This document shows positions 1 through 64,000 of a DNA stretch of 64,000 nucleotides, in pieces. A program made the position numbers and the translations under genes. This DNA is from Octopus vulgaris. Lineage: Eukaryota. The notes beneath the pieces are model-generated. The model was not told the origin of the DNA, searched no databases, and saw only the letters and a program-made list of their open reading frames with translations. Position 1 is the first letter of the stretch, and every line of letters begins with the position of its first letter. The stretch covers positions 27,962,001 to 28,026,000 of the forward strand of contig OX597816.1 in assembly GCA_951406725.2 (NCBI GenBank), in the 5' to 3' direction.

Positions 1-54
1 GAGCGCGCTTCGTGTGTGTGGGCTTGCTTCGGATGTGCGCGTGCGTATGTATGC

Positions 55-1565
55 ATACATTCCCACACACTCGCATGCATCCCTACCCACATATATACAC
101 GCGCACCTACTCACACACACACACACATACATACATACACACACATACCCGCACACACACACACATACATACATACACACACATACCTACTTCAGACATA
201 CACACACACAGACATACACCCATACACTCACACTCACACGCATACACACACACACATACACACGCACACGTACACATACACACACACACACACACATACA
301 TACATACATTACACTTGTACACACACACACTTACATTCATACACACACACACCTACACAGCCATACCCTCACTCAGACACACACACCTACCTACACACAC
401 ACACAAACACACACAGACACACACCCATACATACATACATCTACACACACACGCCTACACACATACATACACACATACATAAACACACACACATACACAC
501 ACACACACATACGCACACACACATATACTTATACACATGCACACACACACACACATACATACATACACCCATACACATACACACACACATACCTACATAC
601 TCCTATACGCACATACATACACACAGACATACACACATACACACTCACACACACATACACACACACATACTTACACACACACTCACCTGCACGCGCACAC
701 ACATGCATGACAAACACCCATACACTCACACTCACATACGCACACACCAACATAAACACGCACACGCACACACACACCTACACTCCCACACACACACACA
801 CGCACCTACATACACACACGCACGCATACACATACACACGCACACACACGCATACACACATACATTACACACGTACACACACACCTACATACACACACAC
901 ACACAAACATGCACGGACACACCCAGACATACATACATACACCTATATACACACGCCCACACACCTACATACACACACATATACACACGCCCACACACCT
1001 ACATACACACACATACATACACACACATACACGGACACACCCATACATACTTACATACATACACCTATACACACACGCCTACACACCTACATACACACAC
1101 ATGCATACACACACACATGTACGCACATACACACACATATACGCACATACATATATACACACACACATGCACACACACACACATACGCACATGCATGCAT
1201 GCACACGCGCACACCTACATGCATACACACACACACGCACGTACACATACATACATACACATACACATACATACACCCATACACATACATGCATCCTACA
1301 CACACATACATACACACTCACACATACATACACACACACACACTCACTCACACACCTGTATGTACGCGCACACACATGCACATACACACACCTCCACACA
1401 CCCACACGTACATACATACACACTCATACACATACACACACACACACACACGGACATACATCTATGCACACACACATATACACACATACTCACATACATT
1501 CATCGGACACACTGACACCCAGACATACACACAGACACACTCACACATCCACACACATACATACT
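55..1565. repeat. Long degenerate (CA)n/(CATA)n compound microsatellite
   Basis: Directly visible. It accounts for the His/Thr/Tyr-rich ORFs between 12 and 1817. Confidence 0.97.
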
Positions 1566-2221
1566 TACGCGCATACTCGCAGGCGCGCGCACGCACGCGC
1601 TTGCGCCGGTTCGCGTACGCATACGCGCTGCATGCACCTCGCTCTTGGACCCGACGAGACCACCCGCTCGTTCCTGGGACCGTCGCTTGTCGTTGGGTTT
1701 TCCCACGCCCGTCTCCGCGGGACCACTCTTCCATCTTCCCCTCAGCTGGGGTCCTTTTTCCTTAACCCCCCCTTTTTTCGTTACACACACGCGCGCACAT
1801 ATACACACATTGCTTAAATATATACATTACTCTTACACACATTCAATCTACTCGCCATTAATACTACCACGACACTGGACACACACACACACTACTACTC
1901 AACACACGCTGGCACGCTACATACGCCCCCACCCCTTCCCCTCCCTCCCTTCCTCCTTCCTTCTTTTTCTTACTACTGACCACTATCTGCTATGCCGACT
2001 ACTGTCTCGCCCTACCTCACACGCCTACACACAGACGCACACACTAACACATACATATATTTTTTGTTTTTTTATCTCGCCTCACACACACACATACACA
2101 CACGCACACGCACACACTCACACATATACACACATCTGTTGCGTTACCAACCTTGTCTCCACTCTTTTGGCTTTAAAAACCTACTTTGCTCTTGTTATCG
2201 TAAACTTCCGCCTTTCACCAT

Positions 2222-2436
2222 GTGTAACTCGTAAACACCAGTCGTTTTTTTCCCTATCTCCTGTTGCCCACTTTGGGATCTTTCTTTCCTCTCTCTTCCT
2301 TCTTTATGTTTCCGACGAAGAGCTCCGCTCGAAACGTCATACCTTCCTGCTTCCATTTCCTGAGCGCCTATTAATAATAATACTGTAATTGTTCCATTGT
2401 TGTTGTTTTTTTGTTTTCCCGTTTGGATTAAAATTA
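2222..2436 (+). mobile_element. Short Penelope-type pseudo-LTR-like module, family B, carrying a minimal hammerhead motif
   Basis: Aligns by eye with the reverse complement of 30235-30442 (gtaac.tcgt...gatctttc...tatgtttccgacg.agagctc.gctcgaaacgt...cctgagcg...taatac...gtttggattaa). Ends in a (TA)n tract. Confidence 0.7.
2308..2342 (+). ncRNA. Minimal type I hammerhead-like motif, variant core CCGACGA
   Basis: gttt-CCGACGA-A-GAGC(tcc)GCTC-GAAAC-GTC-atac. Stem II is 4 bp, stem III is the palindrome ACGT, and there is a GUC triplet. Stem I pairs at 3 of 4 positions. Confidence 0.6.
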
Positions 2437-2475
2437 TATATATATATAAATATATATATGTATGTATATATGTAT

Positions 2476-2510
<35 letters not shown>

Positions 2511-2805
2511 AGTGAGAGTGTGTGTATGTGCATACATGGAAGAAGAGAGAGGTGGAATCTCAATAATAACTCCCGCGAGAACCCCACGAACATCATCCTC
2601 TTTCGGGTATCTCACATCCACTGACATGTTTTGATGCGCCAGATCGGTCTGGAATTTTCGATTCTGCATTTCGGTAACGAGGCTTTTGGCATTGTTTGAT
2701 TCTTGAGGCGTTAATTTAGTTACTTTCTCCTATCACACTGCCTTCGTGAATCCGACATCTTTGGATTCGTTAATTTGCTGTCCTGATCTGTATTTGCATT
2801 GCCGC

Positions 2806-2849
<44 letters not shown>

Positions 2850-2854
2850 GTATT

Positions 2855-2935
<81 letters not shown>

Positions 2936-2939
2936 TGTT

Positions 2940-2976
<37 letters not shown>

Positions 2977-2980
2977 CAGT
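2806..2980. repeat. (TAG)n/(TTA)n compound trinucleotide microsatellite
   Basis: Directly visible. Confidence 0.97.
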
Positions 2981-3549
2981 GATGATGAATGTAGAAACTT
3001 TCCCGAGTACTGAATTGGTAATTTGGTTTTTTCTTCTTTCAGTTTCTTTTCTTATGCTCGTTTTTGATGGTAGTGTTGGTCTTAGACATCTTTCCATTTG
3101 TAGTAATTTCATTGGTGATTTTGTTGTCGTTCATGACATTGCAATTGTTTTTGTTTTTTTTCATAGCAAAATTCACTATCAAAAATTTATTAAGTACGTC
3201 AACTTGTCTCAGAGGATGCTGTTTAGTTTAATCACAGAATTGTACCAGAAAACACTAAATCATTTTCTTCAAAGCATCAAAATTCTTACGAGGTCCAAAA
3301 CAGCTCAAGACATACGACCTCCAAGCGATGTCTTTCACAGCCAAACTCAACAACAACAACAACAATCATTCCTATAGTTAGCCTGAATATTGGGGAAGGT
3401 GGGATATAATATTATTTATTTCATCGACCCCCGATAGAAGAGGCAAATTCCGCTAATCATTTTGTCTGGCGTACTAGAAACCATGTCAGTTCGCTGTCTT
3501 ATTTCTTGCTACATTTGCCACAAAACCATTAATAATAATAATAAAAGTA

Positions 3550-3624
<75 letters not shown>

Positions 3625-3626
<2 letters not shown>

Positions 3627-4031
3627 CCGAGGTAACAATCGGAAGAGGTATCTTCCAAAGAGATTCTTGTTCTCTTCTGTTATTTGTTATAGCTTTGATT
3701 TCCCTTTCTGTAGCCCTTGTCTTAACCACCTTCTCTTTATGGATGATTTAAAACTGTTCGCCAAAACAGAGTACGAAATGGAGAGGCTAGTTGAGACTGT
3801 GCAAATGTGCAGAAGAATTATTTCTTGGACAATGAACCACTGTAACATGTAGGTGTATTTCAAAAGTCGGCATTACCTGGAACTGCACGCATATTGTGTA
3901 TAGTAGTGTCTGTCTGAGGTCCGTGTTGTGACTTGACAAACAGTACAACCTCCCCGCCGTAGACACAATATCCTCAATCAAAAACCTCACGACATTGTAT
4001 ACTGTGCGACGTCTATAATGATAATAATAAT
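3625..4031 (+). mobile_element. Internally deleted R4/Dong-clade non-LTR retrotransposon fragment
   Basis: Translates to RGIFQRDSCSLLLFVIAL and LNHLLFMDDLKLFAK (RT motifs GIFQGD and F/YMDD), then FQKSALPGTARIL (C-terminal QKSALLGTARIL motif). Ends in a (TAA)n tail and lies beside a (TTA)n tract. Dong elements are known to target TAA repeats. Confidence 0.8.
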
Positions 4032-5254
4032 CTATATGACACAGCGGTTCATTGTCCAAGAAACTTTACACCGATGTAATTTATCAAATCGATACGTGGA
4101 TATGAAACTACAGTCTCTCGACTAAGACAAACACACACATATACATGCACAAATGAACACTTATATAAACAGACACACATACATGTATGGCCTGATAGAA
4201 CAATGTCTTTGCGCTGGAGTCATCGCACAGCACTGACTCCGTGTTTTGTTAGCCTATAGGCTATCGACCAACAATCTTAAGCATTGATATATTTGATGCC
4301 GCATTGGACAGATGTTTTTCAAATCAAAGAGATTATCATTAAATTATTTCCCATTTCTGTCAATTCAACAAACGATCAACATAATCAAAGTGCAGTACGT
4401 TATCTTCACTATACCATGGATAGTATACAAAGCAAAAAAGAAGTGACCGCACTCCATGATCTCACTCAGCAGTTATCAGTTTGTAGTACATGGTGGTGTA
4501 ATATAAATCCATACCAAAATTCCTTTAATAATTCCATAGGTTTTGTTCACTTCCGTCGTGGCAGCGTATTGTGTTCGTTGTAAAGCACATCACCCCATTC
4601 AACTGAACTAATTAACGACGTTAATTAATATATTATTTAAATAGAGTAATAAAAAACTGCGTTGAATGTAACGTTAATAACATTTATTTTGAGCGGGTGG
4701 TGATCTTTTTAGTCGACACTAGTAAAGAACATGAAAACTAAGATAAGAATATTAACAAAACTGAAAACATATATTATAATATAAAACTGTACATATAACC
4801 AACCAGTTGGTTTACAACGTATTTCCATACATTCAACAATATTTACTTCGTATAGAATGATAATTTATTTATCATATATATATTTTTTAAAAATTTCAAT
4901 GTGGTTCTCACTCTTTATTATCTCTTTTCTCCATCGCACATTCTTGAAGCCTAGATTCTTTTACTATCACAACTATTTCTAAAAAGGTTATCTCTCTGAA
5001 TAATAAATTAACTTGCCATCGTTTTATTGTGGAATCTTATCAAACTTATCAAAGTTTGAGCAGTTTACTAGAAAATTTTCCTTGCGCCAAAATAAACAAT
5101 ATCAGTGTTCCAACTTCCACTACTGTTCTGCGAAGTTAAAGATGACAGTCGTACTACAAATTACACAAACTACGTAGTTTTCCCGCCTAATATATGTAAT
5201 AGCACGTTGAACATGCGGTACAAAGAAGTACCGAAAAATAAAATGAATAAAAAT

Positions 5255-5900
5255 GCCTTCAAATTTTAGCACAAGGTTAGTAAATTCAGATGTAGGAAGT
5301 TAATCTATTACATCAAACCCAATGCTCGATTGCAGCGTTTATGCAATTCCGGTAGAATGGAAGGTAAATTTGATCTTGGCGGAATTTCATCTCAGAACAT
5401 AAGGAGGATCTTTTCGGTTGGAACGGCAGTTTTTTCTAGCGGTGTCATATGAAATTGTCACCCATGATTATGACCCTAGTATCGATATATTGCGTTTCAA
5501 TCTGATTTAGGCTTAGGGTTAGTTTGGGTTAATTAGGGTTAGTTAGGGTTAGGGGTGGGGGGATATTTTTTCTTCACAAATGTAAATAAACCCAATCTGT
5601 TTCTTAAACGAGGGGCATATTCATACGGCACATAATGTTGTTTACCTCAGTAGACGTCACTGATTGGTTGAAATTGCAGAAACTAAAGAAAACAACAACA
5701 AATATCTTACAAACTATAGAATTTTCTCCATAAAGCCAAGAGAAAAAGATCTTTTATAAACATATTCTACCGGTATACGAAGTTTAAAACTTTTTAGTTA
5801 CCTAGAAATTATGTTAAAAACTGCCGCTCAAACTGAAAAGATCCCATAAGGAACAAGAAAACATTCCCTCGCGCTATCGATACTACAAGCTCGTCACCTT
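5255..5900 (-). mobile_element. Degenerate Deu/Nin-domain-type SINE interrupted by a MITE
   Basis: Diverged reverse match to the 44925 family (ggcggaatttcatctcagaac...). The sequence resumes after the MITE target-site duplication. Confidence 0.55.
5406..5844. mobile_element. Non-autonomous DNA transposon (MITE) with GGATC...GATCC TIRs and an 8-bp TSD
   Basis: TIRs of about 29 bp (GGATCTTTTCGGTTGGAACGGCAGTTTTT and AAAAACTGCCGCTCAAACTGAAAAGATCC). TSD CATAAGGA at 5398-5405 and 5845-5852. A second copy lies at 34890-35315. Confidence 0.93.
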
Positions 5901-6247
5901 ATTAATAATTCTTTCTAAAATTTATCATACAACCAGAAAATTTTGGGGTAAAACTAAGTCAATTACATCGACCCAAAAAGGAGCCAAGGTAAAGTTGTCT
6001 TTGGTGCTATAAACAGAAAGGGTTTAAAGAGCTGGAAGAAAAGTTGCCGAGTGTTTTGTCCAACATGCTAACGATTCTATCAGCTTGTCCCCTTATCATT
6101 CTTTCTAATAAGGATACAAGACCTGAAAATTGGCGGAGGGGCTTGTAGATTACATCGATCCAAGTGCTATACTCATTTATTATGCATTTTTAGATGTAGA
6201 GGTATTAGTAAAATAGACTTCTCCTTGTATATGACTCACAATTTAAA

Positions 6248-6408
6248 TATATGAAATATGAGGAACTTACTCGTGCGATCCAATCCAAATCATTCTTTAT
6301 ATAAATCAAGTTTTAATTTATATCTAGGACTAGATGTAAATTAAAACTTCATTTATATAAAGAACGATTCAGATTGGCTTCACTAGTAAGTTCTATGTAT
6401 CTCATATA
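6248..6408. repeat. Imperfect palindrome of about 160 bp (foldback or MITE relic)
   Basis: Arms gaacttactcgtg...ttttaatttatatctag and ctagatgtaaattaaaac...cactagtaagttc surround a 2-nt centre at 6328-6329. Confidence 0.85.
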
Positions 6409-7846
6409 CCAAAATTATATCTAATTTAGTGACCCATAATTGTACACAATATCTTTGAAGATCATTAATTCGGATCCACCTAAGGCTGGTAGTTACAAAA
6501 TATAATCTGATCTAATTCAAGATCTAGTGTTTATGATTCAAAATTCAAACCTACGGTCATTATAGGATCAATTTGATAAAAGTTTTTATGTTGTATCGGG
6601 TTTTCAAATGATCCTCATATTCTTTGCATTCAAAAACTATTGTCCCAAACCAGATCTACTAATACTAGTTAAACACACACTATTCTTAGTTCGCTCTGAA
6701 AACATGGCAGTGGTATAGTATACTAACCAGGTGAATTAACTGGGTGAAAATGCAATTAGGTTATGTCTATGCACCAGAAACGTGCGTCGCTCACATTTAA
6801 ATCAAATATGCTGCGTAGAAAGTAAAAACCTGCAGACGTATATACTGTAATTGTCTTTGATATGCATTTGGTAATCTATTTATAATCTAGCGATGCGAAC
6901 CCAGGGTATACTCGTAGAATGATATACACTTACCTCAAGTAGTCCTATGCACTCATCAGCAATCCATATGGTTAGCCATATCTTGGATTATAACTGAGTA
7001 ATCGAACTCTGCCCACCTGGATACATTATCCCTATCTCTTCACTCTATACATCCATATATACACACGCACATTCATGTATATGCACACACGTATATAAAT
7101 AGATATATACATGCAGCGATGGAGCTTTTTCTCTTTTTTAAAAGTCAACTCATTCTTCATTGGAGAATTTCACATTATTAAAAAAAACGAAAGGCAACAT
7201 ACATGCCTCTGTGTATGCGTATACATTTAGTTTCTCTTCTTTGGGAGGGCGTAGTTTTTCTTTACTTTTCAATTCATGAGAAATGTCAAAAGAGTTACAT
7301 TATTTAGTTGCTAACATAGGGAAACAAGAATTCTTTTGCTCCTGTGCTTGTATCAAACAGCAATAGAATATTTGCAGAATATATAATGACATTTAAAATG
7401 GAACACAAAAAGATTTTCGAAAATATAATTACAAAAACCAAAAAAAAAAAAAAGAATTTTTAAAGTAAAACCAGGTATTTTCGAAGACATATCGGCTATA
7501 TTGTTGAAATTCTTTTTATATTATATAAAATACTTTTTCTTTCACATTTTCAGTAGCCTTATATTTGTTTTATTTGAGTCGCCATATTTCATAGGTGGAA
7601 AAAAGAAACAAAAAAACATCTCGACAATTTTTATCTGTCATTAAAAAACCTAAATATAAATGGAAACTATTCTTCACAATTAGATGCATGATTTCTATTT
7701 ATTATTGAATTTGCCGTTGTTTATTTTGTTTCTGCTATAATTTTATTCAAAACAGCTTTCTCACTAATTTTATGTTGAAAGCATTCTTGACATTTCAGTT
7801 TTGACATTGCAAAGCAAATACACGCGCGAATATATGTTTTTAGATA

Positions 7847-7923
<77 letters not shown>

Positions 7924-8357
7924 GTTCAAAAACACACACTCACACATTCACACATATACACTTACGTAAGCACACACACAAACACACATATACGTGTACA
8001 TGTGTGTATGTTTGTGCGTGTATGAATATGTCTATATGTATGTTTCTCTCTCCCCCTCTGTATTTATATATATATATATTTGTGTATATATATATAAACA
8101 TACATGCACATATACATACATAAATACATACATACATACATACATATATGCATATATATATATATATGTGGATTATAAGTGGATAAATCAGTGTATTGGC
8201 TTTAGAATAAACTTCTTTAGCCCTTAATTATAAGATGTATATATATATATATGGAACTCTTGGTTACATGAAACTCAGAGTAACCATTTTCGGAAATTAT
8301 TCAGCTCAATAAAGCAGTTTATGATATATGTACCTCTCTCTCCCTCTCCCTACCTCC

Positions 8358-8391
<34 letters not shown>

Positions 8392-8868
8392 GCACACATA
8401 TATTATTTCATTCTTGCTGCATGTAAGTTACTAACGAAAGTATCTTCTAGATCACTAGGCGTCATATCTACATTCTTCACATTGGCTAGGACTTATTTCT
8501 TCTTCAATTAAATAAATTCAGTTTAATACATGGCATCAAATTATCGGATGATAGCTGATTATTTTGTTGTTCATTCTCACTCGCCGTAATGGCTGCGTTT
8601 TCCTGTTTCCTAACTCGTTCAGTGGGATTTATTTTTTAATCCATGAAGTGGATTTGGTTGCTTAGCATCAAATATGTCCAGCCGAACTCATACAGTGTCT
8701 GATAGACTGACTTGCGGGATACCTCCTCTGCTCTGTGTTCAAATCCTCCGGAGGACAGCTTTACTGTTCGGCATTTCGGAATCCATAAATAAAGTATAAG
8801 CCAAGTATTACGGTTATTTTCTGGCTTCCCTTTATCTCATCTACTTTACACCACTCTCTCTCTCTTTC

Positions 8869-8922
<54 letters not shown>

Positions 8923-9057
8923 AGTTTTTCTTTCTGTCAAAGTTTCAAGCAGAATTCATTTGTGGTAGCTTTATATAACAAGAGTTCCACCGCGTTTAAA
9001 TGGCCCAAAAACGTATCACTCAACATTTCCCAAAGCTGTGAACTTCCTGCTTCTAGA

Positions 9058-9167
<110 letters not shown>

Positions 9168-10563
9168 ACACACACTCACACACACACACACTCACACATT
9201 CATGCGCATGCCTGCGTAATTATTTATCCCATGATGCCTATTTACAAAATCGTGAAGGGAGATAACGACTGCATGATTTATACATTGATTGGGAAAAGCG
9301 CTTGTTATACTTTATCATTCACTGACCCTTTCAGTGAGAGTACAACTGTTTATCGATTCAGCATCTCAGTGAAATAGAAAAGTATAATCAAGTTGCATAC
9401 TGAATCCCAGGTATCAATCTGTAGACTCCCAGACTACAATAGAATGTGAAAATTCACTTCCTCTAAAAAGAGCTGTTTTTATCATTTGCTTCATAAAAAT
9501 ATGATAGGCATTTACATATATGGTGTGAGAGGAAGGAAGTGACAAGGAAAGGAGAAAAACACTAAAAGAAAACGTATCTCTTTATTTGTATTTTTGTTCT
9601 AAACTTTTCTTGCAGGTATTTCGATATTCAGCTTTACCAAACACCACTGCGAATTAATGGCATCAAATTCCATAGCGACACGAAGATATCTTTGTTGAAA
9701 GTAGCTTTGCGTGACAGAGTATCTTCAATATGGTCCGATTTCGCGGGAAAGGAAAACAAGCATGGATTCCACTTTCTTTATAATAAATTTTAGATTTGCT
9801 TTTGCCATTAGGTTTGTGTCGTTACATTGAGGTTGTTGTTTCTGTGGATGTTATTGTTCTTGTTAGAAATGCAAATTTTTAGAGCTATTATTATCTGCAA
9901 ATAAATGTACCGATGTAAATATTCTTTTATTGGAAATGACACCTGAGATAATGTTTGAATGTGAGACACATTCATGACACCAGATTTATTGAACGGATGT
10001 TTTCTGTTTATTGAAAACATTACCGACACCTTGCCGATACGGCTCTATACATTACAATATAGAAAATAAATATGGGTGAAAGCATTATGCGAATGTGCCA
10101 CCTGCTAAATATAGCAGCTTATTGAGAAGAAAAAGAAGGCGGAATGAAAATGCTTAGTAATTTTCTCAATATACGCAAATTAGTATTATTATGCATTGCC
10201 TGCTTGATGCTTCCTAACTTGATGCTTACTAAGCGCAACATCAGATAATTTCACACAAAAATATTTCAGTTTACATGACCAAATTTCCCTGGAAGTCGAC
10301 TTAAAGGATGTACAAATACATCATATTTTTGTCACTCTCATTATAGAATGGAAAATGTAAGATCCCTATGATGAGGGGTCTTACACAGAAAAAGCCTGCA
10401 GAATTGTTATTTCTGCCAACAGTTTCTGTAATTTAAACACATAACTTATATGTATGTACACGTATGGCTCATCAATGGATACATATGAGATTGTTTACGA
10501 TATGAAACCTCATTGAGAATACACATGAAAAGAGAATTATATGCATACCTCTTTACATCCATA

Positions 10564-10648
<85 letters not shown>

Positions 10649-10694
10649 TTGTATGTATATATGTATCAAGTATGTATACACACACAGATATATA

Positions 10695-10975
10695 GGGGCA
10701 GGCGTGGCCGTGTTGTAAGAACCTTGCTTCCCAAGCTCATGGGCCGACTAAACCTTGAGTGGATTTTGTAGACAGAAACTGTAAGAAGCCTGTCGTATAT
10801 ATATATGTATATTTATATATATATTTATATATATATATATATATATACACTCGTGTATGTCATTGTGTTTGTGCTTGTCCCCACCATCGCTTGACAACCG
10901 GTGTTGATGTGTTAACGTCCCGTAACCTACCTGTTTGATAAAAGGTACTGACTGATGAAGTGCCAGGCTTTTAAA
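10695..10975 (+). mobile_element. Degraded CORE-type tRNA-derived SINE
   Basis: Internally deleted match to the 60180-60600 family (gagtggattttgtagacagaaactgtaagaagcctgtcgtata...ccatcgcttgacaaccggtgttg). Confidence 0.75.
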
Positions 10976-11053
10976 ATGTAATGATCTGGAAGTAGGTGAT
11001 TGATTAAAAATCAAATATACAATGCTATCAACACACCTTGAGAAAGACCTGAG

Positions 11054-11663
11054 CGTACCAGGCTGATTACACCACGGGAAAATCTGATATAGCTTTAGGC
11101 AGATCCAGCAGATTTCCTTAAACGTGTCCTAATCCAAGATGAGTGTTGGGTTCATCACTTGGAGCCAGAGATAATGGAAACACTCCTCAATTAACATAAA
11201 GAAGGCCAAGACCGTTTCATTTTCAGGAAAGGAGATGGCCTCAGTGTTTTGGAATGAAAAGGCATTATGGTTTTGGGTCACACCATTAATGGAGAGTACT
11301 ATGCCAACTTGCCCAGGAAAACTTACGAATGTAGACTTGTTTCATGATGCTCAATTACACAAGTCCTTGGTTTTCATGGCTGCTGTGCGTGGCCAAGTCT
11401 TTCAACTAGTTGATCTGTCTCCCTACTCTTCTGTTTTGACCCCATCTAACTACCATTTCTTTTCCAACATAAAACCTCCAGTTGGCTGAAACCACTATCA
11501 CAGTGGTGATGACGTCACATCTGCTGTTACTCACTCGTTTTTAGGAATAGGATGAAAGCTTCTTCATCAATGGAATCCAAGCACTGCAACACTGATGGAT
11601 GAAGTGTGTGGACCTCAAAGTGTCTCATTTGAGCAGACTAAGACTGTTCAGCCGACCTTCGTA
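11054..11663 (+). mobile_element. Mariner transposon 3' relic (decayed DD34D-type transposase plus right TIR)
   Basis: Translates across frameshifts to ADPADFLKRVLIQDECWVHHLEPE, KKAKTVSFSGKEMASVFWN, SPYSSVLTPSNYHFFSNIK (YSPDLAPSD motif) and GIQALQH*WMKCVD. Ends in gttcagccgaccttcgTA. Confidence 0.9.
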
Positions 11664-12554
11664 ATAGAGATGTTAAAAATAATGCCAGACCTCTGAGTAA
11701 ATCTTTTTCAAATGTGAAAATACTGTACATCAGGCCTAACCCACTCTTCATTCTGAACAACGTATGCATTGTCCCCAAAGGAAGAATTAGTCTACACCAT
11801 GGACTGGAGACAATATAAGTTGCAGATGTTACATTAGAGTGATTCTTCGAGAGAAATGTTTAAATAAAGATTCATTTGTGTCTCTCTCGCAGTCTAGTGA
11901 TGAGTACTTTGGTTTTGGTGCTCTGTTTTCTCTGTCGATTCCGTTTAGGAGAATAGTCTTTGCTTTACATATAAGTGATGGATGGTAACAGACAAATGAT
12001 ATTTGCTTCTGTGGATTTTAAGAGAAACTAGAACTGCTGTTACTACAAGCGATGAAGAATAGGAAGGAAACAAAAGTTTAGTACTGTGTCATTTTTCTAA
12101 GAAATGCATATGAAATTCGGGAACTGATATGAAAGATCAATTTGTTTCAGTTTATTTCCCCTTTCTATTTCAGCATGACTAAATCGCCTTTTCAAACATT
12201 TGAAACTGGTAGCATATTTTTATCAAAATAGAAATACTGTCTTTCATTTATCTGTGATAAAGTTCTCAAGGTACATTCTTCATTTTTTTTAATTTTTCAA
12301 AATACACAGAAACACACTTTTAAATCGACTAAATGTACGGTGAGGTTCTTATCAAAGTGAAAAGTTTGAGAAGTTCTAATGCATATAACTTTAAAAATAT
12401 GTTATGTCACTTTATGACTTTTGTCAAACAATATACATTTTCATATTTTTCAGTTCTATTTTTCTTGCTTGTGTCACCACATATGTGTATGTATGTATAT
12501 ATGAATGTATACATGTATGTATATATGTATACATGTTTGTATGTATATATATAG

Positions 12555-12624
<70 letters not shown>

Positions 12625-12707
12625 ATATGTATATATGTATGTGTATATAGGTATATATATATGTATATATATATGAGTATATATGTATATGTATGCATAT
12701 ATACATG

Positions 12708-12740
<33 letters not shown>

Positions 12741-14059
12741 ATAAATGTATGTACACACACACACATACATATATGTGCAGCACACACATTTACACTCATG
12801 GTCTATCAGTCTGTCTGTCTCTCTCACTCGCACACGTACACACCCGTACACACACAGTGCACTCACTCACACGCACACACACACACATCTCCGTGATAAA
12901 ATGTCGACACGAGGGAAGCGTAATGAGCCTATGTGTTTCCAAATACTTCCTGTACCTGTTAAAAATAATAACTAAATCCTCATTAGCCCAGTTCCCTAGT
13001 CTGAAAATTAGTTAACATATAGGGCGATGTACATGTCGCAATATTATATCCGAAAAATACGGAACATTTACTACTGAAACAATGTGGACTTTTCGTCAGT
13101 TGAACAAAAGCTGATGAGAAGTTAAATGATAGAAAGAATGGTGAAATACACGAATGACTTTCAGTTTCACTTTTCAGTCATTCTGAGTTCATAATGTACG
13201 ATTTTATTTTGATTGCGCGCTGGAATATTGATGTATTTCAACTGGGCGTTCGGCCAAATTCTCTGAGTGAAATCCGAGTTGATGTCGATTATATCGACCT
13301 TATTATATTGACAACAGACATAGACGTTCACCCGAGGTAGATGGATATGAAATGAGATCATCAGTAAGCTACGAAACCACTGTTATATAATGAGTTCAGT
13401 TTTCTAACGTTTTCTTTGTCGTTTTCTATGCGTTTCTAATTTTCTCTCCGTTTTATCTATCTACAGACACACACGCAGACAAACACGTACTCAAACGCAT
13501 GAACACACTCTCAAACGCACGCATACACACACGCGCGCGCGCAAACACGTACATAACACAATGTCATATGTTACCGAAGAATTATAGCCGGCGCAGAGAA
13601 TCAAGAAATATCTGGAACTTTCATATCATTATGAAAATAGCAAGAAGGAAAACTACGGACATGAGTTACTGCCGCAATAAGTGTCACTTCTACAGGTGTT
13701 TCCTTAATTGCAAATTGATATGATTCTTAGATATATACCGGAAGTATATAAGCTCCGATTCTTGAAATTATCCCTGTGCCTCGCCGATAATCTTTCGGAA
13801 TAACCACAAGACATTTTATTTCAAACTTCTCTGGAGAAGTTGATATCAATAGATAAGAATATACAGACCAATGTTAACGAAGGAACTTGGAACAAGAGTT
13901 TCTTCTTGGAAGTTACTAAGTAATATTTAGAAGAATAACATTAACAATGAATAAGATTGTTTAATGAAGCGAGGGAAATGTAAATGAAGTCGATTTATGC
14001 AGTAAAGATATATTATGAGGAATTTTTACTGTGAAATGTAATTTTAAACTTCTTTCTCT

Positions 14060-14250
14060 TATTATTTTCAGTCATTAGATTTCGACCATGCCGGAAGAGT
14101 ACGTTCAATGGTTTAATCGAACAAATCGATCCCATTATTTGTTTTTAAAGTCCGGTACTTATTCTATCAACTCTTTTGTCGAACCTCTAGTTTACGATGT
14201 CATCAACAAGCATCGGTTGTCAAGCGTTGGTGGATGACAAGCACAAAACA
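14060..14250 (-). mobile_element. 3' part of a CORE-type SINE
   Basis: Similar to 43515-43690 (ttcagtcatt...tacttattctatc...catcggttgtcaagcg). Confidence 0.7.
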
Positions 14251-14282
14251 CATATATGTACATATGCATACATACACACACA

Positions 14283-14357
<75 letters not shown>

Positions 14358-14544
14358 CAAAACAAATAGTTAGGGGTTATCAATCCGGTTAAAATACTTC
14401 ATAAGTCCTCCGTTGTCACACCACGCTAACAATATTACTTACATAAGTGAAGAACTCCAAGTAATCTTTTGGTAGGTTTCAAAGTTATGGCTCATCACAA
14501 TTCTATATTGTAAATCTGCGAATGAGCTTCAAATAAAAAGATTT

Positions 14545-14738
14545 TTACAAAGTCATGCGGAGAAAATCCCTGGAGAAGGACATCATGCTCGGAATGGTCA
14601 GTGGCAAGAGAGACCGACCAACAACCCGCTGGCTTGACACCATCAAGAGTGATACTGAAAGAAGCGGCCCAGGATAGAACTGACTGGAGGACACTGATCC
14701 AACGAGTAACCGAGAGTCGACTTCGACTGAGCGGATAT
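14545..14738 (+). mobile_element. RTE/BovB-like LINE 3' end fragment
   Basis: Translates to VMRRKSLEKDIMLGMVSGKRDRPTTRWLDTIK and EAAQDRTDWRTLIQRVTESRLRLSG, typical of the RTE C-terminus. Confidence 0.88.
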
Positions 14739-14840
14739 ATAGAGATAGATAGATATATAATTCATTTATTATAGCAAATTTGGCTTAAAACTGTTTCCAG
14801 TTGTCATTATAGACAGCTTCACTCAACTGATATATTGATA

Positions 14841-14974
14841 AATTGAGGTAAATTGAAAGACCTAAGAAAACTAGTGATACCTTCGTGAGAGCCAATTCCA
14901 GCAATGGCTCTGACGAAGGTATCATTAGATTTTTTTGGTCTTTCAATTTTTTTGTCTTACAATTTACCTCAATT
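14841..14974. repeat. Inverted repeat / hairpin with about 50-bp arms and a 10-nt loop
   Basis: ttgaaagacctaagaaaactagtgataccttcgtgagagcca pairs with tggctctgacgaaggtatcattagatttttttggtctttcaa. Confidence 0.85.
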
Positions 14975-15144
14975 ACTAATGATCTCCCATGGAATATAAT
15001 CAGATTCATGCTTATGTTTAGTGAGGACTGGAGGAAAATATACTCCTTGTTTGATATTTTGAATAAGCAAATTCAATGAAATTCTATGATTTAGAAGATT
15101 AGTCTATTTGATAGAAATATTTTTGCAAGTGTTGGATGTATTGT

Positions 15145-15362
15145 TTTCAAATTTTGGAACAAGACGAGCAAATTCGACGGAGTAGGTAAGTCGATATCAA
15201 CGACTCATGTGTTCAACTGGCACTTATTTTAATGACCCCGAAATGATGAAGGGGAAAATCAGCCACGGTGACATTTGAACTCAGAAAGTAAAGACAGACG
15301 AAATGTCGTTCAGTTTTTTGCGCGGCGTGCAGCAAACAATTATGCCAACTCACCGTCCTTTA
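15145..15362 (-). mobile_element. Deu/Nin-domain-type tRNA-derived SINE
   Basis: Reverse match to the 44925 family (cttattttaatgaccccgaaatgatgaagg...atttgaactcagaa...agacgaaat). Confidence 0.75.
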
Positions 15363-15450
15363 ATGTAGAATTAAAACTGAAGCAAATGAACAGCAAATAT
15401 ATAGTGCGTGTGTTTTATTGGCTAAACTGGCAACATGACCATCTCTAAAT

Positions 15451-15491
<41 letters not shown>

Positions 15492-15496
<5 letters not shown>

Positions 15497-15690
15497 GGAA
15501 AGTTTACGAAAATAAACAAAAGACGAAGGCAGGTGTAGTACAAGCAGACAAATGTATTAGTATAGCGCTCAGGAATAGAAAAAGTATTTTACGTTTCGAG
15601 CCTACGCAGTTCGACAGAAAGATACACAGAAGAAAACAAGGAGAGAAAAAATACGTGTAGGAGCTGACGATCTATCATGGCGTCCTGACT
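15492..15690 (-). mobile_element. Short Penelope-type pseudo-LTR-like module, family A, with a hammerhead-like motif
   Basis: Homologous to 24090-24265 and 31478-31612 and flanked on both sides by (TA)n. Minus strand of 15584-15625 reads ttt-CTGTCGA-A-ctgc(gtag)GCTC-GAAAC-GTA-aaa, with stem II damaged in this copy. Confidence 0.7.
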
Positions 15691-17139
15691 TCGGACATAT
15701 ATATATGTATGTATATATTTATGTATATATATATGTGTGTGTGTGCATGCATGAGTGTGAGTGTGTACACACACATATATATTTATACACATCTATATAT
15801 AATTACACACACGCGCACACACACATATATTGTTGTATTTGGAGATAAAAAATTGACAATTATGATTTGGGTCGTTCATATCATTTACTGCAGATTAGTA
15901 ATATCAATGAGATTCTAGAACCATTTGTTATATTAAAAAAACAAACTATGCTTTCATTTTAAGAGGAAAATAGATAGATACAATAACGTTTGTGGCTATC
16001 TAATGCTTGATGGTAATTAAGTATGAAAAAGATAACTTAGTATAGTACGGCTTTTACGCAATATATTTCTAAAACACAACCCTGCATTTTTTAGCATTTT
16101 CTTTACGTTTCAAATTGACAAATGATATACTGTTATTCCCTGTGTAATTTAGATGCAAATGGTTACAGTCAAAAGTTGTTTGAAGCCAATTAACAGAACT
16201 TTACGGTTTGACACTACTCATTATAATTTTCCAAAATTTCTACATGGACAATTTTTTTTTTCGTATTCGTAACCATTTTGTTTCAGCAATAAACAATAAC
16301 AGAAGATTGAAATTTTGTTTTTTGATTTTATTTCCGCCAATCAGATGCATCAACTCTAGGCAGTCGGAATTGCTCTATTCTCTTGCAACATTTGATTTTC
16401 GTTTTTTATGACACTTGTTCACCTAGTATTATTTTTAACTATCAAAACTCATATAGTTTTAAAGGTATTAACTTCCAAATCTAATTCTACATTTTATAAT
16501 CAGTCTTAATTTTGTCAAATATATTGAATACAAAAATTTCAGAAATTTAGATGTTTTTTTTTTTAGCAAATGCTTACTTTCAACTGATAAACACGTAGGA
16601 TACCAGCCAGCGCAACCTCAACTAATGATAATAAATTTACACACACTGACAAAAACACGCACACACAAACATACAGAAACACAGCCCTGAAACACACATG
16701 CAGACATATTTACATACATATATACATTTGTGTATTTATGTATGAATGTGCGTATGTATGTGTCAAAATATGTAATATGAAACAAGAAAAAATTTTATTT
16801 GAAAATATCTGTATTTTATCTCATCAAAATGCTGGGAAACAAAAATAAAATTCTATCTTATTGACAGTTATGTATACAGATATTTATTATATGCACAACT
16901 GGCGAACATATTCTGTTTTCCCAAGACTTGTATGTTTAATTAGCCTTCCTAATTTCTGTCAGTGAATTCTTGTTGCTGGCATCGAAACAAAAATGTTTTC
17001 AATCAAGTAATAACAGCTAAAATAGTTTAACTAAAACATAAGTGCAATGAAAAATGATAGATGTATATGAGCTGAGTTTGTAAAGTATAAAATTAGACTA
17101 CAGATAGGCTAATAGTTATATTTCAGTTTGGATAGTCTA

Positions 17140-18580
17140 TGTTTGTGTATGTATGTATGTATGTATGTATGTATGTATGTATGTATGTATGTATGTATTA
17201 TGTGTATGTATGTATGTGTGTATGTATGCACGTATGCATGTGTGCATGGATGTATGAATGTATGTGTGTGGATGTATGTATGTATGTATGTATGTACGTA
17301 TAAATGTATATATGTATTATGTGTATGTATGTATGTGTGTATGTATGCACGTATGCATGTGTGCATGGATGTATGAATGTATGTGTATGGATGTATGTAT
17401 GTATGTATGTATGTAGTAGAGTGTATGTGTATGTACGTATGTACGTTGAGTGTATGTATATATGTATGTATGTATGTATGTATGTAGTAGAGTGTATGTG
17501 TATGTACGTATGTACGTTGAGTGTATGTATGTATGTATGTATGTATGTATGTAGTAGAGTGTATGTGTATGTACGTATGTACGTTGAGTGAATGTATATA
17601 TGTATGTATGTATGTATGTATGTAGTAGAGTGTATGTGTATGTACGTATGTACGTTGAGTGTATGTATGTATGTATGTATGTAGTAGAGTGTATGTGTAT
17701 GTACGTATGTACGTTGAGTGGATGTATATATGTATGTATGTATGTGTGTATGTAGTAGAGTGTATGTGTATGTACGTTTGTACGTTGAGTGTATGTATGT
17801 ATGTATGTATGTAGTAGAGTGTATGTGTATGTACGTATGTACGTTGAGTGGATGTATATATGTATGTGTGTGTGTATGTAGTAGAGTGTATGTGTATGTA
17901 CGTTTGTACGTTGAGTGTATGTATGTATGTATGTATGTATGTAGTAGAGTGTATGTGTATGTACGTATGTACGTTGAGTGAATGTATATATGTATGTATG
18001 TATGTATGTAGTAGAGTGTATGTGTATGTACGTATGTACGTTGAGTGGATGTATATATGTATGTATGTATGTGTGTATGTAGTAGAGTGTATGTGTATGT
18101 ACGTTTGTACGTTGAGTGTATGTATGTATGTATGTATGTATGTAGTAGAGTGTATGTGTATGTACGTATGTACGTTGAGTGTATGTATGTATGTAGTAGA
18201 GTGTATGTGTATGTACGTATGTACGTTGAGTGTATGTATGTATGTATGTGTGTATGTATGTATGTAGGTATGTATGTAGTAGAGTGTATGTGTTTGTACG
18301 TATGTACGTTGAGTGTATGTATGTATGTATGTATGTAGTAGAGTGTATGTGTATATACGTATGTACGTTGAGTGTATGTATATATGTATGTATGTATGTA
18401 GCAGAGTGTATGTGTCTGTACGTATGTACGTTGAGTGTATGTAGGTATGTATGTATGTAGTAGAGTGTATGTGTATGTACGTATGTACGTTGAGTGTATG
18501 TATGTATGTATGTATGTATATATGTATGTATGTATGTAGGTATGTATTTATGTAGTAGAGTGTATGTGTATGTACGTATT
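17140..18580. repeat. (TATG)n-derived minisatellite, about 18 units of 50-75 bp with core GTAGTAGAGTGTATGTGTATGTACGTATGTACGTTGAGT
   Basis: The core recurs from about 17413 to 18578, separated by variable (TATG)n runs. Two copies of about 120 bp precede it at 17195-17400. Confidence 0.95.
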
Positions 18581-19599
18581 CGCATATTATACAAACATAA
18601 TATTTGGTGTTTAACACGTACGGATTGTAAGAACATATCTATCTTTAACTTCTCTGCCCTAATGTGTTCTTGCATGTACCCATGTATATGGTGATGAAGA
18701 CGATCCCCTTAATACGTGACGGCGCCGGCGTGACATAAGTTATGTCTTAGGCATAATAAACCTAGCGGAGCCCATCCCTCACGTCTTTAAACAGCCGATT
18801 TCAGTCACATATATATCGAGTGAGAACTTTCAACTTATGGACACTAAAACCACGCGCACACATGCGCATAGACACACACACACACATACACACACCCGCG
18901 CGCACGCATGCGCATAGACACACACACATAAACGCACCGACGCGCCCGCAGTATGATCTGTACGTGTGATTTGCATGAATCTATAAACGTTTATTTTTTA
19001 ATGTATAATACACACATGTATATACGCACACATTTATGTCTCTGCGTGTGCATATATATGTGTGTGCACGAGTGTGTGTATGTGTGTGTATGTGTGTATA
19101 CGTTAGGAAATAGGCACACACACAATACCCGATCTTTCCTATAGAGATAGAAAACGTGCTTACAAATAGAATGCAAATGAGACGAGGTTAGAAAGTCAAG
19201 GCGCCAACTTGCATATTTAAAGCCGCAAAATATATTGATCTACGAAATACAGTACCATAATCTTCTATCTGAAGATTTACTTCATTACTAGATTCTTCCT
19301 TGTTTATTCTAACAGTCTGTGAGCAACTTCATTGAATGTGAAGCAATATTATTATCATTTTGCGGTCTTTACATTTTGATTTTTATTATCCCTAATTTGG
19401 AGTTACCATGGCAGTTGTACGACTTGCGCTGATATAACCGATCTAGCTTCTGCCACTCAGTACTTGACATAAACAGAGTCCTTGAGCAAGTCAGACATAT
19501 ATATGTATATATATACACACACACAAGAGTTACGAAAGTTGTTTTTAATGTTTATTACCAATTGCTTGAAGCTGACTTTCTTCCTACACCCCGATTCCT

Positions 19600-20245
19600 G
19601 TTTACATTGGGCAGACGGCTGATTCATTTAAGAATCGTTATCGTAACCATATCGCCATCTTTAAACCAATCAATAACAGACATTCAAAATCTCTGGCAGA
19701 TTTTCTATGGCGAGTGAAGGAGGATAAAAGGAAGTACAGCATAACTTGGTCTATAGTAAGGCACATCATCATCATCATTGTTCGACCGTGGTCGAGACAA
19801 TGGAATTTACTATGCTACGCCAGACTTCACGGTCCATCATGGCATTACGGAGGTCCTGTTGATGGATGCCTGTATCCCTGGAGATTACATCAGGGTAGGA
19901 GAGTGTGCGCCCTCTGGTATTGCGAGTAGATGGCTTCTAGAGGAGAAGAGTAGAAATTGCCTCGATTTCCGCTCTACAACAATGTCCAGCAAACTGGATT
20001 TCCTACCTTTCACAAGAGATTACACAGGTGGTAGCTTCCCATATATTTGCATTTTAGTTGGATGACGCTTCCACGAGAGATTTTGAGCTCTCATAAGGAG
20101 GCGAGTGTAGGTTCCATCCAACCACCTCGCAAGCTTCTTTGATAACGTCTTATCTGAGCCATATAGCAGAATTGGTTCGACTGTGGCTTTGAAGATTTCA
20201 AGTCTGAAGTCTCTACTTAGTAAGGCACACGAAACCATACAATAT
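19600..20245 (+). pseudogene. Penelope-like GIY-YIG endonuclease fragment split by an RTE insertion
   Basis: 19600-19764 reads VYIGQTADSFKNRYRNHIAIFKPINNRHSKSLADFLWRVKEDKRKYSITWSIVRH and continues TKPYN after the RTE TSD. Confidence 0.8.
19766..20217 (-). mobile_element. 5'-truncated RTE-clade LINE with a (TGA)n tail and 12-bp TSD
   Basis: Translates to IFKATVEPILLYGS...LDGTYTRLLMRAQNLSWKRHPT...YPDVISRDTGI...AMMDREVWRSIV. TSD TAGTAAGGCACA at 19754-19765 and 20218-20229. Confidence 0.92.
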
Positions 20246-20955
20246 AATTTCCAGGAGATGCTGTCTCTGCACCAAGGAATCCCTGCCTACTCTGTGGGCT
20301 AATGGGAAGAGCATTAATAGAATTTCTGAAAGACTCTCGGGATGCCTACACGCATATAAATGTACTTTCGCATAATGCAGTGGAATGAATGTTGAGTAAC
20401 TGTTAGCATAATTTAATTTATTTTAAGGTATGGACGACATAAGTTTTCTTTTAACCTCCACATTCTTGCCAACACCAAGCACATAGTTAACTTGCTATGT
20501 GATCATGTGCCCACCAAACCTCACGCGTGTGTATGCTCACATTTTCGCGGATGGTTGTTTGATCAAGTGTACTTATGACATGCAGCTTGTCCGAGGGCAT
20601 TTATACATCCATATTTGTTAAATGTTATTTTTAATACGTTTCTCGCTGTATTTCTTGTTCGTTTCTCTTTTTTTACCATCTGTGATTTTATTTTTGTTCT
20701 TCTATATAAATGAAGATATTTGCTCCGCCAGGCTGTTTTACTTTCTACAAAACGAGAAGTTATATTGCGGAATTAGTATTCTAACGAGTTGTATCTATTT
20801 ATCACCCGACGGGAAACAACTGCACCGCCGGATGCTCCTGAAACAGTTGTTGAATGTCCCATTCATGAGAGATCTATGATAGATGTGATTAATAAATTCT
20901 CGTATATTTCATCTTCCGTCTTTCATCTACCACACACACACACACACACACACAA

Positions 20956-21003
<48 letters not shown>

Positions 21004-21519
21004 ACACATCATTAAACTTTCTGCCTCTGTGTTCCATCTATCTGCTACTTTTTGGATCACTAGCATCCTATCTGCTTGCAGCAGTGTTCCATGTGTTGAA
21101 AAGGTGCTTTCTATTTCATTTACAATGTCAAATCTGGTGTTCCTCAGTGTTTGATTTCATCCCATTCTCTCTTGCTTTGATATATCAAGGACCTACTTGT
21201 CTCTACATGCAACAACGCCCACTCTCAGGCATATGACGCGATCCTTTGCCTAACTTCTCTGACCTTGCTTTATCCACATATAATTCCAAACTTGCATTGA
21301 CTTTGTATACCTCGAGAGCATTCTCAACTGACACCATGCAAATCTGGGTAATTTGAACAGAAAAATTCTCAAGTGATATTGATACGATCCTTCCACCACA
21401 GAACGCCCTGCTCGAAACATGTGCAGCAGTAAGCAAGCGCACTATAGCCACCTTATTCTACGATTCTCACTATGACCCCAGTTCTGTCTTGGGTTAAAGC
21501 ACATCCTTTGTATGATTAG

Positions 21520-21990
21520 GAATGTATAACTCCATTAGTTCTCTCCAGAGCCACGAGATATTTTAGCTTTTAGTAGCTCCTGACACTCTACAATTCTCAA
21601 GTGTTACCCATATTAGAGTACTGCACCCATATCTTGGATGGCGCTACGTTTACATACCCCTTGGATTGTATCCAAAAAAGGACACACACTTGACTAGCAT
21701 TCTGTTATCAACAAACAACTGCGGTATTTTGGTCTAAGAACGTGGTGTCTTCTCTGTCTTTGCCATCGCTACTCCGGTGACATGTGCTCCTTGCGGTTAA
21801 TTGGTCTCATACCTCTGTAATGCTGGCATTCTCCACACACTCACCTTTCCATCTCTCATCCATTGTTGCGTCCAAACCCACAACTTTCGTACAAATAATT
21901 ACACCCAGTTCTTTCTGGGCACCGGTTATTTTGAATCTATTACCCTATCATGTCTTTCTTTAGGAATTAATATACAACAGTTCACTGAAC
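21520..21990 (+). mobile_element. Decayed CR1/Zenon-like LINE 3' fragment
   Basis: Translates to LLTLYNSQVLPILEYCTHILDGA, LDCIQKR, LCHRYSGDMCS, FRTNNYTQFF and LNLLPYHVF, matching the post-RT region of CR1-group LINEs. Confidence 0.75.
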
Positions 21991-22391
21991 TTTGACGTCA
22001 CGGGTCTCGGAGGGCCTACAGGGCATAAATCGGTAAATTCTGTATTATTGCGCCCGAGTTCCTTCACCAGGAGGGAAGCACCAACTTCGTACAAATAGAT
22101 ATGTTCTGTAACATGTATTGAACACACTGTTTCTCTTTGTAAAACTAAAGAAAACTACACGCACACACACACATGTATATATACTCATATATACATATAT
22201 TTACATATATTTACATATATACATACATATATTTACATATATATGTATGTATATATATATATATGTATATATATATATTTATATATGTATGTATTTATAT
22301 ATATTTATACATACATATATATATATGTGTTTGTGTGTATACATATACACACACATATAGTTAAATTTCGGGATGGGTCGTTTTTCGCTCT

Positions 22392-22535
22392 TGCTAAATA
22401 AACACAAGTACTGTTTATTCGTTCTTCACTCGTTTCTTACTGTCCTTAGCATTTCTGGACAATGGACAGCAGTTAAAATAATAATAATAATAAACGAGTG
22501 AAGAACGAATATATAGTGAGTGTGTTTATTTAGCA
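22392..22535. repeat. Inverted repeat with about 44-bp arms
   Basis: tgctaaataaacaca...tattcgttcttcactcgttt pairs with aaacgagtgaagaacgaata...tgtgtttatttagca. Confidence 0.85.
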
Positions 22536-22905
22536 CTCGGAAGCTTACAACAGAAACTCATGAACGTATGTATATACACATGATGGCTGCCCCCTCGTTA
22601 TCGAGTATGGCCATTGCACGAGGCTTAACTGTTATTGGTGCTATGGTCGAATGTGAAATTTATTTGCTTTTTAAGGCTACAGCCAGCCATTCAGTTGAGA
22701 CTCACAGCACCATCAACAATCATGAACAATGTAACATGTAACCCAGTACGACCTGTTGCATGGTCTGGCCGTCGGCGACTAAACCGGCAACCCCACCAAG
22801 CTTGCTTGGTGAGGAGGATGTTTATGTATATACACATATATATATAAATATATATATATATATGTGTGTATAGGGAGCTGGGAGGGAAGCAGAAATAGAC
22901 AGAGT

Positions 22906-22937
<32 letters not shown>

Positions 22938-23099
22938 AAGAGAGAGAGAGAGAAAGAGAGAAAGAAAACAAGAAGGAGAGAGAGAAAGACGGTGGTGTTT
23001 TACAAAAGCTTTTTAAATTGTAAAAAACAACATATATTACATGCTGAAATCGCCAGCGTGAGAAGAGTCACTCCATTTTCCTTGGAAACCTATATATAT

Positions 23100-23328
23100 T
23101 TTATTTCTTTACTGCCCACAAGGGGATAAACATAGAGGGGACAAACAAGGACAGACAAAAGGTTTAAGTCGATTACATCGACCTCAGTGCGTAACTGGTA
23201 CTTATTTAATCGACCCCGAAAGGATGAAAGGCAAAGTCGACCTCGGAGGAATTTGAACTCAGAACATAACGGCAGACGAAATACTGCTAAGCATTTTGCC
23301 TGGCGCGCTAACGTTTCTGCCAGCTCGT
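23100..23328 (-). mobile_element. Deu/Nin-domain-type tRNA-derived SINE
   Basis: Close reverse match to the unit at 45151-45334 plus the head (ctggtacttatttaatcgaccccgaaaggatgaaaggcaaagtcgacctcgg...tctgccagctcg). Confidence 0.9.
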
Positions 23329-24089
23329 ATTATGGTACACTCTCCTCGTATATGTCAATCATAATTGCAGTACCAAACAAAACTTTTATGCCTTTTGTTC
23401 CAATTCATGCAGCTAGATTGAGAAAAATAGTTACTGTTTGCCGTACCAAGAAGTTACATAGAAAGTATCAGTGTGATAATTTAATTCAACACTAATTCAA
23501 CAATAATTTCATTCAACACTAGCTTATTATCTACCACCCAATAAAAACATCATAAACGAATGGATTACATTTATGTTAACTATGTGCAAATTTCCGATCA
23601 ATCAATATAATTTATTTATTGAAATTACGTGAAATTTCGTTCAATTCGGCTAGGTTTTGAGTCCATGTTTTTGTACGTTTTCCTAAGTGATATAAGCTGC
23701 AAAGGTGGAACGCTTTGGCAATACGCTGGTAATTGAAACAAATGGAGGTTGTAGCAGTTTCCCTCTCACTCTATAACACATTTATGAGATAAAGAAGCAA
23801 TATGTATGTGAAAGAATACTCGAAAAGTTGTCATATGACCTATGGGTAAAAAATTAAGTAATATTTAGAGACGTGTGTGTAGTGTTGCAATATTAACAGA
23901 AATGTAGATTCATAATTCAAATTCACAACAAAATACCTAAGACACAACATTTGATAAGAAGCCATATGATAAGAAAGCCATAGACCTATGGATGGAGAAT
24001 AGGTCATAAAAATATGTATATATACATACATTCATGCACATACACATACATTAACACATACATATATATATAAACATGTATGTATGCAT

Positions 24090-24265
24090 TTTTTCTCTCC
24101 TTTTTCTCTCCTTTTTTTCTCTCTTTTTTCTGTGTCCTTTTCTGTAGAAGAGCGTAGGCTCGAAACGTAAAATACTTTTTGTATTCCCGAGTGTTATACT
24201 AATACATCAGTTTGTTTTGTACACCACCTGTCTTCGTCTTTTGTTTTTTTCGTAAACTCTCCCTA
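24090..24265 (+). mobile_element. Short Penelope-type pseudo-LTR-like module, family A
   Basis: Homologous to 15492-15690 and 31478-31612 and flanked by microsatellites. Confidence 0.7.
24134..24175 (+). ncRNA. Minimal type I hammerhead-like motif, variant core CUGUAGA
   Basis: ttt-CTGTAGA-A-GAGC(gtag)GCTC-GAAAC-GTA-aaa. Stem II is perfect, stem III is the palindrome ACGT, and there is a GUA triplet. Confidence 0.6.
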
Positions 24266-24337
24266 TGTGTATATGTATATATATGCGATTTTTTGTTATC
24301 CACAAGGGGCTATACAAGTATATATACATATATATAT

Positions 24338-24392
<55 letters not shown>

Positions 24393-25515
24393 CAAACGTA
24401 TTCTCAATAAAACTACATAGATATCAGAATGTTGTTTTTAATATTTCGTTTTGGGATTTGGTTTGCAAGATTCTTTATATGAGTTCGTGTGTTGAAGCAT
24501 ATTGTGTTGTGTCTGGGGAGAGTCATTTTCTTTTTGTGCCTTATAATGTAACATTCTCACTGGTAAAATTTCCACTTATTTTTTATATTTATTTTCCTAA
24601 AATCTTCGTTGCGTCTTGCAACCTTTTCAATTGTCTGTTTTTAATAGGTTAGTCATAATTAGAAGTTGTTGAAGTTCACTGTTTGACTGCTTGAGAGTCA
24701 GTAATATTCACATTTATAAATCGTTGTTTAATTTACAAATGCGTAATCTCATTTTTCTAATGTAGTTAACTTAGAGGATTGTTCAAAAAGAACATTACAG
24801 TATAGTAGCCATCACAGCATGTAAAATGAAATAACTTCAGAAATTGTTAATGCTTGTCATGCTGTTGTAGTCAAGAAAATGCATTGTAGAGATTTTGTGT
24901 TGAGTGAAACGTAGGGAATCAGTGTTCACTGTATGTGTCAGGAAGTCCGGGGTGGCGGCGGCGGCGGAAGGAGTAATTATCCTCAGTCAGAAGGTCTAAA
25001 ACGAAAGCTTAAAGTGAATAAGATTCTTCGAGAGGTCAAGCAGTGTGGCCCAGAACGGAACGACACATTGAAACTACTAACTGAGAAGAGGAAACGTTTT
25101 TCCGACGAGATTCTACAGACTTGTATCAACCAGAAAAGAACAAAAGGAATAGTAAGTCTTCTCGACCACTATAATATAACAGGAAAATATGTCTTCGAGG
25201 TCAACAACGACGACAAAAATAACAAGAACAATAACAACAACAGGAAGATATATTTGTGCATTAAATCATTACGATTCTAAAAGATTTGCATTTTATTTAG
25301 AAAAAAAAACGAGAAAAAGAAAGAAAACAAAGATAATAATAAAAGATAAAAACATACCGGTTTATAGAAATTAGAGAATTCAATTTGCGATTGGATGACG
25401 TTTCAACTGAAAAACATTGTGGTATATTTTAATGGAAGTTCATGTCCGGAAACAAACCTGTTGAATGCAAGAAATACATTGACGGTTAATAGGAGGGTTA
25501 AACTGGAGTTTTAGT

Positions 25516-25586
<71 letters not shown>

Positions 25587-25741
25587 TTGTGTACATTTAA
25601 ACACAAAAGAGCTGAGCCTTAACAAGTCGCCTTATATACTAGAAAGAACAGTCAAAAAGTCCAAACCACAGTTAAGAGCAATTTCGAAGGGAAAGAAAAA
25701 TAAAAACATTTACCATATTTTACAGCCGGATCTTACGTATG

Positions 25742-25803
<62 letters not shown>

Positions 25804-26004
25804 TATACATATATGTATACACGCGCACACAGACATATGTGTGTATATACGCACTTCACACTTACAGTCATATGTTTGTGTACCCATGTGTGTATGTTTG
25901 TATTATGTGTATGTGTGTGTCCGTGTCTGTCTGTCTGTGTCTGTGATAGACTGATAGTTTGTCGAAGGAAATACTTTACTATTCAAAAGAAAATGAACGC
26001 AGCG

Positions 26005-26215
26005 AGCTAAGCACAATTGTTAGCATGATGGCCAAAATGCTTTGCGCCATTTCTTCCAGGTTTTTACATTTTTTGCGTTGAAATTCCGCCATGGCTGACT
26101 TTGATTTCCATTTCTTGCAGCTCGTTATAACATGTATCAGCCAAGTACTGGAGTCGATGAATTGATATGCCCTCTCATCAAATTGCTAGTTTTGTGCCAA
26201 AATCAGGAAGAACTA
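26005..26215 (+). mobile_element. Degenerate Deu/Nin-domain-type SINE
   Basis: gcgagctaagcacaattgttagc...aaattccgccatggctgactttg...agtactggagtcgatg. Confidence 0.6.
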
Positions 26216-26839
26216 CTTATAAAATAAAATTTATAGAAATAAGCCAAATTTATTAATAATTAAATTTTATTATGTGTCTCAGGCTAATGTTAAATGGAAT
26301 GGAATATCAGAAGTTTTTAAAGAATAGTTTTTCTTATTCCCTTAAATGCACTTCAGTCATGAACAATTTTGTGAAATGTAGTTACTATGGGCTTATATAA
26401 GTAAATATTCCATTTTTGTGAGAGGGTAGTGTATGATCAGAGAGGGATTTCACACTTCTTTCTAGTAGACTAGTGCTATTATTAGTTCTATACAGAACAG
26501 AGGTTACAAATTTCTTGTCAGAAACTCCTAGTGATCGCTTGCCATGCTAAAACTATCTGCCAGATATGTCTTTAAAAAAACATCACATCGTCTCAAAAAT
26601 ACAGAACTCGTTAATCGTTTACATTTATAATTAAATAAGATGGGTTTATGAGAAATGACGTGATTGTTGCATTTGATATCTCATTGATCATAAAAATGTT
26701 CGATCTAATGTTGAGTTAAAAAGCAGCGACAAAACAACAACGAACCACCGGCGTAGATGGTGCGATCTCGCTTTTCCTGCTTCATTATTTTAGCCGAAAA
26801 CTCAACAGCAACAGCACAATGAGTAAGGTTGCCTTAGAT

Positions 26840-28933
26840 CAGAGGTTCTCAACATGGGTATGTCGAGGTGAACGGCGAGATAGCATAATTAACTTGCTAA
26901 GGTTACCTATAGTAGTAATTAAATTATACTTATTAAAACTAGTAATCGTCATTAAAATAAAATGAGGGATAAGTATATATCGCGGCTAAAGACATCTTTG
27001 AACAAGAATAATCAATATGATATATTTCTGCCTTGAACTGTATATTTTAGGCCTGCAGTCTTGCTTGTTCTCTTCGTATATTGTGATCTCAAATAGATTT
27101 TGTTTCGTCGTATCATTATATACAATTGCTGGTTATGTTTCCTTTTTAAAAAAATCATATGTTGAAAAAGAAAGTGAGTCATTAGTCAAGTGAATATGTA
27201 AAATACGGGTTTATTCCATCCATAAATAATGAGCTATTGACCCTATGATTAATATATGAAAAAACGTTTACAAAAAAAAAAAAATAATAAAAACCGTCTT
27301 ATTTTCAAAGGCTTGTTAACCAAACAAAACAGGCAAATATAGAAGGGGTTGGTTATGTCTTATGTACTTTCAAAATTTATTGCAAAATGTCAAAAACCAT
27401 TAGCGAAACACTTGTCTTACCAGCCATAAATGAAGTTTTGGATACTATGATTTGCCCACGAAAAATTGATGTAACACTGTCAATTCTCAGTAATAGATGA
27501 CATACCAAAAGATGTAGAGAGTAAACAATGAGATGCCTTAAAAAAAAGAAGATTTTTTATTCATAACTTTACGAGACAATGTATATTTGCTAATGGTTTA
27601 CGTATGTTATGTAAATGCAATACAGGAAATTATTGAAGAGTTTGTGGTAAACAAATGGTACTTGAAATACATGTTCTAAAATTTTCAAGTTTGTTAAAGA
27701 CTTTTTTAATGCTAAGAATATTCCTCGCACAACTATCATTCCATGTGCAACAGATGACGTGAAAGATAGGGTTGGCCGCTATCGCGGATTTGTAGTACAT
27801 CCAAAGGAAGCATTTCCACGTGTATTTGCTGTTCATTTTGTTATTCATCGACAACACTTAGCTGCGAAATATCTTAGTGGTAAACTACATAACGCGTTGA
27901 CTGAGATAATTAAAATAGTAAATAAAATCAAAACCACTTCCCTGAATGACATTATCGTTCGGAATCTTTACTATGAAAGAGAATTTAATTGCCTGTTTTT
28001 ATATACTGATGTGCGATGGCTCTCAAAGAGAAATTGTTAAAATTGCTTTTATGATCTTTATGATACTGTTTTAGAATGAATTTCTTAATTCATATGATGA
28101 GGACATTTATAAAAATCTAAGCAACGAAAGACATTTTCTCTAAATTAAATGAATTTAACATTTAGTTGCAAGGGAATAATAAGAATTTAATTAAAGTAAA
28201 GGGAATTATAAACACATCTATCAGCAAATTAGAATTTTTTACAGTTTCCAAGCCCACACAGAATAGAAAACAATGATAGCAGTTTAATATTATACACGGA
28301 TATTGATTGCTATTTTCGCATCTGCAGACATTGAAAGAAGACTTAATGATCAGGTTTAAAGATTTTTCCTGATCTTAAAGTACTTGATTGGGTCATAAAT
28401 TCATTTCTTTCTGATGTCTCTTCTGCTCAACTAAATTTACATCAAGTAATTATCGACTAAAAAAAATGATCCTGTATCTCAAGTATATTTTCAACAGCTT
28501 GGTTATGAATCTGTTTGGCCCCAAATGCAAAGCAAGTATTCTCAAATTTGGCAAGAAAATAAATTATTGTTTATTGATTTTCATTGTTCTTATTTAGTAT
28601 AGAAAAAATTCAGCGTGGCATTGCAATTGCTAACTAAGCATCGAAATAAATTTGCAATCAGTCAAAGAGGGAACATACGACTTCTTTTGACTCACATTGA
28701 ATATGATATAAAAAAATTAGCTAGATCTCATCAGGCACAAGGAAATCATTAACTTCCAATATGTGAAGTAAATTTTCAACTTTTGTCATTATACGTTTTT
28801 TATATCTCCTTCTTGAAGTAAAATTTATAAATTATCATCCATGTTAAATTAATTTAGTCCTGATGATCCAATCGCCACTAGGCAGAATAACGACTTAAAA
28901 AGGGACGCTACAAAAATGGGTTAACAACCACTG
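26840..28933 (+). mobile_element. hAT (Buster/Charlie) DNA transposon, full span but decayed
   Basis: TIRs CAGAGGTTCTCAAC and GTTAACAACCACTG. 8-bp flanks CCTTAGAT and CCTTATGT match at 6 of 8 positions and fit the nnnTAnnn Buster-type target. Contains a transposase relic. Confidence 0.9.
27164..28752 (+). pseudogene. Buster-type hAT transposase pseudogene (ZBED5/SCAND3-like family)
   Basis: Fragments EYVKYGFIPS, CATDDVKDRVGRYRGF, VHFVIHRQHLAAK (CxxH region), YTDVRWLSKRNC and RGNIRLLLTHIEYDIKKLARSHQAQGNH*, with many stops and frameshifts. Confidence 0.9.
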
Positions 28934-29739
28934 CCTTATGTACATTGTTAATAAAGAATAAACAGGATGGTCGCAATTAGTTTCCCTTTGCTCATCAAAA
29001 CTTTATTAAATTCATATTAAAACGTAAAACATTGTGTGTCGACGAACGCTTTTTTGTATACTATTTAGAAAGGCGAGCGTTGTGTAAAAATATCTAAAAT
29101 ATCATAGAATATCACCACGTGTTATGAAGTATTTACGAAAGTAGCATATAGATACAAGTATTGCAAGATGGCGAAGTAAATACGAAGCGAAAGAAATTAA
29201 TGAAAATTCTGCTTTTACTCAAACTAACCTAGAGCTAATACCACTATCGCCATAAAAAAAAACCACAACTAGAATGGCAACAAAATAACTTTAAATCCAA
29301 CAACGTCTATATATTTGCAAACATGATTCTTGAGGTCACAATTCTAGCAAAAGTTAAACATTGTTCCATAAAATAAAACAATTTTATGAGAATTTTTTAA
29401 TGGCCGACGGAAACATTAAGTTTTGAAAAGTTGCTCAACATAAATGTTTTTTTTAGCTTTACTTTCGTTAAATTAATGTAGTAGTGTGTATGTATGAGGA
29501 TATGTATGTAGCTACGCCTACATAAAGGAGAAGTGCTCACACATAAGTAAGCTCACACGTAAAATTCATGGTTCTATATAGGTTAAAATACTCAGTGTAG
29601 AAGTAACGCGAAAATATTGATTGTAGGGAAAAGACTGCAGTGTAACAATGATCTGTGAATTGATCAGTATGTATTACGTGATCAGAGACGGTCACTAAAC
29701 CGGGAGTCGTAAAACATTATAACTTCAATACTACAATAC

Positions 29740-29786
<47 letters not shown>

Positions 29787-29890
29787 AACGCATGTATACA
29801 AATGTACGTGCATGTTATGTTGCTTAGTTTATATACATGTACATTTATACGGGATTATTCTTTATAATTACATAAACACGCATACATATT

Positions 29891-29933
<43 letters not shown>

Positions 29934-30044
29934 ACACATACATACATATGTGTGTATGTGTAGTGTAGAAAGAAATATTGAGAATAATATTAAAACCTGG
30001 TGTCCCCAATCCTATATATATATATATAAGCATACATACATTAA

Positions 30045-30112
<68 letters not shown>

Positions 30113-30145
30113 TATAAATATACATATACATATATATATATATAC

Positions 30146-30187
<42 letters not shown>

Positions 30188-30234
30188 ATATATATATATA
30201 TATATACACATATATATATATATATATATATATA

Positions 30235-30438
30235 AAGTTAATCCAAACAAGAAAACAGAAAAAAAAAACACAGCAACGCGAGGACGTGGAACAAATAAAG
30301 TATTATTGGACGCTCAGGAAAGAAGGGAAGAAGGAGGGTTCAACGTTTCGAGCAGAGCTCTCCGTCGGAAACATAGGAGAAGGAAAGATCTCGAGAAGGG
30401 AAGACAGAGGAAAAAAATCGCTGGCGATACTCACGAGG

Positions 30439-30442
<4 letters not shown>
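30235..30442 (-). mobile_element. Short Penelope-type pseudo-LTR-like module, family B, with a hammerhead-like motif
   Basis: Homologue of 2222-2436, lying between (TA)n and (CA)n. Minus strand of 30338-30372 reads gttt-CCGACGG-A-GAGC(tct)GCTC-GAAAC-GTT-gaac. Confidence 0.7.
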
Positions 30443-30511
<69 letters not shown>

Positions 30512-30909
30512 CATTTATACATTGTATATATAAACCACAAATAGTTGGGAGTGTGAGAGGCGAATGCATTTATTTAACCGCTTATTATGCTTAAGATTAC
30601 GTCTGTTTCGCAGCCTTGATCGCGTAATAATAATTTCATTGCATGATAAATTGCCCTACATACCTGCATTAATATGCATGCTATGCATTGTATAATACAC
30701 TTGTATATTAACAAAATAGTGCAGATACAGAAATCAAGCCCATCAGATTATTAGAACATCATGATTGTACCGATCAGTCAATATATATATATATATATAT
30801 ATATACCGGAGTAAACACATAAATGTGAAACAAGGTGGAAAAAAGAGTAATCAAATACCAGTGGTAGAGTAATACGCTTTATTTAAAGCAGCAGAAAATT
30901 CAACAAAAT

Positions 30910-30947
30910 CTGTTACTCTGAGTTTCTCGTTGCCGTTCATCAGACAG
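30910..30947 (-). ncRNA. Type I hammerhead ribozyme motif, canonical core
   Basis: ctgt-CTGATGA-aCG(gcaa)CGa-GAAACTC(a)GAGTA-acag. Confidence 0.75.
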
Positions 30948-30970
30948 TTTTTGCCAGATTCTAGCAAAAA

Positions 30971-31008
30971 CTGTCTGATGAACAGCAATGGGAAACTCAG
31001 AGTAACAG
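30971..31008 (+). ncRNA. Type I hammerhead ribozyme motif, canonical core
   Basis: ctgt-CTGATGA-aCA(gcaa)TGg-GAAACTC(a)GAGTA-acag. Confidence 0.75.
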
Positions 31009-31477
31009 ATTTTGTTGAATTTTCTGCTGCTTTAAATAAAGTATATATAATGGCGGTGCCCCAGCATGGCCACAGCTCATGAGCTGAAACTAGAATCAAT
31101 CAATCATATATATATATATATATATATAAATATTTATATATATATATATCCACCTCTCTTATCTCTGGATATTTTAGGGTTAGTATATATAATTTCACAA
31201 AAGGGATCTTCTGGAGTTCAGCTGCATAGAACTCTTCATTATATCGTCCGTACTAGATTACTATGTTTTGTTTAGATGGGATCTGCCACAGGAGACTTAC
31301 ATGTTATCCAGTGGATCCTATGAGTCCATATATTATACAACGCCTAAAATAACCTACTCAACTTCCCAAGTAAGCGTCCAGCTAATGCCTATTTGTAATA
31401 TATACCTTTTTATCTCTGCTTTTATGCTGTTATAGTAAATTATATATACAGATATTGGTATTTATATATACATATAT

Positions 31478-31612
31478 ATAGGGAGAATTCACGAATAAAA
31501 CAAGATGAAGACAGGTGGTGTAGAAAACAAACAGATGTATTAGTATAACGCTCGGGTATTGAAAAAGTATTTAACGTTTCGAGCCTACGCTCTTCCACAG
31601 AAAGTAACACAG
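31478..31612 (-). mobile_element. Short Penelope-type pseudo-LTR-like module, family A, with a hammerhead-like motif
   Basis: Minus strand of 31567-31608 reads ttt-CTGTGGA-A-GAGC(gtag)GCTC-GAAAC-GTT-aaa. Abuts (TA)n. Confidence 0.7.
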
Positions 31613-32013
31613 ATTTTTTTTTACGTGAGGAGGAAATTAAAGCAAAGGCGTGAGAAGACGAAAATATGCGAGGTGGGAGAAGAAAATAAAAACAGAGAAA
31701 GAAGCGATGGAGATGGAACAAATAGAGAGAAAGTGGGGAGAAAGGGAGAAGAGAAGACGAAAGGAGAAAAGAAATGTAGGGAGAGGGAGGCAAAGTAACA
31801 GGTGGAGATTACAGAGAACAGAGTAAGAACAGCCAGAGTAGCAAGAAAGGACAAAAGGAATGAACAGAAAGTACAAGAAAGTTTAGAAAGTATAAAAATA
31901 ATAACATTAATAATAGTTCTACCTAAAGTTCAAAGAGTTCAAATGTTTCAGACGTCGCTGTGTGTGTGTGTGTATATATATATATACGAATATATATATA
32001 TATTTATACATAC

Positions 32014-32060
<47 letters not shown>

Positions 32061-32101
32061 CATATATATACAGACACACACATACACACACTCACACACA
32101 C

Positions 32102-32160
<59 letters not shown>

Positions 32161-32566
32161 GCGCCATGAAGTTAGTAATTCCAATTCATTTTCCGATCAT
32201 TCAGTTTCGCATTTCGGTCAAGCAATTTAGCATTCAAATGAGTCTGAATGCGACCGAGCGTCTTTTCGAGCATTCAAATTCGCAAGTGATTATTCGTGTT
32301 CGGAATAAGTTTATTCAATTTAGCACTAATTTTACATGTACTTTTAGTCATATTCTGAGAAGTGAATGTCAAAAATGAAAAATTTAAATCACATGTTTTG
32401 TCATGGAAATTTTATTATGTTGTTATAGCTACAAGGAAGAAATAAATTACGCCATGCTTCTAACACCATGGCGATAATTTTTTTCGCCACTTTGAATGAC
32501 CCGATTATCAAATTGCATGATAGACGATTGAATAGGAATTCAAAATTCTATATTAAATCAATCACA

Positions 32567-32656
32567 GCTGAACTTACCAATCGGTTTCGCGTAAAGAATA
32601 CAATGGAGTGTTAGATAATAATCCGATTATGTAACTTTACGCTGATAAGAGTTAGC
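32567..32656 (-). ncRNA. Degenerate hammerhead fold with a long stem II, 3' of the PLE endonuclease
   Basis: gctaact-CTTATCA-GCGTAAAG...CTTTACGC-GAAACC(gatt)GGTA-agtt(c)agc. All three stems pair, but the core differs from CTGATGA at two positions. Confidence 0.65.
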
Positions 32657-33448
32657 CGATATGGAAGGGAATATGGCGACTGCTCTCTATTGTTGGAGGT
32701 GGATTAGCACAAGCGATCAGCGGCTGCTGTGCGAAAAGGTGGTGAAACGAAAAAGGGTCAGGGGATAACATTAGGACTTATGTCCCTTGGTTGGGTATAC
32801 TCTGAAGTCGGTAAGAGTTATTTTATGCTGTACTCCCTGACACTTTATTTCAAAGCCCAGACGTGCGTGGCTAGAGTTGTAGAATTACGACTCTCTTGGA
32901 CGTTGATAGAAGACTTGTGGTTATTAAAGCGTGTTCTGAAGGGGCCTTCCGTTTCCCCCACATACTTCCGCACGCTCGGTTGTCCATTGATTACTGTGAC
33001 ATTTTCCACATAAACAACTGTCTCCATATTGCAGTGCCCGTTAAGTGGGCATGTTGTGTTACCCCTGCATGAGCATCCTGCCTCTGCTTCCGGTGTGGGC
33101 TTAAAACTACGAAAATCTTTTTTTACACTAGGGGTACAGCTAAAGAATAATCTTAGGGTACGTCTATTAATTATTTTGTTGAATCTATTGGGACGCGAGA
33201 AGTGTATATCAACTAAACTAAGGAAGATATTACCTACTCCGGTCTTAATGTTTAAAGAGGATGACGGTGTGAATCACAGTACTTTCCCTGTGGAGATTTC
33301 TCTTGTGTGGACTAGGGTCTGGCATGTAACTATTATTATCTTTGAAGCTGCTGGCGGTAGGAGCCCGGTTGCACTATGGGGCGGCAGCATGTAAGGAAAT
33401 ACAAGTTGGCGCGCGCCAACTTTACTGAAACCACACGTCCCCGGATTA
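32567..33448 (-). mobile_element. Penelope-like retroelement 3' fragment: RT-EN linker, Cys-rich motif and C-terminal GIY-YIG endonuclease
   Basis: Frame is open from 33273 to 32848, immediately after KVL*: FTPSSSLNIKTGVGNIFLSLVDIHF...KIINRRTLRLFFSC...GCSCRGNTTCPLNGHCNMETVVY...KYVGETEGPFRTRFNNHKSS...STTLATHVWALK. The 5' junction falls in (TA)n. Confidence 0.88.
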
Positions 33449-33486
33449 GATATATATGTGTGCGTGAGTGTGTATGTCTGTGGTTG

Positions 33487-33519
<33 letters not shown>

Positions 33520-34204
33520 ATATATATATGTGTGTATATATATAAACATATTTATATATATACATATATATATGTGTGTGTGTGTGTGTGTATACATATA
33601 CCTTAAACTACAATTTAATATACAAAGAACACCTGACACACACATGCATATAGAAACACATACGTACACGCACACACACATACGCACACACACATCCACA
33701 CACCCACACACACACATATATCACATGCATATTCATGTGAATGTATGTATATATGTGGTTCGTATATTGTAAGTAATGCAACGTTAGTATATCTTTCCCT
33801 CTCTTTCTTTTTGTCTCTCACTGTCTAGATTACTTATTTGTTGCTCACTGTGTCATGTGCCTCTCTACAGTCTTTCTAAAATCTTCTCCTTCACTTCCTC
33901 TGTCTATTTTATTTCTTTCTCTCTCTCCTCCTTCTCCTCCTCTCTCTCCCCTTCTTGTTGTTGCTGTTCTATCATTAGTTAACAAGCAAGTGAAACAAGT
34001 TGAAATGTTAATTGCCACTTAAACATTTGATTTCAATATATTTCTTCATTTGCATTTCGAAAATGGAAACTATTTTAAAATTCTTAAAGCAAGTTTGTTT
34101 TTCCCTTTTTAGGCAAACACACACACATCTTCATACTCAGATACGCACATGCAAGCTTGTATGCATATATGTATACATGTATAAATATTTATATATCGAT
34201 ATGT

Positions 34205-34268
<64 letters not shown>

Positions 34269-34524
34269 CCTGTATGTCGAGATGCACACTTGCATCTACA
34301 ATGATGCTTCATTTTAAAAACGGGGAAACACAATATATATATACTTGTGAGTTAAAATTTATAGTGAATCAGAGGCTCATTCTTACACGTATTTTCAAAC
34401 ACGTGAGATAAATGCAGAATTAATCAAGCAACAATTGTCTGTAGTCGTTTCCGCCACATAGCAGTTTCGATGATTTTTATTAACCAAAGAGTGTTACATT
34501 GTTCTGTATATGATCTCAAATACT

Positions 34525-34725
34525 GTTTCAAATTCTGACACAAGGCCAGCAGCTTTAGTGGATGTGGGTTAGTCGATTACATCAACGCCAGTACTTGACC
34601 ATTACTGTACTCTATTGAGACGGAGGAACGACATCAGCGGAATTTGGACTCAGAATGTGAAGAGTCGGGAAAACGACTGCAGAGCATTTTGTTCGACACT
34701 GATGATTCTGGTAATCCATCACCCC
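34525..34725 (-). mobile_element. Degenerate Deu/Nin-domain-type SINE
   Basis: tttcaaattctgacacaaggccagcag...agtcgattacatc...gcggaatttggactcagaatg. Confidence 0.65.
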
Positions 34726-34889
34726 ATACTATTTCTTGGACACTAATTTTTTAAAGGGAAATTACTTTATTCAAACCTGTAGCACCCAAGTGATATTAAT
34801 GCACAAAGTTTCTCAGAGCTTGGTAGCTCTGATGCGGAATTGGTAAGTCTTGAACTTTCAAGTGAGTTAACTGTAATAAGAGGAAATTT

Positions 34890-35315
34890 GGATCTTTTCG
34901 GTTTGAATGGCAGTTTTTTCTAGCGGTGTCATATGAAATTGTCACCAAAAATTATGACCCTAGTGTCGATCTATTGCATTTCAATCTCTTTTAGGGTTAG
35001 AGTTAGCTAGGGTTAGGAGTGGGGGGAAGGGTATCTTTTTTTATTCACAAATGTAAATAAACCCAATCTGTTTCTTAAACGAGGGACATATTAATACGGC
35101 ACATAATGTTTTTTACCTCAATGGACGGCAGTGATTGGTTGAAAATGCAGAAATTGAAGAAAAAAACAACAAATATCTTACAAACTATAGAATTTTCTCA
35201 ATAAAGCCAAGAGAAAAAGATGTTTTATAAACACATTCTACAAGTATATGAAGTTAAAATTTTTTTAGTTACCTAGAAATTATGTTAAACACTGCCGTTC
35301 AAACCGAAAAGATCC
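34890..35315. mobile_element. MITE, second copy of the GGATC...GATCC family, with an 8-bp TSD
   Basis: Collinear with 5406-5844. TSD GGAAATTT at 34882-34889 and 35316-35323. Confidence 0.93.
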
Positions 35316-35907
35316 GGAAATTTTTCTAATGAGATTTTAATATATAAAACTTTTTATTTACATAAAATCTGTCAAAAGGATGATGGAATGGTAAAATGTG
35401 GTAAAAAGTGGTAGTAGAGAGCCATAATAAATAGACCAGTAGTCGGTCGACAGACAGAAGGTTAGGAAGGTCGAGAGTACGGGTAGACTGTGTTGATTGT
35501 CGTGTCTGTGCCGATATAGTAATTATGCTGTGATACTGAGTGGACGTTATATAGGTCCAGCCTTTCAGGATAATAGCACTGTACGACTGGGGGTCGTACA
35601 GTGACAGATGGAAACATTCTATCGATGACTTCCGAATATAACAATATCTGTCCGCCACAAGCGTCGTCAAAAGACAGATACAAAAGTGGTAAAAGACTGC
35701 TTTACCACAGGTTTCTCAGTTTTCAATTTGGAAAGAGACATTTTCCCTCTTCACCAGAATGAGCATAAATCCTTCTGCTAATGGAAGCAAAACGCTGAAA
35801 TTAAGTGAATAGTGAAATTAAGTAAATTTAATAAATGTGAAAACGTAAATGTACCTAACTAGGTAGGAGGCAGCATTTTTAGAGTTAACTTGTAGTATTA
35901 GTGTGCT

Positions 35908-36120
35908 AAAGGCGGCAGAATCGCTAGTACGCCGGGCAAAAAAGTAGTAGCATTTCCTCTATCTTTGTGTTCTGAGCTCAAATGCCATTGAGGTCAATTT
36001 TAGCTTTCATACCTTACGAGGTCTCAAAAACAAGTACTATTCAAGTACTGCGATTGATGTAATGGACTATTCCTGTCTCAAAAAATATTTAACGCACAGA
36101 ACCTGCAGCGGAAAGATTAT
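35908..36120 (+). mobile_element. Degenerate Deu/Nin-domain-type SINE
   Basis: aaaggcggcagaatcgctagtacgccgggcaaa...gttctgagctcaaatgcc...gaggtcaattttagctttcat. Confidence 0.65.
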
Positions 36121-36331
36121 TGCAGTAAAGTCCACGTTTATAAAATAGTTTACTTATTAATATAATATAGGGTGGATCAGATAGTTCATATGTGGACATC
36201 GTATAAGTAATTAATGTGGAAAGATATTACAGCTAATTAGTTCATATGTGGTAATGCTGAATTACTAATCAAAATCAGTTCAGTCCTGATGAGATGCATG
36301 TGTGTGACAGTGCGCGCGCACAAAGACAGAC

Positions 36332-36423
<92 letters not shown>

Positions 36424-37315
36424 CGACATCAACAAATTTGTAAATAGGAAGAGCCGTGATATCTTTATAGACAGATACACAAACACGTCTAAATATATGA
36501 TCGTTTACGTCTATAAATACGCAGGTATATCGCAATTAGAGACTGACACAGCATAGACCATAACTCAACTGCATGAATAAAGTATACCTTGTTGACAATA
36601 ATAGGAATGAAGAAAATGATAAATGCATATTACAACACGTCAGAAAATCATAAAATATGATAAATTATTTATACAACGTATCCGCATAATGCCACGAAGT
36701 GAATATCGAAGTTCTGATGAATAATTAGTAATTCTTAGAAAATGTTACAAAATAGTTAACATATGATCAGTCATATAAATGAGAATAAATTTGAATAAAT
36801 GATCAATACAGATATAAATAATTGATGAAGTCCTCATTTGCAAGATAAGTAATGCGAATGTAATAATACTGAAAAGGAATTATTTAAACTGAATTGTAAA
36901 ATTAAATCGGTATTTATGACATTATTATTTGCAAGTTAATTCAAGATAACGTCAGTTACAAATACAGCAATATGTATATGTAGGAATCTTAGCGCTGTAT
37001 ATAATGACATTATTAATGAGCAATTTCTGAATGAATATGACATAAGAGAATAAGTATATGTACATGCTATTTCAATAATATCATATCACATCATTGATGA
37101 TATATAATTAGCTGATATAAGGCGGCGAGCTGGCAAAATTATTAACACACCGGACAAAATGCTTAGCTTGCTAATTATTCAGAGAATTGTTATGGTGTGA
37201 AATCAATGGTAGCCTTTTAAACCGATAAATAAAAAATATTTTTCCACCAATGAGTGTTGAGCACTTATTCTCACTGTTCGATATTATCTTATCTATATAT
37301 CATGTATATGCATAA

Positions 37316-38214
37316 CTAGCTGACGTACCCGGCAAAACGGGGCATATCCTTAGGTTCCGCTACAATAATTGTTTCGCTAATCCAATAAGAGCAATACAAA
37401 GTATGTAACCCTTAAAACGGTTTTTGTGTATTTGCAGAGAATAGCGAACTGTCTTATACAAGATCTTGTTTTTAAGAAACCCCAATAAGTTATGAATACT
37501 CAAATTGTGAAGGCAGTTATGTCATAACATGAAATTAGTTACCCGACAATAAGAATTCAAATAAAGTAGCCCCAAAAAGGGCGTTAATGCATTCTCAAAG
37601 TATATAGAACATAGGAAGAAATTCTAATAGGGTATGTATAGTAAAATCGTGAAGTATGTTACGTAATAACAGGCTAATCAGATATGAGATAATAACAATT
37701 CAAAGTAAATAACTCTGAAAAGGGCTTTTGTGCGTTCCCAGAGAAGATTACTCCTAGGGGCACTAGTGTAGGTATATTCGTAAATAAGTCACTAACCGAA
37801 ATATGTGGATCTATTGTTTCGGAAAATACTATTATTTCAGGGTTCTACTGGATAAATTGCGAAAATGAATCTAACAGTTCAAATACTAAAAAATAAGCAT
37901 ACTCAATTTGATTTATACTAAATAATTTAAGAAAAGGAATGGGTTATTTCCCTGTTGTATATATAAGGGTCTATTTCAGGGGTGATTGGGTTACTTCCTT
38001 TCTCTTCTAAAATAAAATATATTAGATATATAAAAAGATCCCTTCCAGGGGCTCTATTATCGATTTTTCAACAATTTGAGTATGTCATGAGGTTTCCAGG
38101 CATGCGTTCCACTCACGTATCAAGTTTCATCAAAATCGATAAAACGATGTAGGAGGAGTTAGCTAACAACTCTACATACGCACCCACAGAAGAATTTCCG
38201 ACATATGTAGTAGA
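37316..38214 (-). mobile_element. Non-autonomous Helitron-like element
   Basis: On the minus strand the 5' end is A|TC at 38214, and the 3' end is a cccg(ttttgc)cggg hairpin followed 8 nt later by CTAG|T at 37316. There is no TSD. Internal degenerate repeats of about 150 bp are present. Confidence 0.72.
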
Positions 38215-38239
38215 TGTATATTGTTTATCGTTTATCTTC

Positions 38240-38442
38240 TATTTGTTTCAATCATTGGAGCACCTGGAAGAGTTTAGTGGAACTAATCGTCCCAGTACCT
38301 TTTTTCAAAGCCTGGTATTTATACTATCGATTTATTTATACAATCGACACTCTACGTTACAGGGACATAAACAAACAAACCCTGTTGTAAAGGGGGCGAG
38401 GAGGAAGAAAGACAGGAACAAAGACGCACAGATATAGATACA

Positions 38443-38516
<74 letters not shown>

Positions 38517-38525
38517 CCTACCTAC

Positions 38526-38577
<52 letters not shown>

Positions 38578-38608
38578 ACATACATACATACGTACATACG
38601 TGCGTAAA

Positions 38609-38642
<34 letters not shown>

Positions 38643-38715
38643 CATGCGAAAGTTTTCCGTCTACATGATCAACTCAGAAGACTTTGGTCCATTCAGGTTT
38701 ATAGTATGAGACCTG
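38240..38715 (-). mobile_element. Degraded CORE-type SINE with an expanded internal (TATC)n/(CATA)n tract
   Basis: tgtttcaatcattggagcacc...ttttccgtctac...ctttggtc resembles the 43486-43901 family. Confidence 0.55.
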
Positions 38716-39284
38716 TCTATATATATATATAGTATAATAATGCATAAGTGCATATATCTATACATTTATCTATATAAAATTTGTATTGTACATATATCAT
38801 ATATGCATGTAAAATTTATGAAAACGCTTGTAATATATAGGAAGTATATATAATATTAAAGGAATATATATAATACATTAATACGTAATATAAATTTGAA
38901 GTCATTCTTTTCGTAACAAAAAAAGATAATAAACCGCAGGAAACATTAAGAAGTGGGTATATGGTTAAAGGTATCTGCCATGGCACCTCACATAGTGAGT
39001 TTCCTTCCTGCCATGATAGAATTTGTCTTTCATGTTCTCAGGTCGAGTACAATTCAGATACTGCCTAGATTTTATGGACAAACAGTCTACCTCAAAATTT
39101 TGAGGCAGGCCGTTTGCCCATAACATCACACAAGTATCTGAATTGTACTCGACCCTGAATAAATGAAAGCCAAATTCTATCATGGCAGGAATTAAACTCG
39201 CCGTATGAGAGCCACGATAGATACCGTTGACGATATATCAATTTCTTAATGTTTCCAGCGTTTTATATTTGTTAACGAAAAGAT

Positions 39285-39495
39285 TGACTTCAAATTAAGG
39301 AGCAAGGCTAGCGATATTAGAGAAGATGCTCAGTTGTTTATATCGTCACCTTTACTTGACTAGAACTTATTTTAGCAACTCCGTAACACAAAGATATAAC
39401 CGGCTGTATTTGAACTCAGAACCGAGATAGTTAGAACAAATGCCGTTACGCATTTTCTCTGACGCTAACGATTCTGCTGACTCGCAGCCTTTTAT
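39285..39495 (-). mobile_element. Degenerate Deu/Nin-domain-type SINE
   Basis: atttgaactcagaac...gacgctaacgattctgctgactcgcagcctt. Confidence 0.65.
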
Positions 39496-41488
39496 ATTAG
39501 TCAAAACCTCGCAATATTCAGTGTCTGAAATATTGTGCCAAAATGACTAATTTCCAAAAATTTAATCTAGACGGGACTGATTGAAGAGATATATTTCTTC
39601 TAGATCATAAAGAAACATATTAAATTTTGAATCTCCAAAATATTTTATGAAAGGCATCATTAATTTTCTTCGACATCTAGTAAAACTAACTGTATCAAAA
39701 AAGTTTTGTCACAAAATAGAAAGTTAACTTTTAGCTACAAATTATATTTTGTGTAGCAATTTAAAATCTAGTTTCAAAACTAAATTTACATTTAAAAGCT
39801 AATGGAAATTTGTTGCAGAGGCAAATGCATACTCATATGAGTGGTTATAATTAATAGCTCCAAAATATATGACTTCCAATATATTTGGTCGTTCGTTTGT
39901 CTGTTTCTTCATAAGCTTTGAAACAGCAATTCCACTCTTTAAATCACAGCAACGACGAATAAATTGAGGATCTGATCGGCATCTTTCAAGATCATATAGT
40001 AATAAAGATTATACACAACAGTTCAAGTTAAATTTACATTGTTGCTTTCTTGCAAAATTGATTCTTGGAGGGAACGTTGTTCACTATATCCTGCTTTTTA
40101 CGCATTTCCCTCAAAGCAGAGACATCTGGAATGGTGGCTTGAAACATTTCTGTCAAATATTCGGTTACATTTACAGTGAGTGATACAAGAGTCTCATCTT
40201 CCTCCCTTGTGAAAAAGGCGTTTGAAAAATAGTTTTACGCGGGGCAGCAGAAGCCTCATGCAATTTGCTATTCAGTATTGTTACAACATTTGCAGCTTTA
40301 ATATGATTGTCTAAATTTACACTGACTTTCTTTTTACTTCCAGCGTCAAAACGTGAAATCACTATCTGCTGTTTTTGCCGAAAACACACAGAATAATGCA
40401 CTATTTCATTATTGTTTTTCTATGCTTCTTCGATACTTTATCTGCCATTAAATATAACGAGACCTACGTAAAAAGTAGATGAAGTCTCGTTGTGTAGTTT
40501 GGTAGCAGTGAATTGTAGAATTTGAATTATTATGTAGAATAAATACAAAATTGTCACGGCGATATGCCAGTCGATATCAAATAGTTTCTACTCTCAATCA
40601 ACATTTCGGAATCAGTAACTTGAAAGCAGCTACACTAAAATATCCCTAACCACATTTAATATTGTACTCAGGCACCTTTCCCAGATTTGTGGGTTTTTTT
40701 TTTTTTACCTTAAACTGATAGAAGATCACTTAATAATATACGGCAACATAACACGAAGGTAAGAATGTCCCAGAAGTTGAGAGTGAATGAAATCAATTCG
40801 GTAACCATTTATATTGGCTGCGAAACTGAAAAAGTTCAATACAGTTCTATGAAGGAATAAGTACTAGGTGTTCAAGTGAAAGGATGTTTTTTTCATTTAC
40901 TCCGAATTGTAAAAATATTAAGAATGGATTTAATATATCTCTGTTTATCGGTGCTTTGTGTGAATTGGCTCATTTTTTGTACATTTTAATATTTCCTTCT
41001 TTCTCGTGTTTCCTCTAGGGTAGTGTTTTACCGTTTCTACCTTTTTGCTCTTCTTCGCTCAATTCTTCTCTGTATGTATGTATATGTTTATGACTCTCTC
41101 ACACACCCTCTCTTTTTTCTTTCTCTTTTTCTCATTCTTTATATATGTTCAAATTTGTGTGTGTGTTTGCTTCCGACACCAAAGTCAATAGTCTGCAAAA
41201 TAGCAATCACCAAAACAGGTGTGGCACCAAAACTGTCGTTTTTAAGCATGTGGAGACGAAACCGCTGTGCCCAATCGTTTAATTGCAAGCTTTTAACGCA
41301 TGTGGTAGGATCGGGTAGGTTTGTGTTTCAGCTACACCTTGAGTTTACAAGCAACAGAAAGTATTGCACATCGTCATAAATGGTTAAGGACTTGTGGTTC
41401 TCTGATCTTCTAAGATAGAATGTTTTATCCTTTGGCTCGTGCCTAGATTCTTGTTAATCGAAACCTGATTTTAAATCTGGTTATTACG

Positions 41489-41882
<394 letters not shown>

Positions 41883-42861
41883 TAAGTAGCTAGCTTGTTA
41901 GTTAGCTGTCTCTCTGTCCGTCCGTCTATCTGTCTGTCATCTGTCTATTTATTCATTCATTCATCTACTTGTCTTTCCGTGTATCTCTCTACTGCCTTGT
42001 TTCTATCTACCTACTTAAAGACCGACCTAACTACATGTCTATCTACCCTATTTCTACCTGTCTAAATATGTATTTATCCATTCATCAGCGTACGTGTGAA
42101 TTACTTACTGAACATGTTCATATAAATGGGACTGAGTCAACTGATGTGTGTCTCACTCTATTTCGTTTCATAAAGTTCTCCAAATAAATTTCGTAATAGT
42201 TTGCACGATGAAGAAAGTTGAACAACCATTAATTTCATGGCTGCTTTTCTGGAAACCGAAAGTAAATTATGGTTAGAGATATTAATCAAGACATCTCGCA
42301 GCCAAACTAAATTGGAGAATGATATACTAGAAGCTCTATCTCCATTTAGGAAGTGAAATCTAATTACTTATGATGTCGAGTTATGCTAATTTAACAAAAC
42401 TAGCTTAAACTGGAGATTAACCATTATCCTCTTGGGACACATTGATCCTTCTTTTGTTCTTCATCGATATTAATTGGTCTGAATATCTATCGTCTGATCA
42501 GAGAAAGCTTTCAGGCGTTAAGGAATAGAAAAGGAAAATGAAAAAAGCAGTTGAATGTGAAACAGTTCTTATTATACGTGCAGTTATTTCTTTGCGGTTT
42601 GGAACGAAAGACGGAGGTACAGCGCCCAAGACTTATACATCCCGTTTAGATTTCAGCGGTACAGTTCAAATTGAACATTTGAAAATCAGTGTCTACTGGA
42701 GCGAATTTCAAGGATCTGGACAGGATGGGTGTGGGTGGTGCGTAATATTAATAACATAATATAGTATAATCTAATATATATGTGAAATATGGCAATAATA
42801 ATAATAATAATGACAATAATAATGATGATGATGATAATAATAATAGTAGTAGTAGTAGTAG

Positions 42862-42945
<84 letters not shown>

Positions 42946-43485
42946 ACACGGACGCCTCCAGCCGTAGCTCACCAAAATATGAAAAATTCGGATATCATGA
43001 AATCCAAGCTAAAAATTACCGGGGTCTGGCAGAAATGATATTTAATGCTTAAAACTCTGGTAATACAGCTTTTATTTTACTCATTATTTTTGATTATCAC
43101 ATGGAGTTATTGATTGAAATAACACATGCCTAGTACCACTTATGTAAACGTTAAGCTTTCTTTAATGATGATAATGATAATGGTAGTGATAACATTGGTT
43201 GTAACGGTGGGAATAACAATAATACGCAATGTAATAGCATGTAACGCCTCAGAAGGCATGACATTTGTGGGGAAATGACTAATCAAAATATGTAAAGTTT
43301 TACTGTAATTGGTATGCTATCAGCTGTTTCTGAGCAACGCAGATTCTGTTGTAGCAACCTTAGAACTAAAACATAGAGTCAGTTATTTTTGTAGGTCTGA
43401 ATGTAGATTAAATTAGCGTGAGATGTAAAACATGGAATAAAAATTTAAGTCTTATAAATGATGTGCACTTAGAGAGGGGAGATAC

Positions 43486-43689
43486 TTACTCTTTTACTCT
43501 CTTACTCTTTTACTTGTTTCAGTCATTTGACTGTGGCCGTGCTGGAGCACCGCCTTTAGTCGAGCAAATCGACTCCAGGACTTACTGTTTGTAAGCCCAG
43601 TACTTATTCTATCGGTCTCTTTCGCCGAACCGCTAAGTTACGGGGACGTAAATACACCAGCATCGGTTGTCAAGCGATGTTGTGGCGGA

Positions 43690-43731
<42 letters not shown>

Positions 43732-43901
43732 TATATACGACGGGCTTCTTTCAGTTTCCGTCTACCAAATTCACTCACAAGGCTTTGGTCGGCCCGAGGC
43801 TATAGTAAAAAACACTTGACCAAGGTGCCACGCAGTGTGACTGAAACCGGGAACCATGTGGTTGGTAAGCAAGCTACTTACCACACAGCCGCTCCTTCGC
43901 C
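43486..43901 (-). mobile_element. Full-length CORE-type tRNA-derived SINE
   Basis: Reverse match to 60180-60600: tRNA-like head, CORE-like gcaccttgg.caagtg block, internal (GT)n and (AAGAGTA)n tail. Confidence 0.92.
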
Positions 43902-44739
43902 TATAAATTGCGCCTATTCATTTCGACAAATTTCTAAGTGCAACTGATTAATAGTTGTAAATAAACAAAATAGAAGGATATAGGTTATCCTGATCTCTGT
44001 AGATATTGTAGTTGTAACAGGTGATTATCCCCAACATAACTTTTGGGTGACGTAGTTGACTGGGGTCCTCGTGGAAATGCGACTTCTAATGACCCCTCGA
44101 GACCAAGAAATAATTTTTGTCGATGTTATGGAAATCTCCTGTCTTTCTTTACTGATTGTCCCGAAAGTATTCCGGTCGAGTGGCCAATGAAGTAATTGTT
44201 GTTGCTGTTATTGTTAATCGCCGAGGTCGACTTTGCTTTTCATCCTGTCGGGGGTCAATAAATTAAGTACCTGTTGAACACATTTGTTTATACTCGTTCT
44301 GTGCTGTTTTTTTTTCTGTTTAGATTTTGTTCCAAGTTATCAATAGAACCACCAGGAACCTGTCGTTAGGTTTCTGTGGTTGTTTGGCCCTTCACGGGGC
44401 TTTATCCGGCCACCATATGAAACCAGTGAGCGTTTAATCATATAAAATTCAAGAAGATGGCTACGCCCATCTAAAATGAGTTGAGAAGGAAAGTTGCTCC
44501 TCCCGCAGGTCTATTGACTACTCAAAATTGCTGTCCCCTCCCCTCTTTTACTGACAACAAAACCAGAGACAGGGAAGAGAAAACACAGTAGCAAGTCCAC
44601 CAGCAGCAACAGTGAAGGCGGTAGTAGTTGTAGCAGCGGTAGCAGTGACAGAAGCGGCGGCAGTAGTGCCAACAGCAACAGTAGTAGTGGCAGCAGCAGC
44701 AGCCCCGCCGCCGCCACCACTACACAGCAACCATATATA

Positions 44740-44905
44740 TAGTCAGCCACCAGAGGACATGCTCAACTGGTTAAGGTCTAGTAACCGACAAGCAAGTCTG
44801 TGGATTTTAACAGAATATCTGCTGTCGCCCATTCTTTTATACCAAGATAAACCATGTACATGATAGCACTCCCAATCAGTTAAGATGAGAAGCCATGAGA
44901 ACAAG
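44740..44905. repeat. Dispersed repeat shared with 49900-50260 (class unresolved)
   Basis: gtcagccac.a.aggacatgctcaactggtta..gtc....aac.gacaagcaa.tctgtgg....acagaatat occurs at both loci. Confidence 0.7.
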
Positions 44906-44924
44906 TACCAGGTACTGCATAAGG

Positions 44925-45505
44925 GCCTGACAGAATCATTAGCACGCCGGGTGAACTGCTTAGCGGTATTTCGTCTGCCGCGACGTTCTGAGTTCAAATT
45001 CCGCCGCGGTCGACTTTACCCTTCATCCTTTCGAGGTCGAATAAATAAGTACCAGTTACGCACTGGATCGATATAATCGACTTAATCCTTTTTTTTCTTC
45101 TTTGTTTGTCCTCTCTGTGTTTAGCCCCTTATGGGTAGTAAAGAAATAGATATTTCGTCTGCCGCTACGTTCTGAGTTCAAATTCTGCCGAGGTCGACTT
45201 TGTCTTTCATCCTTCCGGGGTCGATTAAATAAGTACCAGTTACGGACTGGGGTCGATGTAATCGACTTAATCCGTTTGTCGGTCCTTATTTGTCCCCTCT
45301 GTGTTTAGCCCTTTGTGGGTAGTAAAGAAATAGGTATTTTGCCCGTCGTTACGTTCTGGGTTCAAATTCCACCGAGGTCGACTTTGCCTTTCATTCTTTG
45401 GGGTTCGATAAATGAAGTACCATTCAAGTACTGGGGATCGTAATCGACTATCCACCCTCCCAACAAACTCCAGGCCTTGTGCCTTTAGTAGAAAAGATTA
45501 TTATC
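44925..45505 (+). mobile_element. Deu/Nin-domain-type SINE with its body in three tandem copies of 184 bp
   Basis: One tRNA-like head, then units starting at 44967, 45151 and 45335, each carrying ggtcgactttgcctttcatcctt.cggggtcgataaat.agtacca. Confidence 0.9.
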
Positions 45506-46207
45506 AACAGAGATGTGAATTAGCAGAATTATATTTGTCGGAGAATAGGTTGTCATATTCAGCTACTCCTCTTTACATTCTGTAGTATTAGAGCAGACAT
45601 TACTGACTACAAATATACCCGATCCACCACCAAAATTCTTTACACTCTGTGACTTTCAAAGTTCACTAATAATGCAGTAATTATCATAGTTTATTCAGCG
45701 ATTTCATTCACAGTGAATGCTTTTCACTCCGCACTTCTATAATGACTAAAATATAAGGTATTCCTCGCTGACACATGATAACATATTACAAACAATTCAA
45801 CTAGTTCCCATAATTTACCTTACTGAGCTTAGTCCATCCATTTTAGTTTATAGCAGTATTAACCTGCTTGTTTATTTATAAATTCGTTTCAATTTCGTCA
45901 CATTAATTCGGTGTTGATACAAAATTTGCCGAAAACCAAATCCCCTGATAGAGAAACATTAACAGATTTCCTAATTACTATTATCTTTCACTTCTATTTT
46001 GAATTCTTTTCCTCCTAGGTGCAGTGTTATTCAAGCATGCTTCACCTAATAAAACACTCCAATATCTAGAACTAATTGCATCCAGCAGAACGGTTCCTGA
46101 AGAGACCAAATGACCAAATTAGAACAGGTGTGTGCGTGTGTTTGTTTCTATGACCACATACATACATACATACATATACACACAAATACATGCATATATA
46201 TATACAT

Positions 46208-46261
<54 letters not shown>

Positions 46262-46943
46262 GTGTGTGTGTGTATGCATGCACATTTATACATAAATACA
46301 TATATACACACATTTATACATAAATACATATATACATATATGTGTGTGCGTGTGAGTTTGTGAGGAGAAGCGGAGGTATACAGAAAGCTCAAGTAATAGT
46401 TAAGTGAACCGACACAAGTTGAAGAGCGCGCGGATGTCTGGGTAGTCTATGTGTATGTATTTAATTCACGCTAGTGATTAATACTGCCTGTTTGACGTCA
46501 TTCCACATTAGCTCGTGATGGTCATTGTCGAGAATTCCCGAAGATGTTTCAAATATGGTGTATTCATGGATGCAGGGATCGAAGGTCAATACTCTGTGAT
46601 GATAAGCTAGTTATACGCACTATTTCAGGCAATTCTTTGCTGCTTAACTAGTTTCTTATAATCAAAGAAACAAAATTGGACTTGCTTAAAAGTAAATGAC
46701 AAGACATAATTATCCTAATCATTCAGTACCACAATACTGAGAAATACTACTTTACGATCAAATTTTTATCGTAATTATCTGAGGTCAGAATAGAATCAGG
46801 ACAAATTCTAATGTCTAAGGGCATGTGTGGAGGAGATGAACTGAAAACGATATTATTACAGGAATTGATGGAATTTTTGCATAAGCACGGAAGAATTTTC
46901 GAGATATAATGAACTGCTACTACTACTACTACTACTACTACTA

Positions 46944-47346
46944 GTGGCTGTGTGATAAGTAGCTTGCTTGCAAACCACATGGTTCCGAGTTCAGTCCCAC
47001 TGCGTGGCACCTTGGCCAAGTGTCTTCTACTATAGCCGCGGGCCAACCAAAGCCTTGTGAGTGGATTTGGTAGACGGAAAAAGAAAGAGCCTGTCGTATA
47101 TCTGTATATATAAATGTACGTGTGTGTATATATTTGTGTGTCTGTGTTTGTCTCCCCAACATGGTTTGACAACCGATGCTGGAGTATTTATGTCCCCGTA
47201 ACTTAGCGGTTCGGCAAAAGAGACCGATAGAATAAGTCCTAGGCTTCCAAAGAATAAGTCCTGGGGTTGATTTGCTCGACTAAAGGTGGTGCTCCAGCAT
47301 GGCCGCAGTCAAAAGACTGAAACATGTAAAAGAGTAAAATAATAAA
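46944..47346 (+). mobile_element. CORE-type tRNA-derived SINE inserted in a (TAC)n tract
   Basis: Collinear with 60180-60600, with (TAC)n on both sides. Confidence 0.92.
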
Positions 47347-47347
47347 A

Positions 47348-47388
<41 letters not shown>

Positions 47389-47507
47389 TGTATGGCCGCT
47401 GCTATATCTTACATACCTAAAATGCGACCAAGTTGCCGCGTGTCACTTAATACAATAAAACAATGCATGGAAGAAGGTAGTACCCTTTTGGTCAGTCAGT
47501 TCGTTGT

Positions 47508-47892
47508 GAGAAGCACTCCGTCGGTTACGACGACGAGGGTTCCGGTTGATCCGAATCAACGGAACAGCCTACTCATGAAATTAACGTGTAAGTGGCTGAG
47601 CACTCCACAGACACGTGTACCCTTAACATAGTTCTCGGGGATATTCAGCGTGACACAGAGAGTGACAAGGCCGGCCCTTTGAAATACAGGCACAACAGAA
47701 ACAGGAAGTAAGAGTGAGAGAAATTTGTGGTGAAAGAGTACAGCAGGGATCACCACCATCCCCTGCCGGACTCTCGTGGAGCTTTTAGGTGTTTACGCTC
47801 AATAAACACTCACAACGCCCGGTCTGGGAATCGAAACAACGATCCTATGACCGCGAGTCTGCTGCCCTAACCACTGGGCCATTGCGCCTCCA
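47508..47892 (-). mobile_element. Full-length tRNA-derived SINE (62464 family)
   Basis: Reverse match to 62464-62845. TSD ca(g/a)ttcgttgt at 47497-47507 and 47894-47904. Confidence 0.92.
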
Positions 47893-48733
47893 CCAATTCG
47901 TTGTAAAGCATATCTGTGGATTCCTACGCATTACAATGACCTTTAAACAGCAGTTTAAAAAATATGGACCTCCTCAAACGTAGATGACCTTAACTATAGC
48001 CGTCATATTTAAATTAACAGCAACAACAGTAACAAACTAAGTATATTTTACCACAATTTCTCTCATGTATTGACTGTTGAAAGTTGGGAACACAGAGAAA
48101 ATATATCTGTAACACACAAAGAGTATGTATATAAGGCGGAAATCTGATGGCGTTGTTAGGAAGCCGCAGAAAGTCTACCTTATTGCAGTTCTGAATATAT
48201 CCTGAATTTAAATTCTGCTGACCTGAACTTTCATTCTTCTGAGATAGGTAAAATAAAGTAAAGATACATAGGAATGGATTGGCATCATTGTTAGGGCGTT
48301 GTACAAAATTCTCATGGTATTTCTTATGTTACTTTCGTTTCTGATTGCTCAGTTAGATGTTGGGAATATGTCTGTCACTAGACAAGGTGGTATTTTGAAA
48401 AAAAGTCAATGATAAGAAGGCATGAAAATAAGAAGTGAAAGGTGCTTGTTATAGAAACACACAGGAATCATTAGAAAAATGATACCTGGGGTGCAGAAGA
48501 GTGTGTGTGTGTGTGTGTGTGCATGTGTGTTTTGGGTGTGTATGCGTGTGTGTGTTTATGTGTGTATGTCTGTGTGTATGTGAATATTCTTCAGTGTACT
48601 TGCGCAAACATGTCTGTAAGATCCTATGCATGTTTGTATGTATATCTGAAGTGCAGATATGTGTGCGTTAGTGTGTGCATGTGTGTGAGTGTGTTTGTTT
48701 GTGTGCCTGTGTGCGTGTTTGTGTGTGTGTGTT

Positions 48734-48770
<37 letters not shown>

Positions 48771-49442
48771 GTGTGTGTGAATATTCCTTTGTGCTCTTGT
48801 AAAAGCATGTGTGTAAGATTTTACGCATGTTTGGGTGTGTCTGTATGTTTCCTGAACGCAACACAAATGTGACAAGACAGAATCATATACATGACTGATC
48901 TTCCACTCGGCAGGCCCTGTTGTATCTCCCTTGTTGCTTAAGCTCTTCACTTTAGTTTAGTCATTAAATCTAAGACCACGCTAATGGACAGGAATATAAT
49001 TGAATTTTATAATTTCAATCCTTCCAGACTGGAAAATACATTCAGTCTCTCAACAGGTAATTTTACGGTGCTCATATTTCTATCCCAATTATAAACGGGT
49101 GCTTTGTGCCAATTGGCAAGTTGGAATATTAGATTTATTGAAACAGATGCCAGGAAATTTGGCGTGCTAAGTTCTTCAATGTAATAATTGCACAATTCAG
49201 CATTTTAGATTGGCGAAATGTTAATATCCCAGTTGTAAATTAGCCGCCCCCCCTCTCTCTTATTGTTCCATATTCTACCTCTTCACAATTTTAATAGCAG
49301 GACGTCCTAAGTTATTTTTATTTCTCCGTTTTATATCACAAACGAAATTCAATAAATGATAACTCTCTCTCATCCCAACACATATATGTATGCGTGTATA
49401 TTGTGTTACATATAAGTCTATAAGCACAAGGCGATCTCATCT

Positions 49443-49671
49443 TACATATGTAGAAGGAAGATGTATAGGCCTTTGATAGAACACTTTATTTACATGTTTA
49501 TGTTCCTTCTCGAGCCATGCCTGGCTCATAAGGTTTCTTGGCGTATAGGTTCCCCACCTGGACGGGACGCCGGTCCATCGCAGGTGAGCTACAAGATGCA
49601 GGAGGAAAGAGTGAGAGAAAGTTGTGGCGAAAGTGTCAGCAGAATTTTCGCCATTACCTTCTGCCGGAGCC
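49443..49671 (-). mobile_element. 5'-truncated V-domain-like SINE plus the 3' flank of the copy at 54318
   Basis: Reverse match to 54431-54679. Confidence 0.88.
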
Positions 49672-49795
49672 TATAAATCAGTAGAACACAGTTATCATCT
49701 GGCTAATGCTGGTTTTATGTAAATAAAGCATATATAGGGTATGTGGCCTTCATACTTAAAACTAATGCAAGCCTTTATATGAATGCGCATTGTAA

Positions 49796-49885
<90 letters not shown>

Positions 49886-49899
49886 CCTTTTATCTTTTA

Positions 49900-50260
49900 A
49901 CTGTCATCGGCACATGCATCACAACCATATGTGCGCGACATGGTGATGTCATATCAAAATAAAGAGCACTTGACCTTGCAGGTGGAACTCAGTTAGAATT
50001 TTCTTGGTCGAGTAACACATCCTGGTTCAAAACGTCTCTGAATAAGGGTTGTTTAAGGATGTTGAACGAAATATCCATGTTTCTAGATGTGAATTATTCA
50101 AACCTCAAAGAATCCCTCTCAACACATGGCTATGATGCTCCTCCACTACTTCTGCTCGTGATCAGAAATGCACATATCGTCAGCCACTAAGGGACATGCT
50201 CAACTGGTTACAGTCAAGCAACTGACAAGCAAATCTGTGGTATTGAGCAGAATATTTGCT
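49900..50260. repeat. Dispersed repeat (class unresolved)
   Basis: Overlaps in sequence with 44740-44825. Confidence 0.6.
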
Positions 50261-50334
50261 ATTATTACGTGTCGTAGTATTAGTAGTAGTATTAATAGCA
50301 GTAGTAGTATTAATAGTAGTAGTAGTAGTATTAA

Positions 50335-50394
<60 letters not shown>

Positions 50395-51951
50395 CAGTAT
50401 AGCAGTAGTAAAAGAAGAAGAAGGCCCATTTTTACGTAGATCTTTTGTGTGTCAAAAATATAATCATAAAAAATGTTAGGAAATGATTTAGCTTTCTAGA
50501 AACGGGAGCTGAAAGAAAATAGCAATATTTCAAGGGATTCTGTCATTGTCGCTAGTTGATTCATATTTTGATAAAGGAGATTTATACATAAATCTTTTAG
50601 TAAATTTTTCCTATCTGGTTAACGAACACATACAAAAAGAAAAATACCACGGATACAGTGTGTGTGCCAAACTATCGTTGTAATGTGTATGCGTGCCTGT
50701 ATATGTGTGTGCATGTGTGCGTGTGTATGTTCTTGTACCTTTTCTGCTGGTATATTTGGAATCTTTGTTTTGTAATTTTTATATGGGTTTATATGTATGT
50801 GAGTATGGGGATAGCTGTGTGTATGTGAGTATGGGGATTGCTGTGTGTGTGTGTGTGTATGTGTGTGTGTGTGTGTGTGTGTGTACGCTTCATGAATATA
50901 TTTGTGCTTAGTATGTATCATAACCTCTCGGAAAAAGACGTTAAAATATTGTGAATAATCAATGGCTTTTTAACGCTGATGGTATCTAGCATCGCTATTT
51001 TAGAAACCTACTGTCATACAATGAAGACATCTTATAAATGAAACACATTTCTTATGAAATGTTCGTTTGTTGCATTCTGGTAAGTTATATATCAAAAGAA
51101 AACAACAGCAGAAAACAAACAATATAGAATAAATAACTGCAGCCGTTACCAAAAACCTACTTCGACTTAACCACAGGAAACGAATGGAAGACACTTCCTT
51201 AGACTCCTCAGTGTAATAGACATAGCAGCCAACTTTCCTTATTCATATAGCGTCATGGAAAAAGACGCGTTAAGTTAATATAATCCCAGGGGTTCTGCAT
51301 ACAAGAAAATAAAAACGGAATAATCACAGAATACTTTTGATCCATTGGTTTTCTCGAGACGACAGTTGTACGACAAACTATGTGAAACTATCCTCATATA
51401 CAGAATCTGCTACAGACTTACATAACAATCTTAAAGATGCACTAATTCAATTGAATAGATAAGATATGCGTACTGTATGTTGCTTTTTATTCTATCGGTT
51501 TCAATATTCAGTATAGAGTAAAGTATAATGTGACACGTTGACGTATTTCTTGATAGTGAAAATTTCAGACACGACATACGGACACACACACACACACACA
51601 CACACACAAGCGCGCGCACACACACACAAGCGCGCGCACACACACACAAGCGCGCGCACACCTGCTATATCTGCTTATATATATTTTTATATATGTATGT
51701 GAATGCATATTAGGAAACAAAGCTGAAAAATTCAGAAATGTTACAAAGTAATCAATTCATCATATATATATATAGTTTTTTTTCCTCGATTTTTATAATT
51801 TTACATTTTATAGTGAACTCATTTATTTGTTTTGTTTATTTTTGTTTATCCCTCGCATATGACCGTTAAATGAAAGGACCAATCAAACAAATCCATTTTT
51901 AAAGGTGTAACGTTTATGCTACTCTTGATAAAATTGTCATCTCGGTTCTAT

Positions 51952-52010
51952 TTTAACAAAACTGTCCGACGAACGGGAACGTGAAACTCCGAGTAACAGC
52001 TTTTGTTAAA
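51952..52010 (+). ncRNA. Type I hammerhead ribozyme motif, family C, core CCGACGA
   Basis: tttaacaaaactgt-CCGACGA-ACG(ggaa)CGT-GAAACTC(c)GAGTA-acag(c)ttttgttaaa. Stem I is 14 bp with one bulge, and stem II is capped by a GNRA loop. Confidence 0.78.
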
Positions 52011-52519
52011 TTTCTGCTGCTTTTAAATAAAGTGTATATATATATGTATACTTGATTAATATATATATATCATGAACGATGAACGTTTAATCAACTTATT
52101 TCATGGAAGAGTAGTGATAAAATAAGGCCCAGTGCCATATAAATTAAACTTGGCCGTCTTGTATGAATCATGCACAAACTTATCAACTTCTCTAAAATAA
52201 ACTTGCAAAACGTTATATAGATAGTTCTTAAAAACATTGTAACAACAGAATAAACTTGTAAAACTGGTATTACTTCCTTATAAACTTTAAAAAATGCACT
52301 TTAATTAAAAAATGGCGATTTGATGTATTTTCCTTGGGACAATATCTTGCGTAATAGATTTAATATTACTTTCTTAAATGCTGCCATTTGGTACTTGTGG
52401 CCTTTAGTAGAGTCCACTTTCTGGTAAGCATTGGGGTAAAACTTTCAGTTTGAAGATACTTTTCTACTTTCTACATGTTCAGGAGGCTCTAAGAAGCATC
52501 ATATATTCTTTCATTGCTA

Positions 52520-53144
52520 CTAAGACATACAAAGCGAACTGATTACTTGCTCCGTGAACGATGCAAGAAGAAATGGCCGTCCAACCACATCGCGATCAGA
52601 AAGAGAACGTGGCAACAGTGCAGGGTATGTTTAATTGCAGCCCGCAAAAATGAACGCGTCAAGCAGCTCGTGAAAGTGGACTAATAAGAAACAATACGTA
52701 CGGTATTGCATAAAGTATTGAATTTTTGTCTGTGGAAACCCCATTACGTGCAGGAGTTAAAACCAGAAGACTGTGACCACAGAATGGAATATGGAGAGTT
52801 AATGCTAGGCTGATATGAAGATTGGCCTGAATTGTTTGAAAACATCGTCTAGTGTGATGGGGCTGGGATTTTATAATACCGATAGCACACTCGAGGACTT
52901 GGAGACACGGATTCAAGAGATTCTCAATGCTATCCCAGAAAACGTCCTTCTGAAGGTTATTCGTTCTTTCCCTCACCGTTTGAGGAAACTGGTTGATGCC
53001 ACCGGTACTTACGTCGAAATAAGAAGATTCACTTTCATTTTACCATATAATAAAGAACGAGTATTATTTGTTTCAATAAATTTGTAGAAACAATATAGAT
53101 TGTATTACCAATTTTTAATACCTACTTACTTTTCACCCACCCTG
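52520..53144 (+). mobile_element. Internally deleted Tc1/mariner-superfamily transposon (probably rosa/maT-like) with right TIR
   Basis: Fragments GRPTTSRS, RQAARESGL, LNFCLWKPHYVQELKPEDCDHRMEYGELMLG and TLEDLETRIQEILNAIPENVLLKVIRSFPHRLRKLVDATGTYVE. Ends in ttttcacccaccCTG|TA. The catalytic core is deleted. Confidence 0.85.
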
Positions 53145-53211
<67 letters not shown>

Positions 53212-53459
53212 GTGTGTGTGTGTGTATACACATGTATGTATATACATACATATATAGGTACACGTACATATTTGTATGTACAATTATGTATGCGAAAATA
53301 TGCGTACACAGAAATATATTTATGTATGAATGTATAAACACACACACACACGTATAAACACACATACATATATATGTAGATATATATATATGCATATATA
53401 TGCATATATATGCATGTGTGTTTTTACGTGTGTGTGTGCGTTTATATACACACACACAT

Positions 53460-53500
<41 letters not shown>

Positions 53501-54317
53501 GCTATAAATGCAGTACATATACATACATAGAAGGAGCTAACACGGAGCATCCCATTTAGTGTTCGGTTTGAAGTGTTGAAACGACGTCAGCTTTACGATT
53601 TATCTTTTGCTAGCTTCAAATTATAAAGTAAAACATGACAACTTTGCAATTAAAGGGTTAATTGCAATGAATGACTCGAAAGGAAATAAAAAAAAACATG
53701 CTTGAGAACAAAGTCAAAAAGCAAACAAATGCAAAATATATAATATGAAAAGAAAATAGTGATTCGGTTCGTGGATAAAATATTGAAGTGAAAATGCTTT
53801 AGCGGTTTCTGTTTTCTTGTTTTTAGTCATAGCATCCTGTTTTCGTGTTCATCGTATCTTTCAGCAGACGGCATCTGTCCTGACGTATGATTAACGAGTT
53901 TTGTTCTGTATGTATGTAGCGAATAGTTACACGCTGACAGCGTATAGATCACGATTTATTCACGGCTGTGCTTTGAACGCTTGGGAACCGACTGGTCTTT
54001 TCAATGTTTTTGTGTATTTTTGAAGTCTTTTTGGACTGAATCAACCTGGTATCTATCTGATTATCTGCAATACCGAGCGCCGCCAACATCATATGATTTC
54101 ATTTGAGTCGGTTAATGAGGTTTAGTGTAATATAAATCATAGATATTCACACAATTTTCCCGTTCAGACATTCCTTGATTTCATATTTCATGATAATGAA
54201 GTTTACTAAAATGTATTCTCGTATTTCCAATTTTTTAAAGATCGACGAGATATTAATTCTTGCATTTGTTATTGTTGTTAACACCAACAAGGGTTCAGGA
54301 GGAGCAAACATGTAAAT

Positions 54318-54622
54318 GGAGGCACATGGCCTAGTGGTTAGAGCAGCGGACTCACGGTCGAGGGATCGCGGGTTCGAATCTCAGACCGGACAATGTGTGT
54401 GTTTATGAGCGAAACACCTAAGCTCCACGCGGCTCCGGCAGAAGGTAATGGCGAAACTTCTGCTGATTCTTTCGCCACAACTTTCTCTCGTTCTTTCCTC
54501 CAGCATCTTGCAGCTTACCTGCGACGGACCGGCGTCCCGTCCAGGTGGGGAACCTATACGCCAAGAAACCGGGAAACCGGCCCTTATGAGCCAGGCATGG
54601 CTCGAGAAGGAACAAACAACGA
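54318..54622 (+). mobile_element. Full-length tRNA-derived SINE with a V-domain-like body
   Basis: A box (tggcctagtgg) and B box (ggttcgaatc). The block cctgcgacggaccggcgtcccgtccagg resembles the V-SINE domain. TSD AAACATGTAAAT at 54306-54317 and 54623-54634. Confidence 0.9.
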
Positions 54623-55745
54623 AAACATGTAAATAAAGTGTTCCATCAAAGGCCAATACATCTTCTTTCTACATATGTATATTATCCAAAGTATTGCAAC
54701 ATGTGTGGGTTACTCTATTTCAAAATTTCAGCTCTCATAATTCATTTAATGCATCTGTTCTTTCTACTTCATTTGCGTCACTATAAGCCCAATCTTGTTA
54801 TTGTTTCATGCAATAACAATGGGGTCACTTTAATTGTCACTTGAATTTCGTGAAACACTATACTTTAATATTTTCCGTTATTTCTTGCATTTCGTATCTT
54901 CGTAGGAGTCACACGTTTAGCCAGTAGGCAGAACCACCAGATGTTCAGGAGAGCTCTCTAAATAAATACGGCAAATCATTCATACATAAATATTGTGTGG
55001 GAGAAAATCATGATTTCGTGATCTGCAGATGAAATTCGCTTGAATAGATCTGTTTCCGTTCCGTTAAAGTTTGGCTTATTGTATGTCTTTTTTACGCTAT
55101 TAGAAAAGACAAAATTCTTTCTGGAAATAATGAAAACCAAAAGAAAATTGTCGACTTCGCAAATCAGAGATATCGTTGAATTTTGTTTGCACCATAGTGA
55201 AATTGTCTTTGAAACTGCACTAAATTGGAGAATTAATTTTCTTGTTATATAGAACCACTTATCGTACAATTGTCGTCAGAATCGTCTCCCCATACAACTG
55301 CTATCGTGTTGAATATGACATATATTTTTAAACTTTGACTCTCTGATGGATGACGAAATTCACTCAGAACATTAATGGTAGAGAAATGCAACAAAATATT
55401 TAAAGCGAATTCCTTACAGGGAATAGTGAAACGCCTCTCGGCTACAGCGGTGAGAAAATTGTTACCAGCTCTCCCATAACTCCCTGAAACGTATAAAAAC
55501 AAAACATCCTTAAACTCAAATTAAATTAAACCGAGAAAATCATAATTATCTTGTGACAGAACAGATAGAGGAATGCCAGTTGGTTCAACACGCTATATCG
55601 TATGAAGAAAGAAGCCATAAATTTATTTACCAATAAATGATACAGGTAGAAAAGTCTAATCTTTGATGAGGCTAATGCTTCGATAGAGTCAAATGACAAA
55701 TACGTACTTAGAAAACCATGCAAAATGACTAATACCGCGACTCAC

Positions 55746-55780
55746 CTCCGTCGAATAAGCAAAATTCTACTTGTAGTCAC
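55746..55780 (-). other. Candidate 35-nt exon
   Basis: The minus strand reads tctgtttaccttcag|GTGAC...CGGAG|gtgagt. A further strong acceptor lies at 55484. Confidence 0.4.
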
Positions 55781-55948
55781 CTGAAGGTAAACAGATTTTA
55801 TAACTCATGGAAAATCCTTTTCGTACACCACAAAGGTAACTCATAATATCGATGACGACGAGAATGAATATATCTATACGTATTATGCATAAATAGGGTA
55901 TTTATGTGTACATACAATCATTAATACATACATATATATACATACCAC

Positions 55949-56058
<110 letters not shown>

Positions 56059-56353
56059 AATAGTTGTATATATATATATTCTACAATTATATACGTTATT
56101 ATTATTATTGTTTTTTCAATTTACTTAATCTTTGACATTTTATTGTTATCTTAATGTTGATATTTCTATTATAAGTAATTTTCTAGATGGTGTAATTTAA
56201 TTGTTCATTTTGAATTGATAAAAGGTGTTTTTTTCTAATTTTATATATATATATATATATATATTATATAGTGTGAAATTTGATTTAGTATTTCGAAACT
56301 GAATTTTTTACCTTGTAAGTTTTGGATTTTATTCCCTCAAATATTAATAATTA

Positions 56354-56452
<99 letters not shown>

Positions 56453-56633
56453 ATATACATATACATGAATACGTTTATGTGTGTATGCATGTGTAGTGGT
56501 GTAGCAATAAATATTGCAGCTGAATTCTCCCCGTAAAGAAGGGCTCACCAACGATACATGCTCCGCAACACCAGCAACAAGAAACCCCCTACCGATGTAT
56601 GTATGTATATATATATATATATATATATGTGTC

Positions 56634-56664
<31 letters not shown>

Positions 56665-57285
56665 ATATGTGCGTGTGTGTATGCATGTATGCATGTAAAT
56701 ATGTATGTATCTCTACATTCACACTCACACAAACAATCACAGAAACACACACACGCACATACGCCCTAATAAGCATGCACATACAAGTGATGCCCAAGCA
56801 CTCAACCCTAAGTGCAGTGTATGCTATAGCAAAAGGAAAAGCTCCAGTAAGCTATTGAATTTGTGACGTTATTCCCTTCTCATTTTATATATCTTATATA
56901 TTATGCTATTCCCTTGTCCTTTTATATATTTTCATATTACGCTCTTTAATCAACTAGCACTTCAATCTGAAACGTATGTATACTGAGTTTTAACATGAGG
57001 TTATTAGTATTGCTATGTTTGAGCGAAATCTTAAAACACACACACACCCAGACACAGACATATTTAGTCACACACACAACCGCGCACGCGTGCGCACACA
57101 CATGTATATACATGCGCATACGCAAGCATGTACTATAGATGTGTGTATATAACAGAAACTCACACCAACTTATGCCCAAACGTTTACGAATGAATGAATG
57201 GATGCGCACATGAGTGCGTGAGCATGTGGGTTTGCGTTAGTATGTTCGCGTATATGTGTCTATATGCGTCCAGCTGGGTTAAAAA

Positions 57286-57379
57286 CATACGCCATAGAAA
57301 CCGGGAAACCGGGCCCATGAGACTAGCTAGGCTTGAAAAGGGCGCATAAATAATGATAATAATAATAATAATAATAATG

Positions 57380-57432
<53 letters not shown>
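57286..57432 (+). mobile_element. 3' fragment of a V-domain-like SINE with a (TAA)n tail
   Basis: atacgccatagaaaccgggaaaccgggcccatgag matches 54557-54590. Confidence 0.7.
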
Positions 57433-57437
<5 letters not shown>

Positions 57438-57525
57438 TGTGTGTAACTGTGTATGTGCTTGTTTGCAGAATTTGTGTAACAAGACTACTAATAAATATAT
57501 AGATGTAAATAGTCACACACACGCG

Positions 57526-57556
<31 letters not shown>

Positions 57557-57865
57557 GCATGTACAAAGACATGTGCACGCACGCACACACACTGACACAA
57601 ATGTATGCATACAGCAGAAACTAATATCTATGCCTATACTGTTGCACATATTTTTCAATTTTAGTTGTACTATGAACACCACACACACACACACACACAT
57701 AGAAGGATGTGGGTGATGAGGATAGTGAGAAAGTGGAAGAGAATAATGAGGATTGGAAATCCACGTGACCAAGGGATGTAGACGTAGAGGAAAAAGAGAG
57801 ATAAGAAGGAAGAGAGTGAGATCCGATATTCCACCAATCGATCTTCATTCACTCTGGTACGTGTA

Positions 57866-57917
<52 letters not shown>

Positions 57918-57983
57918 TATATATATATATACATATATACATATATATATATATACATTATACACACAAGCACACACACACAA

Positions 57984-58016
<33 letters not shown>

Positions 58017-58042
58017 CATTATACACACAAGCACACACACAC

Positions 58043-58104
<62 letters not shown>

Positions 58105-58116
58105 TATACACACAAG

Positions 58117-58159
<43 letters not shown>

Positions 58160-58679
58160 GTATTTGGATATATATTTATATATATATATATATATATATA
58201 CATGCGCACACACATACATATATACATGGGCATGTATGAATGTATATGCGTTTGTGTGTATGCGCATGCGCGTGCGTGTGTATTTATGACAGTTGCTATT
58301 TTGGAAGAGAAGTTTACTGTTACTATGTTGGTAGAGATGATTCAAGAACCACCGCAATCAATAGCTCGTCGCGCCTGACCACCTCATCCCCTTCGTCTTC
58401 TCTCTGTCTGTCTGTCTCTCTCTATCTGTGTATATCTATGTCTGTTTCTCTCTCTCTCTCTGTATAGAATAAATAACTCGTGATCATTCAAGGTGAACAG
58501 ATCCAGTAACAGTACCATTGAGGTGGGAGAGGGTTGTAATATGACTATTATGGTGTAAAATTATTGGTAGAGATGTGGTTAACATGCTGTTATGTTATAA
58601 AAAACTACATTGTATGTATTTAACATACATACTCTTATACACCCACATACACATTTATGTAAACACGTATATGTATGTA

Positions 58680-59075
58680 CGCCATTGTTCAGTTTATTTC
58701 AAGATTTCTTGCCAATGGAGAAATAAACGGTTTCTAACTTAGATCAAAGTTTCCTTCATGATAGTGTATGTATGTATGTATGTATGTATGTGCAGATTTG
58801 TATGTTTTATGTATGAATTCTCATGCATATAGTTTCATATCTAGACAGGCTTGTATATATTTAAATGATAAACTTCTGGAGAGTTTCACAGATTTTTACA
58901 GTTCCAGTGATGGATTGGATCTGTAGTCATTGAATTAGATTTCTCCTTTCTGGTTTTGAGAAGCCTGATTTCTCAAGATTGGTATTTAGGCAGTGTGTTG
59001 CATACCCCAGGGTCCCAATAATTACAGGTATAAACCCGAACTTCTAATCTGGATAGAGTAACTGCAGATTTCTCT
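58680..59075 (-). mobile_element. R4/Dong-like (RLE-type) non-LTR retrotransposon 3' end
   Basis: Translates to RNLQLLYPD*KFGFIPVIIGTLGYATHCLNTNLEK...LQIQSITGTVKICETLQKFII* (the PVIIGALG...LQ...GT C-terminal signature), then a 3' UTR ending in (CATA)n. Confidence 0.78.
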
Positions 59076-60179
59076 CACATATATATATACACACACACAC
59101 TTAATTAAACATACATATTTAAGAAGCAAATATGCATCGCACACAAAGACAAACCTTATTTCTGATGCACATAAGATGATGAAAATGTAGTAAGAATCTT
59201 CACTATATAAAAAATTATAGAAAAATAGGTGAAGTTAGAAAGGTTAAGATTCATAATGTTATGATGTGAAGATAGCAGAATATAAGAAAGAAAGAAATGT
59301 ATTCAAAGTGAATTATAATAGTACACTAATAGTTCTTAGGTGTGAGAATTATTAGTACACTAATTGGCTTTAGGTGTGAGAAAGAGGATAACAGGAAATA
59401 TTTAAATGGAAGAAAAGAAGGATGGTACCAGAAAAACAGAATATTCAGATTTTCTAGGAAATATGAGGCAAGCTCTTGGGCATTAATAGTATTTACAAGA
59501 AATTTCATTTTCTCGCTCATAATTTTCCTATTGCTGAAAAAGCAAAATATAAAATAATGGGAAGAATAGCATTTTACAGGGTAAATTTAATTTGGTGCCA
59601 ACATATCGATTCAGTTTACTTACCAAAGTTAATATATTTATTGTAAGCATATAGGTAGTATATATTTCGAAAGTGCATATAACAGACACAAAATTCGCCT
59701 AACCATATTATTATTTTATTTTTCACTTTTGAGCAATCTGTCTTAAATTTCTCATCATTCAAGTTCCAAACATATAGCGATAACGAAGCAGCATTATTTT
59801 CATCTGCATCTTTTGTAATTCAATGTAATTTTCTTATGGCGCTGACAGACGACATTGATATAGAACTATAATATTAAGCCTTTGTTTGACTATTATGTTT
59901 TATGAACGCAATTCATATTGGTGCTGCATAACTGATAGGAAGTTTTCATCCGGTAGTCCGAGATGTATAGATGTAGATGAACTAAGATTTTTTGTGACAA
60001 AATAAATAATGTTGGTAGAGTTGGTAGTGCAGTTGATATGTAAGAAAATATTTACGATTACACTTAAAGAAGGTTTTGCTAATATTATATACGAATGATA
60101 CAAATTCATGCTGATATTTTTTAAAGTGTGGTGGTTCGTAAGAGGTGCAAACACTGAATTTAAAATATCTAGATATCAT

Positions 60180-60600
60180 AGGTGCAGGAGCGGCTGTGTG
60201 GTAAGTAGCTTGCTTACGAGCCACATGGTTCTGGGTTCATTCCCACTGCGTGGCACCTTGGGTAAGTGTCTTCTACTATAGCCTCAGGCCGACCAAAGCC
60301 TTGTGAATGGATTTGGTAGACGGAAAGTGAAAGAAACCCGTCGTATATATGTATATATGTATATATGTATATATGTGTGTGTGTGTTTATGTGTTTGTGT
60401 TTTCCCCCTCCCCCCAACATCGCTTGAGGTGGCGTGTTTACATCTCCGTAACTTACAGTTTCGGTAAAAGTGACCGATATAATAAGTACTAGGCTTACAA
60501 AGAATAAGCCTGGGGTCGATTTGCTCGACTAAAAAGGCGGTGCTCCAGCATGGCCACAGTCAAATGACTGAAGCAATTAAGAATAAGAGTAAGAGTAAAG
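60180..60600 (+). mobile_element. Full-length CORE-type tRNA-derived SINE
   Basis: Head ggtgcaggagcggctgtgtggtaag...gggttcattccc, CORE-like gcaccttgggtaagtg block, internal microsatellite and (AAGAGT)n tail. Confidence 0.92.
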
Positions 60601-60966
60601 ATAATTTGGATTTTGATTCATACAAACATACATACAGCACTATTACATTTGATGACATCAGGCGATAGTTACATACAGTTAGTACTCAGGCAGCTTTGTT
60701 GCTAAATCTCCAACTTGAACAGTAATTGCTGCATAAAGATAGGCAGAGTACGTATATAATAGAATAAGAGCATTAATCTGACCTGATAACAGTTGTTTGT
60801 CTGTTTATGCTTTTATTCCATTCCAAAATACAATAATACAAGCATACATGAATGCATATATACATACATATACATTCATACATACATACAGACAAACACA
60901 TTCATACGTACACATACATATACACATATACATTCATACATATATACATGCATACATACGTCCAAA

Positions 60967-61000
<34 letters not shown>

Positions 61001-61825
61001 CATTATATAAAAGGGCTTAGTAAACTAACTTTGCCGCATACTGAACTCATTAGAAATAGCAGCTAAAAAAAACTTTTTTAAAACTATTTCCAATACTTAA
61101 AGAAAACCTCTCTCATATAGTGTTTGCTCAATTCAACTCACAAAAGTATGGGGGTAGAGACATTAAAAAATCAAATGCAAAGGTTATTTGAGAACGTACG
61201 TTTCAAGATTAGTCAAAATCGACACTTCTATCATCAGCTCAGAATTCTCTGGTTTGGATTTGAAAACACTGAAAGTAGGAGCATACCCTTTCGGCTTGTT
61301 ATCGCTTCTGAAGATCTGCTCGAAACTAAACAGTGGCAACAAACTCAAATATGCAAGCGAAGAATTTTTGCTCTCCCCCTTAATGTCTCGGATTTTACCG
61401 AAAAAAGCATAGTGTTTGCTGATTTTAACCCACGCTGGTGGAAAGGGGAGAGCAAAAATTCTTCGCTTGCATATTTGAGTTTGTTGCCACTGTTTAGTTT
61501 CGAGCAGATCTTCAGAAGCGATAACAAGCCGAAAGGGTATGCTCCTACTTTCAGTGTTTTCAAATCCAAACCAGGGAATTTTGAGCTGATGATAGAAGTG
61601 TCGATTTTGACTAATCTTGAAACGTACGTTCTCAAATAACCTTTGCATTTGATTTTTTAATGTCTCTACCCCCATACTTTTGGGAGTTGAATTGAGCAAA
61701 CACTATATGAGAGAGGTTTTCTTTAAGTATTGGAAATAGTTTTAAAAAAGTTTTTTTAGCTGCTATTTCTAATGAGTTCAGTATGCGGCAAAGTAATTTA
61801 TTTTACTAAGCCCTTTTATATAATG
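61001..61825. mobile_element. Foldback element / large MITE with near-perfect TIRs of about 380 bp, TA-flanked
   Basis: Arms at 61001-61378 and 61445-61825 differ by only a few substitutions and one small indel. TA lies at 60999-61000 and 61826-61827. The mirror-image 171-aa ORFs confirm the symmetry. Confidence 0.9.
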
Positions 61826-61914
61826 TAATAATTTGAATTCGCCTTAAATGGTCCCTTTGCATACTGAATACTTGGTGAAATTGATTAATTAATTAATTTT
61901 ACCCTCAATTGTTG

Positions 61915-61963
<49 letters not shown>

Positions 61964-62050
61964 CTATCTATCTATCTATATATATATATCTATATATATA
62001 TAGATATATATATACATGTATATCTATATGTATATATGTATATGTATATG

Positions 62051-62109
<59 letters not shown>

Positions 62110-62463
62110 GAGAATACAAATATATATATATATACCACATATCTAATCACCTGTCTATATGTGTGTGTACGTGTGTGCGTATTTCACGCTTCGAGAAAAT
62201 ATACATTATACATATATAGTTTTGCTGCACAATTTCCTGTAGCAACGTTGACAAGAGAAACTTTACAACAGGTGTGTAATTGCGAGTTATTTATGTACAC
62301 GAGTGTTTCTCTCTTTCTCTCTCTGAACACATGTGTATAGGCACACATGATGCTCATATTTCCGTGCATACGTGTTCTTGAGTTGCTTACAACGTGTTGC
62401 ACATACATATATATTTTTTTAATTCTGATCCACTCGCACATATAGCCATACCCTGTTAGGGAT

Positions 62464-62845
62464 GGAGGCGCAATGGCCCAGTGGTTAGGGCAGCGGATTC
62501 GCGGTCGTAGGATCGCGGTTTCGATTCCCAGACAGGGCGTTGTGAGAGTTTATTGAACGAAAATACCTAAAAGCTCCACGAGGCTCCGGCAGGGGATAAT
62601 GGTGATCCCTGCTGTACTCTTTCACCACAACTTCCTCTCACTCTTACTTCCTGTTTCTGTTGTACCTGCATTTCAAAGGGCCAGCCTTGTCACTCTCTGT
62701 GTCACGCTGAATATCCCCGAGAACTACGTTAAGGGTGCCCGTGTCTGTGGAGTGCTCAGCCACTTACACGTTAATTTCACGAGCAGGCTGTTCCGTTGAT
62801 CGGATCAACCGGAACCCTCGTCGTCGTAACCGACTGAGTGCTTCC
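62464..62845 (+). mobile_element. Full-length tRNA-derived SINE
   Basis: A box (tggcccagtgg) and B box (gtttcgattcc). Homologous along its length to 47508-47892. Confidence 0.92.
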
Positions 62846-63240
62846 GAGTGCGTATACACACATACAACACACACGCATGCGCACAAACGCACACACACAC
62901 AGAGACACACACATATGTATATATAGCTGTGCTTAATTATTTTAAATATTAAATACAAGACCAACCTCTTAGACAATTATGAACACAGAATATCCACAGT
63001 AAACCCCCTCAGTTAACAACTGAAGACTTCGCATTTGAGACTAGTTGTGATTCATTAGTTTCAGAGACCGCCTTGTTTCTGAGTCTGCCTATTCATAAAT
63101 CACTCAATCGTCAGGCATAAATCACGCATAGACTTTGAATTGCCAATTAGTATTTGAAAAGAATTACGTAACACTGTGCATCAATACATTTTTTATAAAT
63201 TTAATACGTATATTCTATAACTTCTTACAACTAGAAATAA

Positions 63241-63562
<322 letters not shown>

Positions 63563-63810
63563 AATGCACACATGAGTTCCTACATAAGTACATAAAAGCT
63601 ATAAAACACTTTATTTTCTCTAATGTAGTGCAGTTACTTCAGCGGTATTATAGAAAAATGTGAAGTAACGCAATTTCACTAGTGAATGTTGATACGTTCG
63701 CTTGTCACAGCAAGCGAGCCTGCTGAAGATTTTTAAGAATATCTGTGGAAGTGTGATAACGCTTTTTAATACAAGCAGAAAACATCACATTAACAAGACA
63801 TAACGATATA

Positions 63811-63828
63811 TCTATTATATACAATCCG

Positions 63829-63863
<35 letters not shown>

Positions 63864-64000
63864 TTCTAGGATCTCGGGCATCCTCCATCCCTTGCGTTCA
63901 AATTAGATATGTAGATACCGACGGTATCAGGGCGTGTATAGGTCTTCGGAAAAATTACAAAAATCGATTCCAGGTGAGAATATGATCGATAAAGCATTAG
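63811..64000 (+). mobile_element. Possible 5' end of a non-autonomous Helitron-like element, cut by the window edge
   Basis: A|TCtattatat start followed by a (GT)n tract, a layout common in Helitron-derived elements. The 3' end is not visible. Confidence 0.4.

Follow-up and report, generated by a model that had tools for sequence, protein, structure and literature searches.

A Hammerhead-Like Motif with a Fixed A6-to-U Core Change at the 3' End of a Penelope-Like Retrotransposon in Octopus vulgaris

Hammerhead-Like Motifs in the Window

The window analyzed here is a stretch of 64,000 nucleotides from Octopus vulgaris, the genome of which extends over 2.8 Gb and is rich in microsatellites. Three hammerhead-like motifs are present in it, with C3 located at 24142 on the plus strand (core CTGTAGA, H17 = A), and at 15617 (core CTGTCGA, H17 = A) and 31600 (core CTGTGGA, H17 = U) on the minus strand. 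All three had been listed in a first-pass annotation, in which the minus-strand motifs are given by their lowest coordinates, 15584 and 31567, and the constancy described there for U6, the extra A, the GTAG loop and GAAACGT is borne out in each of them. The three copies are 79-87% identical over approximately 128 columns, and each belongs to a different subfamily. Their features are listed in Table 1.

Table 1. Coordinates of the motif-bearing insertions and associated features in the window.
Feature	Position	Strand	Remark
5'-truncated 3' end (pseudo-LTR part) of Neptune-type Penelope-like element, A7 subfamily	24088..24263	+	within TA/CA microsatellite
Stem I, 5' strand	24138..24141	+	TTTT here, CTTT in family
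Core C3 U4 G5 U6 N7 G8 A9 and extra A between 9 and 10.1	24142..24149	+	U6 = 24145, N7 = 24146
Stem II GAGC/GCTC with GTAG loop	24150..24161	+	G10.1-C11.1 pair present
G12 A13 A14 A15.1; ACGT palindrome at 24165-24168, predicted dimer stem III	24162..24169	+	
H17 = A, predicted cut on its 3' side	24169	+	layout as in PMC4209133
Stem I, 3' strand	24170..24173	+	AAAT here, AAAG in family
Second copy, C7 subfamily	15494..15697	-	motif 15617-15590, stem II damaged
Third copy, G7/U17 subfamily	31481..31613	-	motif 31600-31573
Segment resembling 5' end of near full-length element L073	31635..31960	-	73% over 123 nt, E 3e-9

The insertions in the window are decayed and incomplete at the 5' end, and no matching RT or endonuclease sequence was found there by tblastn. 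In the second copy, a private double change from GAGC to CTGC has removed two of the four stem II pairs. Since AAAT stands after the predicted cut site in place of the AAAG of the family, the fourth pair of stem I is lost in all three copies; this change from G to T after AAA was observed in 24 of 175 copies, the three from the window included, and is spread over the subfamilies. The informative object is the genome-wide family rather than the decayed copies in the window.

Several other observations were made in the same region. The segment resembling the 5' end of L073 directly abuts the hammerhead-bearing 3' end of the third copy. A 5' end joined straight to a 3' end was also seen in L073 (1716-1950), L270, and L011, as in an internal deletion or a template jump. 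L073 itself is apparently near full length, with no hammerhead upstream of its 5'-end sequence. Elsewhere in the window, an inverted repeat of 316 nt is located at 61066-61757, its arms 99% complementary and each carrying two CTGANGA...GAAAC stretches (61308, 61586, and their mirrors). A small hairpin element at 30918-31000 displays CTGATGAA...GAAACT on both strands, and a minisatellite with units of approximately 59-67 nt lies within CA/TA repeats at 17300-18500.

The Parent Element

The motif belongs to a Neptune-type Penelope-like retrotransposon that has been amplified recently, and it constitutes the minimal type I hammerhead at the 3' end of this element. A DNA search gave 2,209 candidates, 40 of which were scored. 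It can be observed in 30 loci that the 3' end is fixed and followed by TA-rich repeats, while the 5' ends are variable. Upstream of the motif in two longer copies a decayed GIY-YIG region was recognized, and a protein search with this region gave 7,186 candidates, 150 of them scored; the motif, located by a short anchor, lay downstream in 20 of 30 loci from that search. U6 was present in all 14 long-ORF copies (open frames of 655-853 aa), and in most of them the motif lies approximately 104 nt upstream of the 3' end. Pairwise identity between their coding regions is 93-99.6% (median 97.7%).

A single ORF with RT and, at its C terminus, a GIY-YIG domain is situated upstream of the motif, which is the layout of Penelope-like elements. 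For both proteins compared with Pfam, RVT_1 was above the cut-off and GIY-YIG was weak (E 0.07-0.08, below the cut-off) with its motif residues visible; three decayed endonuclease fragments gave no Pfam match. CSRPRCRTC, found in all three proteins compared, constitutes a CX4CXXC linker and fits the CX2-5CxxC definition in PMC8557442; Nematis and Naiad have the linker as well. Judged by eye against the alignments in PMC8557442, the RT resembles the Neptune1_Ap rows and the linker the Neptune1_Nv rows. The linker, the domain order, and the (TA)n targets fit the definition of Neptune in that source, and the assignment is to be read as one from these sequence features together with an RT likeness by eye rather than from a tree. 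Furthermore, the bias towards (TA)n targets, 5' truncation, partial tandems, and inverted copies are all present in the family, and neighbors within 600 nt occur at 14 places among 242 motif matches, 8 of them tandem and 6 inverted.

Constancy of U6 and Change Along the Subfamily Ladder

Genome-wide, 15,730 exact matches to the motif with U6 were obtained and none to reversed control patterns, so the motif is not a product of chance. Exact matches with A6 numbered 180, and the family accordingly departs from the min-HHR core CUGANGA at A6. The same T-to-A change at U4, used as a control, gave 106 exact matches, placing A6 in mild excess. Within the oldest flank type, position 6 was U in 86, C in 8, and A in 6 of the first 100 of 271 matches. 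U also made up 98-100% of the depth when contigs from four runs that bear four further organism labels were aligned to an A6 copy, one of these runs having only 5 contigs at position 6. The A6 copies do not represent a surviving canonical subfamily, since A6 copies, approximately 50 of which were collected deliberately, are found in every subfamily. In a tree of the two oldest clusters built without position 6, A6 copies were unclustered (15 changes, with 243 of 500 shuffles as low); they are scattered private reversions. One U6 minimal hammerhead with a different stem I and loop was also seen in MDSQ01015757.1 (L243), a contig from a metagenome collection, where as a single instance it may be a private change.

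Clustering of 193 distinct copies on flank columns gave 8 groups, one of which, with 3 copies, was left out, and the seven subfamilies can be arranged by age into a ladder, with divergence falling from 11% to 2.6%. Along this ladder, a clustering made in the present analysis from copies mostly picked by core pattern, N7 reads T, T, C, G, A, C, T, corresponding to 5 steps (at least 3 by parsimony), and H17 switches three times, between A and U only. The other 26 motif columns underwent 0 steps, compared with 52 steps in 101 flank columns (0.51 per column). Nominally, this contrast gives a Poisson P of approximately 1.5e-6 and a Fisher P of 6e-5, values that are too small because the core pattern served to choose most loci and rates vary along the flanks. 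It should be noted that the free positions, 7 and 17, coincide with those left free in the hammerhead core consensus of PMC7151607. The fold is under selection in the A6U family. Selection on a hammerhead fold with a fixed, non-canonical U6, as proposed in the first-pass annotation, is supported; the invariance of U6 taken by itself is not significant, as 65 of the 101 flank columns are likewise without a step.

Among 45 copies picked other than by the core pattern, U6 was found in 44, N7 was A in 12, C in 9, G in 4, and T in 20, H17 was A in 28 and T in 17, and at least 42 of the 45 agreed at each remaining column. The 23 non-exact copies displayed scattered or CpG changes only, and no recurring non-CpG core variant occurred among the 68 copies picked without an exact core match. 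The GTAG loop of the A6U family (family A) is as constant as the core. Positions 7 and 17 vary far more than their neighbors, and CpG decay, suggested earlier as an alternative origin of the variation at position 7, is ruled out for the A7 and G7 subfamilies, which it could not yield; it possibly lies behind one C-to-T step at that position. The earlier statement that the cleavage base is never G holds within the A6U family, where G17 accounts for 159 matches (approximately 1%) and the statement reflects three source-lineage changes at position 17, but it fails for a sister lineage that has been amplified with G17.

Sister Lineages and Stem Covariation

The same scaffold with 3-nt loops, termed family B, has 12,216 exact matches genome-wide, and position 4 was C in 74, U in 24, and A in 2 of the first 100. 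Family B includes a canonical U4 subfamily and, furthermore, a subfamily with G17 represented by approximately 250 exact matches with flanks in common; its fourth stem I pair is A-U (L244-L268). Other loops contribute 1,198 matches, mostly with a canonical core. The 3-nt-loop sister lineages and the A6U family have downstream sequence in common, and all sister lineages keep the canonical A6, from which U6 is therefore, on comparison of the sequences, most likely derived. Two family B copies lie in the window, at 2312-2338 (+) and 30368-30342 (-), with the core CCGACGA (U4C), the same stem II, and a 3-nt loop. A third family (L038, L101, L102, L131) displays a canonical core and a stem II that is longer and different.

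In 19 aligned rows hand-picked from all lineages, C3, G5, G8, A9, G12, A13, A14, A15.1, U16.1, and the ACGT palindrome are invariant throughout. Only positions 4, 6, 7, and 17 and loop II move in any lineage, the unpaired catalytic bases being invariant. The hammerhead register of stems I and II, the extra base after A9, and G10.1-C11.1 were all found, as were the conserved min-HHR bases C3, G5, G8, A9, G12, A13, A14, and A15.1-U16.1, a free N7, and an H17 that is not G. In the 19 rows, 96.7% of the cells in stems I and II are paired, compared with 21-49% for slid partner controls. Two-sided changes occur in 6 of the 8 pairs, 5 of these 6 depending on two distant rows and those in stem II coming from one distant row (family C) alone. 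Moreover, 110 of 148 copies of family A have C-G as the fourth pair of stem I. Among 42 copies of family B, this pair is G-C in 21, A-U in 15, and G-U in 4, and among 33 copies of the other lineages it is G-C in 12, C-G in 9, A-U in 4, and G-U in 3. Stem I covaries between lineages.

Predicted Folds and Truncation at the Cut Site

U6 is predicted to favor a rod that prolongs stem II with the pairs G8/A9-G12/A13, U4-G16.2, G5-C15.2, and U6-A15.1. The rod pairs of G5 and U6 have a probability of 0.81-0.98 in all three U6 copies folded and of at most 0.22 in all three A6 copies, and the energy gain in the matched pair L123/L135 is approximately 1 kcal/mol. Across the 19 rows no two-sided change was found in the rod pairs, and the third pair is impossible in 8 of them. 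A strengthening of the same rod helix by the U4C of the sister family was not supported, the energy model giving a probability of 0.01. In each of three natural tandems, the predicted minimum lies 13-21 kcal/mol below the double-hammerhead fold; the ACGT palindrome (15.1-16.1) is invariant, yet the double fold is disfavored by the energy model. Folding z-scores of five single copies ranged from -0.70 to 0.41 and were not significant. No hammerhead appeared among the 150 Rfam matches listed out of 364 for the window, and local covariance-model scans gave no match for a U6 copy or for an A6 copy, a blank that has no bearing on U6.

A genomic test of cutting compared 5'-truncated copies starting at the cut site with those at a loop control site. 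The cut-site pattern had 44 matches. True truncations made up 6 of the 30 that were inspected and, as judged from the match alone, 3-5 of the other 14. At the loop control site, where TA microhomology is equal and the baseline is double (8:16), the corresponding figure was 21-23 of 27. No excess of truncations at the cut site was observed genome-wide, the ratio being near 1 after the 8:16 baselines. A footprint of cutting, hinted at by 2-3 of 5 motif-less copies, was gone in this genome-wide test.

Slow Cutting and Its Alternatives

As judged from sequence, the A6U hammerhead may be a strongly slowed ribozyme for which cutting after position 17 requires either dimer formation or the protein of the element, a reading we regard as evenly poised. 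Activity would be lowered by the loss of the A6 contacts, and pairing of U6 with A15.1 would close the monomer into the rod. Some cutting after position 17 would probably remain, two copies could pair via ACGU, and the RT-endonuclease protein might serve as a chaperone, slow cutting then being what selection preserves. Slow, helper-dependent cutting is favored because the indispensable hammerhead bases are unchanged in all lineages and the large fixed changes are located at positions with active natural variants. The two large fixed core changes in the clade fall at positions 4 and 6. Strong cutting by the A6U RNA is unlikely: the slowing of cutting by the related A6C, the rod favored by U6, and the missing excess of truncations at the cut site speak against it, and the low activity of CUGA-turn mutants, the amplified G17 subfamily, and the energy of the double-hammerhead fold weigh against the slow-cutting reading as well. 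Between slow cutting and no cutting, preference is given to the former, to which about half of our confidence is assigned, followed by a fold kept for recognition.

According to the latter proposal, which is possible but attracts less of our confidence, the hammerhead no longer cuts, and its sequence and fold are kept for recognition by the RT-endonuclease or a host factor approximately 100 nt from the 3' end of the RNA. The rod, predicted in every U6 copy folded and absent in every A6 copy, agrees with this proposal, but its pairs lack two-sided changes, cannot all form in every row, and are not strengthened by U4C. Three damaging core changes (A6U, U4C, and G17) fixed in amplifying lineages of one clade, together with a GTAG loop that matches the core in constancy, also point to recognition; against this, the catalytic unpaired bases are invariant while so few other positions move, and the G17 subfamily is small. 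The lack of a truncation footprint at the cut site is consistent with a hammerhead that no longer cuts. For the element studied in PMC11167929, hammerhead mutants left in vitro insertion unaffected, in agreement with a recognition role, but the hammerhead core was not needed in the minimal template, which argues against it.

A wider reading, which appears doubtful, is that in this clade a hammerhead that once cut itself freely has come to serve as a switch gated by protein, or purely as a recognition fold, with the A6U rod being opened only by the element's protein or by a second copy. As a part of this reading, and no less doubtful, canonical ancestors would have given rise to the most successful lineages, in each of which a different core change (A6U, U4C) became fixed. 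The graded series canonical, U4C, A6U, and G17 on one scaffold would reveal whether cutting matters for retrotransposition.

It is improbable that U6 came about as a neutral accident in a single source element that proved successful, the motif being carried along without function. A single origin of U6, the lack of significance of its own invariance, and the use of the core pattern to pick most loci are compatible with an accident; the 26 columns with 0 steps against 0.51 per flank column, the absence of a recurring non-CpG core variant among the 68 copies, and the compensatory stem I changes between lineages are not, so that an accident accounts for U6 but not for the conserved block. Improbable too is a conditional ribozyme that would be silent as a monomer in Mg2+ and switched on by Mn2+ or dimer formation, with cutting timed in this manner: the rod predicted for U6 monomers, the tandem or inverted neighbors, and the Mn2+ preference reported in PMC7151607 are in its favor, but that preference concerns A6C rather than A6U, and the rod gains approximately 1 kcal/mol in L123/L135.

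Hammerheads in Penelope-like elements are near universal, poor cutters in vitro, and were dispensable for insertion in the one reconstituted system. Here, a natural test set is provided by one scaffold occurring as canonical, U4C, A6U, and G17, each in hundreds or thousands of copies, within which the A6U family offers near-intact ORFs. If the A6U RNA cuts, A6U is added to the few natural core variants; if it does not, a ribozyme has been converted to a signal. Moreover, searches anchored on CUGA miss whole high-copy families such as A6U.

Comparison with Known Systems

Minimal hammerheads in Penelope-like elements and natural variants at position 6 are already known, and a fixed A6U is apparently undescribed; it was not found in the literature searched, a set to which Lunse et al. 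on Penelope hammerhead variants does not belong. Further background is given in PMC6765202, PMC6155905, PMC11014351, and bioRxiv 10.64898/2026.07.22.740005.

The Penelope-like min-HHRs of Cervera and De la Pena (2014; PMC4209133) occupy the same position in the element and share with the present motif the extra base between 9 and 10.1, G10.1-C11.1, a 4-bp stem I, the lack of stem III, the palindromic 15.2-16.2 (CG), and mostly solitary truncated copies. They differ in that A6 (CUGA or UUGA) is present in all 56 representatives of Fig. S3 of that work, whereas U6 is fixed here in more than 15,000 copies; the descriptor used for that set demanded A6. Minimal pseudo-LTR hammerheads are described there as cutting weakly, and only as multimers or with an added stem III.

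The A6C hammerhead of phage Bcep176 (Perreault et al., 2011, PMC3088659; Naghdi et al., 2020, PMC7151607) likewise has a natural pyrimidine at position 6, although it is C rather than U and belongs to a single three-stem phage ribozyme, in contrast to the high-copy animal retroelement motif studied here. Natural A6C cuts at less than 0.1 per min, which is low but detectable (PMC3088659), and A6C moves two hammerheads to a preference for Mn2+, by more than 10,000-fold in one of them, with Mn2+ rescuing activity (PMC7151607). Low but real activity is reported for natural U4C and A6C variants (PMC3088659, PMC7151607), and when the CUGA turn was subjected to pairwise mutagenesis, activity was low for every one of its single mutants (PMC9901934).

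The Neptune clade (Craig et al., 2021, PMC8557442) shares RT, the CX4CXXC linker, GIY-YIG, (TA)n targets, and a hammerhead near the 3' end; canonical hammerheads are described there as universal in such clades, whereas the core of the A6U family is non-canonical. The Poseidon PAc hammerhead of Anolis (PMC11167929) is also minimal, located in a pseudo-LTR, and Penelope-like. In that study, cleavage occurred only when the element's protein was added, hammerhead mutants of this one element had no effect on insertion in vitro, a minimal template sufficed without the hammerhead core, and no RNA-seq reads ending at the cut site are reported for it.
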